Of a DNA stretch of 64,000 nucleotides, positions 1 to 64,000 are shown piece by piece. How positions within the stretch are numbered: position 1 is the first letter of the stretch; the number at the start of each line of letters is the position of its first letter. Position numbers and translations under genes: made by a program. The DNA lies in NCBI GenBank assembly GCA_021773335.1, contig JAJFKG010000050.1, positions 1,682 to 65,681 on the forward strand. The letters are read 5' to 3'. The notes beneath the pieces were generated by a model. The model had not been told where the DNA came from. It was given only the letters and a program-made list of their open reading frames with translations, and made no database searches. The DNA comes from Gammaproteobacteria bacterium. GTDB lineage: Bacteria; Pseudomonadota; Gammaproteobacteria; JAJFKG01.

Positions 1-1
1 A

Positions 2-676
2 CCCTTCTCTGGACGTCTTGGGTTGCGCAAGATCGACCTCGGCCAATACGTCAATCCGGGCGCTGCCGTGGTCAACTTACAAGCAATCGATCCGATGCGT
101 GTTGAATTTAGCATCCCTCAGGTTTACTTGGAAAAACTCGCGCTTGGTCAAAAAGTCACAATCACGTCTGATTCTTACCCAGGACAAACATTCGATGGGA
201 ACGTTTATGCCTTGGACTCCGCCGTCAATACCAACACGCGTAGCTTGGGAATTTGGGCATCAATCCCTAACCAACAACACGAACTGGTGCCCGGTACTTT
301 TGCTGAAGTTACCCTGTTCGTCGGTCAACCGATGGAAGTGATCACCGTTCCTCAAACTGCAATTGTATATAACAATACCAGTGATTTTGTGTATAAGGTT
401 ATCAATGATAAAGCGGTTAAAACCGATGTGAAACTTGGCCAACGCGTCGGAAAATTGGTGCAAGTGGCAAGTGGCCTCAAGGCAGGTGATGTCATCGTCG
501 CCGCTGGGCAGAATCGCCTTTACGATGGCGCTAGCGTCAAGATTGAAACAGCCCATCCAAGTGTTAATGGCAAAAATGCTTCTTCTGGCACAAATCAACC
601 TAGCCAGCAAAAAGCGAGCGATAAAAAGCAGAACGACAACAATCCTGCTAAAACTCAGCAACAGAGTCAAAACTAA
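2..676 (+). CDS. RND efflux periplasmic adaptor (membrane fusion protein), 5'-truncated by the window edge
   Basis: Frame is open from position 2 (PFSGRLGLRKIDLGQYV). MFP-type motifs F.G.V.A.D..V...TRS and GL..GD.IV..GQ. Lies directly upstream of an AcrB-family gene. Confidence 0.9.
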   Translation, partial: PFSGRLGLRKIDLGQYVNPGAAVVNLQAIDPMRVEFSIPQVYLEKLALGQKVTITSDSYPGQTFDGNVYALDSAVNTNTRSLGIWASIPNQQHELVPGTFAEVTLFVGQPMEVITVPQTAIVYNNTSDFVYKVINDKAVKTDVKLGQRVGKLVQVASGLKAGDVIVAAGQNRLYDGASVKIETAHPSVNGKNASSGTNQPSQQKASDKKQNDNNPAKTQQQSQN

Positions 677-678
677 AC

Positions 679-3600
679 ATGCATTTTACTGATATATTCA
701 TACGCCGCCCGGTCTTTGCAACGGTATTAAGCTTGGTTGTCTTGATGATCGGTATCATTTCCTTTATGAATATGGAAGTGCGCCAATACCCAGAAATCGA
801 AACCTCCGTTATTCAAATTGGTGTTACCTATCCTGGCGCAAGCGCGGGTTTGATGGAAGGCTTTGTCACCACGCCAATTGAAAATGCCGTGGGTAGTATC
901 GATGGCATTGATTACATGACATCGACCAGTAGTCAAAGCCAATCAACCATCACCATCAATTTGAAACTCGGTTATGACATTAATGTGGCTATTACCGATG
1001 TCGGGAATAAGATTTCATCCGTGCGCTATCAATTGCCAAAAGATATACAAGATCCCGTAATTTCCAAAAACGACCCCGAAGCTTATCCACAAGTCTATAT
1101 CGCCTTCAACAGTGACGCTATGTCGCCTGAAGAAGTCACTGACTATTTGTTACGCGTGGTACAACCACAGTTACAAACCCTTGATGGCGTCAGTGAAGCG
1201 AAAATCTTAGGTGAACGTGAATATGCCATGCGCGTCAATCTCAATCCGAAGTTAATGACCGCGCACAATATCACCGCATCCGATGTCTACGGCGCTATCG
1301 CCCGCAACAACCTGCAAGCCACCGCCGGTACCGTCAAAGCGCCATCACAACAATATAATGTTGTCGCCGATACCGATATGGCCACCCCAGAACAATTCAA
1401 TAATATGGTCCTCAAAGAAGATAATGGCCATTTGATTCGCATTCGTGATGTAGGCAACACCATTCTCGGTGCAAAGAGTTATGACAGTTCGGCAATCATT
1501 AGCGGTAAAGAAACCACTGTGGTTGGTATTATTCCCAAATCAACCGCTAACCCGCTCGCCGTTTCTGACGAAGTTGAAGCCATGTTGCCAACAATCAAGA
1601 AAGAATTGCCAGCAGGTTTGACCGCAGAATTAACCTGGGATAACTCGATGTTTATTAAAGCATCGATTAAAGAAGTCTTCGAAACCATTATCGAAGCAAT
1701 CATCTTTGTGATTATCGTGATTTTCTTGTTCGTGGGCGATTTCCGTGCTGTTTTCATTCCGGCAGTAACGATTCCACTGTCGATCATCGGGGTGTGTGGC
1801 TATATGTACGCCATGGGGTATTCGATCAACACTCTCACCTTACTAGCCTGGGTATTGGCGGTTGGCTTGGTTGTCGATGATGCGATCGTGGTATTGGAAA
1901 ATATCCACCGCCACTTAGAAAATGGCATGAAAGCGACACCCGCCGCAATCAAAGGGGCGCGTGAGATTGGCTTCGCGGTAATTGCGATGACCTTCACTCT
2001 CGCTGCAGTATACGCACCTATCGGTTTCACCACGGGTTTGACAGGTATCTTATTCCGTGAATTCTCATTTACTCTCGCGGGTTCAGTGATTGTATCGGGC
2101 TTTATTGCTTTAACCTTGTCGCCAATGATGTGTGCCAAAATCATGGCGTCTGGCCCACCAACCGGTAAGTTCAGCCAATTCGTAGAACACACGTTTGACA
2201 AATTCATGAACGCGTATAAACGCACCCTATCGCGTGTCATGGATGCGCGCACGCTCGTGGTGATTGTTGCCCTCGCCATTTATGCGATGTGTTTCTATTT
2301 ATTCACCATCATTCCGGAAGAATTGGCACCCGTGGAAGATCAAGGGGTAGTCCTGGCCTATATTGAAGCACCCTCTGCAGCGAACATTAAATACACCGAA
2401 CATTTCACTAAGCTCTTAGAACCGATCTACGACAGTGTGCCCGAAATGCTCAACTACGGGATCATCAATGGCTTTAATGGTGCTAATACCGCGATTTCAT
2501 TCTTGGATTTAATCCCATGGGATAAGCGTAAGCGCACCGCCATGCAAATTACCGCAGCGATCGCACCGAAGATGCAAGCAAACCCGGGTTTAAATATCTT
2601 GCCATTCCCGCCACCACCACTACCAGGTGCGGGTATCACGCCGGTTTCTTTCGTGCTCAAGACGACAACAGACTATAATCTGTTAAATAATTCTATGCAT
2701 GAATTGATGGCGGCAGCGCGTAAGAGCCCGATTTTCCAATCGATGAATACGGATATCAAACTCGACAAACCACAAACCAATGTCGACATTGACCGCGATC
2801 GTGCCGGTGACTTGGGTATCAGCATGGCTGACATTGCTAATACATTAAAGGTCATGATGGCTGAGCCGCAAGATTATCTCTTTGATATGCGTGGCCGTAG
2901 TTACTATATTATTCCAGAATTCACCAAAAACTTTGATTACAAAAACAATCCGCACAATATCAATAACTACTATGTACGTACTAAGAGCCAAGACTTAGTG
3001 CCATTGTCAAACATTGTTAAAATCAAAGATACCGTGCAACCACAAAGCTTGAACCATTTCCAACAGTTGCCATCGGCAACCTTGGACGCGACGGTAAATG
3101 ATAAATACACCATCGGCCAAGCATTAGATTTCTTACGCGCTGAAGCTGAAAAAATCTTACCGTCAAGTGTACAGGTCGATTACTCTGGCCAATCACGCCA
3201 GTTGATGGAAGCCAGTAGCGCGATGGAACAAGCGATGATCTTCGCCGTTATTTTCATCTTCTTAGTTTTAGCGGCACAATTTGAAAGCTATCGTGATCCC
3301 TTGATCGTGATGTCAACCGTACTGCTATCAGTGATGGGTGCCCTGCTCACCTTAAAGCTCGCCGGCGGCACCTTAAATATCTACAGTAAGATCGGTTTGA
3401 TTACCTTGGTTGGCTTGATCAGTAAGCATGGTATCTTGATCGTTGAATTTGCAAATCAATTACAGAAAACCGATGGCATGAGCGTACGCGAAGCGGCAAT
3501 TGAATCGGCGTCACTACGTTTACGACCGATTTTGATGACCACCGCGGCCATGGTCTTGGGCGCGTTCCCACTCGCGATAGCAACCGGCGCTGGCGCGCAA

Positions 3601-3798
3601 TCTCGCCACCAAATCGGTTGGGTCATCGTCGGTGGTATGTGCTTTGGTACTCTCTTCTCGCTATTTGTCGTACCAACTGTATATACTTTAATTGCGAAAA
3701 AGCATGAACCGGAAGAGTATAATGCTGCTGAGTTAGAAGCTGCCATTGCCGGTGAACAAGTTCATAAAAAACCGAGTGATAACCCTGACGAAGAATAA
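679..3798 (+). CDS. AcrB/AcrD/AcrF-family RND efflux permease
   Basis: 1039 aa. MHFTDIFIRRPVFA start, GLVVDDAIVVLENI proton-relay motif, KHGILIVEFAN and RLRPILMTT. Confidence 0.95.
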   Translation: MHFTDIFIRRPVFATVLSLVVLMIGIISFMNMEVRQYPEIETSVIQIGVTYPGASAGLMEGFVTTPIENAVGSIDGIDYMTSTSSQSQSTITINLKLGYDINVAITDVGNKISSVRYQLPKDIQDPVISKNDPEAYPQVYIAFNSDAMSPEEVTDYLLRVVQPQLQTLDGVSEAKILGEREYAMRVNLNPKLMTAHNITASDVYGAIARNNLQATAGTVKAPSQQYNVVADTDMATPEQFNNMVLKEDNGHLIRIRDVGNTILGAKSYDSSAIISGKETTVVGIIPKSTANPLAVSDEVEAMLPTIKKELPAGLTAELTWDNSMFIKASIKEVFETIIEAIIFVIIVIFLFVGDFRAVFIPAVTIPLSIIGVCGYMYAMGYSINTLTLLAWVLAVGLVVDDAIVVLENIHRHLENGMKATPAAIKGAREIGFAVIAMTFTLAAVYAPIGFTTGLTGILFREFSFTLAGSVIVSGFIALTLSPMMCAKIMASGPPTGKFSQFVEHTFDKFMNAYKRTLSRVMDARTLVVIVALAIYAMCFYLFTIIPEELAPVEDQGVVLAYIEAPSAANIKYTEHFTKLLEPIYDSVPEMLNYGIINGFNGANTAISFLDLIPWDKRKRTAMQITAAIAPKMQANPGLNILPFPPPPLPGAGITPVSFVLKTTTDYNLLNNSMHELMAAARKSPIFQSMNTDIKLDKPQTNVDIDRDRAGDLGISMADIANTLKVMMAEPQDYLFDMRGRSYYIIPEFTKNFDYKNNPHNINNYYVRTKSQDLVPLSNIVKIKDTVQPQSLNHFQQLPSATLDATVNDKYTIGQALDFLRAEAEKILPSSVQVDYSGQSRQLMEASSAMEQAMIFAVIFIFLVLAAQFESYRDPLIVMSTVLLSVMGALLTLKLAGGTLNIYSKIGLITLVGLISKHGILIVEFANQLQKTDGMSVREAAIESASLRLRPILMTTAAMVLGAFPLAIATGAGAQSRHQIGWVIVGGMCFGTLFSLFVVPTVYTLIAKKHEPEEYNAAELEAAIAGEQVHKKPSDNPDEE

Positions 3799-3840
3799 GT
3801 ACTGAAAAGAATAACTGACTAAACTATAGGTTCATCATCC

Positions 3841-4665
3841 ATGTTCAAACTCCAACAAATTATCGAGAATGCCTTCGATAATCGAGCCCATATCACCCCA
3901 GAAACTGTCGATCATGATACGCGTGAAGCCATCAACGAAGCATTGTATCTTTTAGATACCGGCAAACAACGCGTCGCCGAAAAACTCAATGGCCAATGGG
4001 TCGTGAATGAGTGGTTAAAAAAAGCGGTGTTATTATCGTTTCGCATTCTCGAAAACCAAACCATCAAAGGTGGTTATACCCAATTTTATGACAAAGTACC
4101 GTTGAAATACGCCGACACTGGCGTACAAGAATTTTCCTTACACGGCACACGTATTGTGCCACCAGCGACAATTCGGCGTGGCGCCCACATTGCGGCAAAC
4201 ACCGTCATCATGCCAAGTTATGTCAACATCGGTGCCTATGTCGATAGTGGCACTTTGGTCGACACCTGGGCGACGGTTGGTTCCTGTGCGCAAATAGGCA
4301 AAAATGTACATCTATCCGGCGGTGTTGGCATCGGTGGCGTGTTGGAACCACTGCAAGCCAGCCCCACCATCATCGAAGACAATTGCTTTATCGGTGCACG
4401 CTCTGAAGTCGTGGAAGGCGTCATCATCGAAGAAGGTGCTGTGCTCTCTATGGGTGTTTATCTTGGCCAAAGCACGCGTATCTATAACCGTATGACCGAT
4501 GAAATTACCTACGGGCGCATCCCTGCGGGCGCTGTTGTTGTGCCTGGTAATTTACCCTCATCTGATGGTAAATACAGCCTGTATTGCGCCGTTATCGTTA
4601 AACAAGTCGATGAAAAAACCCGCGGTAAAGTTGAAATCAACGAATTATTGCGTAACATTGAATAA
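3841..4665 (+). CDS. dapD: Tetrahydrodipicolinate N-succinyltransferase
   Basis: [25 protein letters not shown] and hexapeptide repeats [14 protein letters not shown]. Confidence 0.97.
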
Positions 4666-4670
4666 ACACT

Positions 4671-5804
4671 ATGTCAGCCACTTTAGAACTCAGCAAGCAA
4701 TTAATCGCGCAAGAATCCATTACCCCAAATGATGCTGAATGTCAGCAAATCCTCGCTGCGCGTTTACAAGCCATGGGGTTTGAGATTCAACACTTACCCT
4801 TTGGAGATACGCACAATCTCTGGGCACGACGCGGTACTGCAAAGCCTTTATTTGTTTTTGCTGGTCATACTGACGTTGTCCCCACTGGACCATTAAAGGA
4901 ATGGACATCACCACCCTTTGTACCCACGATTCGTGATGGCTTTCTTTATGGACGTGGCGCTGCCGATATGAAAGGCAGCCTGGCTGCGATGGTTACTGCC
5001 TGTGAAGCATTTATAGCCGAGCATGCTAGCTATAATGGCTCTATCGCCTTATTGATTACCAGCGACGAAGAAGGTAAAGCTACCTATGGCACGCGCAAAG
5101 TTGTCGAATGGTTGCAGCAACAAGGCGAACAAATCGATATGTGCTTAGTTGGCGAACCCTCATCACATGAAAACGTCGGCGATGTGATCAAAAATGGTCG
5201 TCGTGGTTCACTCAGTGGCGAGTTAACCATCCATGGCAAACAAGGCCATATCGCCTATCCACATTTGGCCGACAATCCGATTCACAAAGCATTAAAAGCG
5301 TTGGATGAATTGTGTAGTACCTTGTGGGACACAGGTAATGATTCATTTCCCGCGACGAGTTTTCAGATTGCTAATGTTAATGCTGGCACAGGTGCTACGA
5401 ATATCATTCCAGGCGAATTGCAGCTTCAGTTTAATTTTCGTTATTCAACCGCAGTCACTAGTGATGTACTGAAACACCGCGTCATCACCATTCTCGACAA
5501 ACATAATCTTAACTATGCTATAGATTGGCACTGCAGTGGACAACCCTTCTTAACTAATAATGGTGCATTACTGCAGGCTGTTCGTGATGCAATTGCCGAT
5601 GTCACTGGCCTGCAAACCCAAGTCTTGACCACAGGTGGCACTTCCGATGGACGTTTCATCGCGCCTACTGGCGCTCAAGTTGTTGAACTCGGCCCTGTTA
5701 ATCGCACCATTCATCAAATTGACGAATGCGTGCGCATCGAAGATTTGGATATCTTAAGCGAGCTTTACCAACGTATTCTGCAACTCACTCTGGTTTCATC
5801 CTGA
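4671..5804 (+). CDS. dapE: Succinyl-diaminopimelate desuccinylase
   Basis: [36 protein letters not shown]; adjacent to dapD. Confidence 0.97.
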
Positions 5805-6413
5805 GCAGACATATCCCCACGAATAAAGCCTTAAAGTAGCCGACTGTCTCTGCGTCAAGCCCAGATGTAGCCTTGATAAGGCGCATAACGGCGCATCTCA
5901 AGGCTACATCTGGGCTTGACGCAGAAGCCGTAGCCTTGATAAGCACCGAAGGTGCGCATCAAGGGCCTGAGTTGGCAAATGCTGCTCCTTGACGCGTCGC
6001 TACGCGGCTTATCAAGGCTACATTAGCATTTATTCCTAGGTAAACCGTCGCCCGGATAAGCGCGGCACGCGCGTCATCCGGGGAGGTTGTTAGCGATTGC
6101 TGTTCCCGGATGACGTTGCTGCGCAACTTATCCGGGCTACATCTGAGCTTGACGCAGAAGCCGTAGCCTTGATAAGCACCGAAGGTGCGCATCAAGGGCC
6201 TGAGTTGGCAAATGCTGCTCCTTGATGCGCCGCTACGCGGCTTATCAAGGCTACATTAGCTACATTAGCATTTGTTCCTACGTAAGCCGTCGCCCGGATA
6301 AGCGCGGCACGCGCGTCATCCGGGGAGGGTGTTTGCGATTGCGGTTCCCGGATGACGTTGCTGCGCAACTTATCCGGGCTACATCTGAGCTTGACTAGAA
6401 GACAGTAGTCTAC
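5796..6413. repeat. Composite REP array (BIME-like): nested termini plus two tandem units alternating family-A and family-B GTAG REP doublets
   Basis: REP-A is GTAGCCTTGATAAG...CATCAAGG and REP-B is GTAGCCCGGATAAG...CATCCGGG, each in inverted pairs. Repeat units start at 5903, 6136 and 6378 (233 and 242 bp). Perfect 28-bp inverted arms at 5849-5876 and 5898-5925. Confidence 0.9.
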
Positions 6414-6529
6414 GTGGTAGCGCGCTTTTGTCGCCTTGATAAGCTCTGGATGGTGAGAGAATACAAAAGCCAATGCTTTTAAGGTATCATCTTGCACAGC
6501 AAAATAAACCCCAAGGATCAGGCTTTAAA

Positions 6530-7321
6530 ATGAGCAACAATTGCCTAATTATTGATTATCCACGTGAAAACGTTGTGACATTGCGTCTTAATCGACCAGA
6601 GGTACACAATGCGTTTGATGATGTTTTAATTAATCAATTGACACAAACTTTGCAAAGGATCGACACTGATGAACAAATCCGTGTCGTCACCCTCGCCGCT
6701 GAAGGCAAGAGTTTTTCCGCTGGCGCGGATCTCAATTGGATGCAAAGCATGGCAAATTACAGTGAAAAGGAGAACTACCAAGACGCCCTCGCCCTCGCCG
6801 CGCTTATGCAAACTCTCAATCAAATGAGTAAACCCACCATAGCGCAAGTGCAAGGCGCCACGTTTGGCGGTGGTGTTGGTTTAGTCGCCTGTTGTGACAT
6901 CGCCATCGCGAGCGTTAAAGCCAGTTTTTGTTTATCGGAAGTTAAGATCGGTTTGATTCCAGCAGTAATCAGCCCCTATGTGATTGCTGCCATTGGTGAA
7001 CGTGCATCACGGCGCTATATGCTAAGTGCGGAACGTTTCGATGCGCATCAGGCTCATTATCTCGGTTTAATTCACGATGTCGTGGAACACGATGCCTTAC
7101 AGGCAAACACCGAACAACTCATTGCTACACTTTTAAAGAATGGTCCACACGCGATGCACACCTGTAAAGATCTAATACGTCACATCAATCCGTTGCATTT
7201 AGATGCACAACTCATTGCAGACACCGCCGAGCATATTGCCAAAATTCGCGTATCTGCTGAAGGTCAAGAAGGCTTGGCTGCCTTTTTAGAAAAACGTCAA
7301 CCACAATGGGCGCAAAACTAA
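6530..7321 (+). CDS. liuC: Methylglutaconyl-CoA hydratase (enoyl-CoA hydratase family)
   Basis: LNRPEVHNAFD, FSAGADL, GGGVGLVACCD, LSEVKIGLIPA; precedes MCC alpha and HMG-CoA lyase. Start moved to ATG 6530. Confidence 0.88.
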   Translation: MSNNCLIIDYPRENVVTLRLNRPEVHNAFDDVLINQLTQTLQRIDTDEQIRVVTLAAEGKSFSAGADLNWMQSMANYSEKENYQDALALAALMQTLNQMSKPTIAQVQGATFGGGVGLVACCDIAIASVKASFCLSEVKIGLIPAVISPYVIAAIGERASRRYMLSAERFDAHQAHYLGLIHDVVEHDALQANTEQLIATLLKNGPHAMHTCKDLIRHINPLHLDAQLIADTAEHIAKIRVSAEGQEGLAAFLEKRQPQWAQN

Positions 7322-7322
7322 T

Positions 7323-9353
7323 ATGTTTAGCAAAATCCTCATCGCCAATCGCGGCGAAATCGCCTGTCGTATCATGCGCACGGCCAAGCGTCTCGGCATT
7401 CATTGTATTGCGGTTTACTCCGAAGCCGATACTAAAGCCAAACACGTAGCATTAGCCGATGAAGCCTACCTGCTAGGCCCAGCGCCCAGCAAAGACAGTT
7501 ATCTCAAAGGCGATGTCATTCTTGATATTGCGAAACGTAGCGGTGCGCAAGCGATCCACCCTGGCTATGGTTTTTTATCTGAAAATGCCAAATTCGCCGC
7601 CGCCTGCGCTAAAGCCAATATTGTTTTCATTGGACCTCCCGTCAAAGCCATAGAAGCCATGGGTTCAAAGAGCGCGGCTAAAGCCATTATGGCAAAAGCC
7701 AAAGTACCATTGGTCCCCGGTTATCATGCACAGGCCCAAGATGAAAAAACACTCGCCAAGGCCGCGGATGAAATTGGTTACCCCGTACTACTCAAGGCTT
7801 CAGCCGGCGGTGGTGGTAAAGGTATGCGTGTCGTCGAAAATAAAAAAGCCTTCAAAGAAAATCTCGCTGCCGCGAAACGCGAAGCCAAAGCCGGTTTTGG
7901 CGATGATACGATGTTAATTGAAAAGTATTTACAACAACCACGGCATGTCGAATTGCAAATCTTTGCGGATCAACATGGCCATGTCATTCATTTATTTGAG
8001 CGCGATTGTTCGCTACAACGTCGCCATCAAAAAGTCATCGAAGAAGCCCCTGCCCCTGGCCTTAGTGCAGCAACGCGGCAAGCCATGGGCGCAGCCGCGA
8101 TTAAAGCTGCACAAGCGATCGATTATGTCGGTGCAGGCACAGTGGAGTTTTTATTTGATAAAAATGGGGATAGCAATGGGCAATTCTATTTCATGGAAAT
8201 GAATACGCGCTTGCAAGTTGAACACCCGGTCACCGAAATGATTACCCAGCAAGACTTAGTCGAATGGCAATTGCGCGTAGCCAATGGTGAATCATTACCC
8301 TTACAGCAGGATCAACTACACATGCAAGGCCATGCCTTTGAAGCGCGCATCTATGCCGAAGACGCCGCTAAAGATTTTTTGCCATCCATCGGTGACTTGG
8401 TCTATTTAAAACGTCCTGAAGAAGATAAGCACATTCGCATCGATACGGGGGTGCGTCAAGGTGATGCAGTAAGCATGCATTATGATCCTATGATCGCTAA
8501 ATTAATCACATGGGATACCAATCGCGATAACGCCTTACGGCGCTTAGCGCAAGCCTTACGCCAGTATCATATCATCGGTGTAACCACTAATATCGATTTT
8601 CTTAGCAAATTAGCCAGCCACCCGGCTTTTATTGCAAGTACATTTGATACGAGTTTCATCGAGCGTCACCGCAAAGATTTATTCAACACACCCTCACCTG
8701 CCAGCGATGAAGTCATCGCCCTCGCTAGCTTGTTTGTGTTATTGCAACAACAGCAACACGTTGCCCAAACAGCACAAGACAGTGGTGATCCCTTTTCACC
8801 GTGGCATAGCCAAGACGCGTGGCGCATGAATTTCAGTGGTAAACAAGAGTTGCACTTTTTACAAGGTGAGATCGAACATCAAGTCTGCACACACTACCAA
8901 CCAGACAGTTATCAACTTGCCATCAGCCATGATGAAATTTTAGCGCAAGATGTGACCATTAGTGGCTATTTTATCGCGGACGATACGATTCATGCTGATT
9001 TAGATGGTCGTCAATTGAATGCCAACGTCGTCGCTTATAAAAATGAAATCCATATCATTGTGCATGGCGAGCATGCTTGTTTACATTTGCGTGATGATGC
9101 TAGCTTGCACGCCCACGATGAAGAAGCAGTTGGGCGTTTAAGTGCCCCCATGCCAGGCACGATTGTCGCTATTATGGCTGAGCCCGGTACTAACGTTGAA
9201 CGTGGCGCCAGTTTAATCGTGATCGAAGCGATGAAAATGGAACACACAATACACGCACCTGGTGACGGTTTAGTGAAAGATATCCATTACCAAGTGGGTG
9301 AGCAAGTCGCTGAAGGTGATGAGTTACTCGCCTTTGAATTATCAGAATCATAG
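7323..9353 (+). CDS. liuD: Methylcrotonoyl-CoA carboxylase alpha subunit (biotin carboxylase plus biotin carrier)
   Basis: ILIANRGEIA, HPGYGFLSEN, GGGGKGMR, EMNTRLQVEHPVTE and the EAMKME biotin site; liu gene context. Confidence 0.9.
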   Translation: MFSKILIANRGEIACRIMRTAKRLGIHCIAVYSEADTKAKHVALADEAYLLGPAPSKDSYLKGDVILDIAKRSGAQAIHPGYGFLSENAKFAAACAKANIVFIGPPVKAIEAMGSKSAAKAIMAKAKVPLVPGYHAQAQDEKTLAKAADEIGYPVLLKASAGGGGKGMRVVENKKAFKENLAAAKREAKAGFGDDTMLIEKYLQQPRHVELQIFADQHGHVIHLFERDCSLQRRHQKVIEEAPAPGLSAATRQAMGAAAIKAAQAIDYVGAGTVEFLFDKNGDSNGQFYFMEMNTRLQVEHPVTEMITQQDLVEWQLRVANGESLPLQQDQLHMQGHAFEARIYAEDAAKDFLPSIGDLVYLKRPEEDKHIRIDTGVRQGDAVSMHYDPMIAKLITWDTNRDNALRRLAQALRQYHIIGVTTNIDFLSKLASHPAFIASTFDTSFIERHRKDLFNTPSPASDEVIALASLFVLLQQQQHVAQTAQDSGDPFSPWHSQDAWRMNFSGKQELHFLQGEIEHQVCTHYQPDSYQLAISHDEILAQDVTISGYFIADDTIHADLDGRQLNANVVAYKNEIHIIVHGEHACLHLRDDASLHAHDEEAVGRLSAPMPGTIVAIMAEPGTNVERGASLIVIEAMKMEHTIHAPGDGLVKDIHYQVGEQVAEGDELLAFELSES

Positions 9354-9362
9354 GAAACACGC

Positions 9363-10298
9363 ATGCCCTTGCCCAGCAAAATCACCTTAGTCGAAGTCGG
9401 TCCACGCGATGGCCTACAAAATGAAAAAAATATTATCCCAACAGACATTAAGATTGAGCTCATCAATCGTTTGAGTGATTCGGGTTTATCGGTAATTGAA
9501 GTTTCGAGTTTTGTATCGCCCAAGTGGGTACCACAAATGGCCGACAATAAACAAGTGTTTGCCGGCATTAAACACAAAACTGATATTATCTATCCAGTGT
9601 TAGTACCCAATCGCAAAGGTTATGATGCTGCTAAGCAAGCCGGCGCCACTCAAATTGCCTTATTCGCGGCTGCATCTGAAGCCTTTTCGCAGAAAAACAC
9701 CAATTGTTCGATCGAAGAAAGCTTTAGACGTTTAGAAGAAGTCGCCAAACTTGCCAAGCAAGATAAAATTAAAATGCGTGGCTATGTCTCGTGTATGTTA
9801 GGTTGTCCTTATGAAGGTGATATCGATATTGTTGCGGCATGCGAAATTGCCAAGCGTTTGTATGATCTCGGCTGCGAAGAAATTTCTTTAAGTGATACTA
9901 TCGGTGTCGGCACTGCGGGCAAGGCGCGTAAAATGGTCGAAACAGCCGCAAGTATGCTGCCATTAGAGCACTTGGCGATTCATTTCCACGACACATATGG
10001 CCAAGCATTAGCAAATATCTACGCCTGTTTGGAAGTTGGTATTAGCACCATCGATAGTGCTGTTGGTGGCTTAGGTGGCTGCCCATACGCACAAGGTGCG
10101 GCAGGCAACGTCGCCAGCGAAGATGTCTTGTATATGTTAAATGGCTTAGGCATTGAGACTGGTGTTGATATCAATAAGCTAATCGATGCAGCTTTATTTA
10201 TTTGCCAATACTTAGGGCATAAACCAACGTCTAAAGTTTCACGCGCCTTATTAGCCAAGCGCGAGGCCAAACAAGAAGCCGGCCAGAAAAACTCATGA
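9363..10298 (+). CDS. liuE: Hydroxymethylglutaryl-CoA lyase
   Basis: EVGPRDGLQNE, HFHDTYGQA, GGLGGCPYA. Confidence 0.93.
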   Translation: MPLPSKITLVEVGPRDGLQNEKNIIPTDIKIELINRLSDSGLSVIEVSSFVSPKWVPQMADNKQVFAGIKHKTDIIYPVLVPNRKGYDAAKQAGATQIALFAAASEAFSQKNTNCSIEESFRRLEEVAKLAKQDKIKMRGYVSCMLGCPYEGDIDIVAACEIAKRLYDLGCEEISLSDTIGVGTAGKARKMVETAASMLPLEHLAIHFHDTYGQALANIYACLEVGISTIDSAVGGLGGCPYAQGAAGNVASEDVLYMLNGLGIETGVDINKLIDAALFICQYLGHKPTSKVSRALLAKREAKQEAGQKNS

Positions 10299-10903
10299 GT
10301 GATTCACGTGTGCATATTATCTTTTTACATGGTTTTAATTCTTCACCGTGCGCGCCCAAATGTGCGATGTTTGCAGAATACATGGCTGAATTGGATCGCT
10401 TTGATCATTTCCACGCGCCGAATTTACATTGCCCACCCAATGAGGTCGTCGCTAAGCTCGAACAATTGATCGCACAAATCAATAGTCCACACATTACGTT
10501 GGTCGGCAGTTCTATGGGTGGTTATTTCGCCGCACATTTTGCGCACAAATATGACTTAAAAGCAGCGTTAATTAATCCAGCGTTAAAACCCTATGAGGCG
10601 TTAGCTGCTTACTTAGGCAATAATGAAAACCCTTATACTGGTGCAATTTTGACATTAAAACCAGAACACGGTCCACAGCTGCAGGCTTTAGAGATTGCGC
10701 AAGTCACAACACCAGAACATTATTTACTGCTATTGCAAACTGGCGATGATGTGATCGATTATCGTCAAGCTTTACAGAAATTTCCAGATTCACCGCGGAT
10801 TCTACAACAGGGTGGCTCGCATGCATTTGATGATTTTGATCGGCAAATTCCGACGATTATGCGTTTTGCTGAGGGAGAAAGTCTGCGTGAAATAATGCCC
10901 TAA
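10295..10903 (+). CDS. YqiA/YcfP-family alpha/beta-hydrolase esterase
   Basis: LHGFNSS, GSSMGG nucleophile elbow, LINPA, GGSHAF. Confidence 0.88.
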   Translation: MSDSRVHIIFLHGFNSSPCAPKCAMFAEYMAELDRFDHFHAPNLHCPPNEVVAKLEQLIAQINSPHITLVGSSMGGYFAAHFAHKYDLKAALINPALKPYEALAAYLGNNENPYTGAILTLKPEHGPQLQALEIAQVTTPEHYLLLLQTGDDVIDYRQALQKFPDSPRILQQGGSHAFDDFDRQIPTIMRFAEGESLREIMP

Positions 10904-11051
10904 AGCAAACAAATGTTGCTTCCCAATAGGTCCGCAAGCCGCTACAATCACAGTTAGTTAAGCTTGAAAAGCAGCATCTTGAGGCGCTAGGCAAATAGTA
11001 GTTTTTAAAGGCAATCGTTTTTAGTAAATTCACACAATTAAGGTATTGAAA

Positions 11052-11309
11052 ATGATAAAGAAAATATTCGCATTATTATTCGCTTGCAGCTTAATCACTA
11101 GCGTAGCCACGATCAGTGGCTGTGCCAGCACAACTAGCGACAGCAAAGCTAGCAGCAGCCAAACAGCGAATAAGGCACCCGCCCCTCCAGGCACTAAACA
11201 AGCTGAACGTGACAAGCAGGCCCAAGAGAAAAAGGCCGTTGAAAAGAAATTGCTGTTGCAACAACAGAATTCGCCAAATGCGATCGGCAGTAGTATGCTC
11301 GGCAACTGA
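11052..11309 (+). CDS. Small lipoprotein of unknown function
   Basis: MIKK followed by a hydrophobic stretch and lipobox ISG-C; low-complexity mature region. Confidence 0.7.
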   Translation: MIKKIFALLFACSLITSVATISGCASTTSDSKASSSQTANKAPAPPGTKQAERDKQAQEKKAVEKKLLLQQQNSPNAIGSSMLGN

Positions 11310-11435
11310 TAGAGCGTCGTATTTTGGTTCAGGGCTGCGTTATGACTTAATTTTGACTCAGTCATTTAGGAATACTAAACTCCTTCGCCAAAATTAAATC
11401 ATGCCTTGTCCTGAACCAAAATACTCGCTCTATCA
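11307..11435. mobile_element. ~130-bp palindromic element (MITE/RPE-like) with a tandem-GA core
   Basis: Arms TGATAGAGCG..GTATTTTGGTTCAGG and CCTGAACCAAAATAC.CGCTCTATCA. The core is shared with 47065-47194. Confidence 0.7.
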
Positions 11436-11484
11436 ATTTATTCACGAAGAGTCCCATCGCTCTGCGGTAAGACCCAATCCTTTT

Positions 11485-11747
11485 CCCGGATGACGCGCGT
11501 ACCGCGCTTATCCGGGCTACGGCTCTATTGTCTCTGCCTCAAGCCCAGATGTAGCCCGAATAAGTTGCGCAGCAACGTCATCCGGGAACAGCAATGGCAA
11601 ACACTCTTCCCGGATGACGCGCGGGCCGCGCTTATCCGGGCTACGGCTCTATTGTCTCTGCCTCAAGCCCAGATGTAGCCCGGATAAGTTGCGTAGCAAC
11701 GTCATCCGGGAACAGCAATGGCAAACACTCTTCCCGGATGACGCGCG
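11485..11747. repeat. Tandem 124-bp units of spacer plus family-B REP doublet
   Basis: GGCTCTATTGTCTCTGCCTCAAGCCCAGATGTAGCCC occurs at 11521 and 11645. Confidence 0.88.
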
Positions 11748-11799
11748 TACCTCTTCATCTCTTTAACAACCGTTGAACTGACGTATGGGGAACGCTATG
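11748..11799. mobile_element. Isolated end of the IS4-like MITE
   Basis: 49/52 identical to 46956-47007; ends in TATGGGGAACGCTATG. Confidence 0.6.
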
Positions 11800-11871
11800 C
11801 CCACAGGGATGGGACGAGGCCCCCCATTTCTTTATACGCCAGATAACAGATGTGCTATACTTGCCCACATT

Positions 11872-12831
11872 ATGAGCGCCAAGCAAATCAAAGCCAAACA
11901 ATACTCACCCTACCTCACCTTCGAGCGCGATACCTGGAAGCAATTCGCAGCCAATGCCTTGTTGACACTGACTGAAGATGAGTTAGCAAAACTACGCGGG
12001 CAAAATGAACCCGTGTCACTCCAAGAAGTTGCTGACTTTTACTTGCCGCTTTCACGTCTACTGAACCTTTACGTGAATGCTTCACAAGATTTACACCAAG
12101 TGACTGGGCGTTTTTTAAATAATCCAGTCCCTAAAGTGCCTTACATCATCGGTATAGCAGGCAGTGTTGCGGTCGGCAAGAGTACGACGTCGCGGATTTT
12201 ACGCGCCCTACTCTCGCGCTGGCCCAACCACAACCACGTCGAAATCGTGACTACCGATGGTTTTTTATACCCAAGTGATGTGCTCGAAGAACGCGACTTG
12301 ATGTCACGCAAGGGCTTTCCAGAAAGTTTTAACACCCGTGAACTTATACAATTTTTGTCAGACCTAAAGGCTGGTAAACCAAACTTAAAAATCCCAATTT
12401 ATTCTCACCGTGTTTACGACATCTTGCCGAACAAATTCAAAACTATCAACCAACCCGATATTATCATCGTCGAAGGCTTGAATGTGTTACAAAATAGTAT
12501 TAATCCTAATGATAGCGCCTCCACGGTGTTTGTATCCGACTTCTTTGATTTTTCAATTTATGTGGACGCCAAAACCGACGACATCAAAGCATGGTTTTTG
12601 CAACGCTTTATGAGTTTTCGTGAGCGTGATCGTCATTCTCCAGAGCTTTTCTTTCATCGTTTTCGTGATATGACAGATAAGGAAGCATTAGCTTACGCGC
12701 TGGATATTTGGCACAACATTAATGAAGCCAATTTGAATGAAAATATTCTGCCGTTTCGTGAACGCGCAAAATGTATTTTGAAAAAAGCAGCAGATCATTC
12801 AGTAGAACGGGTATTGTTACGGAAGTTATGA
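11872..12831 (+). CDS. coaA: Type I pantothenate kinase
   Basis: YLPLSRLL, GSVAVGKSTT P-loop, TTDGFL, KGFPES, EGLNVLQ. The ORF-track N-terminal extension is repeat DNA. Confidence 0.95.
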   Translation: MSAKQIKAKQYSPYLTFERDTWKQFAANALLTLTEDELAKLRGQNEPVSLQEVADFYLPLSRLLNLYVNASQDLHQVTGRFLNNPVPKVPYIIGIAGSVAVGKSTTSRILRALLSRWPNHNHVEIVTTDGFLYPSDVLEERDLMSRKGFPESFNTRELIQFLSDLKAGKPNLKIPIYSHRVYDILPNKFKTINQPDIIIVEGLNVLQNSINPNDSASTVFVSDFFDFSIYVDAKTDDIKAWFLQRFMSFRERDRHSPELFFHRFRDMTDKEALAYALDIWHNINEANLNENILPFRERAKCILKKAADHSVERVLLRKL

Positions 12832-13569
12832 CGCCGCTATTATCCTATCCGGATAATCACTAAAGACACCATCCACGCCCCAGTCAAACAATTCCTTGGC
12901 ACGCTCAGGATCATTGACCGTAAACGCCAGTACATACTGTGCGGTTTGTTTAGCTGTGGCAACGCGTTTGCTATTTAAGGCTCTATGGTGGATATGTAAA
13001 GCGCTACTGCGGCTACCTTCATAGCGGCGTTGCCACCCACGCTGCCAGCGTTTTAATAAGAATCCACGTGGGTATTCGCGTGCTTGTTCACTCAGGTAGT
13101 CCGTCACTACAGCGGAAAAACTCGATAATAAAGGTAACGGTTTGTTGCTAGGCCAATGCGTTTTTATCAAATCCAAGGTACACATGACTGTTGGCAACAC
13201 CCGCCCTGGGCAAGGCTTGATTTCAATATTAGCGCGCATATTCGCTTGCACGATAAAATCTAAGGCATGCACCAAAGTCGGTGCTGTTTCACCGATATAA
13301 TCGCTGCTAAAATGACTACCGACATCAAGTCCGATAATGTCTGCATAGCTCATATGTGCAACTTTTCCACGTCCAGTTGAGGTACGACTGAGTTTTTCAT
13401 CATGAAACAAAATTAAGGCATCATCGGCGGTAAGTTTGACATCGAACTCGACCCACTCAATCCCAAGCTCTTTAGCTTTGCGCAAAGAAGCCAAGGTATT
13501 TTCAGGGGCATAACCGCAAGCACCGCGGTGGCCGATGATGACAGGTAATTGTGGAAAAAGTTCATCCAT
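12826..13569 (-). CDS. ugpQ: Glycerophosphodiester phosphodiesterase
   Basis: IGHRGA, PENTL, EFDV, NIEIK, GVDGVFSDYP. Confidence 0.9.
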   Translation of the reverse strand: MDELFPQLPVIIGHRGACGYAPENTLASLRKAKELGIEWVEFDVKLTADDALILFHDEKLSRTSTGRGKVAHMSYADIIGLDVGSHFSSDYIGETAPTLVHALDFIVQANMRANIEIKPCPGRVLPTVMCTLDLIKTHWPSNKPLPLLSSFSAVVTDYLSEQAREYPRGFLLKRWQRGWQRRYEGSRSSALHIHHRALNSKRVATAKQTAQYVLAFTVNDPERAKELFDWGVDGVFSDYPDRIIAAS

Positions 13570-13595
13570 GAATTCTGGGTAATGGTCTCTTAAGT

Positions 13596-14315
13596 TTAAT
13601 TATTCACTGAACCTGGGCGTGAAGCTAATACCACCGTTGCTGTTTCCATCACTTTATTACTGACTGGCATGGCTTCGGCCGCAGCCGTATTACCCGCCAC
13701 TTTCATCGCCATCATGCGTGGTTGCACAGGCCCCGGTATCACTCGCTCATTGAAATTGATTTCGTGTGAATAATATTTTTGATCTAGGAAAGTCTTATTC
13801 AAACTCGCCAATTCAGCACGTGCTTGTGCATAGATTTGTGCGCGTAATTGCGCCCGTGTTTTTTGTAACTCTGCCACACTAGGGGTATATTGGATACCAA
13901 CTACCGTGTATTTTTGTCCCGCTTGGCTGATAGTCTTGGCTTGACTACGAATACTCGCTAATTGTGACGCCGGAATACGTGCTTCAGCGCGTACTGACAA
14001 TTGCTCCAAGCCTGACTGATTTTGGCTACGGTCAAAACGGGTCACATGCCATTGTGCTTTAGGCGCCAATTTTTGTAAATTTTGCATAATATCCTGATGA
14101 ATTTGCGCTAAGCCTTGCTGGTTGAGTGACGCATTCACACCAATGACGACTTTCGCCGTATTTGTACTCGCCCATTTGCTCGCTGTAAATTGATAACTGA
14201 CTTTATTCAAAGGCGGCCAAGTATTAATCGTAGTGCTTGAATCAGCCCACACGCTCACACTAAAAAGTAACATAATTGCACAAAATAGTCTAATCGCTGT
14301 ATTTTTCATCATCAT
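13596..14315 (-). CDS. Exported protein, possibly SIMPL/DUF541-like
   Basis: Signal peptide ending VWA-D; alpha/beta pattern and a PRMMAMK segment near the C-terminus typical of SIMPL proteins. Confidence 0.55.
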   Translation of the reverse strand: MMMKNTAIRLFCAIMLLFSVSVWADSSTTINTWPPLNKVSYQFTASKWASTNTAKVVIGVNASLNQQGLAQIHQDIMQNLQKLAPKAQWHVTRFDRSQNQSGLEQLSVRAEARIPASQLASIRSQAKTISQAGQKYTVVGIQYTPSVAELQKTRAQLRAQIYAQARAELASLNKTFLDQKYYSHEINFNERVIPGPVQPRMMAMKVAGNTAAAEAMPVSNKVMETATVVLASRPGSVNN

Positions 14316-14619
14316 AAGTACCTCAATGTGTAATCAAAACCGTTTAGTAACTTTTTATCCTCATACCTGACTCAAATGGTTTATTCGCTGAGCGTTTATT
14401 GCTTCGGAAATCGAGTTTGTTATGTTATGCTTTGGCGCCGAAATAGTAGCACTGACAGTAGGATACGTATACACATTCTTTACAAAACTGTCCTCAAATT
14501 GCTCAACTTTTAACATTGGCAGAACTTACGTAAAACCTCGCAGCACAGCACACACGTTGTGGTGGTGTTTTATGTAATTTTTGCAAAACTACAAAACTAT
14601 CATGCAGAGGGAAATTTAA

Positions 14620-15690
14620 ATGACCACTGACACAAACCAGGACAAAGCCATCCGTGATGACATCTTCGAATACGCTTCTTACCTCGAATTTGGTGAATTA
14701 CATTTTAAAGTTGATAATACAACGGGCTTGCGCGCATGCATCGCCATCCATAGCCTTAAACGTGGCCCCGCGCTGGGTGGTTGTCGCTTTATTGAATATG
14801 GTTCCACCATGGATGCCGTTCGTGATGCCATGCGCTTAGCCAAAGGCATGAGTTATAAAGCCGCTATCTGTGATTTGACCTTAGGTGGCGGCAAAGCTGT
14901 CATCATGAAACCTGCGAATATGGGCGACCGTGAAGCTTTTTTTAAGGTCTTCGGGCAATTTGTTGATAGTCTCAATGGCCGCTACATCACGGCAAAAGAC
15001 AGTGGCTCAAGCACCGCTGATATGGATGCCATTGCCACTGAAACCGCCTATGTAACGAGCACTTCAAAAATGGAAAATGGCTTAAATGGCGATCCGTCAC
15101 CGTTTACCTCTTACAGTGTCTGTCGAGGTATTGAGGCAGCTGTACAATTTAAATTAGGGCAGACGGGTTTAAATGGGATTCACGTCGCAATTCAAGGGGT
15201 CGGGGCCGTCGGCTATGGCTTGGCAAAGCGTGTGCATGAACTCGGTGCCACCTTGACAGTGAGTGACATCAACCCAGAATCCACACAACGATGTGCACAA
15301 GAATTTGGTGCCCAAGTAGTCGAAGGTGACGCCATTTACCAGGTTGATTGCGATGTATTTTCACCCTGTGCGTTGGGTGCAGTATTGAATGATGATACCA
15401 TCCCATTGCTCAAGGCGGGCATCATTGTCGGTGCGGCAAACAATCAACTCGCACGCACACGCCATGGTGAAATCTTACGTGAACGCGGCGTACTTTATGC
15501 GCCAGATTACATCACCAATGCCGGTGGATTAATTCACGCTTCAGCGCAATACCACAAGTCATCTGAAAAAACGGCGATGGAACAAATCAGCCGCTTGTAC
15601 GGCGTCTTATTAGGTGTATTCGATCGTGCCGAACAAGATGGCAAACCAACTAATGAAGTCGCCGATGCGATGGCGGAAGAAAAATTGTAG
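14620..15690 (+). CDS. ldh: Leucine (Glu/Leu/Phe/Val) dehydrogenase
   Basis: GPALGGCR, GGGKAVI, GDPSPFT, GVGAVG, GAANNQL, PDYITNAGG. Confidence 0.92.
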   Translation: MTTDTNQDKAIRDDIFEYASYLEFGELHFKVDNTTGLRACIAIHSLKRGPALGGCRFIEYGSTMDAVRDAMRLAKGMSYKAAICDLTLGGGKAVIMKPANMGDREAFFKVFGQFVDSLNGRYITAKDSGSSTADMDAIATETAYVTSTSKMENGLNGDPSPFTSYSVCRGIEAAVQFKLGQTGLNGIHVAIQGVGAVGYGLAKRVHELGATLTVSDINPESTQRCAQEFGAQVVEGDAIYQVDCDVFSPCALGAVLNDDTIPLLKAGIIVGAANNQLARTRHGEILRERGVLYAPDYITNAGGLIHASAQYHKSSEKTAMEQISRLYGVLLGVFDRAEQDGKPTNEVADAMAEEKL

Positions 15691-15731
15691 TCCCTATTTG
15701 TGACCGCGCAGGATGGCGAGAGAACAACGAT

Positions 15732-15771
15732 GTAGCCCGGACAAGCACCGTAGGCACGGCATCCGGGCTAC
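15732..15771. repeat. Family-B REP hairpin
   Basis: GTAGCCCGGA...TCCGGGCTAC. Confidence 0.75.
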
Positions 15772-15821
15772 GATCAAAAGATGACTAAACACAAGAGCAA
15801 CAAATAATGAGGAGAACATCG

Positions 15822-16898
15822 GTGACCACTGTCGCTAATTTTGCAATTGACTATCGTCAATACCTTAATGAACACGGCGAAGTAAATACTAAGTTACCAG
15901 ACTTTGCTAATAACAGCGATACGCTCATACAAAACTACCAAGACATGGTGCTGACACGCACCTTTGATTTAAAGGCAGTGACTTTACAACGCACCGGTAA
16001 ACTCGGGACTTTTCCGCCAATCTTAGGACAAGAAGCGCTTTCTGTCGGCATCGGCAGCAGCATGCAAAAAGATGATGTGCTCGTTCCCTCTTATCGTGAC
16101 CATGGTGCCCAATTTCAGCGTGGCGTCAGCATGCAAGAAGTTTTGCTCTATTGGGGTGGCGATGAGCGCGGTAGCAATTTTGCAAGCGCCAATGCCAAAG
16201 ATGATTTGCCTATATCGGTACCGATAGCTAGTCAATATTTACATGCTGCCGGCATAGCCAAAGCCTTTCAATATCGCCAACAAAAACGTGTAGCCGTGAC
16301 ATTTTGTGGTGATGGCGGTACTTCCGAGGGCGATTTTTACGAGGCTATCAACCTCGCTGGCACTTGGAAATTGCCTGTCGTTTTTATCGTTAGTAATAAT
16401 CAATGGGCAATCTCAGTACCCCGCGACATTCAAAGCGGTTGTGAAACCCTCGCACAAAAAGCGATTGCTGCTGGCTTCACCGGCGTACAAGTCGATGGTA
16501 ACGACATAATAGCAGTGCGTGAGGCATCCCTTAACGCATTAGAGCATGCGCGCAATGGTAATGGCCCCGCATTAATTGAAGCAATTACTTATCGCCTTGG
16601 CGACCACACGACTGCCGATGATGCCAAACGTTATCGTAGCAGAGAAGAAACCAATGCCGCATGGCAGCGCGAGCCAATAGCGCGTTTAAAAAGTTATTTA
16701 GTGAATATCGGCGTATGGAATGAAGAACAAGAAAAAAACCTGCAAACACAGTGCGCAGCTAAAGTCGAAAAAGCCGTCAAAGCCTTCTTAGATATGCCCA
16801 AGCCCAACGTCACTGAAATTTTCGATAGTTTATACGCACAATTACCTGAAGCTTTGATCGAACAACGCGAAGAAGCCATTAGCGAAGCAAGCAGTTGA
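15822..16898 (+). CDS. 2-oxoacid (branched-chain/pyruvate) dehydrogenase E1 alpha
   Basis: TPP motif GDGGTSEGDF...NN and HTTADD. GTG start follows the SD GAGGAG. Confidence 0.92.
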   Translation: MTTVANFAIDYRQYLNEHGEVNTKLPDFANNSDTLIQNYQDMVLTRTFDLKAVTLQRTGKLGTFPPILGQEALSVGIGSSMQKDDVLVPSYRDHGAQFQRGVSMQEVLLYWGGDERGSNFASANAKDDLPISVPIASQYLHAAGIAKAFQYRQQKRVAVTFCGDGGTSEGDFYEAINLAGTWKLPVVFIVSNNQWAISVPRDIQSGCETLAQKAIAAGFTGVQVDGNDIIAVREASLNALEHARNGNGPALIEAITYRLGDHTTADDAKRYRSREETNAAWQREPIARLKSYLVNIGVWNEEQEKNLQTQCAAKVEKAVKAFLDMPKPNVTEIFDSLYAQLPEALIEQREEAISEASS

Positions 16899-16911
16899 GG
16901 AGCCCGCTTTT

Positions 16912-17901
16912 ATGCCTGAAATTACCCCCGAGATTACATTAGTCGAAGCCATACCCCAAGCTTTGGCTTATGAAATGCAACACGACAAAGACGTCGTGGT
17001 ATTAGGAGAAGACGTTGGTGCCAATGGAGGTGTGTTTCGCGCCACAGCCGGCCTACACGAACGTTTTGGATCTGAACGCGTCATGGATACTCCCTTAGCC
17101 GAGTCAATGATTGGCGGCATGTCAGTCGGCATGGCGACACAAGGCATGAAGCCCGTGGCAGAATTCCAATTCATGGGTTTTATCTATCCGGCCGTCAATC
17201 AAATCGTATGTCACGCGGCGCGCATGCGCAACCGTACGCGTGGACGTTTGAGTTGCCCTATCGTGTATCGCGCGCCTTATGGCGGCGGCATACACGCCCC
17301 AGAACATCATTCAGAAAGCACCGAAGCGATGTTTGCGCATATTCCAGGTTTACGGGTGGTTATACCCTCTTCGCCTGCGCGCGCTTATGGTTTATTGCTG
17401 GCGGCGATTCGCAATCCGGACCCAGTAATTTTCCTCGAGCCCAAGCGTATCTATCGTTTAGTCAAACAAGAAGTACCTGATAATGGCGAAGCATTACCAT
17501 TAGATAAGTGTTTCGTTTTGCGTGAAGGCAGTGACATTACCCTCGTTACGTGGGGTGCGATGACGCATGAAACCCAACAAGCCGCTGACCAGCTCGCGCA
17601 CCAAGGTATTCAAGCCGACATCATCGATGTCGCAACGGTAAAACCGTTGGATATCGATACCATTCTCAATTCCGTCGAAAAAACTGGGCGTTGCGTGATT
17701 ATCCAAGAAGCGGCACGCACCTGTAGCGTCGGCGCTGAAATTGCGGCGCAAATCGGCGAAAAAGCCTTTGATTACCTACAAGCACCATTGCGTCGTGTCA
17801 GCGGTTATGACACCGTGATGCCTTATTACAAGCTCGAAAAACAATATATGCCCAGTGTGAAACGCATCTTAAATGCCGCACATGAATTAATGGAGTATTA
17901 A
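16912..17901 (+). CDS. 2-oxoacid dehydrogenase E1 beta
   Basis: GEDVG..GGVFR, DTPLAE, EFQFMGF, HHSES. Confidence 0.93.
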   Translation: MPEITPEITLVEAIPQALAYEMQHDKDVVVLGEDVGANGGVFRATAGLHERFGSERVMDTPLAESMIGGMSVGMATQGMKPVAEFQFMGFIYPAVNQIVCHAARMRNRTRGRLSCPIVYRAPYGGGIHAPEHHSESTEAMFAHIPGLRVVIPSSPARAYGLLLAAIRNPDPVIFLEPKRIYRLVKQEVPDNGEALPLDKCFVLREGSDITLVTWGAMTHETQQAADQLAHQGIQADIIDVATVKPLDIDTILNSVEKTGRCVIIQEAARTCSVGAEIAAQIGEKAFDYLQAPLRRVSGYDTVMPYYKLEKQYMPSVKRILNAAHELMEY

Positions 17902-17905
17902 CATT

Positions 17906-19114
17906 ATGAAAATTTTTAAATTACCCGACCTTGGTGAAGGCTTACCCGATGCTGAAATTCACGAATGGTATGTCAAAGAAGGCGATGAAATAAAAGCTGA
18001 TGAAAATATGGTATCGATGGAAACGGCTAAAGCTGTCGTTGATGTGCCTGCGCCGCGCAGTGGTAAAATTGCCAAGCTGTATGGCAAATCAGGCGATGTT
18101 ATCAATACTGGTGCGCCTTTAGTTGAATTTACTGATGCGGGTGAAGAAGAAACAGCTAGCCCTGATGCCACCGCTACAGCTAGCGAAACCAAGGCCGATG
18201 CCAATGCCGCTACTGTTGCCGGTGCGATCGAAGTCGGTAATCGGGTGATTAAAGAATCCGCCACGGGTATCACGCCAACACAAAGTGGTTCAGGCCAACG
18301 TATCAAAGCCGTACCCGCCGCACGCGTACTGGCGAAACGTTTAAACATCGATTTGACGCGGGTCATTGGCTCAGGCGCGGCAGGCACAATCCGCTTAGCC
18401 GATGTTGAACAAGCCGCCAAACAAGGTGGCGCCACTTTAGCACCTACTGCACCACAAACACGCAGTGCACCCAAAGCAGGTTACGAGCCAGTTCGTGGTG
18501 TGCGCCGCGCTATGGCCCAAGCGATGTCTGAGTCACACGCGCAAGTTGTCCCTGTGACGCTAAACGATGATGCTAACCTTAGTCATTGGATAAGCGGTAA
18601 TGATATCACCTTACGCGTCATCCGCGCGATCGCTGCTGGTTGCAAAACCGAGCCTGGTTTGAACGCGCATTACGACGGTGCAGCCAATGCACTCAAGCTT
18701 AACGATACTATTAATCTCGGCCTGGCAATGGATTCCCCTGATGGCTTATTCGTGCCCGTCTTAAAAGACATAGGCAACCGTGATGGCAAAACTTTACGTG
18801 ACAACATCAATCGTTACAAACAAGAAGTGAAAGACCGAGCGATTGCACAAGATGATTTGCGTGATCCCACACTTACCCTGTCTAACTTCGGCATGTTCGC
18901 TGGTCGTTATGCCAATCCAGTTATTGTCCCCCCCACCGTGGCTATCCTAGGTACCGGACGTTTATATACGACAGCCGCTATTAATGCTGAAGGTGAAGCC
19001 GTACAACAACGTCTCATGCCATTGTCCTTAACCTTTGATCACCGCGCTTGCACCGGCGGCGAAGCCGCACGCTTTTTAGCCTCAGTGATTAAAGACTTAG
19101 AATTGGCGGAGTAA
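17906..19114 (+). CDS. Dihydrolipoamide acyltransferase E2 with a single lipoyl domain
   Basis: LPDLGEG, ETAKA lipoyl lysine, PAAR subunit-binding domain, LSLTFDHR. Confidence 0.93.
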   Translation: MKIFKLPDLGEGLPDAEIHEWYVKEGDEIKADENMVSMETAKAVVDVPAPRSGKIAKLYGKSGDVINTGAPLVEFTDAGEEETASPDATATASETKADANAATVAGAIEVGNRVIKESATGITPTQSGSGQRIKAVPAARVLAKRLNIDLTRVIGSGAAGTIRLADVEQAAKQGGATLAPTAPQTRSAPKAGYEPVRGVRRAMAQAMSESHAQVVPVTLNDDANLSHWISGNDITLRVIRAIAAGCKTEPGLNAHYDGAANALKLNDTINLGLAMDSPDGLFVPVLKDIGNRDGKTLRDNINRYKQEVKDRAIAQDDLRDPTLTLSNFGMFAGRYANPVIVPPTVAILGTGRLYTTAAINAEGEAVQQRLMPLSLTFDHRACTGGEAARFLASVIKDLELAE

Positions 19115-19122
19115 GAAACTCG

Positions 19123-19302
19123 TGTCATCCTGCCTGTCCCTGTGGAGGGCACAACGAAGGATCTTTTTGGTTTACTACGGTGCGAAAACAAAAAGATCCT
19201 TCGTTTTGGAAATTCTCAGTGTTGCCATTAGCTAACTACAAACCAACGCACAAACAACGATGCCTTTGTTATGGGGTCAAGATGACAAACGCTCAGGATA
19301 AC
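19123..19302. repeat. Degenerate TGTC/CGTC-type REP doublet between convergent genes (possible bidirectional terminator)
   Basis: Outer ends TGTCATCCTG and GCTCAGGATAAC. Perfect 17-bp inverted repeat AACGAAGGATCTTTTTG at 19153-19169 and 19189-19205. Confidence 0.7.
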
Positions 19303-19326
19303 GAGAATTGTGTACAAGCTGATGTT

Positions 19327-20091
19327 TTATTTGGGTTGCATGCGTATCGCGCCGTCAAGCCGCACCACCGACCCATTCATCATTTCATTCTCAACAATAA
19401 ACTTCACCAACTCCGCGAACTCTTGCGGTTGCGCGAGACGTTTGGGGAATGGTACTGAGGCAGCCAAGCTGTCCTGTACATCTTGCGGCATATTCAATAA
19501 TAGAGGTGTCGCGACTAAGCCAGGCGCAATTGCCATGACGCGTACGCCAAACTGTGCCATTTCACGTGCTGCGGGTAAGGTCATACCCACTACCCCACCC
19601 TTCGATGCACTATACGCGGTTTGCCCGATTTGACCTTCATAAGCAGCAACCGAAGCCGTATTGATCACGACACCACGTTCACCACTATCGCCTAAGGATT
19701 CTTGTTCCACCATGTCGGCAGAAGCTAAGCGCATTGCGTTAAAAGTACCAATAAGGTTGATATTAATGACTTTGGCGAAATCAGCTAAAGGCATGGGCCC
19801 TTTGCGCCCTACCATGCGTTTTGCTGGTGCAACGCCGGCACAACACACACAAATGCGCACTAAACCGAGTTTATCGTGAATAGTATCAAAAGCTTGTTGC
19901 ATATCCTCAGCGCTGGTGACATCGCAAGGAATGGCAACCCCCCCCGTCTCCTTAGCAACTTCTGCTAAGGCTTCTTCATTAACATCTAACAGAGCAACAC
20001 GTGCGCCTGCGGCGGCAAGGTGTTTTGCGCTTGCTGCGCCCATGCCCGAGGCAGCACCGGTGATAACAGCAATTTTATCCTTGATTTGCAT
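19327..20091 (-). CDS. SDR 3-hydroxyacyl-CoA dehydrogenase, type II (HSD10-like)
   Basis: TGAASGMG, ERGVVINTASVAA, YSASKGG, RLDGAIRM. Confidence 0.9.
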   Translation of the reverse strand: MQIKDKIAVITGAASGMGAASAKHLAAAGARVALLDVNEEALAEVAKETGGVAIPCDVTSAEDMQQAFDTIHDKLGLVRICVCCAGVAPAKRMVGRKGPMPLADFAKVININLIGTFNAMRLASADMVEQESLGDSGERGVVINTASVAAYEGQIGQTAYSASKGGVVGMTLPAAREMAQFGVRVMAIAPGLVATPLLLNMPQDVQDSLAASVPFPKRLAQPQEFAELVKFIVENEMMNGSVVRLDGAIRMQPK

Positions 20092-20116
20092 GATTGATCC
20101 TTAGTTTCAGCATTTT

Positions 20117-20207
20117 GTAACCTTGATAAGCAACCTAGTCGCGCATCAAGGTTATCTATAAAACATCCAAAAAAAGCCTTGATGCGCCGCTAAGCGACTT
20201 ATCAAGC
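20117..20207. repeat. Degenerate family-A REP doublet
   Basis: GTAACCTTGATAAG..CATCAAGG and CCTTGATGCG..CTTATCAAG. Confidence 0.75.
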
Positions 20208-20284
20208 CCATATCTATTTTTAAGTTGATTAGAATTTCAGCGCCAAAGGCGATAGAATAGCGACTTTTTAACCCGAATGAAAGT

Positions 20285-23200
20285 ATGAACAAACCAACAA
20301 TAAATGCCTCAGCTAACCCCATGCAACCTCCAATCCCACGCAAAATTGGCACAAAAATGTACTGGGGCAATTTGCACGGTGGTAGTGACACACTGGCGGT
20401 TGCCGAGGCTGCCAAAAGCTGGGCAGACTCTGCGCATGCAGGGCCAAGCGTCTTGCTGACGCCAGATAGTTTTAGCGCCCAGCGTATTGCGGATGCCTTA
20501 CGCTTTTTTCGCGCTGACTTTAACATTTTGAATTTCCCGGATTGGGAAACACTACCTTACGACACTTTCTCGCCACACCAAGACATCATTTCTGAACGCT
20601 TAACCGCACTCTATCAATTACCAAATTTACGTGCCGGTATGTTAATCGTGCCCATCAGCACCTTGATGCAACGCTTGGCGCCGCCTGAGCACATTAGTGC
20701 ACACAGCCTGGTAATCGAAAAAAAGCAGCGCTTAAATATCGATGACATGCGGGCACAATTACAACATTGCGGTTATCGCGCGGTATCACAAGTGATGGAG
20801 CATGGTGAGTTCGCGGTCCGCGGCGCCATTCTCGATCTCTATCCTATGGGCAGCCGCTTACCCTATCGTATCGAATTATTCGATGACGAGATTGATACTA
20901 TTCGGACGTTTGATCCAGAAAACCAACGTTCAATTGAAGTTATTGAACGCGTGCAACTCTTGCCTGCACACGAATACCCAATGACAGATGATGCTATCAG
21001 CCAATTTCGCCAAGCCTGGCGAGCACGCTTTACAGGTAATCCAGCAAATTGTCCGATCTATCAAGACATCAGCGATGGCGTGAGTCCACAAGGTATCGAA
21101 TATTACTTACCTTTATTTTTTGATAACACGGTCACTTTATTCGACTATATGCCTGACAATAGCTTGCTGTTTTGTCTCGGCGACTTGCACCAAGCAGCTG
21201 AGCATTTTTGGCAAGAAATCAAAGAGCGCCATGCACAACAAGCCTTCGATGTCACCCGTCCTTTATTGCCACCAAATGATTTATTTATCGCCAGTAATGA
21301 ATTATTTGCACGACTTAATACATTTTCGCGTATTGATATCACGCATGCAGAAGTTAAAACAACAGCTGAGCGTTATAACTTTAACACCGAAAAACCACAA
21401 GACCTAAGTGTCAATCATAAAGCTCAACAGCCATTCACCGCGTTAGATAATTATTTAAAGCAGCATCTAGGACGTGTGTTGTTATGTGCAGAAACAGCGG
21501 GTCGTCGTGAAGTCTTGCTTGAAATGCTAACTAAGATTGATGTTCATCCACACGCATTTGCCAACTGGCGTGAGTTTATCTGCAGTAATGAAAAAATCGG
21601 CCTGACAATTGCACCACTCGAAGAAGGTATTAACTTAATCGATCCATCATTGGCTTTAATCGCTGAATCACAGCTCTTTGGTCAGCAAATCATGCAACGT
21701 CGCCGGCGTAGTAGCAGCGAGAAGCAATATGACAGTGATGCCATCGTACGCAACTTGAGCGAATTACATGTCGGCGCGCCAGTTGTGCATATCGATAATG
21801 GTGTCGGGCGTTATCTGGGCTTACAGCACTTAGCCTTTGGTGAACATGAAAATGAGTTTTTAACCTTGGAATATGCCGGTGGTGATAAACTGTATGTACC
21901 GGTATCATCATTGCACTTGATCAGCCGTTACAGTGGCGTCGATGTCGAACATGCCCCCATCAATCGCCTTGGCAATGATCAATGGAGTAAAGCCAAGCAA
22001 AAAGCGGCTGAACGTGCGCGTGATGCCGCCGCAGAATTGTTAGACATTTATGCTCGCCGCGCTGCACGCAAGGGCTTTGAATTTAAAACTCTCGATGATC
22101 AGTACTTGGCTTTTGCCAACGCCTTTCCTTTTGAAGAAACACCGGATCAGGCACAAGCCATCGACAAAACCTTGCAAGATATGCGTTCGAGCAAAACCAT
22201 GGATCGCTTGGTGTGTGGTGATGTGGGCTTTGGTAAGACCGAGGTTGCGATGCGCGCCAGCTTTTGTGCGGTGCAATCCGGCAAACAAGTCGCTATCTTA
22301 GTGCCGACCACCCTGCTCGCGCAACAACATTACAATAACTTTTGTGATCGCTTCGCTGATTGGCCGATGCAAATTGAATTGATTTCGCGCTTTCGCAGTG
22401 CCAAGCAAGAGACAGACATTGTTAAACGCCTCGAAGAAGGCAAGATCGATATTATCATCGGCACGCATAAATTGATCCAAGGCAAACTAAAATTTAAAGA
22501 TTTGGGTTTGATGATTATCGATGAAGAACACCGCTTTGGCGTACGCCAAAAAGAAAAGCTCAAATCATTACGTGCCGAAGTGGATATTCTCACGTTAACA
22601 GCTACGCCAATTCCACGCACATTGAATATGGCCATGGCAGAAATCCGCGATTTATCGATCATTGCTACGCCACCGGCAAAGAGGTTATCCATCAAAACTT
22701 TTGTGCGTGATTATAATAATGGCTTGATCAAAGAAGCGTTATTGCGCGAGTTATTACGCGGTGGACAAGTGTATTTTATTCATAATAATGTCGAAACCAT
22801 CGAACGACGCGCACAAGATCTAGCGGAATTAGTCCCGGAAGCACGTATTGCATTTGCCCATGGACAAATGCGCGAAAAGCAACTCGAAAAAATTATGTCG
22901 GACTTTTATCATCAACGCCATAATGTCTTATTGTGTACCACGATTATCGAAACCGGCATCGATGTCCCCACAGCAAATACAATTATTATCGAAAATGCCG
23001 ACCGGTTTGGTTTAGCGCAAATGCATCAATTACGTGGGCGCGTCGGGCGTTCGCACCATCAAGCTTACGCTTATCTACTGACGCCGCGCGGGAAAAAGAT
23101 CACGAAAGATGCACAAAAACGCTTAGATGCCATCGCTTCCTTGGAAGACTTGGGTGCAGGCTTTACCTTGGCGACACATGATTTAGAAATTCGTGGTGCC

Positions 23201-23788
23201 GGTGAACTGCTGGGCGAAGAGCAAAGTGGCCAAATCCAAGCAGTGGGTTTTTCACTATATACTGAGTTGCTCGAAAATGCGGTTGAAGCCTTAAAAGAAG
23301 GCAAAGAACCGGCATTGACACGGCCCTTACAACATGGCACTGAAATTGATTTACAGATCACAGCGTTAATTCCTGAGGATTATTTACCTGACGTACATAC
23401 GCGTTTAATTTTATATAAACGTATTGCCAGCGCCAAAGACAAAGAAGCCTTGCGTGAATTACAAGTCGAAATGATCGACCGCTTTGGATTGCTGCCACCT
23501 GCAACCAAGAATTTATTTCGCATTACTGAGTTAAAGCTGAAAGCGCAAGCGTTAGGGATTAATCGTGTCGAAGCTGGCGCCAAAGGTGGCCGTGTTGAAT
23601 TTAGTGAAAATCCGCAGGTTGATCCAGCGCAGATTATTAAACTCATTCAAGTACGCCCCAAAGAATATAAACTTGATGGCCCTGAGCGTTTACGCTTTAT
23701 ATTGGCAAGCGACAGCGTTGATAAGCGTATCGCAGTGGTGAGTGAGGTGTTGGAGCGTTTAGCAAGAACGAATACAAAGCGCTCGTAG
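20285..23788 (+). CDS. mfd: Transcription-repair coupling factor
   Basis: FPDWETLPYD, GDVGFGKTEVA, DEEHRFGV, QLRGRVGRS, DLEIRGAG. Confidence 0.98.
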   Translation: MNKPTINASANPMQPPIPRKIGTKMYWGNLHGGSDTLAVAEAAKSWADSAHAGPSVLLTPDSFSAQRIADALRFFRADFNILNFPDWETLPYDTFSPHQDIISERLTALYQLPNLRAGMLIVPISTLMQRLAPPEHISAHSLVIEKKQRLNIDDMRAQLQHCGYRAVSQVMEHGEFAVRGAILDLYPMGSRLPYRIELFDDEIDTIRTFDPENQRSIEVIERVQLLPAHEYPMTDDAISQFRQAWRARFTGNPANCPIYQDISDGVSPQGIEYYLPLFFDNTVTLFDYMPDNSLLFCLGDLHQAAEHFWQEIKERHAQQAFDVTRPLLPPNDLFIASNELFARLNTFSRIDITHAEVKTTAERYNFNTEKPQDLSVNHKAQQPFTALDNYLKQHLGRVLLCAETAGRREVLLEMLTKIDVHPHAFANWREFICSNEKIGLTIAPLEEGINLIDPSLALIAESQLFGQQIMQRRRRSSSEKQYDSDAIVRNLSELHVGAPVVHIDNGVGRYLGLQHLAFGEHENEFLTLEYAGGDKLYVPVSSLHLISRYSGVDVEHAPINRLGNDQWSKAKQKAAERARDAAAELLDIYARRAARKGFEFKTLDDQYLAFANAFPFEETPDQAQAIDKTLQDMRSSKTMDRLVCGDVGFGKTEVAMRASFCAVQSGKQVAILVPTTLLAQQHYNNFCDRFADWPMQIELISRFRSAKQETDIVKRLEEGKIDIIIGTHKLIQGKLKFKDLGLMIIDEEHRFGVRQKEKLKSLRAEVDILTLTATPIPRTLNMAMAEIRDLSIIATPPAKRLSIKTFVRDYNNGLIKEALLRELLRGGQVYFIHNNVETIERRAQDLAELVPEARIAFAHGQMREKQLEKIMSDFYHQRHNVLLCTTIIETGIDVPTANTIIIENADRFGLAQMHQLRGRVGRSHHQAYAYLLTPRGKKITKDAQKRLDAIASLEDLGAGFTLATHDLEIRGAGELLGEEQSGQIQAVGFSLYTELLENAVEALKEGKEPALTRPLQHGTEIDLQITALIPEDYLPDVHTRLILYKRIASAKDKEALRELQVEMIDRFGLLPPATKNLFRITELKLKAQALGINRVEAGAKGGRVEFSENPQVDPAQIIKLIQVRPKEYKLDGPERLRFILASDSVDKRIAVVSEVLERLARTNTKRS

Positions 23789-23875
23789 TTGTAACGTCCC
23801 CCCTTACCTTAACTTATTGAAAAAATTTGATTTTAAGTCTTAGCGAGGATTCTATGGATTTTGAAGATTTAAAAT

Positions 23876-23904
23876 TTGACAATAATCTCATATTGAGATA
23901 TTAT
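23876..23904 (+). promoter_or_regulatory. Sigma70 promoter of higBA with a palindromic operator in the spacer
   Basis: TTGACA (23876-81), N17, TATTAT (23899-904); palindrome ATCTCA-TAT-TGAGAT at 23885-23899. Confidence 0.75.
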
Positions 23905-23942
23905 TAGAGCATAAATAGATCAAAACCCCTCTAGGGACAATC

Positions 23943-24230
23943 GTGCATATAATAACTCAAAAGCGAATTGTGGAGGCGAAGAAGTGCCACCCTGAATGTA
24001 AATCAGCGCTTGATGGCTGGTTGAAGGTTGTTAAAGGCAATAACTTTTTTAGTTTTGCAGACTTAAAGCAAACATTTAATAGTGTTGATAAGGTTGGCAA
24101 TTTGCACGTTTTTAACCTAGGTGGCAACAAGCTAAGGTTGATTGCAAGTATCCACTTCAATCGACAAAAACTTTATATTAGGAATATCCTTACTCATACA
24201 GAATATGATGAGGGTAACTGGAGAAAATAA
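23943..24230 (+). CDS. higB: HigB-family toxin (RelE-like mRNA interferase)
   Basis: VFNLGGNKLRLI and ILTHTEYD motifs; toxin-first gene order. Confidence 0.9.
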   Translation: MHIITQKRIVEAKKCHPECKSALDGWLKVVKGNNFFSFADLKQTFNSVDKVGNLHVFNLGGNKLRLIASIHFNRQKLYIRNILTHTEYDEGNWRK

Positions 24231-24656
24231 ATGGGCACCGCATTAGCAAAACAAAATTTTCAACAGATGCTTAAGTCTTGGAAAGCGATTGCTCCGATCG
24301 TGCATGAGCCGCAAAACTCCGATGATTATGAGAAATTGTCACACTTACTAGATAAACTGCTTGACCTTGTCGGTGAAGACGAATCGCATGAACTTATCGG
24401 CCTTGTTGATGTAATTAGCCACATGATAGCAATGCATGACGAATACCAAGGTTACCACGTTGATTCTTTATCAGGCATTGATGCTTTAAAGTTTCTTATG
24501 CAGCAACATAACCTGAAACAAGCAGATTTAAGTGATATCGGCAGTCAAGGTGTTGTGTCTGAAATTTTAAACGGAAAGCGCTCGCTCAATATTTCTCAAA
24601 TCAGAAAGCTGTCAAAACGATTTAATGTTTCAAACAGCACTTTCATAGATGATTGA
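24231..24656 (+). CDS. higA: HigA-family antitoxin (XRE HTH)
   Basis: LKFLMQQHNLKQADL..IGSQGVVSEILNGKRSL. Confidence 0.9.
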   Translation: MGTALAKQNFQQMLKSWKAIAPIVHEPQNSDDYEKLSHLLDKLLDLVGEDESHELIGLVDVISHMIAMHDEYQGYHVDSLSGIDALKFLMQQHNLKQADLSDIGSQGVVSEILNGKRSLNISQIRKLSKRFNVSNSTFIDD

Positions 24657-24671
24657 ACCCCGCTTAGCAAA

Positions 24672-25694
24672 TTATAAATACTCGCGATGCAGAATTTCGG
24701 CAATCTGTACCGCATTAAGCGCTGCACCTTTACGGACGTTATCCGCTACTACCCACATATCTAAACCACGTGGATGAGATATGTCTTCACGCACACGTCC
24801 AACAAAGACATCATCGCTGGCATCGCCTAAACTAATCGCGGTGGGATAAACCTCTCGTTCAGTGTTATCTAGCAGCTTCACGCCCGGGGCTTTTTGGAGT
24901 AATTTACGTGCTTGGGCAACAGTGATCTTGTCACGAGTTTCAATGTGTAAAGCTTCTGAATGTCCAAATGCGACGGGCACACGCACAGCCGTTGGATTGA
25001 TTTGTATATTTTTATCATCAAGAATTTTTTGCGTCTCCCACACCATTTTCATTTCTTCTTTGGTGTAACCATTATCTTCAAACACATCAATATGTGGCAA
25101 TACATTAAACGCAATTTGTTGGTTAAACACGTTAGCTGTAGCCGGGCGCCCATTTAATAGTTCGCCGGTTTGACTAATCAATTCTGAAATGGCTGAGCGC
25201 CCTGCCCCCGACACGGCTTGATAGGTCGCGACATTAATGCGCTCAATACCAACCGCATCATAAATCGGCTTTAACGCCACCAACATTTGTATGGTCGAAC
25301 AATTCGGATTGGCAATGATTTTACGCTTGAGATAATAATCCAATGCTTCAGGATTAACTTCAGGGATCACCAAAGGGATATCTTTATCACGGCGGAAATG
25401 TGAGGTATTGTCGATGACGATACAATTGACCTCTGCCGCACGTGGTGCGTATTCAGCTGAAACAGAACCACCCGCTGAGAATAAGGCGATATCGACGCCG
25501 GCAAAGTTAAATTTTACTAAGTCTTCGACGATATAGGGTTTACCTTTGAACTCAAGTGTATCACCCGCTGAGCGCTCACTGGATAATAAATGTAATTCAC
25601 CAATTGGGAAATCACGTTCAGCAAGAATTTTCAGCATGGCTTTACCCACTGCCCCGGTCGCGCCAACAACAGCGATGTTAACTGCTTCCATCAT
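24672..25694 (-). CDS. asd: Aspartate-semialdehyde dehydrogenase
   Basis: GATGAVG, NPNCSTIQ, YQAVSGAG, DNVRKGAALN. Confidence 0.96.
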   Translation of the reverse strand: MMEAVNIAVVGATGAVGKAMLKILAERDFPIGELHLLSSERSAGDTLEFKGKPYIVEDLVKFNFAGVDIALFSAGGSVSAEYAPRAAEVNCIVIDNTSHFRRDKDIPLVIPEVNPEALDYYLKRKIIANPNCSTIQMLVALKPIYDAVGIERINVATYQAVSGAGRSAISELISQTGELLNGRPATANVFNQQIAFNVLPHIDVFEDNGYTKEEMKMVWETQKILDDKNIQINPTAVRVPVAFGHSEALHIETRDKITVAQARKLLQKAPGVKLLDNTEREVYPTAISLGDASDDVFVGRVREDISHPRGLDMWVVADNVRKGAALNAVQIAEILHREYL

Positions 25695-26494
25695 GAGCGT
25701 ATACCTACCCCTTTATTCAAAAGCCGCATCGCAAAGATAAAAAATCCTGCGCTAAATAATATAATAATGCCGAAGGCAAAACCGACATTAATATCAGAAA
25801 TCCCTAAAATACCGAACCGAAAGGCATTAACAATATACAAAATCGGATTGATCAATGACGCATGTTGCCAAAAACCTGGCAGCATATCGATACTATAAAA
25901 CACACCGCCAAAATAAGTTAATGGTGTTAATACAAACGTCGGCACAATCGACACATCATCAAATTTTTTCGCATACATCGCATTGACAAAGCCCGCAATT
26001 GAAAACAGCATCGATGCTAACAATACAATCGAGAGCGTAATCCACACATTATGGATTTGAATATGAGTAAAAAACAATGCCACAACCATCACAATAATCC
26101 CTGTGAGTAAACCACGCGTCATGCCGCCGACGACGAAGCCTAACAAGATCATAATATTGGGGATCGGTGCGACAATCATTTCTTCGATATTGCGCTGGAA
26201 TTTACTGCTAAAAAACGACGTCACCACATTGGCATACGAATTGGTAATCACTGACATCATCACCAAACCAGAAACAATGTATTGCATATAAGGATAGCCT
26301 TCGATGGTGCCAATACGACTACCAATCAAATGCCCAAAGATCACAAAATACAAAGCCATCGTAATAATTGGTGGCACTAAGGTTTGCACCCAAATACGAC
26401 AAAAGCGCCGCACTTCACGCTGCACAATAGTGGCGAAACCAACAAAGCTCTGACGATTAAAAGCAGACAGCTTAGGCGTTATTGACTTAGACAT
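25691..26494 (-). CDS. yadH: ABC-2 transporter permease
   Basis: RIWVQTLVPP.ITM.LYF.IFG, NSYANVV, PLTYFGGVFYSI. Confidence 0.9.
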   Translation of the reverse strand: MSKSITPKLSAFNRQSFVGFATIVQREVRRFCRIWVQTLVPPIITMALYFVIFGHLIGSRIGTIEGYPYMQYIVSGLVMMSVITNSYANVVTSFFSSKFQRNIEEMIVAPIPNIMILLGFVVGGMTRGLLTGIIVMVVALFFTHIQIHNVWITLSIVLLASMLFSIAGFVNAMYAKKFDDVSIVPTFVLTPLTYFGGVFYSIDMLPGFWQHASLINPILYIVNAFRFGILGISDINVGFAFGIIILFSAGFFIFAMRLLNKGVGIRS

Positions 26495-27416
26495 TGTCTA
26501 CCTCCTCACCTTTGGCTATCATTTTAATAAACATTTCTTCAAGACGATTGGCTTTATTACGCATGCTTTGTACTTCAATATTATGTTGGGCTAATACCGC
26601 AAATAAATCATTCATGCTTTGATCACGTTGAACATCGACGGCTAAGGTGCATTTATTCTCTAAATAACCATTAAATTCACCTAAGTCGGGCAATTCCCAT
26701 AATTCATTTTTGAGATATAAAATAAAGGTTTCTACATGCAGCTTACGTAGCAAGCTATCCATACCTTCATGCGTAATAATGTTGCCTTGGTTAATAATCG
26801 CGATCTTACGGCATAGGGCTTCGGCTTCTTCGAGGTAATGTGTCGTTAAGATAATCGTAATACCTTGCGCATTGATTTCACGTAAGAAGTCCCACATAGA
26901 ACGACGTAATTCAATGTCAACACCGGCCGTGGGCTCATCGAGAATTAATAGTTTGGGTTCATGTACTAAGGCGCGCGCAATCATGAGCCGGCGTTTCATG
27001 CCACCAGATAATTCGCGGGCTTGTACATTGCGTTTATCCCACAAGCCAAGTTTTTTTAAATATTTTTCCGCGCGTTCATTTGCGAGCTTAGCGGGAATAC
27101 CATAATAGCCCGCTTGCGTGATCAATATATGCATGACTTTTTCAAAGACATTGAAATTAAACTCTTGCGGTACTAAACCGATTTGCGATTTAGCGGCTTC
27201 TAATTGCGTATCAATGTCATAGCCAAACACACTGACTTGGCCAGCAGTTTTGTTGACTAAAGACGTGATAATACCAATGGTTGTCGTTTTGCCCGCACCA
27301 TTCGGCCCCAGTAGCGCGAAAAATTCGCCTTCGCTGACGTCGAGGTCAATGCCATTTAAGGCTTGGTGACCGCCTGCATAAACTTTCGTTAATTGTCGGA
27401 TTTCGAGTGCTTTCAT
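26487..27416 (-). CDS. yadG: ABC transporter ATP-binding protein
   Basis: GPNGAGKTT, LSGGMKRR, LDEPTAGVD, SMRNKANRLEE. Confidence 0.9.
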   Translation of the reverse strand: MKALEIRQLTKVYAGGHQALNGIDLDVSEGEFFALLGPNGAGKTTTIGIITSLVNKTAGQVSVFGYDIDTQLEAAKSQIGLVPQEFNFNVFEKVMHILITQAGYYGIPAKLANERAEKYLKKLGLWDKRNVQARELSGGMKRRLMIARALVHEPKLLILDEPTAGVDIELRRSMWDFLREINAQGITIILTTHYLEEAEALCRKIAIINQGNIITHEGMDSLLRKLHVETFILYLKNELWELPDLGEFNGYLENKCTLAVDVQRDQSMNDLFAVLAQHNIEVQSMRNKANRLEEMFIKMIAKGEEVDNV

Positions 27417-27418
27417 GG

Positions 27419-29027
<1,609 letters not shown>

Positions 29028-29031
<4 letters not shown>

Positions 29032-29402
29032 AATTGCCTCGCTATCATTATTCCAATCCAAGTGGCGATTAAACAAAATCCCACATTTGTGAAAACATTC
29101 AATAAACTTTTCAATATTTCTCCTTGTTCCAAAAACGAGAGTGTCTCGTAAGAAAACGTTGAAAAAGTCGTAAATGCGCCTAAGAAACCTATTAAGATAA
29201 AACCACGAATAGCACTACCAGTGACACGCTCTAATAACAAAATCGCAGCAAAACCAATCAATAAAGAACCGAGCACGTTCACGATTAAGGTACCATAAGC
29301 AAAGTTACGCCCCAATACCGCATGGCTTACATTTGCGAGGCCATAACGACCGAGTGCGCCCAAGGCACCACCAAGCGCAATCATTAGTAACTGTTTTAGC
29401 AT
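29028..29402 (-). CDS. crcB: Fluoride channel
   Basis: GGALGA..RY, GTL.VN, GFLGAFTTFSTF. Confidence 0.95.
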
Positions 29403-29415
29403 CCTGGTTTAATTC

Positions 29416-30777
29416 CTAATTTTTAAATGGATTCTCCGCCTGCGCGGAGGATGACATTTTATCTAACTCACGCAATTTTGTGAGCTTTTCGCCAATTTTA
29501 ATCTCAAGGCCACGCGCTGCTGGGAAATAATATTGCTGTGCATCCATGCCCTCCGGAAAATAACGCTCACCAGCCGCATAGGCATTCGTCTCATTATGCG
29601 CATAACGATAATTTTCGCCATGGCCTAGGTCTTTCATCAGCTTAGTTGGCGCATTGCGGATATGCATCGGTACTTGCAAAGAACCGTGTGCCTTAGCTGA
29701 ACGCATGGCGTCACCAAATGCGGTATATACGGCATTGCTCTTGGCGGCACACGCCATATAGATGACTGCTTGCGCGATAGTCAATTCGCCTTCGGGACTG
29801 CCCAAACGTTCTTGCACATCCCACGCATTTAAAGCTAACTGCAACGCGCGCGGATCGGCATTACCAATATCTTCGCTAGCCATACGCACCACGCGGCGAG
29901 CAACGTATAAGGGATCACAGCCACCATCGAACATACGGCACAACCAATAAAGCGCTGCATCCGGATCTGAACCACGCACGGATTTATGCAAGGCTGAAAT
30001 TTGATCATAGAAATCATCACCACCTTTATCAAAACGGCGCACACCACCGCTGATCACTTCTGCAAGAATCGCATCTGTTATGGTGATGCTGTCTTGGCCG
30101 CTGCCCGCTAAATCAACCATGATTTCAAGGAGGTTGAGCGCACGACGGGCATCACCATCAGCGATTTGTACCAGTCTTTCGCGCAAATTTTGCGGAAAAT
30201 CAATAATCAAGTGGCCGAGACCTTTATTTTTATCCGTCAGCGCCCGGTTAATTACTGCAAGCAAATCTCCGCTTTGCAGGCTTTTTAGCACATAAACCCG
30301 GGCACGCGATAACAACGCATTATTGAGTTCAAACGAGGGGTTTTCAGTGGTTGCGCCAATAAAAGTGAGTGTGCCATCTTCTACATGCGGCAGAAAAGCA
30401 TCTTGCTGCGATTTATTAAAGCGATGTACTTCATCCACAAATAAGATCGTCGCTTGCTGCTGAATCTGTTGTGCTTGTTGCGCACGTTCTATTGCAGCGC
30501 GAATATCTTTAACCCCTGCTAATACTGCAGATATTGCCTCGATACGCGCATCGGCGTTAGCAGCCAAGATCTTCGCCAAAGTCGTTTTGCCAGTACCGGG
30601 TGGCCCCCATAAAATCATCGAATGCAAATGCCCATCTTCAATCGCTTGGCGCAAAGACTTGCCTTCGCCTAATAAATGTTGTTGCCCAAAAAATTCAGCG
30701 ACATTACTGGGGCGCATACGTGCAGCCAAGGGTTGGAAAGCTTGTTGTTGCTGAGGGTTAAGGTTGCTATCAAACAT
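29416..30777 (-). CDS. rarA: Replication-associated recombination protein A
   Basis: [40 protein letters not shown]. Confidence 0.96.
29428..29456 (-). repeat. TGTC-type REP hairpin lying in frame within the rarA 3' end
   Basis: Minus strand TGTCATCCTCCGCGCAGGCGGAGAATCCA encodes the SSSAQAENP part of the tail. Confidence 0.65.
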
Positions 30778-30784
30778 AAGTGGC

Positions 30785-31435
30785 TTAGTTACCTTTGGCG
30801 CGAATCACATCGATACCGCGTGGTGGTTTGAAGACAAAAGTAGCTGCTTTCAATTTTGGGTTAAGAACGACGTTACTGAAATTTAAGGTGGTTAGCTGAT
30901 CGAGGTTATCTTCAAAACGCATACTTTGAATTTTTTTATTTTTAAAATTTAAAATAGCGTATTGAAATAAGCCTTGGCTATCGTTGGGCATGAGTTTAAA
31001 GCGTTGCTGTCCTTGTTTCGTCGGCAATGCTTGGACTTTAAAATTGTTGTGGATATAGTCGGTCGAACCAGCGAGCAATAACGCCGGCACATCACCACCT
31101 TTATTAGCCAAATTTTCTACCGTGATTTGTTCTAAATCGATATCGTAAAACCATAGCTGTTTGCCGTCGGCGACAATGAGCTGCTTTGCGGGTGATGAGA
31201 TTTTCCAGCGGAATTTGCCGGGGCGTTGCAGCGCCATCTTGCCTTTTGCGGTTTGTAATACTGTGCCGGCATTATCACGCGTCGCTTGCTTGAAGTTAGC
31301 CGTCATACTGTGAAAGTTGCCAAGGATAGCGTCGAGGGATTGGTTAGCATTGTTGATTGTGGTGGTTGCGTGGCTAAGGGAAAAAGCTAGCAAAAGCATA
31401 ACAACCAAACAACTAGACAAATAGTGTTTAAACAT
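30785..31435 (-). CDS. lolA: Outer-membrane lipoprotein carrier protein
   Basis: Signal peptide, RPGKFRW, IVADG..LWFYD.DLEQ; ftsK-lolA-rarA gene order. Confidence 0.93.
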
Positions 31436-31463
31436 TCGTTTAACCTCAAATATTGCTCACATA

Positions 31464-31638
31464 CGTCATTCCGTGCTTGACACGGAATCTAGAAGAATAT
31501 TAACCGCCACCGTAGGTGGCGCACCAATAAGGTCGATTAAAAATCGCCCTCAAGTCGGATGCAAAGCATCCGACATCTGTTGCTCGCTACGCTCACGTCC
31601 CATATGCCTCTGGATTCCGCATCAAGTGCGGAATGACG
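31464..31638. repeat. CGTC-type REP doublet enclosing other hairpins
   Basis: CGTCATTCCGTGCTTGACACGGAATC at the left end, GATTCCGCATCAAGTGCGGAATGACG at the right; internal GTCGGATGCAAAGCATCCGAC. Confidence 0.8.
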
Positions 31639-31651
31639 TAGTAGAATTACC

Positions 31652-35850
<4,199 letters not shown>

Positions 35851-35861
<11 letters not shown>

Positions 35862-36262
35862 GCTGACGTATCCTCACGAATTTTTTTTCAAATTTACTTA
35901 AAATAAATGTCACTCGTGTAGCCTACTGTCTTCTAGTCAAGCTCAGATGTAGCCCGGATAAGTGGCGCAGCAACGTCATCCGGGAACAGCAATCGCAAAC
36001 AACCTCCCCGGATGACGCGCGTGCCGCGCTTATCCGAGCTACGGCTACCGTCTTCTAGTCAAGCTCAGATGTAGCCCGGATAAGTTGCGCAGCAACGTCA
36101 TCCGGGAACCGCAATCGCAAACAACCTCCCCGGATGACGCGCGGGCCGCGCTTATCCGGGCTACGGCTACTACATCTGGGCTTGACGCTGAGACAGTAGT
36201 CTACAAATGAATCAAACCTACCTTAAGACTTTATTCGTGGGGATTCATCAGCTCAGGGCGAC
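35851..36262. mobile_element. Complete nested composite palindromic element: three pairs of inverted termini around two family-B REP doublets
   Basis: Left termini from 35851 to 35948 are mirrored by 36174-36262. REP doublets at 35949-36042 and 36071-36164 (122-bp period). Confidence 0.85.
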
Positions 36263-36370
36263 AACAGTGGTAGAGAGACCAAAAAGACATGCACCTAAAA
36301 TTTGCTAAAAAGCATTTTTTCAGGCAGAATTCCACCGCTTTTGGAGTAAGATAGGTTAAAAGAGAGCTAA

Positions 36371-36592
36371 ATGGCTAAAGAAGAACACATTGAAATGGAA
36401 GGCGTTGTCCTTGAAACGCTACCGAATACCATGTTTCGCGTCGAGCTGGAAAATGGTCACGTCGTGACGGCCCACATTTCTGGGCGCATGCGCAAAAACT
36501 ACATCCGCATTTTGACCGGGGACAAAGTCCGCGTGCAACTCACTCCATACGATCTGAGCAAGGGTCGTATCGTTTATAGAGATAAAGACTAA
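36371..36592 (+). CDS. infA: Translation initiation factor IF-1
   Basis: [11 protein letters not shown]...[14 protein letters not shown]. Confidence 0.98.
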
Positions 36593-36610
36593 TTTCAGAC
36601 TGTACTTCAT

Positions 36611-36640
36611 AAAAAACGCGGCATGTAGCCGCGCTTTTTA
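36611..36640. terminator. Bidirectional intrinsic terminator between infA and clpA
   Basis: AAAAAA-CGCGGC-ATGTA-GCCGCG-CTTTTT. Confidence 0.8.
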
Positions 36641-36668
36641 TTCGTTGTGAAATGAGATCAAGCAAGTG

Positions 36669-39005
36669 CTATTCAATTTCTTCCGTTTTATTATTCGGCT
36701 TAGATTGCTTAGCACTATCATCGGGCTTAACCTCAAAAACCAATTCACCCTCTTTTTCACTTAAGCTGACATGCCCACCTTTAGCAAGCTCGCCAAACAG
36801 AATTTCATCAGCCAAGTGTTTTTTGATTTGCTCTTGAATCAGACGCGCCATTGGACGAGCACCCATTGCCGGATCATAACCTTTTTCAGCCAACCAATGT
36901 TTCGCATCCTCATCGACTGAAAGGGTCACACCTTTTTGTTCAAGCTGTACTTCGAACTCAGCCAACAGTTTATCAACAACCATACTGATGGTATCTTCAT
37001 CCAAGGCTTTAAATTGGATAATGCCGTCAAGTCGGTTACGGAATTCAGGCGAGAAGGTGCGCCCAATCGCTTCCATACCGTCTGTACTGTGATCTTGTTC
37101 GGTAAAACCAATCGAGCGACGACTGACTGTTGCTGCGCCCGCATTACTGGTCATGACTAAGATAACATGACGGAAATCCGCTTTGCGCCCGTTATTGTCC
37201 GTCAAAGTACCATGATCCATGACTTGTAATAAGATATTAAAAATCTCTGGGTGTGCTTTTTCAATTTCATCGAGCAGCAACACTGAATGCGGATGTTTAG
37301 TTACTGCTTCCGTTAATTGGCCACCTTGATCATAGCCAACATAACCTGGAGGTGCACCGATCAAACGTGACACAGCGTGGCTTTCCATATATTCCGACAT
37401 GTCAAAACGTAACAACTCGACACCCAATAAATTAGCAAGCTGACGTGTCACTTCGGTTTTACCAACCCCGGTAGGTCCAGCAAATAAGAAGCTGCCCACG
37501 GGTTTATTGGGATCATTCAAACCTGAACGTGACAGTTTAATCGCTGCCGCCAATGACATGATTGCTTCATCCTGCCCAAACACCAACATTTTAAGATCGC
37601 GCTCAAGATTTTTGAGGGTATCGCGGTCTGAAGAAGAAATTTTCTTCTCGGGGATACGTGCCATCTTAGCGATGATGGCTTCAATTTCGGCAACGCCAAT
37701 GGTTTTTTTGCGTTTTGACGTAGCCAATAAGGCTTGGTGCGCCCCTGCTTCGTCAACCACATCAATCGCTTTATCTGGCAAAAAGCGATCAGTAATATAA
37801 CGGTCTGAAAGCTCTGCAGCAGCACGCATTGCCGGCATGGTGTATTTAAGGCAATGATGTTCTTCGAATCGATCTTTCAAGCCCTTGAGGATTTCCACAG
37901 TATCTTCGACCGAAGGCTCTAACACATCAATCTTTTGAAAGCGTCTCGCCAAGGCGTGATCTTTTTCAAAAATACTGCGATATTCATCATAAGTCGTCGA
38001 ACCAATACAACGTAATTCACCGTTAGACAACAAGGGCTTAATCAAATTCGAGGCATCCATGACACCACCTGAGGCAGCACCTGCACCAATAATGGTATGA
38101 ATTTCATCGATGAATAGGATCGAATGAGGTTCATCACGCAATTGCCCTAGCACGGCTTTGAGGCGTTTTTCAAAATCACCACGATATTTAGTTCCCGCTA
38201 ATAAAGCACCAAGATCAAGTGAATAAACAGTACTATTGGCAATGGGTTCTGGCACATTACCTTCAACGATCAATTTCGCTAAACCTTCTGCAATCGCAGT
38301 CTTGCCGACGCCAGCTTCACCAACCAGCAAGGGGTTATTTTTACGACGACGACCCAACACTTGAACCGCACGCAAAACTTCATCTTTACGCCCGATAAGG
38401 GGATCAATATTTCCCGCAAGCGCTTGTACATTGAGATTAGTTGCATAATTGGCAAGTGGGCTACCTTGACCACCAGTGCTACCGCCAACACCGGGTCCTT
38501 CGCCCTCTTCACCTTGACTTTCATCCTCGAGTGACTGTGGATTGCCGGGTTGCGAAGTCGGATCATTATTGATCTTAGAAATACCGTGTGAAATATAATT
38601 CACCACATCAAGGCGGGTGACATTTTCACGCTTTAAAAAGTAAACAGCATGGCTTTCTTGTTCACTGAAAATGGCTGCCAGCACATTCGCACCGGTCACT
38701 TCGTTTTTACCCGCAGATTGCACGTGGAAAACCGCGCGCTGTAAAACACGCTGAAAGCCCAAAGTAGGTTGGGTTTCACGATCGTCTTCATTCGCGGGAA
38801 TAATGGGTGTGGTTTCACCAATAAATTTGCCGAGTTCCGTGCGCAACTGGCCGAGATTGGCTCCACAAGCGCGTAACACACTCGCTGCCGCCGAATTGTC
38901 GAGCAGAGCTAATAATAAATGTTCCACGGTCATGAATTCATGACGCCTATCCCTGGCTTCTTTGAAAGCCAAATTTAGCGTGAATTCAAGTTCTTTATCT
39001 AACAT
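36669..39005 (-). CDS. clpA: ATP-dependent Clp protease ATPase subunit
   Basis: [13 protein letters not shown]; two Walker A motifs, GEAGVGKT and GPTGVGKT. Confidence 0.97.
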
Positions 39006-39029
39006 CGCGCACCTCCAGCAGAACCACCC

Positions 39030-39350
39030 CTAGGCTGGTTCCATAGTACATAATAGAGGGTACTCATTGAGGCGGGCGAATTCATTCACTTGTGCGACTT
39101 TGGTTTCAGCCACTTCGTGGGTAAACACACCACACACACCTTGTCCCGTATTATGCACCAGCAACATTATCTCTGTTGCTTTTTCCTTGTTAAAATTGAA
39201 TATTACCTCTAACAACTCAATTACGAATTCCATAGGCGTATAATCGTCATTGAGAAGTATTACTTTATACATCGTGGGGCGGGCAACTTCTGGTGTAGCC
39301 TCTTCCGCTACAACACCCCATTCGTTCTCTCTCTCTCGCTTGCCGGTCAT
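39030..39350 (-). CDS. clpS: Clp protease adaptor
   Basis: [16 protein letters not shown] and AETKV. Confidence 0.97.
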
Positions 39351-39674
39351 ATATACAATATTAGTCTATTTAAAATTAATTTATGCATTTCTCTTCAATG
39401 ACAGCAAATTTCATAACGAATTCCACAACTTACGCTAACTGACAAAAGCAGCGTAACTCATTGTTGTCGTACTGATTTTGCTGTTTGGGCGAGAAAGCTC
39501 AAGCAGATTAATGCGTTTAAATCAACACTTAACTGTTCATTTGTTGAGCATTATATCAAACATTGGTTAGCAGAACTACTTATATTGTGCGCCATAGCGG
39601 GGTAATAATGTATTCTCGCTGCGTTTGCCGGCTTGTCACCAAGGCAATGTAAGTCTGGGCAGTAATAGAGAGAA

Positions 39675-39771
39675 GGCTACAAATGAGCTTGGCGCAAAGA
39701 CTGTAGTCTACAAAAGCTCAAGACTACGACACGCAAGCCCTTAGAGATCCTTCACTACGCTTAGGACGACA
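39675..39771. repeat. Degenerate remnants of the composite element and a TGTC-REP
   Basis: GAGCTTGGCGCAAAGACTGTAGTCTAC resembles the layer-3 right end; AGATCCTTCACTACGCTTAGGACGACA is a TGTC-REP half. Confidence 0.6.
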
Positions 39772-39790
39772 TAGCTTCTGCAAAACCTTG

Positions 39791-41047
39791 TCACATATTT
39801 TTGATAACGGCTTGTCCAAACTCAGAGCAGCTCAGCAATTTAGCACCACTCATTAAGCGCTCAAAATCATAAGTCACCGTTTTGGCTTTAATCGCCCCTT
39901 GCATACCTTTGATGACCAACTCCGCCGCTTCAGTCCAACCCATGTGACGTAACATCATTTCACCTGAAAGGATCAATGAACCCGGGTTTACTTTATCTTT
40001 GCCTGCGTATTTAGGTGCGGTACCGTGCGTCGCTTCAAACATCGCAATGGTGTCACTCAAGTTTGCACCCGGCGCAATACCGATACCACCAACTTGTGCT
40101 GCCAAGGCATCAGAGACATAATCACCATTAAGATTTAAGGTCGCAATCACGCTATATTCTTTCGGACGCAATAAGATTTGTTGCAAGAAGGCATCAGCGA
40201 TGACATCTTTGATAACGATTTCTTTGCCAGTATTCGGATTTTTAAAGGAATGCCAAGGGCCACCATCCAACGCTTTCGCGCCAAACTTATCGCGTGCAAC
40301 CGCATAACCCCAGTCTTTGAATGCGCCTTCGGTAAACTTCATGATGTTACCTTTATGCACCAAAGTCACTGAGTCACGGTCATTGTCGATGGCGTATTGG
40401 ATCGCTTTAGCCACTAAGCGAGTGGTCCCTTCCTGTGAAACAGGTTTAATACCAATACCGCAGTTTTGTGGGAAACGGATTTTTTCCACTCCCATATCGT
40501 TACGCAAAAAGGCGATGACTTTATCGGCTTCAGCGGTACCGGCTTGCCATTCAATACCGGCGTAAATATCTTCAGAATTTTCACGAAAAATCACCATATC
40601 AGTGTCTTCAGGCGCTTTGACTGGGCTGGGCGTACCCGCAAAATAACGCACCGGGCGTAAACAAACGAATAAATCAAGCTGTTGGCGCAAAGCCACATTC
40701 AGAGAACGAATCCCGCCACCGACCGGTGTGGTCAACGGGCCTTTGATGGAAACCACATAATCACGCACAGCCTCTAATGTTTCTTCAGGTAACCAAGTAT
40801 CTTTGTCATACACTTGTGTGGCTTTTTCACCAGCATAGACTTCCATCCACGCAATCTTGCGTTTGCCACCATAGGCTTTTTCGATCGCAGCATCGAGCAC
40901 TTCACGCATCGGCGGCGTGACGTCTACGCCAATCCCATCGCCTTCGATAAAGGGGATAATGGGGTTATTAGGAACGTTAAGTGAATCATCATTATTAACG
41001 GTTATTTTTTCACCAGAATTAGGAACTTGGATGTGTTGATATGCCAT
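39791..41047 (-). CDS. icd: NADP-dependent isocitrate dehydrogenase (dimeric)
   Basis: [42 protein letters not shown]. Start moved to ATG 41047. Confidence 0.97.
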
Positions 41048-41144
41048 GACCATTGCCTCATGCTTTTTGCGAATTATTCGGGCCGCAAGCATACCATCAT
41101 TAATACACCTTGGAAATATTGGTCTATTTCGATACAATCACCTC

Positions 41145-41344
41145 TGTTATCCTGAGCTGGTGATTCCCCACGAATATGTGCATGAATAGAAATATAAGCC
41201 TGAGTATAGACTACTGTCTTTGCGTCAAGCCCAGATGTAGCCTTGATAAGCGCCACCGGCGCGCATCAAGGGAATGTATTAGCAAAGACTGATCCTTGAT
41301 GCGCCGCTACGCGGCTTATCAAGGCTACAAAACTCAGGGTGACG
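41145..41344. mobile_element. Nested composite element with a family-A REP doublet, in the icd/mnmA divergent region
   Basis: Order is TGTTATCCTGAGC, TCCCCACGAATA, TAGACTACTGTCTTTGCGTCAAGCCCAGAT, REP-A doublet (41237-41328), CTCAGGGTGACG. Confidence 0.8.
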
Positions 41345-41391
41345 AAGTTGGGAGAATACTTAAGTGACGAATTTATTTAAAAGAGCAAGCC

Positions 41392-42474
41392 ATGTCTAAC
41401 CATCACATTAAAGTCATCGTCGGGATGTCGGGCGGGGTCGATTCTTCCGTCAGCGCCCTATTGCTGCAGCAACAAGGCTATCACGTCGAAGGCTTATTCA
41501 TGAAAAACTGGGAAGAAGACGATAGTGAAGAATATTGCTCTGCTACCGAAGATGTCGCTGATGCGCAAGGCGTCTGTGATCACCTCGGCATTAAATTACA
41601 TCGCGTTAATTTTGCTGCCGAATATTGGGATCGCGTGTTTGAGTATTTTCTTGCTGAATACAAAGCCGGTCGCACCCCCAATCCTGATATTTTATGTAAT
41701 AAAGAAGTTAAATTTCGCGCCTTTCTCGATTATGCGCAAATGCTCGGTGCCAACTGTATTGCCACGGGACATTATGCGCGTATTCACCAACATGGCGATG
41801 CTTACCAATTGCGTAAAGGCTTAGACAACAATAAAGATCAAAGTTATTTCTTATATACGCTGGGGCAGCAGCAATTAAAACACAGTCTATTCCCCGTCGG
41901 TGAACTAGAAAAACCTCAAGTACGCGCCCTCGCCGCCGAGCATGGTTTTGACAATCACAATAAAAAAGATAGTACCGGAATATGTTTTATCGGCGAACGC
42001 AAATTTAAAGACTTTTTACAACGTTATCTGCCGGCGCAACCAGGCCCCATCAAAACACCCGAAGGCAATACTCTCGGCCAACACCAAGGCTTAATGTATT
42101 ACACACTGGGACAGCGTAAAGGTATTGGCATCGGTGGACAACACGATGCGGCCGAAGACGCCTGGTATGTGTTACAAAAAGATTTGAGCGATAACACGTT
42201 AATCGTAGGCCAGGGACACGCTCACCCCTTACTCTTGCGTGAAGCCTTGACGTGCCAACAATTGCATTGGGTGGATGATATCGCGCCACACATGCCGTTG
42301 CAGTGCGTGGCAAAAACCCGCTATCGCCAGCCTGATCAAGCCTGCGAAATCAGTCATATCGATGATGATTGTTACCATGTGCAATTCAAACAGGCACAAC
42401 GTGCGATAACGCCGGGCCAATCGGTGGTATTTTATGATGGAGAAGTGTGTTTAGGTGGTGGTGTGATTCAGTGA
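41392..42474 (+). CDS. mnmA: tRNA-specific 2-thiouridylase
   Basis: [39 protein letters not shown]. Confidence 0.98.
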
Positions 42475-42537
42475 AACTATCCAACCCACGCTGTCTGGTA
42501 CATTTGCGCGGGTTAGATAAAGTTTGTTTTATATCAG

Positions 42538-43212
42538 CTACTGAGGACCGGGGGTTTCTTCTGCTAGGTCTTCTTGTTCAGGACAGTCTGAACGCTGTGG
42601 TTGAGACGGCTGAACTGTGCGTATCAGGATATCCCCAGCCAAGATGATTTTAAAACCCTCTAAAGGGCTAATCCCCTTTTCCGCAACAATACGCTGAAAC
42701 TTAGCAAGCGCAGCGGGGTCTGATAACATACCATTCAACTTAGACTCTAAAGCGTCAAGCTCAGCATTCGTCAACGCAGTATCACCTTTATTGGCTATTT
42801 TTTCACTAGAAAACAAACAAAATGGATTTGGATTTTCGTATCGCGTCGGATGTTTCCACGATTCCTGACCTACTGTTAGACGATTATTGGCAATTGCTGT
42901 AACCAGCTCTGGATCTCTATAATCATCAAAGCGAAAATTATGTCCTAGATGATTTTTCTTAAAGCTATGCGGGACATGGATCTGAGCTGTCTTGACGTCA
43001 AATCCAACTCGCGAGACCGACACTCTAAAATATGCCAGCGTAGCACCACTTCCATCGCTAGATGCCGCATGAAAACTTGGCGAATAACCTCGCTCTGCTG
43101 AAAATCGCTCTACATGAAATTGAAGGGAAATTGCACCAGCAGGTTGCTGTTGTTTTGCCTGCTGTGATAATTCACCTTTCTGCCATTTGTCTTTGTCTGG
43201 ATGCGCTGCCAT
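42538..43212 (-). CDS. Hypothetical orphan protein with an acidic C-terminus
   Basis: 224-aa ORF, SD GAGG before ATG 43212; no recognised family. Confidence 0.7.
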   Translation of the reverse strand: MAAHPDKDKWQKGELSQQAKQQQPAGAISLQFHVERFSAERGYSPSFHAASSDGSGATLAYFRVSVSRVGFDVKTAQIHVPHSFKKNHLGHNFRFDDYRDPELVTAIANNRLTVGQESWKHPTRYENPNPFCLFSSEKIANKGDTALTNAELDALESKLNGMLSDPAALAKFQRIVAEKGISPLEGFKIILAGDILIRTVQPSQPQRSDCPEQEDLAEETPGPQ

Positions 43213-43498
43213 AAAGAATTCCTCTCGGTCTATCAAATTGATTTATAATGCGAAATCAGCCGTTTTTGTTTAGCTGGCCAATTCATGACTGGAGCTATTT
43301 TAACCAAAAGCACGAGTTTTGTCCAGGGTGGCTGTGTTTATTTTGACCGAAAAGTGGATATATTATTCATTTTAAAACAAAATTATTTTTTAATTTTGCA
43401 TAAAAATAAGCAAGAAGTGTCTTAAATTGTGTTTAAAAACTGAGCCTGGCCTCAACCAGGGTAGGAAAAATAAGCCCATGGCACTCGGCGACCAGGCG

Positions 43499-44485
43499 TC
43501 AGCCCTCTTCAGCTAATTGATGTTGTAATGACACTTGGAGCTGTTTGATTTTTTGCAACGGTAGTCCGGTAATATCAGCAATCATTTCCAAAGATTGGCC
43601 TCTATTTATCATACGTCGGGCAACTGTCTGTGTCGCATTTAGACTACCCCGCTCTATCCCTTGCTCTATCCCTTGTACTATGCCCTGTTCAAACGCTTTA
43701 CCATTCATATATTCAGCTAGTGTAATACCCATTTTATCTCCATGCTTCTCTTCCAACGAGTTAAATATTATATCGATTAATTCTTGTGGGCGCTCAGCCA
43801 CAGTTGTATAAGCCACATATTTTACCGTTGAGAGCATAAAATTAATAGCACCCGCATAAATAAGGTCATCAAGTAATTCAATCACAGTGTGAACATTAGC
43901 TTCAATAGTGCGCAGCTGGGTATGCTTGAGCACAAACTCCATCACGCCAGACCAAGCTTGTTTCGTGATTTCTTCATCACTTAGCTGAGTTAAATCAACC
44001 AACCGAAATGGCTGCAAGAAAATGCGCTCTATCAGTTTATCAGGCGCATTAACCAATGCCTTAATATCTTGACTCGCATGATAAGGTCGGCGCCCCGCAT
44101 ATAAAACTATCGGATAAACTAATGGTAACGGCTTTTCATTTTTTTTATTTTGATGGGCTTCCATAATGCTTAAGACGTACTTCCACATACGCAAAGGCAT
44201 CATTTTATCGCATGTGCTTTGGTGCTCTACTAATACATAAATAAAACTATTTTTGCCTCCAATCTTTGCAGAAAATAGCACATCACTTTTTAATAATGTG
44301 AGACCTTTTTCTACGTAGGTGTCAGGTTCAAGTCGCAATGAATCGAAATCCACTTGTCTTTTTATATCAGAGGGTAAGTGGTTCTGCAAAAATGCCTTCG
44401 CAACTTTTTTCTCGGTCATAGCGTGGCGAAAGAAACGATCATGTAAGGAATGCCGGCGAAGCTTTTTTTGTTTTTTTATTTTCAT
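43499..44485 (-). CDS. Rpn/YhgA-family PD-(D/E)XK nuclease
   Basis: HDRFFR, SDVLFS, YVLVEHQS, PLVYPIVLY, GIEQ repeats, IADITGL. Confidence 0.92.
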   Translation of the reverse strand: MKIKKQKKLRRHSLHDRFFRHAMTEKKVAKAFLQNHLPSDIKRQVDFDSLRLEPDTYVEKGLTLLKSDVLFSAKIGGKNSFIYVLVEHQSTCDKMMPLRMWKYVLSIMEAHQNKKNEKPLPLVYPIVLYAGRRPYHASQDIKALVNAPDKLIERIFLQPFRLVDLTQLSDEEITKQAWSGVMEFVLKHTQLRTIEANVHTVIELLDDLIYAGAINFMLSTVKYVAYTTVAERPQELIDIIFNSLEEKHGDKMGITLAEYMNGKAFEQGIVQGIEQGIERGSLNATQTVARRMINRGQSLEMIADITGLPLQKIKQLQVSLQHQLAEEG

Positions 44486-44662
44486 GCCAGTCTCTCATGT
44501 AAAAGAGTAGCTACACTTTACCTGAAAAACTACGCAACAGATGTAGGAAATTGTCCAGAGATGTTAATTTTTTTCAGTAAACATAACGTTACTTAGATCA
44601 TAACAACACACAAGACTGCGACAATGATTAGCCCTGCGTGCTGTTACTAATGACTGATAACA

Positions 44663-44935
44663 TTAATGGACGGTATTATCAACAGCAAGGCGCAAGCGTG
44701 GTTTTTTACGCTGTTCTTCTGCGCCAGCACGCACGACTTCGAATTCTTCATAAATTTCTGAACTCGCCGCATCAACAATTTCAACCGCTTCTTTATCTTG
44801 ATCTAATAGCACCACATCCAATTCTATATTGTCGAAATTTTCAATGCCGTATTGCTCTTGGAACATCTTCAGCATACTCGCTAAGCTCTCGATGGCTTCA
44901 TTAGTATTATGTAGTCCCTGAAATCTGATCTTCAT
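44663..44935 (-). CDS. Small acidic hypothetical protein
   Basis: 90 aa, SD GGAG, C-terminal tail KPRLRLAVDNTVH. Confidence 0.7.
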   Translation of the reverse strand: MKIRFQGLHNTNEAIESLASMLKMFQEQYGIENFDNIELDVVLLDQDKEAVEIVDAASSEIYEEFEVVRAGAEEQRKKPRLRLAVDNTVH

Positions 44936-45060
44936 GCTCTTACTCCGCGTCTTTTGCTCCCAGTGGGTTAACGGCAGTCTGCTCAATAACTTAAACGCAC
45001 CCAGCAGATAACTCGTTGTTTATGAGAAAATAATAGGCAAGATCAGTGCCACAGAATTGT

Positions 45061-45276
45061 TCACAAAAGAAGTGATAGAATAAACGGCAAAAAAACTAAC
45101 GCAGCTAAAGCAACTAGCTTTGCTGTCATGCCCTTGGCAAAATAAGGCATTACAATCAAGGCAATCCCGGTGAAGGCAAAATAGAGATTTTTTTTCTTGC
45201 CGTAACCAATATAAATCATACCAATTATTGAAGAGACAATCGGAATAATTAAGAGTTTCAGGTCAAATTGCGGCAC
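45061..45276 (-). CDS. Small membrane protein
   Basis: Three hydrophobic segments with a YGKK motif and PYF. GTG start follows AAGGAAG. Confidence 0.65.
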   Translation of the reverse strand: MPQFDLKLLIIPIVSSIIGMIYIGYGKKKNLYFAFTGIALIVMPYFAKGMTAKLVALAALVFLPFILSLLL

Positions 45277-45392
45277 GCTAACTTCCTTTTTTGCCATTAC
45301 CAAGATGACAAATGGACACAAATAAAACTATTTATGCCTATTTTCAAGAAAACATAGTATACTACGCGCATTCAAACTGTAAAGATAAGCAA

Positions 45393-46415
45393 ATGATTCT
45401 AATAGATAACCAAGATATTCGTGAAGCTCGTCTCAACCTCGCGCTCGAGGAATACGCCGTCCGCAACTTGGACTTAGACGATAGCCACCTGCTTTTTTAT
45501 ATCAATGACCCAGCCATCATTATTGGTAAGCATCAAAATACCACTGAAGAAATCAACGCCGCTTATGTCAAGCAAAACAATATTCACGTGGTGCGCCGTA
45601 TCTCTGGTGGTGGTGCTGTCTACCACGATAACGGTAATTTAAATTTTAGTTTTATCACCCACTTTAGCAACGATAACTTCAATAATTATGAAAAATTTAC
45701 TAGGCCCGTCATCGAAGCATTAAACCAACTCGGCGTAAACGCTGAATTAGAGGGGCGTAATGATATTGTCGTCGCTGGGCGTAAAATCTCAGGTAATGCA
45801 CAATATCGTTGGAAAGATCAAATGCTCAGTCATGGCACCCTGCTGTTCGACACCAATTTGGAAAACGTAGTACAGGCATTAAATGTCAGCGCTGAGAAAA
45901 TCATATCTAAAGGGATCAAATCGATCCGTAGTCGCGTAGCTAACATCAAAGAATTTTTGCCACGCGACATGAACATTGAAGAGTTTCGCCAAATATTGCT
46001 CGAGCATATCTTTGCTGCACAAAAGGATATCCCTCAACGTCCATTCAATGAGCATGATTGGGATGCAATTCAAACTTTGGCGCGTGAAAAATACCATAGC
46101 TGGGATTGGAATTATGGCCGTTCGCCAGCGTTTAACCTACAGCGTCGCAAACGCTTTGCTATCGGTACTATCGACATTAAGCTCGATGTTATGCGTGGCT
46201 TGATCAAAAACACTAAAATCTACGGCGACTTCTTCGCGCAAAATGATATTCGTGAACTTGAAAAACAACTCATCGGCACACGTTATGATTTCGATGCATT
46301 AAAGATGGGCTTGCGGAATTTTCCTTTGGATGCCTATTTCGGTGGCAGCTTAGATCGCGATGAGTTTGTACGGTTTGTGTGCGGCTTGGATGAGAGTAAT
46401 GCTAGCGCAGAATGA
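45393..46415 (+). CDS. lplA: Lipoate-protein ligase (LplA/LplJ type)
   Basis: NLALEE, VRRISGGGAVYHD, GRKISGNAQ, HGTLLF, KGIKSIRSRV, WDWNYGRSP. Confidence 0.93.
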   Translation: MILIDNQDIREARLNLALEEYAVRNLDLDDSHLLFYINDPAIIIGKHQNTTEEINAAYVKQNNIHVVRRISGGGAVYHDNGNLNFSFITHFSNDNFNNYEKFTRPVIEALNQLGVNAELEGRNDIVVAGRKISGNAQYRWKDQMLSHGTLLFDTNLENVVQALNVSAEKIISKGIKSIRSRVANIKEFLPRDMNIEEFRQILLEHIFAAQKDIPQRPFNEHDWDAIQTLAREKYHSWDWNYGRSPAFNLQRRKRFAIGTIDIKLDVMRGLIKNTKIYGDFFAQNDIRELEKQLIGTRYDFDALKMGLRNFPLDAYFGGSLDRDEFVRFVCGLDESNASAE

Positions 46416-46492
46416 TGGTCGGGACGGCCGGATTTGAACCGGCGACCACTTGCGCCCCATGCAAGTACGCTACCAGGCTGCGCCACGCCCCG
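46416..46492 (-). tRNA. tRNA-Pro (GGG)
   Basis: CGGGGCGTGGCGCAGCCTGGTAGCG...CTTGC-ATGGGGC-GCAAG...GGTTCAAATCC...CCA; 77 nt. Confidence 0.96.
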
Positions 46493-46590
46493 ACAAAGGG
46501 TTTGTTATTTGATGCGCACAAAAAATGTACATCGATAATAAAGGCGAAAGTATACAGGGTTGGGGTGAGTGGTGCCAGTGGTACGCATTC

Positions 46591-46667
46591 AAGGGCGATG
46601 CACCATCGCCCTTTCGTCGAGAGCGCATCACGCTCGACAGACGCAAGTGGTGGCGCGGAGGATGACG
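46591..46667. repeat. Cluster of short REP-like hairpins upstream of tRNA-Pro
   Basis: AAGGGCGATG-CAC-CATCGCCCTT; GTCGAG..CTCGAC; GCGCGGAGGATGACG matches the REP half seen in rarA. Confidence 0.55.
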
Positions 46668-46710
46668 AGGGTTGCTTGAAGCGAGGATTTTGCGCACCCT
46701 CAGTGCACAG

Positions 46711-47007
46711 CATAGCGTTCCCCATAAAAACTGGGCAAAGCCTACAGATATCACAGAAGATACCGCCTATAAATTGGTTATATGCAATCCTGTAGCCTAC
46801 TGTCTTTGGGTCAAGCCCAGAGGTAGCCCGGATAAGTGGCGCAGCAACGTCATCCGGGAACAGCAATGGCAAACACTCTCCCCGGATGACGCGCGTGCCG
46901 CGCTTATCCGGGCTACCTGTGTGGCAATGATTGACAATAATAAGCCAACCAGCGATACCTCATCATCTCTTTAACAACCGTTGAACTGACTTATGGGGGA
47001 CGCTATG
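46711..47007. mobile_element. 297-bp IS4-like MITE carrying a family-B REP doublet
   Basis: TIRs CATAGCGTTCCCCATAA and TTATGGGGGACGCTATG match at 16/17. Flanks GTGCACAG and GGGCACAG are a possible 8-bp target-site duplication. Confidence 0.7.
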
Positions 47008-47064
47008 GGGCACAGACCGAGCGAGGCGTCTTTTAATTTTGGCGAAGGAGCGCTTTTGAACATC

Positions 47065-47194
47065 CTTTAAAGCAAGTAGTTTGTGCGTGAGCAAGGCGCG
47101 GCGATTTTTTTACGAGGGAGTTTATATGACATAAATGACCGAGTAAAAAGAATCGCCGCAACAAAGCTCACGTGCAAAATACGCAGCTTTAAAG
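47065..47194. mobile_element. ~130-bp palindromic element (MITE/RPE-like) with a tandem-GA core
   Basis: Outer CTTTAAAGC and GCTTTAAAG; inner GCGGCGATTTTTTTAC and GTAAAAAGAATCGCCGC; core GAGGGAGTTTA..TAAATGACCGAG. Confidence 0.7.
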
Positions 47195-47617
47195 TGCTTC
47201 GAGCAAACTTTCGAGCTCAACAATCACACCCTCAAGCTGCGTCTGCTGTTGCTTTTGATTGGCGTCTTCAGCACGCTCATTACGCATTTCTGCGCCAAGC
47301 TGGCTACGTGCGCCACTGATAGTATAGCCTTGATCATACAAAAGGCTGCGTATGCAGCGCACCATCAAGACATCTTTGTGTTGATAATAGCGGCGATTGC
47401 CGCGACGTTTGGAAGGACGTAACTGCGCGAACTCTTGTTCCCAATAACGCAGTACATGTGGCTTCACCTCACATAGGTGACTGACTTCGCCGATCGTAAA
47501 ATAACGCTTATCCGGGATCGGCGCTAAGTCATTACCAGTTTTCGGATGGGTTGTCTCCGAAGCCGGATTGCTGCTGGCCTCCGCCGTTTGATTGTTTTTG
47601 TTGTTCTGATTCAGCAT
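47189..47617 (-). CDS. MerR-family HTH protein (conserved ihfA neighbour)
   Basis: [30 protein letters not shown] and GYTISGAR. Confidence 0.9.
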
Positions 47618-47900
47618 ATTCTTCAACCCGCGCCTTTAGTTTTTGTCCCGGTCTGAATGTTACCACACGACGTGCAGAAATTAACTTTTCTTCACCGGTT
47701 TTGGGGTTACGACCAGGACGGGCATTCTTGTCACGAGTTTCAAAGTTTCCAAACCCAGACAATTTTACCGCATCCCCTTCTTCTAAGGCCGTACGAATAG
47801 TTTCAAAAAACAATTCAAGGACTTCTTTTGCTTCACGTTTGTTGAGACCTATCTCTGCTACGATCCGCTCAACCATTTCTGCTTTGGTTAGTGCAGTCAT
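47532..47900 (-). CDS. ihfA: Integration host factor alpha subunit
   Basis: [37 protein letters not shown]; follows pheT. Confidence 0.96.
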
Positions 47901-47901
47901 A

Positions 47902-50286
47902 TCAATTCCTCAAAGTAGCATTAAACTCTTGTTTTAGTGAACTAACAATCCGTTCAATCACCGTGTTGACCTCATCATCAACCAAGGTCTTGTCAGGGTG
48001 TTGCAGAGTCAAACCTAAAGCTAAACTCCGTTGTTCTTCTGCAATCCCTGCGCCACTATAAACATCAAATAATTGAACATTTTTCACTAAATTTCCAGAT
48101 ATTTCAAGTACTTTCTGTCGAATTTTCGCAGCGGTTATCGATTTATCCACAACAATTGCAATATCTCGTCTTATCGCTGGGAACTTCGACAATTCTTTGA
48201 ACTCTGGAACTCCCACTTTCTCAAGTATAGATAAGGATAGCTGAAATAGGAAAATTTCCTGATTAATCTTCAACTTCTGAGTAATTCGCGGATGAATGGC
48301 GCCTAAATAGCCAATTTGTTCATCATTGCCCCATATTTCAGCCGAACGCCCTGGGTGTAAGGCAGAATGTTCACATTTTCGCCATTCATATTCATGAGAA
48401 TGACCCGTCATCGCAAACAAGCGCTCTAAATCACCCTTAACGTGGAAAAAGTCCACCGCCTCATCACACATGCCCCATTGCTCAGGATAAGCGTTGCCCG
48501 TCACCAAACCTGCTAACACCCTTTCTTGCTGTAGAGCATCACCCTGCCCTCTAAAACACAGGCCCGCCTCAAACAAGCGCAAACGCTCTTGCTGGCGCGC
48601 GCGATTATGCAGTAAGGTTTTCAGCAAACCCGGCCACAAAGTATTACGCATCACCGTTAACTCACTGGTAATGGGATTGACCAACGTCAGTGGTTCTTCA
48701 TCTGGCGTCAACAACCCTTGGATTTTTTGATCCACAAAGCTATACGTAACCGCTTCTTGATAACCGCTATCGACCAAGACTTGTTTAATACGGCGCAAAC
48801 TAAGAACAGTTTCTGGAATGTCGCTCGCATCAAGTCGCGCATTTGGCTCGTGTTCAGGCAAACGCGCATAACCATACACGCGCACCACTTCTTCAATCAA
48901 ATCGATTTCCAGTTGGATATCAAAACGGTAATTTGGCACCGTCACCTTCCACCCGACTTTATGTGATTTGAGATGCATGCCCAAATGCGTTAACACGCTT
49001 TCGATTTTTTCATCATCGACCACAAACCCGAGCACCCGCTTAATGCGTTCAGGGCGCAATACAATCTCTAATGGCGCGGGCAATGCCTTTTTGTTAGCAA
49101 CTTCAATCACTGGCCCCGCTTGACCACCGGCAATCTCTAAGAGCAATGCTGTCGCCCGTTCTATCGCATCGACTTGTAATTGAGGGTCAACGCCGCGCTC
49201 AAAACGATAAGAAGAATCCGTCTGTAAACCATGTGCGCGCGCTCGAACCCCAACACGCACAGGGTCAAAAAACGCACTTTCGAGGAAAATCTTTGTTGTA
49301 GTACAACGTTCATCAATGCCCGAATCTTTTCCTCCCATGACACCAGCGAGCGCTAATGGCCCTTTTTCATCACAAATCACCAAATCTTCCGGAGTCAGGG
49401 TAATTGCTTTCTCATCAAGCAAAGTCAGCGTTTCTTTGGCTTGCGCACGACGCACAATAATAGCACCTTGCAATCGCTCTAAATCAAAGGCATGCATAGG
49501 TTGTCCTAGCTCCAACATGACATAATTAGTCACATCAACAACCACATTAATGCTACGAATATCACTGCGTCGCAAGCGTTCTTGCAACCACATTGGGCTA
49601 GGTGCATTGGCATCGATACCCTCAAGAACCCGTCCCACATAACGCGGACAATCTTCGCTCGCCTTAACTTGCACCGGGAATATTGCTTTGCTGTTCGCTG
49701 CGATTTTTTTAATCTTAATCGGGGTAGTTTGCGTATCGGTGATCGCGGCAACTTCTCGCGCAATACCTGCAATTGATAGACAATCACCACGATTTGGTGT
49801 CAAATCGATACTTAAAGTGTAATCAGCTAACTGTAGATAATCGCGTACATCTTTACCGACAGGTGCATCAGTAGGCAATTCCATAATGCCTTCTGAGGTT
49901 TCTGCTAAACCCAATTCTGAGCTCGAGCAAATCATCCCTTGTGATAACACACCACGTAATTTGGTTTCGCGTATTTTAAATTCCTGATTGAGTTCTGCAC
50001 CCACAACGGCCACAGCAACGTTAAGATCAACGCGCACATTAGCACCACCACAAACGATATTAAGTAGCTCACGGGCACCCACATCCACCTGGCAAACACG
50101 CAAGCGATCCGCATCGGGATGTGGCTCAACGCTTTTCACATGCCCTACCAACACTTGTTTAAATACGCCTGCCACCGGCGCAATATGGTCGACTTCCAAG
50201 CCGACCATGGATAACTCTTCACTTAACGCTTCACGTGTCATCGTGGGATTGACCCACTCGCGCAACCATTGCTCACTGAATTTCAT
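47902..50286 (-). CDS. pheT: Phenylalanine-tRNA ligase beta subunit
   Basis: [37 protein letters not shown]. Confidence 0.98.
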
Positions 50287-50316
50287 TGTATTCGTTCCTG
50301 GTGATCATGCCGGAGA

Positions 50317-51435
<1,119 letters not shown>

Positions 51436-51463
51436 CTATGTCACTAGGTAGATTTGCACAGTC

Positions 51464-51584
51464 GTAGCCGCGGACGCTCCAGCGTCCGTTCCTTTATTTG
51501 TCGGGCGCACAGCGCCCGCTGTTTTACCGTCCCACCCCACAGGGGTGGGACGAGGCTAACCCCACAGGGGTGGGACAAGGCTAA
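51464..51584. repeat. Cluster of short GC-rich REP-like hairpins (CAG/CACAG-type)
   Basis: CGGACGCTCCAGCGTCCG and CGGGCGCACAGCGCCCG; CCCCACAGGGGTGGGAC occurs twice. Confidence 0.7.
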
Positions 51585-51630
51585 ATTAAAGTGTTGCACG
51601 TGAAACATTGTATGGTAATTTTGTAATCAA

Positions 51631-52383
51631 TTACGCCGTGGCGACAAGCGGCATGCTCTTAAGCGGCCCAGCACTGTCGATCGCATCCTCTACGCTTGGA
51701 TCGAATTCGTCTGATTCATCCGATCCGCTGTCGATCGACAAGTCTAGTTCCGCCCGAATATGCGATACCGACGGTTTGCCATTTACCAAAAATTGCGCAA
51801 CCAGGTGCAAATTTTCAACACTTACGCCCTCGTGCTTTTGCACACTGAGTATACTCATCAGCAAGTGATGAGATGCACTGTCAAACCGACGGATTTTTTC
51901 CAACGCAATTGCTTCCGTTTTGGACTTGGTTAAGCGGAAGTTTTGCTCAGTGCGCCGTATTTCGAGATCGTGCCCAGTCCGTACGTGCCAACCGTAGGCG
52001 TTATCCCCAGCATGAGCAATCAAGTCAGCGAGATAGAAAAGAATATCAATTTCAACATCTCGACCATCTTGCCAAGCACTAATACAAACACCTAACCATA
52101 AGCTAGCAACATGCAAACTGTCACTCGTTTGCCGCGCCTTAATTGCTCGCAAAGCAAATTCATTCGCCTGCCTAAGATCCCTTTTTGCAAAGGCGTCTCG
52201 CATAGCTTGCTTCGCTGTCCCAATATCTACTACCTGTGCTTGCTCCTTGGCCTTGAGCCTTGTGCGCATTTGCCGAGCCCAGGCCGAGTGCTTATTCTCT
52301 TGTTGCTGCTCTTTTTGTGATTGAGATCGCTGCTTCGGCGAAACTCCCCACATTATTGTTTTCAATGTTGACAAAAATTGCAT
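51631..52383 (-). CDS. Hypothetical orphan protein inserted between rplT and pheS
   Basis: 250-aa ORF with an SD-like AGGTGG and an acidic C-terminal tract. Confidence 0.75.
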   Translation of the reverse strand: MQFLSTLKTIMWGVSPKQRSQSQKEQQQENKHSAWARQMRTRLKAKEQAQVVDIGTAKQAMRDAFAKRDLRQANEFALRAIKARQTSDSLHVASLWLGVCISAWQDGRDVEIDILFYLADLIAHAGDNAYGWHVRTGHDLEIRRTEQNFRLTKSKTEAIALEKIRRFDSASHHLLMSILSVQKHEGVSVENLHLVAQFLVNGKPSVSHIRAELDLSIDSGSDESDEFDPSVEDAIDSAGPLKSMPLVATA

Positions 52384-52416
52384 TCATTCCACCTTTTGAC
52401 GTCGAGAGACAGAAAA

Positions 52417-52800
52417 TTAAGCGCTTGCTTTTACTTTACCGGCTTTTTCTAAAGCTGCTTTGGCTTGTTCAACCAACACGCTAAAGGCATTTTTATCATG
52501 CACGGCAAGATCAGCTAAGACTTTACGATCAACTTCGACTTCAGCAAGTTTCAGACCATGCATGAAACGACTGTACGATAAGCCATCGGCTTGCGCAGCA
52601 GCGTTGATGCGCACAATCCACAAGGCGCGGAATTGACGTTTACGCTGACGACGATCACGATAGGCATATTGACCCGCTTTGGTAACCGCTTGTTTGGCAA
52701 TCTTAAAAGTGCGACTGCGCGCACCTTGATACCCCTTGGCTTGCTCGAGAACTTTTTTATGACGGGCGCGAGCTTGAACCCCACGTTTTACTCTAGACAT
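52417..52800 (-). CDS. rplT: 50S ribosomal protein L20
   Basis: MSRVKRGV...[17 protein letters not shown]. Confidence 0.98.
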
Positions 52801-52821
52801 TCGATTTTCTCCTCACGCACT

Positions 52822-53019
52822 CTATTCTTCGTTTAACATTCGACGCACTAACTTGGCATCACATTCTTGTAACGTCAGCGATGAACGCAATTGGCGTTTA
52901 CGCTTAGTACTCTTTTTGGTGAGGATATGATTGCGAAAAGCTTGGCGAAACTTCACCTTACCACTTTTGGTAAGTTTGAAACGTTTTGCCGCACCACGAT
53001 TGGTTTTCATTTTAGGCAT
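52822..53019 (-). CDS. rpmI: 50S ribosomal protein L35
   Basis: [20 protein letters not shown]. Confidence 0.98.
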
Positions 53020-53090
53020 TTTAAAACTCCGCGATTAAAGTTAATTTATTCATTTAAAGCCACTCAAAACTCTACAACCTGTAACCTACA

Positions 53091-53195
53091 GACTGGTCTG
53101 GTCCATCCCATAAAGACTGGTCCCACCCCATCAAGGCTGGTCCCACCCCTCTGGGGTGGGACCTTAAGCCCACGGACGCTCTGTGTCCGTTCCTT
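53091..53195. repeat. Tandem 19-20-bp repeats and hairpins in the infC-rpmI spacer
   Basis: CTGGTCC at 53098, 53117 and 53137; GGTCCCACCCCTCTGGGGTGGGACC; CGGACGCTCTGTGTCCG. Confidence 0.7.
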
Positions 53196-53248
53196 AAAGG
53201 GTGGTGACGATCCATAGAAATAAACTACAAGTTATCATTTAAAACGAC

Positions 53249-53791
53249 TCACTTCTTTTTAGCAGGGGCTAAAACCATCACCATTTGGCGTCCTTCCATC
53301 TTGGCTTCCTGTTCTACAGTGCCAAACTCACTCACGTCTTCACGCAAGCGAGTTAGAATTTTCATACCTAATTCGCGATGGGCTAATTCACGGCCACGAA
53401 AACGAATCGTGACTTTGACTTTATCCCCAGCTTCTAGGAAACCGCTCAGGTTGCGTAGTTTCACCTGGTAGTCCCCTTCTTCCGTTCCCGGACGGAATTT
53501 CACTTCTTTCACCTTCGTGCGCTTTTGCTTTTTGCGCGCTGCTGCATCCCGTTTATTCTTCTCAAACTGGAACTTGCCATAATCCATGATACGGCACACA
53601 GGGGGTTGAGCATTCGGTGAAATTTCAACAAGATCTAAATTGACATCTTCTGCCTTTGCAAGAGCATCCTTTAGAGAAACAACCCCAAGTTGTTCGCCTT
53701 CGTTATCAATCAGGCGGACTTCAGGGGCTCGTATATCTCGGTTAATCCGCGTCTTAGTACGTGCGTCGGATTTGCGTTGTATTTCGCTAAT
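53249..53791 (-). CDS. infC: Translation initiation factor IF-3 (ATT start codon)
   Basis: The frame extends upstream of the ORF-track call to ATT at 53791, with SD AGGAG 9 nt upstream. [15 protein letters not shown] and [12 protein letters not shown]. Confidence 0.95.
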
Positions 53792-53823
53792 TTCTATTTT
53801 CTCCTAGTTAATTTCAAGCTTCT

Positions 53824-53925
53824 CGGGTGACGCGTTCCGCGCTTACCCGGGCTACAATACGACAATACGTCTTGCCAGCTCTCAGCCTCGTAGCCCGGAT
53901 AAGTTGCGCAGCAATGCCATCCGGG
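53824..53925. repeat. Divergent pair of family-B REPs between thrS and infC
   Basis: CTTACCCGGGCTAC and GTAGCCCGGATAAG..CATCCGGG. Confidence 0.8.
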
Positions 53926-53960
53926 AACAGCAATGACAAAGACCTGCCGCATTGTTTGGC

Positions 53961-55868
53961 CTACACCTTACTGGCAATCTCTGCCTTGAGTTGCTCACAC
54001 AAAGTCTCGAGAGATAAACTCCCTAAGTCTTCACCATTGAGTTTACGGACTGAAACGACTTGCTCGGCTAACTCTTTATCGCCAATAATCAATTGGTAAG
54101 GCACACGCTGTAAAGTTTGTTCGCGGATTTTAAAGCCGATCTTCTCATTTCTCAAGTCTAATTTTGCTCTAAAACCCCGTTTTTGCATATTTTCGACGAC
54201 ATTTGTTGCATAATCGGCGTGACGGTCGGCAATATTCATCACCACCAGCTGTACTGGTGCCAGCCATAAGGGGAATTTACCCGCATAATGCTCAATCAAA
54301 ACACCGATAAAACGCTCGACCGACCCGAAGATCGCGCGGTGCAACATTGCCGGTGTTTGTTTACTTCCATCTTCCGCGATGTAATAGGCACCCAGACGTT
54401 CGGGCAAGAAATAGTCCAATTGCAGCGTACCACACTGCCAGATACGGTCCAAACAATCTTTCAACGCGAATTCGATTTTCGGCCCATAGAATGCTCCTTC
54501 CCCAGGCGAAAATTCCCACGCCACACCGGCTTCATCAAGGGCAACTTGCAAGTCTTTTTCCGCCCTATCCCAAAAAGCATCTTCGCCAATGCGTACATCT
54601 GGGCGCGTCGACAGCTTGATTATCAAGTTTTCAAAACCAAACTCACGGTACACTTCCAGTAACAACTTCATAAAACGCGCCACTTCTGGCTGCACTTGTT
54701 CCGGCGTACAAAAGATATGCGCGTCATCTTGCACAAACTGACGCACACGCATCAAACCATGCAAAGTCCCCGACGGTTCATCGCGGTGACAAGAACCAAA
54801 CTCTGAGATACGCAACGGTAAATCACGATAGCTTTTCAAGCCTTGATTAAAAATCTCGATATGACACGGGCAATTCATTGGTTTAATCGCATAGTCACGA
54901 TGTTCCGATTGGGTGACAAACATTTCTTTGCCGAACTTTTCCCAGTGCCCAGAGCGTTCCCAAAGACTGCGATCCGCCATCATCGGCGTATTCACTTCAT
55001 CGTAGCCGTTAAGCCACAATTTATTGCGTAAATAGGTAATCACAGCTTGGTACAGTTTCCAACCATTGTCATGCCAAAAGGTCATGCCCGGCGCTTCGTC
55101 TTGGTGATGGAAAAGATCCAGCTGCCTACCAATCTTACGATGATCGCGTTTTTCCGCTTCTTCCAGGCGATGTAAGTATTGCTTTAAGGCCTTTTTATCG
55201 GACCAGGCGGTACCATAAATACGTTGCAGCATTTCATTGTTAGAATCACCACGCCAATACGCGCCTGCCAACTTCGTCAATTTAAAAGCTTTGAGTTTGC
55301 CAGTACTTGGCACATGTGGCCCACGGCATAAATCAATAAAATCCCCCTGTTTATACAGGCTCAAAATTTCATCTTGCGGAATATCGCGAATGATTTCGGC
55401 TTTGTATTTTTCACCAATACCTTCAAAATATTCAATCGCCGCATCACGCGCCATCACTTGGCGTTCGACAGAGATATCTTCTTTGGCCAACGCATACATC
55501 TTGTCTTCAATTTTTTGCATATCTTCAGGCGTAAATGAACGCGCAAAGGCGAAATCATAATAAAAGCCATTTTCGATAACCGGACCAATCGTCACTTGCG
55601 CCTCGGGGAACAAGCTCTTAACCGCATGCGCCAGCAAATGCGCGGTTGAATGACGGATGATTTCCAAACCTTCGGCATCACGATCGGTCACAATCGCTAA
55701 CTCGGTATCCGCTTCGATTACATGCGAGGTATCGACCAAATTACCATTGATCTTGCCGGCCAAAGCCGCTTTCGCTAAACCCGCCCCGATATCTTCAGCA
55801 ATTTGTTGCACACTGACCGCCGCCTTGAATTCGCGCTGGCTGCCGTCTGGCAAAGTAATTTTTGGCAT
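53961..55868 (-). CDS. thrS: Threonine-tRNA ligase
   Basis: [37 protein letters not shown]. Start moved to ATG 55868. Confidence 0.98.
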
Positions 55869-55885
55869 CGTTTTTCCTTCAATCC

Positions 55886-56009
55886 GTAGCCTTGATAAGC
55901 GCGTAGCGCGCATCAAGGTTTTTGTGCTTTGCCTAATCAACTAGACCTGGTTCACCCCCTAAGGGCTTCTAAACCTTGATTCGCCCCTTGCAAGGCTGAT
56001 CAAGACTAC
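55886..56009. repeat. Family-A REP doublet in the thrS leader
   Basis: GTAGCCTTGATAAGCGCGTAGCGCGCATCAAGG and CCTTGATTCG..GATCAAGACTAC. Confidence 0.75.
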
Positions 56010-56194
56010 AATCCAACTTTTCCCCACACACAATTCAGCCGCGTATTAAACCATTAATCGTGCAAAAAACATAGGGCCAATGCAAAAGCAAATTAACTGG
56101 CTTGACGCTAAATACTTGCCATCATAAAAGCAAACCGATAAAATTATTACCAATTTTCTCTATAATTTTTTATTTCCCAAAGGCCACTCAAATC

Positions 56195-56789
56195 ATGCCA
56201 AAGACAGAAATCGACGAGTCTGGTAGCTCACCGCATTCCCAAATTGAATCAATCAAGACTGACAAAACCTTTATGGCTGCACTCAAAACCGCTTTAGTCT
56301 CGAAACGCCCCAATGAATATACTGAGGAACGTGGACTTGGCACATTCGTATGGACAGACGAAGGCAGCCGAGAATTAACGGTGCATTACTTCCTCTTAGC
56401 AAAATTCTGTAAAGATCATAATCGCCGATGCAGTATTTACTGACGCAATCATCGGCTCAACGCATCCTGATGATAAAGCCCAACACGCAGGCAGCGATTT
56501 TACTGGCGCAGACTTCTCAGGAACAACCATCGTCAATGCAGATCTCACCCTCTCTAAACTAGCCGGCATCACAGCATCATCCAGTACTAAGTTCGACCAT
56601 GTCGATTTAAGACACAGCAAATTTACTAGAATGAGTGTATTTTCTGAGGATAGCATTAGCCAACAAGCTTTCTCTCTCAATGGTGCTAAATTCACTGGTT
56701 GTGATTTGCGTAGCCTGGATTGCGATATAGTAACCCGTATTCAGAAAGTTCAATCACAAGACGAGCAAGCTGCAAATGGCGTGAGCTGA
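56195..56789 (+). pseudogene. Frameshifted pentapeptide-repeat protein gene
   Basis: The ORF from ATG 56195 stops at 56443. The +1 frame is open from 56400 to 56789 and encodes SDFTGADFSGTTIVNADLTLSKLAG, FDHVDLRHSKFT and LNGAKFTGCDLRS. Confidence 0.65.
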
Positions 56790-58306
56790 CTTATTTCAGT
56801 CGCGTCACCAGGTAACATCAGCACCGGCATGCGTCTGTCTTGCTGTAACTGCGTGAGAAAAGCACTTAACTGCCTGTCATCCATTAAGTGCCGACATCCC
56901 ATAACAAGCACCGCAGACGCAGTCTTGCTAATAATGCTTGGCAAATGACGCTCAAGGAGCTTTATCATGCGCATATCACCATCATCTAAGGTACCTTTAT
57001 GGTATAAGGTGCTAATCAACTGCTGAAACTGTGCATTGTACGCTTGCAATTTTTCAAACATGATATTCGACTTTACAATATGCAGTCCATTCGCATCAGG
57101 ACGTTTCAACGCATTTACCACGCGTCTAAGCTGTGTCATTATGCCTGTTTCAAGCTGTGTAACTAACATTTGCAACGTAGTAAAGTTAATATTTTTCGCG
57201 CTATCTAGAGTAAATCCTTCCTTAAAAACAGGTAACTTTTTCACAAATCTACACGGCTTAGTCTCTTTGGAACCTGCAGTAGAAAACACGTCCCGACAAT
57301 AAGCTTCCATCGCTTTCGCAAAGCCCAAATATTCACGCGCCAAAGATTCAAAGGATTGTAGAGACACTGTGCCCTTGAACTGAGAAGGTATGACCTCAGT
57401 ACCAACACATTGAGTCGGCGAGTTAAACTGAACAAAAAAACCACCACTTCTGCCCTTAAAAGAGGATGCAAACTCGCCATCACCGACATAACGCGCCCAG
57501 CTGCCATCTGGCATTACGCCACAATGATTCTCCAACAAAGCCACACATTCCTCGACTTGCCCACTATTCCTTATGTACGCACAGACGTCTTGTACGACCT
57601 CGAAAATACGTCCCTGCTCTTCAACGCTAGAATGACATCTATCGGGGATAACAACAATTGTTCCCGGCTCTAATTCAGGTACTGATTCATATTCTGAGCT
57701 GACTTGTGATGCTCTCGCGTTACTTTGTGCGCCAGCAAACGTATGCCTAAAATAGATGTTCAACGCTGTCATCAGTAATAATTTTACCGATTGTGGCAAC
57801 TCCTTGTCCCACAGTCGCTCAGCCATTAACAATGTTCCATACAAAACGATTTCGCTCACTGCGCTGACTGGATCACGATAGGCTCGCCATACCCCAAGCC
57901 CAGCATACGCAACCCCTTCTAAGACTGGTACATTGCTCGCAAAGCATTTGACAACACCCATTATGATCAGCGCCATTCCCAACTCAAACAAACTACTGCC
58001 AAGACCAAGCGGCCAGAAACCGCCAACAGCTAATAGGCAAATCAAGCCCAAGCTGAATAAGTTCGTATCTGCGCTCATGCGCGTAAAAGCACGATATTGA
58101 GAATATGTACGCTGCGGCAGTGTAGCCCCAGCATACTGTCTCGTTAACTTATTTAGCTCACTCTTTTGCTTTATACTTAAAGTGGCTTGCTTGGCCCCGA
58201 GCTCACGCAACAACCAATAGGCGCGTTGCCTATCATTGGTTTGTAACGCCTCCTGCAAGCCTGTGAAAGTTGCATCAACGCCCCCTGGGGTTTGTAAAAA
58301 GAACAT
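56750..58306 (-). CDS. Membrane-anchored hypothetical protein with a possible EreA/ChaN/TIKI-like domain
   Basis: 518 aa, SD GGAG, hydrophobic N-terminal segments. Motifs IVVIPDRCH, ALLE and DMRM...AVLVMGCRHL. Confidence 0.65.
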   Translation of the reverse strand: MFFLQTPGGVDATFTGLQEALQTNDRQRAYWLLRELGAKQATLSIKQKSELNKLTRQYAGATLPQRTYSQYRAFTRMSADTNLFSLGLICLLAVGGFWPLGLGSSLFELGMALIIMGVVKCFASNVPVLEGVAYAGLGVWRAYRDPVSAVSEIVLYGTLLMAERLWDKELPQSVKLLLMTALNIYFRHTFAGAQSNARASQVSSEYESVPELEPGTIVVIPDRCHSSVEEQGRIFEVVQDVCAYIRNSGQVEECVALLENHCGVMPDGSWARYVGDGEFASSFKGRSGGFFVQFNSPTQCVGTEVIPSQFKGTVSLQSFESLAREYLGFAKAMEAYCRDVFSTAGSKETKPCRFVKKLPVFKEGFTLDSAKNINFTTLQMLVTQLETGIMTQLRRVVNALKRPDANGLHIVKSNIMFEKLQAYNAQFQQLISTLYHKGTLDDGDMRMIKLLERHLPSIISKTASAVLVMGCRHLMDDRQLSAFLTQLQQDRRMPVLMLPGDATEISQLTPFAACSSCD

Positions 58307-58478
58307 GGGATTCTCCAAAAATGTTATGTTGGCTAAAGCAGCAAATGCAAAAACAATTACAAGGATTATTCATACGTAGAACGCTGTTGAATAAAAAAGC
58401 TACACGAGTATATCAAAAAAATTACACAGCACAAACATTAACCACGCGCTCAGAACTCACTGAGTTAAAAAAGAAAAA

Positions 58479-58554
58479 CACAGGAGAAAAACTGGTAGGC
58501 ACGAGTGGGATCGAACCACCGACCACCACCATGTCAAGGTGGTGCTCTACCACT
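58479..58554 (-). repeat. att-like direct repeat: 3' 62 nt of tRNA-Val plus 14 nt of downstream flank
   Basis: 76 bp identical to 60169-60244. Confidence 0.93.
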
Positions 58555-58598
58555 AATGATGATTCAGAGAAAGGCGTTGTTAACTGAAAAAGCAGTTA

Positions 58599-58686
58599 TT
58601 ACTGTGAATCATGTTTTTCTAGTTTACAGTATCAGGAATCCATCATATAATGATACTGTAAATCATGTTTTCATAATCAGCAGTAT
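58599..58686. promoter_or_regulatory. Two 34-bp palindromic operator-like sites upstream of the ATPase gene
   Basis: TTACTGTGAATCATGTTTTTCTAGTTTACAGTAT (58599-58632) and ATACTGTAAATCATGTTTTCATAATCAGCAGTAT (58653-58686). Confidence 0.55.
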
Positions 58687-58709
58687 TTAAGCACGCTAAG
58701 GTAAAACAG

Positions 58710-60158
58710 ATGGATCCTAGAGAGCGATTTATTGGGCGAGATAATGAATTAAGTCGCCTAAAAAAATTTTTAAGTAAAAAAACGGCCTCTATGATCGTCG
58801 TCCGTGGCCGTAGACGTATCGGAAAAAGCCGACTCATCGAAGAACTTGCCAAGGGTACAACCTTCTACTCCTTTGCGGGTTTAGCACCAACAAAAGAAAC
58901 TACAGCACAATCACAACGTGATGTCTTCGCGGCACAACTCAGTGCGCAAACTAATTTACCGGAAATAAAGGCCGACGACTGGAGCAAACTATTTCAATTA
59001 CTGCATGAAAAAACCAAGCAAGGACGCATTGTATTATTGTTTGATGAAATCTCCTGGATGGGCGCAAAAGATCCAGATTTTTTAGGAAAAATCAAACATG
59101 CCTGGGATCAAAGCTTCAAAAAAAATCCCAATTTAGTTTTTGTAATTTGTGGCTCTGCGAGTGCTTGGATAGAAAAAAATATCTTAAGCAATACAGGTTT
59201 TTTAGGTAGGATTTCATTCACACTCACATTAGAGGAGTTAAATTTAAAAGACTGTGCCCAATTTTGGGGTGATAAATTAAATAACATTTCTCCTTATGAA
59301 AAATTCAAGTTACTCTCTGTTACTGGCGGCGTCCCCAGATACTTAGAAGAAATTGATCCCACTGTCAGTGCTGAAGAAAATATTGCCGCACTTTGCTTTA
59401 GAAAAGGTGGAATATTGGTTGATGAATTTGAGCATATTTTTTCAAATATGTTTCAAAGAAATACACCGCTCTACCGCACAATTGTTAAGTCACTGCTGAA
59501 TGGCCCCAAACAAACTGTTGACATTAGCCAAGCCTGTCAAGTTGAGATAACAGGCTTATTGAGCGAATATTTAGAAGAATTATCTTTATGTGGATTTATT
59601 AAAAGAGACTACACTTGGAATATCAAAATCGGCCAAGACAGCCGCTTGAGTCATTACCGATTGAGTGATAATTATCTACGATTTTATCTGCGTTATATTG
59701 AAAAATACAAAACAAAAATAGATCGCGGCAGCTATGAGTTTACCAGCTTAGCAACGTTACCTGAATGGCGCATCATCCTTGGATTACAGTTTGAAAACCT
59801 GGTCTTAAATAATCGGCCCTACATTCAGTCTTCCCTTAATATTCGCCCAGAAGATATCATCAGTGATAACCCTTTTTTTCAAAGAACCACCAATACCCAG
59901 CCAGGTTGTCAAATCGATTATATGATTCAAACGAAATTTAATACACTGTATGTTTGTGAGATTAAATTTTCAAAAAATCCTGTTGGCACCGAAGTTATTA
60001 AAGAGGTTCAACAAAAAATTGACCGCCTTAAACGACCGAAAGGCTTCTCTTGCCGCCCCACCCTCATCCATGTCAATGGCGTCACCAATGACCTTCTTGA
60101 TGAAAGCTACTTTGCTAACATTATTGACTTTAGCCAACTTCTCTCGGAGAGGCGATAA
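58710..60158 (+). CDS. Archaeal-type AAA ATPase with a winged-helix region and a C-terminal PD-(D/E)XK (DUF234-like) domain
   Basis: FIGRDNEL, Walker A GRRRIGKS, Walker B LLFDE, CGSAS, TGGVPRYL, DNYLRFY, FENLV, QIDY...CEIKF. Confidence 0.88.
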   Translation: MDPRERFIGRDNELSRLKKFLSKKTASMIVVRGRRRIGKSRLIEELAKGTTFYSFAGLAPTKETTAQSQRDVFAAQLSAQTNLPEIKADDWSKLFQLLHEKTKQGRIVLLFDEISWMGAKDPDFLGKIKHAWDQSFKKNPNLVFVICGSASAWIEKNILSNTGFLGRISFTLTLEELNLKDCAQFWGDKLNNISPYEKFKLLSVTGGVPRYLEEIDPTVSAEENIAALCFRKGGILVDEFEHIFSNMFQRNTPLYRTIVKSLLNGPKQTVDISQACQVEITGLLSEYLEELSLCGFIKRDYTWNIKIGQDSRLSHYRLSDNYLRFYLRYIEKYKTKIDRGSYEFTSLATLPEWRIILGLQFENLVLNNRPYIQSSLNIRPEDIISDNPFFQRTTNTQPGCQIDYMIQTKFNTLYVCEIKFSKNPVGTEVIKEVQQKIDRLKRPKGFSCRPTLIHVNGVTNDLLDESYFANIIDFSQLLSERR

Positions 60159-60182
60159 CCCGAGAATCCACAGGAGAAAAAC

Positions 60183-60257
60183 TGGTAGGCACGAGTGGGA
60201 TCGAACCACCGACCACCACCATGTCAAGGTGGTGCTCTACCACTGAGCTACGTGCCT
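60183..60257 (-). tRNA. tRNA-Val (GAC)
   Basis: AGGCACGTAGCTCAGTGGTAGAGCA-CCACC-TTGACAT-GGTGG...GGTTCGATCCC...CCA; 75 nt. Confidence 0.96.
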
Positions 60258-60262
60258 ACAGC

Positions 60263-60298
60263 GACGCGCACTTTATCACTCCACCGTGATTCCTTCAA
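60263..60298 (-). promoter_or_regulatory. Sigma70 promoter of tRNA-Val with a GC-rich discriminator
   Basis: Minus strand TTGAAG, N17, TAAAGT, then GCGCGTC. Confidence 0.6.
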
Positions 60299-60403
60299 CA
60301 AGCCCTATTGACCACTACGGTAAATTTTCCCATATAGACAATCGTTCAAAATTTGATAATCTTTTGGTTGCTAAAAATTGAACAGTTGTTTAAGAGGTTA
60401 AGC

Positions 60404-62236
60404 ATGGCATCTTCCAGCAGTGACACAGCAGAAAAACTTAAATTCCACAAAAGCATCACAGAAACACGCATGCTCTCCGTGATAAAAAACGTAACCCAGC
60501 ATGACGACGCTAGATTAGCGATCTACCTTGTGGGGCAATATTTAGCAACTAAAGATTACAACCCTATTCATGTTATCAGTTTTATCAAACAGAACCTTAT
60601 CTTCTTTTTACAAGATGGCGCTATCACCGAAAAATTTGAAAACTTGCTACATCTATTGGCTCAAGGAAATTACCCTGAAAGCGCTCATCAGCAAGCGGTT
60701 GCAGAATTAGTGGAATGGATAATTACGGATTTTTCACACTTAAGTAACCCGGAAATACTCGATAGAACTGGTACAACAGCGACAAAGCATGCAGCAGCAA
60801 GCGGCAATACTTTTTTAGTAACATTATTAACGAATCCCAAAGCGGACACAGCCCAAGTCAGCAGCCAATTTTTTGCGGCGAGTTTTGCTTCAAGCTCTTC
60901 GTCTAGTTCCTCGGCGAGTTCTGTGTCGAGCCACTTTAGCTCACGGATCAATGGCGTCAAGCTACTCGCCGACGCTTGGCAAAACTTCAAAGATGCTCAC
61001 TTATCAAGTGCTCATGCAGATATAACGAATAAGTTCGAAGACATTTTTCAACTATTTGGCAAAGCCCCTCTAAAAGCGATACAGGCAGTACAAGAGTGTA
61101 TTAATGACCGGCACTATGACAATTCTCTAGTTCTTGCTTTCATCAAAAGCTTTTTGCCCTTATTGATGAATAATAAAACCATTGGCACAGGCAATCTCAA
61201 CGTTTTGCATCTATTAGCTAGCTTTCAAGGTGATAGTGCTAAAGACGCGGCTATATTCCTGTATCGCATTATGAGTCATCATCTCAATTATTTCAGCACT
61301 AGGATCAACTCTGCAGAGTTGATGGACAAAAATGGCTCTACCGCACTGCATACCGCCGCATTCTATAGCAATATTCACGCTGCTAAGGTCTTAAAACGCT
61401 TTGGCGCACAACATGACATAAAGGACCATTACACGCCCCCAGAAACCGCATTGGAAAAAGTTGGCCCTAATCAGCAGCTAAGACAAGCCATTCTACACGG
61501 CGATCCCAATATTGAAGGTTGGGCCAAAACAGATTTTTCTCGGGAGTTTATCAGTAGCTCACTACACAGGATTGCTCAACTGATTAAAGCAAACCAGCAT
61601 AAGGCAGCAATGACTATCTTGAAGTCCTATGTAGAATCAAATCACGACTATAGGATGGATGCCCATAAAATGGAAAGTTTACATCAATTTATTGAGGTAA
61701 ACGCAGCGCTTTGGAATCAGTTAATCAGCGATCCCCTGACGACTGATTGCAATGGCAAAAACCTTGCTGGTATTTTCGCGATGGGAAATTATCGAAACGA
61801 AGCAGAAGCACGCATTGCTTTGAGTATCGTCAATGATTTCTTGAGCAAGCTAAATCCCGATCAACAACAAGCCGTATTGGCTACACGAGACAAAGATGCC
61901 GCCACCCCATTAGGGACGGTTGCCTTCGTAGCCGGATCATCGACATACGGTTTTCGATTCGCGCAACTATTTGTAAAATTTGGCGCAAAAGCTGATGTTG
62001 AGGAAGGCAAACAAAATCAAACGCCTTTAACTCAGGTAAAAGAAGCATTTATCTCCGCAGGCATTAAGAGCAAACTTATCGCTGCCATGCAAGGGAAAGC
62101 AATCCGTGGTGGACTGGAGCTTGGGGCTTGGTTAGCACAAGACTCAAGACATGAACAAGCCACAATAAGGATAACTCAAGAGCAAGCAGCGCAAACAGAA
62201 CCTTCATCCTGGTGGCCTTCTTTGACATTCAGCTGA
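60404..62236 (+). CDS. Ankyrin-repeat protein (effector-like)
   Basis: DRTGTTATKHAA, DKNGSTALHTAA..AAKVLKRFGA and DKDAATPLG..LFVKFGA; Ser-rich linker; SD GAGG before ATG 60404. Confidence 0.8.
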   Translation: MASSSSDTAEKLKFHKSITETRMLSVIKNVTQHDDARLAIYLVGQYLATKDYNPIHVISFIKQNLIFFLQDGAITEKFENLLHLLAQGNYPESAHQQAVAELVEWIITDFSHLSNPEILDRTGTTATKHAAASGNTFLVTLLTNPKADTAQVSSQFFAASFASSSSSSSSASSVSSHFSSRINGVKLLADAWQNFKDAHLSSAHADITNKFEDIFQLFGKAPLKAIQAVQECINDRHYDNSLVLAFIKSFLPLLMNNKTIGTGNLNVLHLLASFQGDSAKDAAIFLYRIMSHHLNYFSTRINSAELMDKNGSTALHTAAFYSNIHAAKVLKRFGAQHDIKDHYTPPETALEKVGPNQQLRQAILHGDPNIEGWAKTDFSREFISSSLHRIAQLIKANQHKAAMTILKSYVESNHDYRMDAHKMESLHQFIEVNAALWNQLISDPLTTDCNGKNLAGIFAMGNYRNEAEARIALSIVNDFLSKLNPDQQQAVLATRDKDAATPLGTVAFVAGSSTYGFRFAQLFVKFGAKADVEEGKQNQTPLTQVKEAFISAGIKSKLIAAMQGKAIRGGLELGAWLAQDSRHEQATIRITQEQAAQTEPSSWWPSLTFS

Positions 62237-62255
62237 ACTCTAACTAGTCTTTTCT

Positions 62256-62363
62256 TCATCCCCAAGGCGCTAGCCCGGCACTAGATGAACTGCTGCTCGC
62301 ACCACTGCTGGACGATGCCAAACTGCTAGGCGATGAGGCACCACTGGAGGAAAAAAAACTCAT
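62256..62363 (-). other. Ser-rich micro-ORF or gene remnant (35 aa)
   Basis: SD AAGGA before the ATG; MSFFSSSGASSPSSLASSSSGASSSSSSAGLAPWG. Confidence 0.35.
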
Positions 62364-62491
62364 TGAGTTTTCCTTAACCTAATAAAAAAAGGGAACAATA
62401 TATTGAATGAGCTAAATTCTAATTAACTATATTGCCGCATTTATAGAAGAAGTAAGCCAAGTTGTAGCAAATGGATTTGTCTGTGCTGCCG

Positions 62492-64000
62492 TCACTCCGA
62501 CACAATACCCATCGCACTGTCTTGCAGATGCTGCAATTCATCGCGGATACGCGCGGCTTCTTCGAATTCCAAATTGCGCGCGTGGGTATACATTTGTTGT
62601 TCGAGCTGTTTGATCTTTTTGGCGAGTTTATCAGGTGGCAAAGCTTCATATTCAGCTGCTTGCTCAGCGACCTTGGCAAAATACTGCGTCGAGCCCGGCG
62701 CTTGGCTATAAGCCCCTTCCATAATATCGTGTACGGCTTTTTCCACGCCTTTGGGAGTAATGTTATGTTTTTTATTGAAAACCATTTGTTTTTCACGCCG
62801 GCGCTGGGTTTCATCCATCGCGCGCTGCATGGAGCCGGTCACGCGATCCGCATATAAAATCGCTTTACCGTTAAGATTACGTGCGGCACGGCCAATCGTT
62901 TGAATCAAGGAACGATCAGAACGCAAAAAACCCTCTTTATCGGCATCCAGGATCGCAACCAGTGACACTTCTGGCATATCCAAACCTTCACGCAAGAGGT
63001 TAATCCCGACTAAGACATCGAATTCACCCAGGCGCAAATCACGAATGATTTCCACGCGCTCAACCGTGTCGATATCCGAATGTAAATAACGCACACGCGT
63101 GCCATGTTCAGCGAGATATTCGGTCAAGTCTTCGGCCATACGTTTAGTCAGCGTGGTCACTAAGACGCGCTCTTTAACGGCCGTGCGTTTTTGAATTTCA
63201 GAGAGCAAATCATCAACTTGGTTCGTCGCCGGTTTGACTTCAATTTCTGGGTCTATTAAACCGGTTGGGCGCACAACTTGTTCAATAACGGCATCGGCAT
63301 GGGCTGCTTCAAATTTACCCGGTGTCGCGGAGACAAACACCGTCTGCGGTGCCATATTGCTGAATTCATCAAAGCGCAAAGGTCGATTGTCTAAGGCCGA
63401 TGGCAAACGAAAGCCATATTCGACCAACGTCTCTTTGCGCGAACGGTCCCCCTTATACATTGCGCTCAATTGCGGCACCATGACATGCGACTCGTCAAGG
63501 ATCAACAACGCATTATTCGGTAGATAATCCATCAAAGTCGGTGGCGCCTCACCAGCTTCACGCCCCGACAAATAACGCGAATAATTTTCAATACCAGAGC
63601 AATAACCCAATTCCACCATCATTTCGATATCGTATTTAACGCGCTGTTCTAAGCGTTGCTCTTCGACCAGTTTGTTGAGGTCGCGTAATTGTTTGAGACG
63701 CTCAGCCAACTCAACTTTGGCTTTTTCGACGGTATCCAACACCGTCTGGCGCGGCGTTACATAGTGCGATTTAGGGTAAATCGTCAAACGCGGCACGCGA
63801 CGTAACATTTCACCCGTCAGCGGATCAAAATAACTGAGATTTTCGACTTCATCACCAAACAATTCGATGCGAATTGCTTCTTTATCAGATTCAGCGGGGA
63901 AAACATCGATCACATCCCCCCTCACCCGGTACGTGGAACGCTGCAAATCAATATCGTTACGCTTATATTGTAACTCGGCGAGACGGCGCAATAATTTGCG
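62492..64000 (-). CDS. uvrB: Excinuclease ABC subunit B (5' part outside the window)
   Basis: [44 protein letters not shown] and a C-terminal UVR domain. Confidence 0.98.

Follow-up and report, generated by a model that had tools for sequence, protein, structure and literature searches.

The nested inverted repeats at positions 35851-36262 are a stack of ordinary small bacterial repeats and not a new kind of mobile element. The window is a 64,000-nt stretch of contig JAJFKG010000050.1, and its genome is G000 in a sample of 401 genomes of the class. Four layers, L1 to L4, are named from the outside inward. L1 is probably a CGTC-type REP head, the target favoured by the L2-type insertion sequence (IS) lineage. 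L2 is the end of an IS10-type, IS4-family MITE, L3 is a leader (K) forming part of the REP unit, and L4 comprises two GTAG-tagged REP families, REPa and REPb, of the known REPIN/RAYT kind. These are probably three independent known repeat systems, a REP/BIME array, an IS10-like MITE and a CGTC REP head, that accreted in one intergenic spacer. The initial annotation had proposed a layered grammar not previously described. No new system is needed. L4 is of the REPIN/RAYT kind, L3 has the behaviour of a BIME-type linker and L2 marks the end of an IS4-family MITE; suitable labels for the locus are REPIN/BIME array, IS4-family MITE and CGTC-type REP head.

Structure of the locus

A repeat search of 35800-36300 recovered a 25-nt inverted pair (35857-35881 and 36233-36257, 88% complementary) that corresponds to L1 plus L2, a 36-nt inverted pair (35917-35952 and 36170-36205, 83% complementary) that corresponds to L3, and the REP doublets, also as inverted repeats. 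It also revealed a 122-nt tandem duplication (35923-36044 and 36045-36166, 96% identical). Folded as single-stranded DNA, the 412 nt form one nested hairpin of -108 kcal/mol. The mean of 100 shuffles is -55.5 kcal/mol (z = -11.1) and none of the 100 is as stable. Motif scans of the reversed genome gave 0-1 matches against 30-138 in the real one. The nesting noticed at first lies far beyond chance. Features are listed in the table.

Features of the locus and of other arrays in the window (positions are those of the window; > and < give motif orientation)
Feature	Position	Strand	Remarks
aat, leucyl/phenylalanyl-tRNA-protein transferase-like ORF, 234 aa	35157..35861	+	ORF list; relatives align
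L1-left, GCCATCCTGAG	35852..35862	+	head of CGTC/TGTC-tagged REP-like hairpin; outer 11 nt of MITE terminus
L2-left, CTGACGTATCCTCACGAAT	35863..35881	+	IS10-type (IS4 family) terminal inverted repeat; compared with IS10/ISVsa5 ends
MITE subterminal linker i, 36 nt	35882..35917	+	AT-rich, ends exactly at a GTAG
K (L3) leader, variant TCTAG	35918..35948	+	adjoins GTAG head of REPa
First REPa doublet (REPIN-like)	35949..36042	.	REPa> 35949-35984, 22-nt spacer, REPa< 36007-36042
Second K, tandem	36040..36070	+	head replaced by CTAC-GGCTAC junction with preceding REP
Second REPa doublet	36071..36164	.	36071-36106 and 36129-36164; inverted-repeat pairs
K (L3), reverse, facing inward	36174..36204	-	inverted-repeat pair and motif scan
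MITE subterminal linker ii and degenerate REPb-like head (GTAGGTTTGATTC)	36205..36232	-	
L2-right, inward reading CTGATGAATCCCCACGAAT	36233..36251	-	first 13 nt identical to IS10 outside end
L1-right, inward reading GTCGCCCTGAG	36252..36262	-	8/11 inverted match to L1-left
infA-like ORF, 73 aa	36371..36592	+	downstream neighbour; ORF list
Second array: L1+L2>, linker ii, K>, ten REP heads of both families, K<, REPb head	5795..6443	.	C45:7488-8124; no L2 on right
Third array: L1+L2>, third linker type, K>, REPb doublet, L1-right (CTCAGGGTGAC) directly on REP	41146..41343	.	L2-right absent
Direct tandem array of K and REPa doublets	11470..11750	.	K as linker, not terminus
One-sided K and REPa doublet	46792..46916	+	

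Relatives of the aat-like ORF cover residues ~3-233 at 42-59% identity; the gene name, a putative one, is that of the initial annotation. A search for close relatives gave aat proteins of at most 59% identity in 40 relatives and at most 57% in metagenome contigs. The aat stop codon (TGA, 35859-35861) falls within L1-left. The TGA of L1 ends a long ORF (80 aa or more) at only 3 of 28 L1 heads genome-wide, and L1 was rejected as a systematic supplier of stop codons.

A host function might keep the order of the layers, the stacked hairpins serving as a 3'-end RNA stabilizer or terminator, or as a nucleoid-protein site, between aat and infA. A role of that type has been proposed for the REPs and BIMEs of E. 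coli. The element does begin at the aat stop codon and lies between two same-strand genes, and the REPa doublet resembles the Rfam family naRNA4, a REP-derived E. coli RNA, although far below the threshold (27 bits against 59.5, E = 0.0098). At gathering score the Rfam scan of the window found only two tRNAs, both elsewhere in it. REPs are described as lying mostly downstream of coding regions (PMC3733652). The rarity of the stop-codon arrangement stands against this explanation, as does its failure to account for the L2 end in eight distant genomes with different cores. As the cause of the order it is improbable, but it is compatible with the accretion of three repeat systems.

Public contigs from four runs join the unique flanks to the outer layers (35490-35942 and 36139-36900). 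The inner array is bridged by none of them, and the number of inner tandem units rests on this assembly. The contigs of these four runs, all from one study, gave no sign of excised circles or alleles. One contig joint that skips 319 nt was rejected as an allele: the joint contains 11 foreign letters, and its loose ends match a paralogous near-empty MITE at C35:313506.

GTAG REP families and the leader K

The L4 repeats number in the hundreds, each of them a short imperfect palindrome that carries an unpaired GTAG tag at its 5' end. A Hamming scan (two or fewer mismatches) found 262 REPa and 276 REPb heads genome-wide. No 14-mer is more frequent in the genome than GTAGCCCGGATAAG, with 191 exact copies, followed by GTAGCCTTGATAAG, with 188; the REPa head 14-mer has 191 exact occurrences. 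Inverted doublets are among the commonest strings in the 247 clusters: B> B< occurs 22 times, A> A< K< 14 times, B> B< K< 10 times and A> A< 8 times. Four matches to Y1 transposases are present in the genome. Two are RAYTs of 175 aa and 177 aa, 51% identical to each other, and each reaches 171 bits on NF047646 "REP-associated tyrosine transposase" (cut-off 80). Each REP family has its own RAYT: REPa flanks one of the two genes, and REPb with K lies on both sides of the other. The observation that the window holds no transposase for any layer was correct, yet the genome carries these two RAYTs and an IS4-family transposase elsewhere. No CGTC-type hairpins lie next to a third Y1-transposase-like gene (C48, 321 aa), which therefore gives no candidate enzyme for L1.

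K is a 31-nt leader with 138 motifs genome-wide and none in the reversed genome (Hamming scan). In 119 of the 138 it adjoins the GTAG head of a REP on the same strand, and in 5 more it adjoins another K. Its variants follow the REP families: TCTAG precedes REPa rather than REPb by 28:1, and TTGCG and CTGCG precede REPb by 40:15. It sets the 122-nt tandem period and, with REPb, brackets one RAYT gene. K begins with GTAG followed by CC/TAC (the slash marks a cleavage point mapped in E. coli), and all module junctions in the array are GTAG or CTAC. L3 had been described as an inverted terminus. Facing pairs are found in only 8 of 105 K-bearing clusters. Elsewhere K is one-sided or in direct tandem, so that this description does not hold in general. 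At 11521 and 46792, where L3 had been placed outside L4, K does accompany REPs, but in direct tandem or on one side and not inverted.

Alternating REPs, a conserved linker and tandem amplification, the marks of a BIME-type mosaic, are all seen in L3 plus L4. K is part of the REP unit, and its likeness to a BIME linker lies in behaviour and grammar, not in sequence: no homology to enterobacterial BIME motifs was found beyond the sub-threshold naRNA4 match, and K has no match outside G000 among the 400 other genomes of the class. The inner layers can be read as a BIME-like array of REPIN-type doublets of family a, each unit with its own K leader. The RAYTs of the genome would build and amplify the array. 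By analogy with E. coli TnpA-REP they would act on single-stranded DNA, need the 5' GTAG and cut at CC/TAC, and the 122-nt tandem copy would be a local amplification.

The MITE terminus

A Hamming scan found 30 L2 ends in the genome, and the first L1+L2 pattern gave 33 matches against 1 in the reversed genome. L1 lies beside 20 of the 30 L2 ends (type A), its reversed form beside 1 (type B), and 9 are without L1. The consensus of L1 over the 20 ends is GTCATCCTGAG. L1 and L2 had been described as separate layers with spacers. Both are present, but they are contiguous with no spacer, and here they form a single 30-nt inverted terminus of a MITE of ~100-160 bp when nearly empty. Plain insertion into a REP predicts equal numbers of types A and B, whereas 20 and 1 were found, which argues that L1 behaves as part of the terminus here. 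Plain IS4-type insertion does not explain such lopsided flanks in G000.

L2 itself is an IS10-type, IS4-family MITE end. The ends of IS10/ISVsa5, taken from a plasmid record, are CTGATGAATCCCCTAATGA and CTGAGAGATCCCCTCATAA, and L2-right agrees with the IS10 outside end at all of its first 13 positions. L2 was said to enter right after CTGAGC. This is off by no more than one base: CTGA opens the IS10-type end, so that the junction is CCTGAG/CTGA. The elements are short, non-coding and multicopy, with 30 ends and five bounded copies of 98-389 bp. In three of the five, L1 stands inverted at the two ends (8-10/11 matches), and the cargo differs in every one of the five: nothing; REPb; a REPb doublet; K with a REPa doublet and REPb; and two K-REPa doublets with K. 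The unlike linkers i and ii recur in bounded copies. Linker ii follows L2 at 14 of the 30 ends genome-wide, and linker i is also found 3' of L2 at C57, C58, C21, C35:177773 and C35:304412. K or a REP starts at a fixed offset after L2, 11 nt past linker ii or 35-36 nt past linker i. No 8- or 9-bp target duplication is present at the L2 tips of the five bounded elements (3-6/8 matches), and none is present outside L1 in 5 of 5.

Fold-back duplication would give nested repeats in a fixed order through template switching at a palindromic REP doublet, with the flanks copied in inverted orientation. The 412 nt do form one long hairpin, the REP doublets would supply palindromic centres, and target duplications are absent. 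The arms, however, are not mirror images. Linker i (36 nt) faces an unrelated linker ii (11 nt plus 17 nt), the same asymmetry is seen in other bounded copies, the arms are only 83-88% complementary, and K is one-sided in 97 of 105 clusters. A fold-back origin is rejected because the linkers are asymmetric, and it is highly improbable.

L1+L2 and K each diverge by 12% from their consensus and the REPa arms by 6%. These values are too close to one another to show an age gradient from the outside inward or to tell which layer came first. No cognate transposase for the L2 end was found in G000; the ends of the resident IS are related to L2 but different (CTGACAAATCGGCGCGAAAT).

IS4-family elements and REP heads in this and other genomes

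The L2 pattern is present in 9 of the 401 genomes, G000 included, and the backwards-pattern control in 0 of 401. Two genomes of the same family have no L2 pattern, no layer of any kind and no aat match with this query. In the other eight genomes L2 ends bound MITEs and IS4-family elements. A gap of 19 nt separates one L2 end of G322 from the C-terminus of an IS4-family transposase (NF033591, E = 1.3e-33), which is a fragment and for that reason scores below the full-length cut-off. A search for L2 copies beside a transposase ORF, suggested in the initial annotation, thus succeeded in G322 but found none in G000. Copies of L2 stand at contig ends in G158, G088 and G091, as happens with multicopy ISs. 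All five copies of G158 stop there, and the full IS behind its L2 ends was not recoverable. DDE_Tnp_1 genes of G210 and G005 were rejected as transposases of L2 elements, not being bounded by L2.

Target duplications were found in G278. This genome has 64 L2 ends, and 15 pairings of 107-373 bp were examined: the flanking 8 nt repeat directly without mismatch (8/8) in 3 of them, with one mismatch (7/8) in 4 and with two or more (6/8 or fewer) in 8; the corresponding values in G000 are 3-6/8 in its five copies. At locus L079 of G278 the arrangement can be read directly: CTCGCAAT precedes the MITE and CTCGCAATGACA follows it, within a hairpin formed by GTCATTGCG and CGCAATGAC. The L1-like bases are a target duplication here. 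In G158 the flanks of one and the same IS end are of two sorts, one for each half of a split hairpin. L1 therefore lies outside the transposed segment in these two genomes. A CGTC-type REP or REP dimer occupies the core of 12 of the 15 MITEs examined in G278, so that the nest of REP in MITE in REP recurs there with different REPs.

The resident IS4-family IS of G000 has a 425-aa ORF that scores 304 bits on NF033591 and is 40% identical to the ISVsa5 transposase. At 18 of the 20 ends with a visible flank it lies in a REP head, directly after GTAGCCCGGAT or CTTATCCGGGCT or the REPb equivalents. These flanks imply a 9-bp duplication, AGCCCGGAT, inside the REP heads. The suggestion that the elements land in one another is directly supported by the resident IS and by the G278 MITE, which lies within a CGTC-type REP and is flanked by an 8-bp duplication.

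The published definition of a CGTC/TGTC-tagged REP is the tag followed by a short stem starting with AT, often in head-out dimers (PMC3733652). Hairpins of the cGTCATCCTGAGCGTAGCGAAGGATGAC type and an 88-nt head-out pair at C35:197233-197310 occur in about 8 copies in G000; their stem is interrupted, and they are judged by that definition and not by a family consensus. Comparison of the hairpins with this source is in keeping with the label CGTC/TGTC-REP-like that L1 had been given. According to the same source, no transposase is known for CGTC repeats.

Order and independence of the layers

The fixed order noted at first is confirmed genome-wide. In the 17 clusters with L2 and another motif, every one of the 23 L2 ends is outermost and faces inward, and in 9 of 9 clusters with both L2 and L3 the nearest neighbour of L2 is L3. 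L2 is found on both sides in only five clusters, and all layers are on both sides only at 35851-36262. The complete order claimed for 5796 and 41145 was found on the left side, and on the right it was not (41333-41343 has L1 without L2). Random order, or layers mostly on their own, had been named as grounds for discarding the initial reading. The order is not random, but the layers are mostly alone: L2 is missing from 96 of 105 K clusters, and neither K nor L2 is present in 124 of 235 REP clusters. Outside L2-bearing clusters lie 122 of 138 K motifs and 486 of 538 REP heads. The layers behave as separable modules that keep a fixed order.

One of the two views offered at first was a composite mobile unit, in which everything from L1 to L1 would travel together as a non-autonomous element whose inner modules can be exchanged, and one enzyme would act on the 30-nt terminus. 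L1 does accompany 20 of 30 L2 ends in the same orientation and is inverted at both ends of three bounded copies, and linkers i and ii recur. In addition, C21:76465-76780 matches this locus over 318 nt at 89%, from L1 through the K and REPa units. Against this, the cargo is different in each bounded copy, no target duplication surrounds the whole unit, most K motifs and REP heads lie in L2-free clusters as counted above, and in G158 (split hairpin) and G278 (target duplication) L1 is outside the transposed segment. A composite unit is disfavoured and unlikely.

Proposed origin of the nest

With the three systems taken as independent, L1 would be a CGTC-tagged REP head that the IS lineage favours as a target, and L2 with its two unlike linkers a small MITE descended from an IS10-like IS4-family insertion sequence. 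The GTAG/REPb-like head in the MITE centre may have been the seed or landing site, and REP arrays of varying content would have grown in place inside the MITE. The inversion of L1 at both ends in G000 might have come about when both REPs of a head-out dimer were hit and the DNA between the two MITE copies was then deleted.

A wider reading is speculative, and we regard it as doubtful. An IS10-like lineage would read tagged REP heads, with one branch using GTAG and a sister branch CGTC-type heads, both 11 nt after the initial GT. The core of the derived MITE would be a landing pad or nursery for the active REP system of the host, GTAG REPINs here and CGTC dimers in G278, so that three selfish systems parasitize one another in a fixed order. 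In G000 the REP head would have become part of the MITE terminus, and the MITE would spread by a route other than classical IS4 transposition, leaving no target duplications.

How REPs spread and why they attract ISs have been questions since REP-targeting ISs were described (PMC1525189). Two observations bear on them. The REP-in-MITE-in-REP nest recurs in the distant G278, which hints at regular mutual exploitation of REP systems and an IS10-like lineage. The copies in G000 have no target duplications, and each end bears the target head in inverted orientation, a pattern not predicted by ordinary cut-and-paste insertion.

Comparison with known systems

The E. coli BIMEs are described as REP and iREP with conserved L and S linkers and s, l and r flanking motifs; TnpA-REP needs GTAG and cuts at CC/TAC and, in the linker, at C/T, and a model of BIME amplification has been proposed (PMC3333891). 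The array described here resembles that account of BIMEs and the TnpA-REP "REPtron" in its GTAG imperfect palindromes of alternating orientation, in a conserved non-palindromic motif between and beside the palindromes, in tandem amplification at a locus (with a 122-nt period here) and in a Y1 transposase gene bracketed by the same repeats. K also starts with GTAG and then the mapped cleavage motif CC/TAC. Unlike the E. coli system as described there, two REP families with two RAYTs are present, K has no sequence homology to any E. coli motif and the REP gives only a sub-threshold Rfam match, and K co-varies with the REP family and stands also at the outer edge of most arrays. The REPINs and RAYTs of Pseudomonas fluorescens SBW25 (PMC3116915, PMC3337134) share the inverted REP doublet as the repeated unit and a single-copy RAYT per family. 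The common unit in G000 differs in being asymmetric (K plus doublet), and part of the population lies inside a MITE.

Both GTAG and CGTC superfamilies of REPs have been distinguished, and REP dimers are reported inside longer palindromes in some species (PMC3733652). GTAG-15 of A. variabilis and CGTC-1 of H. neapolitanus are like the present case in that REP dimers regularly lie inside a longer conserved palindrome. Here the outer palindrome is an IS10-type terminus, whereas in that account it is not identified as a transposon end. A search of an open-access library for REP arrays inside IS4-family MITEs found nothing relevant, which does not prove their absence.

Like IS10/ISVsa5, the L2 end has the form CTGA-N3-ATCCCC, and as in these elements and IS4-family MITEs an IS4-family transposase lies beside an L2 end (G322) and 8-bp duplications occur (G278). 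The transposases, however, are only 40-43% identical to that of ISVsa5 or to one another, and unlike IS4-family MITEs the G000 copies have no duplications and carry the extra 11-nt inverted L1. REPs are described as targets of ISs from five families, including the IS4-family ISRm22 (PMC1525189). The resident IS of G000, at one fixed point of the REP head at 18 of 20 ends, behaves like the ISRm22, IS1397 and ISPpu9/10 of that report. The system differs from the REP-targeting ISs described there in having two sister lineages, one at GTAG-REP and one at CGTC-type heads, both inserted 11 nt after the initial GT, and in that one of these lineages became a MITE that carries REPs.

Structure and genomic setting of the doll element

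The doll element is a stack of known kinds of repeat: REPIN/BIME-like arrays with a family-specific leader, in an IS4-family MITE whose tips carry a probable CGTC-type REP head. Because each layer is of a known kind, the undescribed system proposed in the initial annotation is not upheld. The nested inverted repeats themselves are real. A repeat search at this locus paired L1+L2 as a single inverted repeat of 25 nt (88%) and L3 as one of 36 nt (83%), and also returned the REP doublets of L4 and a 122-nt tandem duplication (96%). As single-stranded DNA the element folds into one nested hairpin of -108 kcal/mol; the mean of 100 shuffles is -55.5 (z = -11.1), and none of them folded as well. Hamming scans of the host assembly (G000; 2.86 Mb, 61 contigs, 44.7% GC) gave 33 matches to the 25-nt L1+L2 pattern and 137-138 to L3, with 1 and 0 in reversed-genome controls; under stricter criteria, L2 ends number 30. 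The two most frequent 14-mers are the REP heads GTAGCCCGGATAAG (191 exact copies) and GTAGCCTTGATAAG (188), which rise to 262 and 276 at ≤2 mismatches.

The window corresponds to positions 1682-65681 of contig C45. G000 is the sole member of its genus among the genomes searched, only two of which are of the same family. Only four public runs contain DNA of the window, all of them biofilm-metagenome runs from one study. The aat stop codon TGA (35859-35861) falls within L1; of 28 L1 heads, three (this one, C58:23610 and C26:74610) have a TGA that ends a long ORF lying upstream.

Features of the doll locus and of related repeats in G000 (C, contig; plain positions are those of the window)
Feature	Position	Strand	Remarks
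aat-like ORF	35157-35861	+	upstream neighbour of doll element
Doll element	35851-36262		412 nt
infA-like ORF	36371-36592	+	downstream neighbour of doll element
Near-empty MITE copies	C46:157724-157821; C35:313506		98 bp; ~105 bp; GTAG-CC motif at centre
MITE copy	C57:1848-1970		123 bp; single REPb at centre
IS10-like IS4-family IS	C60:103691-105044 (= L093 1070-2423)		425-aa transposase, 304 bits on NF033591, 40% identity to ISVsa5
Solo ends of the resident IS	C25:18021; C35:12588; C25:13194; C47:171178		followed by conserved hairpin family (GGTCCCGACCCTCTAGGGTTGGGACC and variants), which may be another small repeat pairing with IS ends
Further repeat family	11730-11800; 46700-47010		ends like CATAGCGTTCCCCATA... 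and ...TCATCTCTTTAACAACCGTTGAACTGACGTATGGGGAACGCTATG, beside REP arrays; looks like another MITE
Y1-transposase-like ORF	within C53:115824-119135 (L003)		217 aa; surroundings seem far more GC-rich, judged by ORF translations; region may be foreign DNA or bin contamination (contamination estimate 2.43%)

Order of the layers

Motifs ≤150 bp apart were joined into 245 clusters, of which 25 contain L2, 105 contain K (the 31-nt L3 motif) and 235 contain REPs. The order is fixed: wherever an L2 end is clustered with a different motif (23 ends), it lies at the cluster edge and faces inward, and K adjoins L2 in 9 of the 9 clusters that have both. This strict order notwithstanding, the layers mostly occur separately. 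L2 is lacking from 96 of the 105 K clusters, both K and L2 from 124 of the 235 REP clusters, and eight L2 clusters hold no other motif; of the 138 K motifs and 538 REP heads, just 16 and 52, respectively, share a cluster with L2. Only five clusters have L2 at both sides, and these enclose, respectively, nothing; one REPb; a REPb doublet; K with a REPa doublet and REPb; and, at the doll locus, two K-REPa doublets with a reversed K (REPa and REPb being the two GTAG-tagged REP families). The L1>L2>L3>L4 order had been said to recur near 5796 and 41145; in the arrays at 5796 and 41146 the nesting is confined to the left side.

REP families and their leader

L4 is two REP families, each with its own RAYT. 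G000 has four Y1-transposase matches, all outside the window, in agreement with the earlier statement that the window holds no transposase for the layers. Two of the four proteins (175 and 177 aa, 51% mutual identity) each reach 171 bits against the NCBIfam model NF047646, 'REP-associated tyrosine transposase', whose cut-off is 80. The RAYT gene on C26 has REPa at both flanks; that on C50 has REPb< K< upstream and K> REPb> REPb< downstream (arrowheads give orientation), the K heads adjoining the gene. The only Rfam match of the REP doublet was a sub-threshold one to naRNA4 (27 bits; threshold 59.5).

L3 is the leader of a REP unit rather than a terminus. Of the 138 K motifs, 119 run directly into a same-strand GTAG REP head and 5 into another K; upstream of K lies mostly unique DNA or, in tandem arrays, the CTAC of the previous REP. 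The K variants follow REP family, TCTAG pairing with REPa 28:1 and TTGCG/CTGCG with REPb 40:15; thus K and its REP propagate together. Its appearance as an inverted terminus is due to facing K pairs, present in 8 of 105 clusters. Past the MITE linkers, K or REP starts at an identical base, at offset 11 for linker ii and 35-36 for linker i, so K is an optional module joined at GTAG. A search of 400 other genomes of the class returned no K.

The IS10-type MITE

Judged by its sequence, L2 is an IS10-type end: L2-right reads CTGATGAATCCCCACGAAT inward, and the ends of an annotated plasmid copy of IS10/ISVsa5 read CTGATGAATCCCCTAATGA (outside) and CTGAGAGATCCCCTCATAA (inside). Of 401 genomes sampled from across the class, 9 (including G000) contain a 22-nt L2 pattern at ≤2 mismatches, with counts of 1 to 38; the backwards pattern gave 0 in all 401, and the two same-family genomes have no match. 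In three genomes (G158, G088, G091) L2 copies lie at contig ends, as for collapsed multicopy ISs. In another (G322) an L2 end adjoins the final 144 codons of an IS4-family transposase gene (NF033591, E = 1.3e-33), whose product has 40-43% identity to plasmid ISVsa5-type transposases.

Two subterminal linkers that are unlike each other, i (36 nt) and ii (11 nt), recur in the bounded G000 copies, which favours a real MITE over a fold-back origin. The closed genome G278 has 64 L2 ends, pairing as MITEs of 107-373 bp. A CGTC-type REP lies in the core of 12 of 15 of these, singly (198-215-bp forms) or as a dimer (255-278-bp forms), so 'REP inside IS10-like MITE inside REP' is a recurring trait of the MITE family, whose core holds the REP type of its host. 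The G278 loci (L079 1225-1525 and others) comprise both forms; in the long ones an extra ~63 nt turn the core REP into a dimer.

L1 as target and as terminus

L1 is an insertion target in other genomes and acts as part of the terminus in G000. Among 15 G278 pairings (two with a common right end), the 8 nt flanking the MITE form a direct repeat at 8/8 positions in 3, 7/8 in 4 and ≤6/8 in 8. One case read directly, TGTCATTGCGCTC-CTCGCAAT|MITE|CTCGCAAT-GACA (L079), is an insertion in a small GTCATTGCG...CGCAATGAC hairpin. In G158 the flank of a single IS end is either GTCATCCTGAG| or CGCTCAGGAT|, each being one half of such a hairpin. These targets fit CGTC/TGTC-tagged REPs as described in PMC3733652. 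The proposed hierarchy of elements landing in one another holds in part.

In G000, L2 is flanked by L1 in the usual orientation (type A) 20 times, in the reversed form (type B) once and by neither 9 times. In the five bounded copies, a duplication of 8 or 9 bp is absent both from the L2 tips and from the DNA outside L1; three of these copies have L1 inverted at both sides (8-10 of 11 matching). The lopsided flanks, the lack of duplications and the inverted L1 indicate that L1 serves here as the outer segment of a 30-nt terminus. Type A at both ends is exactly what would result if the MITE had entered each REP of a head-out dimer and a deletion had then joined the two MITE copies, which is one possible route. 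The same form occurs in one G278 pairing.

About eight free copies of GTCATCCTGAGCGTAGCGAAGGAT... occur in G000, among them a head-out pair of 88 nt (C35:197233-197310) and both ends of an element at 19123-19302. The latter, ~180 nt long, has CGTC-type heads of the L1 family at both ends (GTCATCCTG... and, inward, GTTATCCTGAGCG...), as first annotated, and an internal GAAGGATC...GATCCTTC hairpin.

Comparison with known systems

The resident IS on C60 has the ends CTGACAAATCGGCGCGAAAT and CTGAGAGATCGGCGCGAATT. Ends of this type with a visible flank, solo or MITE-like ones included, stand right after GTAGCCCGGAT| or CTTATCCGGGCT| or their REPb equivalents in 18 of 20 cases, which implies that these flanks are the two sides of a putative 9-bp duplication, AGCCCGGAT, inside a REP head; we infer the duplication because every full copy is split across contigs. 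In this the IS resembles ISRm22, also of the IS4 family and reported to target REPs (PMC1525189).

The expansion of the core REP to a dimer in G278 parallels the presumed growth of REP arrays in G000. According to PMC3333891, TnpA-REP of E. coli requires the REP 5' GTAG, cleaves CC|TAC within CTAC and C|T in linkers, and carries out BIME recombination in vitro; conserved linkers and copies in tandem are features of BIME families. K has no sequence homology to the E. coli BIME linker and resembles it in behaviour: given its GTAG-CCTAC start, its tandem copies and its link to REP family, K behaves like a BIME linker.

Follow-up and report, generated by a model that had tools for sequence, protein, structure and literature searches.

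How does a single gene come to lie beside a tRNA gene, framed by two perfect copies of the 3' part of that tRNA, with no integrase between them? This is the question raised by a small islet in the window, that is, the whole 64,000-nt stretch of gammaproteobacterial DNA that was analysed. The answer that we find probable is that of a self-contained one-gene cassette, which was gained horizontally and inserted with an in-situ duplication of its target, without the help of a recombinase carried by the element itself.

A repeat search found the two copies of a 76-nt direct repeat, 100% identical, at 58479-58554 and 60169-60244 with a spacing of 1690, and the 76-mer has these two sites only in the whole 2.86-Mb assembly. 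A tRNA-Val gene with the anticodon GAC and an encoded CCA is located at 60183-60257 on the minus strand, so the right copy spans tRNA bases 14-75 (62 of the 75) and 14 nt of trailer beyond the 3' end. On the left stands only an orphan 3' fragment, and no tRNA is called there. This tRNA-Val(GAC) gene is the sole one of the assembly, which has 37 tRNAs in total, the other tRNA-Val being a TAC isoacceptor on contig C35. The space between the copies holds one long ORF of 482 aa (58710-60158, plus strand), with 155 nt from the left copy to the ATG and 10 nt from the stop codon to the right copy. The interior has a G+C content of 38.0%, against 45.5% and 45.1% in the flanks. An earlier sequence-only reading of the window had described a perfect repeat bracketing one AT-rich gene, its extension past the CCA and the closeness of the stop codon; the coordinates, the identity, the base composition and the tRNA call all came out the same. 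The features are as follows.

58479..58554, minus strand: repeat copy on the left (distal), in which tRNA-Val bases 14-75 and the 14-nt trailer recur as an orphan (repeat search, tRNA search, genome-wide 76-mer count).
58555..58709, plus strand: control region of the cassette, 155 nt (promoter scan, repeat family D2, sequence).
58710..60158, plus strand: cassette gene, 482 aa, PDC-S27 family (ORF, profiles, structure models, conservation).
60159..60168, no strand: spacer of 10 nt between the stop codon and the right copy (sequence).
60169..60244, minus strand: repeat copy on the right (proximal), made up of a part of the complete tRNA-Val gene and the 14-nt trailer (tRNA and repeat search).
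60183..60257, minus strand: intact gene for tRNA-Val(GAC), an isoacceptor with no second gene in the assembly (tRNA search).

The control region has a promoter-like site, TTTACA-17-TATAAT, at 58623-58651 that fits at 11 of 12 positions, and two related 33-nt palindromes of the form TACTGT...ACAGTA at 58600-58632 and 58654-58686 (repeat family D2). Paired palindromes upstream of the gene are also seen at a second islet of the same genome on contig C17 (P17) and at the homolog loci L037, L039 and L092. The two palindromes of the islet are probably self-operators, and its protein most likely acts as a nuclease under a nucleotide switch and as a repressor of its own promoter. The junction letters of the tRNA-Val locus, read by eye, have no microhomology.

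The protein itself is readily placed. A PADLOC search matched the profile PDLC04984 (PDC-S27) with an E-value of 3.7e-90 and 301 bits, residues 6-474 aligning to profile positions 3-469 of 474, and the islet gene is thus a member of this candidate family. Pfam PF01637 (ATPase_2) was matched with an E-value of 1.7e-15. The N-terminal part is an Orc/Cdc6/STAND-like ATPase, with Walker A at G33-K39 and Walker B at D112-E113, followed by a winged helix; the C-terminal part (residues 335-482) is a PD-(D/E)XK nuclease domain with D403, E417 and K419. No variation was seen at G33, G38, K39, E113, D403 or E417 across 51 sequences, and at least 90% of these share D112 and K419. AlphaFold models reached a pLDDT of 93.4, and 93.3 for a model of the C-terminal domain. 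With the N-terminal part, Foldseek returned 2qen, 2fna, Orc1/Cdc6 and NB-ARC (E-values of 7e-11 and 9e-11, target TM 0.66), and a profile search also found 2qen with an E-value of 7.6e-5. With residues 335-482, the top matches were SduA, NucS/EndoMS and McrC (8ps5, 2vld, 5gke, 7vsr, 6hz4), and these are modest, with E-values of 6e-4 to 3e-3, TM of 0.35-0.5 and 11-17% identity. The fusion of an NTPase with a PD-(D/E)XK nuclease, as had been read from the translation, is therefore borne out by the profiles, the folds and the conserved motif residues.

The suggestion that this is a defence cassette fared less evenly: the full-length match to a PADLOC candidate speaks for it, but the word defence is attached to that candidate by association only. 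PDC-S27 is described as a single-gene ATPase plus PD-(D/E)XK architecture, as in the islet protein, and is reported to be one of the most frequent immune candidates in prokaryotic genomes (PMC12988326). In E. coli B, four out of eight candidates tested are reported to have given protection against T7, T5 or T4, and the one PDC-S27 tested was not one of these four (bioRxiv 10.1101/2024.09.26.614923). The cassette may serve phage defence, or it may be plainly selfish. A full-text literature search found no description of mobility, flanking duplications or self-operators for PDC-S27.

The gene appears to be foreign, because its G+C content is low, neither of two genomes of the sister genus has a homolog of it and closer homologs are found in distant groups. 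The only match in the two sister-genus genomes is a marginal one to the ATPase part (E-value of 5e-4); homologs from records titled Dependentiae, Paracaedibacteraceae and Marinamargulisbacteria are 61-63% identical, and the titles of homolog loci also include Coxiellaceae, Chlamydiae, Rickettsiales and other groups. The paralogs within the same genome are 53% and 51% identical to the islet protein. Among 400 sampled genomes of the class 14 had a match, the best at 72%, and none had a near-identical copy of the islet cassette. The plasmid matches comprise 158 records: among the 25 listed one is 44.5% identical and 24 are below 30%, and one record outside these 25 falls in the 60-80% band. Eight phage records matched, all below 30%. 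The cassettes of this family do spread horizontally, and recently, between unrelated bacteria. A truncated copy on contig C20 of the islet's own genome, cut off near codon 433, has 93.5% DNA identity over 1442 nt to the cassette at locus L081, the homology beginning 153 nt upstream of the ATG. The flanks of L081 gave only translated HSPs of 45.7-71% in the islet's genome, and on other contigs. This is the only near-identical pair found; no near-identical copy of L081 turned up in 60 relatives.

Where, then, did the second copy of the tRNA sequence come from? The 14-nt trailer of tRNA-Val differs between the islet's genome (G000) and the two sister-genus genomes (G001 and G002), and since the identity of the repeat runs all 14 nt into this trailer, the repeat is best taken as local host DNA. 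In the complete genome G001, just 1 nt separates tRNA-Val(GAC) from thrS, and the order of the genes around them is conserved (tRNA-Pro ... pheST ... thrS, tRNA-Val ... uvrB); judged from this arrangement, G001, which belongs to another genus than the islet's host, serves as an empty site at the level of the taxonomic family. The interval between thrS and the tRNA is longer by 4.2 kb here than in G001, and no decayed older tRNA fragment was found between thrS and the islet. The whole order has three genomes, and a 522-aa neighbour gene is present in the islet's genome only. Two metagenome scans, one for the neighbour protein and the other for a 30-nt pattern next to the tRNA, turned up no close relative; a DNA search of 31 genomes with the locus matched the tRNA alone. 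A gloA query for the empty site of the C17 islet had no match in G001 or G002.

The tRNA site brings to mind an integrase acting in trans. The islet would then be an integrase-less satellite, a circle with a tRNA-Val-like attP served by a tyrosine integrase encoded elsewhere, and the 76-bp repeat would be the identity block of attL and attR. The position and direction are the classical ones, with the repeat made of the 3' part of the tRNA and the intact tRNA adjoining the element. Moreover, immediately 3' of an identical tRNA-Val(GAC), G002 has a tyrosine integrase that is split and truncated and whose pieces match Arm-DNA-bind_3, Phage_int_M and positions 4-110 of 172 of Phage_integrase, and the islet's genome has seven matches to PF00589 elsewhere, six of them above the family cut-off. 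None of these, however, is at or near the site. The islet contig (C45) has no PF00589 match, and one ORF takes up about 90% of the islet interior, so a recombinase would not fit; the earlier description of a one-gene, integrase-less unit at tRNA-Val thus holds. There is no third copy of the 76-mer to mark a helper element, and one would not expect the attP of a travelling circle to share the non-conserved 14-nt trailer of this particular host.

The decayed integrase of G002 can also be read differently. A larger, integrase-bearing island may once have occupied the space between two tRNA-derived repeats here, of which the islet would be the remnant after deletion. Such an island does use tRNA-Val(GAC) in a relative, and the stretch from thrS to the tRNA varies, as the extra 4.2 kb indicates. 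The gaps between gene and repeats, however, are just 155 nt, which is the gene's own control region, and 10 nt, and two deletions ending exactly at these borders would be needed. The slot adjacent to the tRNA is taken by the integrase in G002 but by the 3' end of the cassette gene here, and the G002 island has no homolog of the islet gene. The sequence-only reading had offered a remnant of a larger island as one of its options. That option loses its ground with the recurrence of this compact arrangement (one repeat copy, some 150 nt with promoter and operators, the gene, and the second copy at or near the stop codon) at the non-tRNA site of the 53% paralog on C17 and in other phyla, and we consider a deletion remnant highly improbable.

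It is worth asking whether the integrated islet is real at all. A free 1.69-kb circle, or a strain variant carrying a tRNA-Val fragment, could have been threaded into the chromosome path at the 76-mer during assembly. Four runs of one study cover 57600-61100 with contigs from short reads, all of which stop exactly at the repeat with no joints reported, and such a graph fits the integrated form and an empty site plus a free circle equally. Depth is 9.24 for the left flank, 9.1 for the islet and 7.3 for the right flank, one figure per contig that should be taken as a remark only. Against an artefact, the assembly contig passes through both copies. The second islet on C17 and homologs in other assemblies look alike, including long imperfect repeats, one of 403 nt with 98.5% identity and one of 205 nt with 87%; these cannot collapse, and a graph artefact of this kind is therefore impossible at those homolog loci. 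Of all the accounts of the islet, we give this one the least chance.

Further evidence comes from the surroundings of the homologs, of which 80 loci out of at least 565 were taken. Flanking direct repeats were found at 11 of the 57 testable loci, compared to 1 of 110 shifted controls (0/56 and 1/54), which gives a one-sided Fisher p of 3e-5, or 9e-4 without three doubtful loci. The remaining 46 had no flanking repeat, and 30 further paralog rows yielded one clean repeat only (L125). The repeats are all different and host-specific, ranging from 15 to 403 nt. They mostly span host-gene 3' ends, overlapping or abutting the 3' ends of host ORFs at L036, L037, L041, L081, L084, L085 and L098. In the same genome as the islet, the C17 paralog sits at a non-tRNA site between copies of a repeat that is perfect over 33 nt and reaches 39 nt if one mismatch is allowed, with an upstream gap of 162 nt and its stop codon within the repeat. 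Upstream gaps of 147-162 nt are shared by the tRNA-Val islet (P45), P17, L037, L092 and L039, and the gap after the stop codon is at most 16 nt at P45, P17, L084, L036 and L125. The borders of the unit differ by tens of bases among loci. No integrase was found in the tRNA-Val islet, in the C17 islet or in the ORFs read in seven longer repeat-bounded loci. One of the longer elements, at L041, has a small gene pair that we named by eye as PIN-like and AbrB-like.

Every insertion may begin with a duplication that later decays. At L036 the orphan copy has a premature stop and differs at 11 synonymous and 16 non-synonymous codons, a pattern that fits a copy decaying in place. A foreign substitute 3' end was considered for this locus and rejected on the same stop codon and codon differences. 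At L085, looked up in 20 relatives, the left flank is conserved and the right flank is not syntenic. The repeats at L089, L091, L092 and L067 are hairpin-like or REP-like, or have inverted ends, and may be dispersed elements.

These loci bear directly on the trans-acting integrase. The layout stays the same where the targets are unrelated and not RNA genes, with repeats from 15 to 403 nt, Rfam drew a blank in the repeats of 11 loci, and since the repeats are unrelated and host-specific, a separate helper integrase would be needed for each site. An integrase in trans does not explain this family-wide pattern, and we regard it as unlikely, if well short of negligible, for the tRNA-Val islet.

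Could the cassette instead move itself? One may picture an autonomous one-protein transposon, whose own ATPase-nuclease binds the upstream palindromes, excises or copies the element and nicks the two target strands at a variable distance, with repair giving rise to the long duplications. Several observations are in keeping with it: the flanking repeats are specific to the family when compared to the controls, the borders of the unit fall mostly near -150 nt and near the stop codon, one protein unites an oligomerising Orc/STAND-type ATPase, a DNA-binding winged helix and a nuclease, some genomes have a high copy number (39 matches in G034), and a 93.5% identical copy is present in an unrelated genome. 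The ends of the element tell otherwise. The repeat search found no inverted repeats at the ends of the islet, the Pfam search found no transposase or recombinase domain in its ORF, and inside the cassettes 67 of 68 loci were like the null for terminal repeats, inverted or direct, the exception being L092 with a 20-nt operator half-site after the stop codon. No conserved motif was found at the target boundaries, the borders shift by tens of bases, and there was no near-identical pair within one genome among the loci compared, which cover some of each genome's copies. No transposase is known to us to leave duplications hundreds of bases long, and this also counts against a one-protein transposon, which we find very unlikely.

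We return to the one-gene cassette with in-situ target duplication as the preferred reading. The cassette would have entered at the 3' end of the sole tRNA-Val(GAC), duplicating 76 bp of local host sequence and leaving the tRNA intact with an orphan 3' fragment on the far side. A target duplication of variable length, usually of a host-gene 3' end, is a recurrent mark of the family. What moves may be a small DNA molecule, probably circular and released when the repeats recombine. This circle could re-enter related genomes via a single crossover in the repeat (Campbell-type), and could reach new sites by joining, without homology, at a break with staggered ends or at two positions offset from each other.

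What would this mean for PDC-S27? The family gains three properties: a unit made of one gene and its control region, a scar of variable host 3'-end duplication, and recent transfer. If the scar reflects a dedicated mechanism, it would be a new recombinase-free route for the movement of single genes; if it reflects illegitimate insertion in general, it would be a marker with which to date and count recent gene gains in such genomes. A more far-reaching view is that PDC-S27-type genes are autonomous one-gene mobile elements, the protein recognising its own palindromes and performing or provoking its own insertion, with offset nicks giving duplications of tens to hundreds of bases. If true, this would be a mode of transposition that uses no DDE, tyrosine, serine or HUH enzyme and is spreading among protist-dwelling bacteria, and we give it only a slim chance. 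As a caution, a repeat flanking a tRNA need not mean the work of an integrase.

The islet can finally be set against the systems already known. It shares with PADLOC PDC-S27 the full-length profile and the architecture, PDC-S27 being known only as a defence candidate by association. Its N-terminal 350 or so residues share the fold of PABY2304 (2qen), SSO1545 (2fna), Orc1/Cdc6 and NB-ARC/STAND; the first two are archaeal Walker-type AAA+ ATPases with solved chains of about 350 residues, to which the islet protein adds the C-terminal nuclease domain. What it has in common with SduA (Shedu), NucS/EndoMS and McrC is the PD-(D/E)XK fold class and not membership of any of them. Unlike a transposon or IS, the islet has no transposase or terminal repeats, and the duplications of its family are not of a short, fixed length. 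The natural comparison class is that of the integrase-mediated, tRNA-linked islands and their integrase-less derivatives (cis-mobilisable elements). As in these islands, the insertion is on the 3' side of a tRNA, the direct repeat is the 3' part of that tRNA, and an intact tRNA is kept; in contrast to them, the islet carries no integrase and just 1.6 kb of cargo, its repeat reaches into a non-conserved trailer, and its sister cassettes are located at the ends of unrelated protein genes with repeats of up to 403 nt. Campbell-type insertion by a single crossover leaves the origin of the first copy of host DNA on the circle without explanation, and several of the family repeats (15-27 nt) are below the length usually needed for RecA pairing. 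Its outcome is nonetheless the same as that seen here: a host segment that stands twice around the insert, a preserved 3' end and the possibility of looping out. A comparable case is that of the phages 21 and e14, which duplicate the 3' end of icd.

The sequence-only reading of this locus had claimed a perfect 76-bp direct repeat at an offset of 1690 with one gene between its copies, and both claims are borne out: the repeat search of the window returned two copies, 100% identical over 76 nt and offset by 1690 nt, and a single long open reading frame (ORF) of 482 aa lies between them. This ORF is separated from the repeats by 155 nt before it and 10 nt after it, and the G+C content of the islet interior is 38.0%, compared with 45.5% and 45.1% on its two sides. 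In the whole assembly (2.86 Mb, 61 contigs) the 76-mer occurs twice, both times at the islet, and tRNA-Val(GAC) is single among the 37 tRNA genes of the genome. The public short-read contigs end at the repeat and agree equally with an integrated islet and with an empty site plus a free circle. The features of the region are the following.

56750-58318, minus strand: 522-aa ORF between thrS and the islet, outside the repeats
58479-58554: left repeat copy, an orphan tRNA 3' fragment
58623-58651: promoter-like site within the 155-nt leader, matching 11 of 12 consensus positions
58710-60158, plus strand: sole long ORF between the repeat copies, 482 aa
60169-60244: right repeat copy, tRNA bases 14-75 plus 14 nt past the encoded CCA
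60183-60257, minus strand: tRNA-Val (anticodon GAC), found with ARAGORN
60353-62236, plus strand: ankyrin-repeat protein gene, 627 aa, between tRNA-Val and uvrB

The cassette protein is a full-length match to PADLOC model PDLC04984 (PDC-S27; E 3.7e-90) and also matches Pfam ATPase_2 (PF01637) at residues 7-215; an NCBIfam search gave nothing useful. Its AlphaFold model, built with 51 sequences as input, has a mean pLDDT of 93.4. With Foldseek, roughly the first 350 residues recover the archaeal AAA+ ATPases 2qen and 2fna, Orc1/Cdc6, and the NB-ARC modules of plant resistosomes; 2qen was also recovered with a profile search of PDB sequences. Residues 335-482, modelled separately (pLDDT 93.3), resemble with modest Foldseek scores the PD-(D/E)XK nucleases Shedu SduA, NucS/EndoMS, McrC, Cdn1, Can2, and Card1. 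Residues G33, G38, K39, E113, D403, and E417 are invariant in the 51-sequence alignment, and D112 and K419 are kept in at least 90% of the sequences. The protein most likely acts as a nucleotide-switched nuclease and, via a winged helix, as a repressor of its own promoter. The link of the gene to defence is by PADLOC association only. PDCs are termed unvalidated, and S27 an ATPase fused to PD-(D/E)XK, in PMC12988326; a preprint (bioRxiv 10.1101/2024.09.26.614923) places PDC-S27 as one of eight candidates tested, outside the four that protected. Our literature search found no description of the mobility of this family.

The order contains three genomes only, and no conspecific genome was found among 31 genomes reached by DNA search, the order's three genomes, and metagenome contigs. 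In the genomes searched by DNA, sharing at the tRNA-Val site is limited to the tRNA itself. G001, a complete genome from the sister genus, has the order tRNA-Pro, ihfA, pheT, pheS, rplT, infC, thrS, tRNA-Val(GAC), two genes, uvrB, with 1 nt between thrS and tRNA-Val(GAC). In the window these two are 4.2 kb apart, and the extra DNA absent from G001 consists of the islet and the 522-aa orphan gene, which has no Pfam, PADLOC, or NCBIfam match and was not found in the order's two other genomes or in metagenome contigs. Where the window has the ankyrin-repeat gene, G001 and the second sister-genus genome, G002, have two different genes (~370 and ~330 aa); the DNA on either side of tRNA-Val is thus variable. 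No homolog of the cassette gene was found in G001 or G002 with this protein query.

A classical integrase event at tRNA-Val would fit this one site, though not the cassette family. The tRNA is a classical integrase position, and in G002 a split, truncated tyrosine integrase gene (two pieces at 5913-6885 of L104, the tRNA-Val locus on G002:C41) lies directly 3' of an identical tRNA-Val(GAC) (L104 7063-7137), which indicates that this tRNA has been an integration site within this bacterial family. No repeat of the tRNA turned up in 7 kb past the G002 integrase, which is followed by Ada-type and DNA-alkylation repair genes. In the window, the two repeat copies remain identical for 14 nt of trailer sequence, and this trailer is not the same in the source genome, G001, and G002, which favours a local host origin over an imported attP.

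The source genome holds nine matches to the cassette protein, seven of which cover at least 417 of its 482 residues. The copy on contig C17, 53% identical, sits immediately downstream of gloA, a non-tRNA site, between perfect repeats of 33 nt (39 nt with one mismatch), with an upstream gap of 162 nt and its stop codon inside the repeat. The copy on contig C20 (L006, C20 1-1583; 51% identical) is cut off, making the flanking-repeat test impossible. Four copies that are 28-31% identical gave no significant flanking repeat, the sole hit being 15 nt on C9 (E 0.45).

Other repeats were seen in this genome. A dispersed repeat of ~45-130 nt containing GTAGCCCGGATAAG... is present in dozens of copies, in both orientations and on many contigs, for example at window positions ~35949-36070 and 46823-46900 (37630 and 48504 of contig C45). 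On C33 (4278-7908), 40-nt direct repeats enclose 3.6 kb with two neighbouring genes, of 274 and 298 aa, whose products by eye resemble tyrosine recombinases; this stretch may be a small integrative element. On C48 (17537-20062), 75-nt repeats 2451 nt apart surround HipA-like and helix-turn-helix genes; on C42 (8982-11211), interrupted repeats of ~310 nt, 1923 nt apart, enclose one gene for a small membrane protein and another of 427 aa; and on C35 (91439-93334), a LuxR-type gene and a small ORF lie between tRNA-Lys(CTT) and a 20-nt copy of its 5' end located 1820 nt upstream.

The same arrangement was surveyed elsewhere with one genome per species. There were at least 565 loci encoding relatives, and the best 80 of these (49-86% identity) were analysed; their record titles include Coxiellaceae, Legionellales, Francisellaceae, Rickettsiales, Paracaedibacteraceae, Midichloriaceae, Dependentiae, Chlamydiae, Verrucomicrobia, Marinamargulisbacteria, and others. 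With windows of 1200 nt on each side and E <=0.01, a direct repeat across the gene was found in 11 of 57 testable loci, against 0/56 and 1/54 for equal-length intervals moved into the left and right flank (Fisher one-sided p = 3e-5; p = 9e-4 without L039, whose repeat is 15 nt and AT-rich, and L089 and L092, which have hairpin-like or inverted ends). Windows of 1500 nt gave a hit in 14 of the best 80 loci. The repeats differ from locus to locus and range from 15 to 403 nt, and Rfam found no RNA among those searched (11 loci). At L036, L037, L041, L084, L085, and L098 the repeat overlaps a host ORF at its 3' end, and at L081 it begins at a host stop codon. The orphan copy at L036 carries a premature stop codon and differs at 11 synonymous and 16 non-synonymous codons, consistent with decay in place. 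No integrase was found among the ORFs read in the longer repeat-bounded elements; L041 carries a small toxin-antitoxin-like pair. Thirty further paralog rows from five genomes added one clean case, L125 (27 nt, 6 nt past the stop), and the repeats at L116, L120, and L146 look dispersed or hairpin-like. Matches to the cassette protein number 7 in G035 and 39 in G034, the genome of L092 (3.1 Mb, titled Parachlamydiaceae), where some are fragments and some have internal stop codons. At L056 (2937-3092) the homolog and a minus-strand tRNA-Glu are convergent, as in the window, and 80 nt separate the end of the homolog from the tRNA 3' end; no tRNA-Glu repeat was found upstream of it.

The borders of the unit recur as well. 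The upstream gap is 147-162 nt at the islet, the C17 locus, L037, L092, and L039, and the stop-to-repeat gap is at most 16 nt at the islet, the C17 locus, L084, L036, and L125, with longer tails at other loci. Two related 33-nt TACTGT...ACAGTA sites (repeat family D2) flank the promoter-like site in the islet leader, and paired palindromes of other sequences occupy the equivalent place upstream of the C17 paralog, L037, L039, and L092. At L092 one 20-nt half of the upstream palindrome recurs just past the stop codon (3854-3873 and 5426-5445), placing operator-like sequence near both ends of this one cassette. Over 1442 nt, the DNA of the C20 copy and that of the L081 cassette, from an unrelated genome, are 93.5% identical; the homology starts 153 nt upstream of the ATG and is lost in the C20 copy near codon 433, with ~140 nt left to the contig start, which makes this copy truncated or rearranged. 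The L081 flanks match the source genome at 45.7-71% only, in translated HSPs on other contigs. In other pairs, 81-89% identical, homology ends at -104 to -159 nt and a few bases from the stop, a pattern that faster non-coding decay could also explain. L022 and L023 are the closest homologs (84-86% protein identity), and nothing in their flanks is shared with the source genome.

The earlier suggestion that the islet is the remnant of a larger island is unlikely, since it would call for repeated deletions, each stopping precisely at the cassette borders. A transposase-type cut does not fit: 67 of 68 loci lack end repeats, no target-boundary motif is shared, and the duplication length varies ~25-fold. 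We infer instead that the scar is an in-situ duplication upon entry of a small cassette DNA, with the host target being duplicated where the DNA enters and the cassette's own nuclease as a candidate joining enzyme. The repeats would then allow loop-out of a circle with one repeat copy, which could re-enter kin in a Campbell-type event, and the variable tails beyond the core would be the remains of earlier sites. Comparable cases are cis-mobilisable elements and the phages 21 and e14, which duplicate the icd 3' end; the minimal length for RecA pairing is a further point of comparison.
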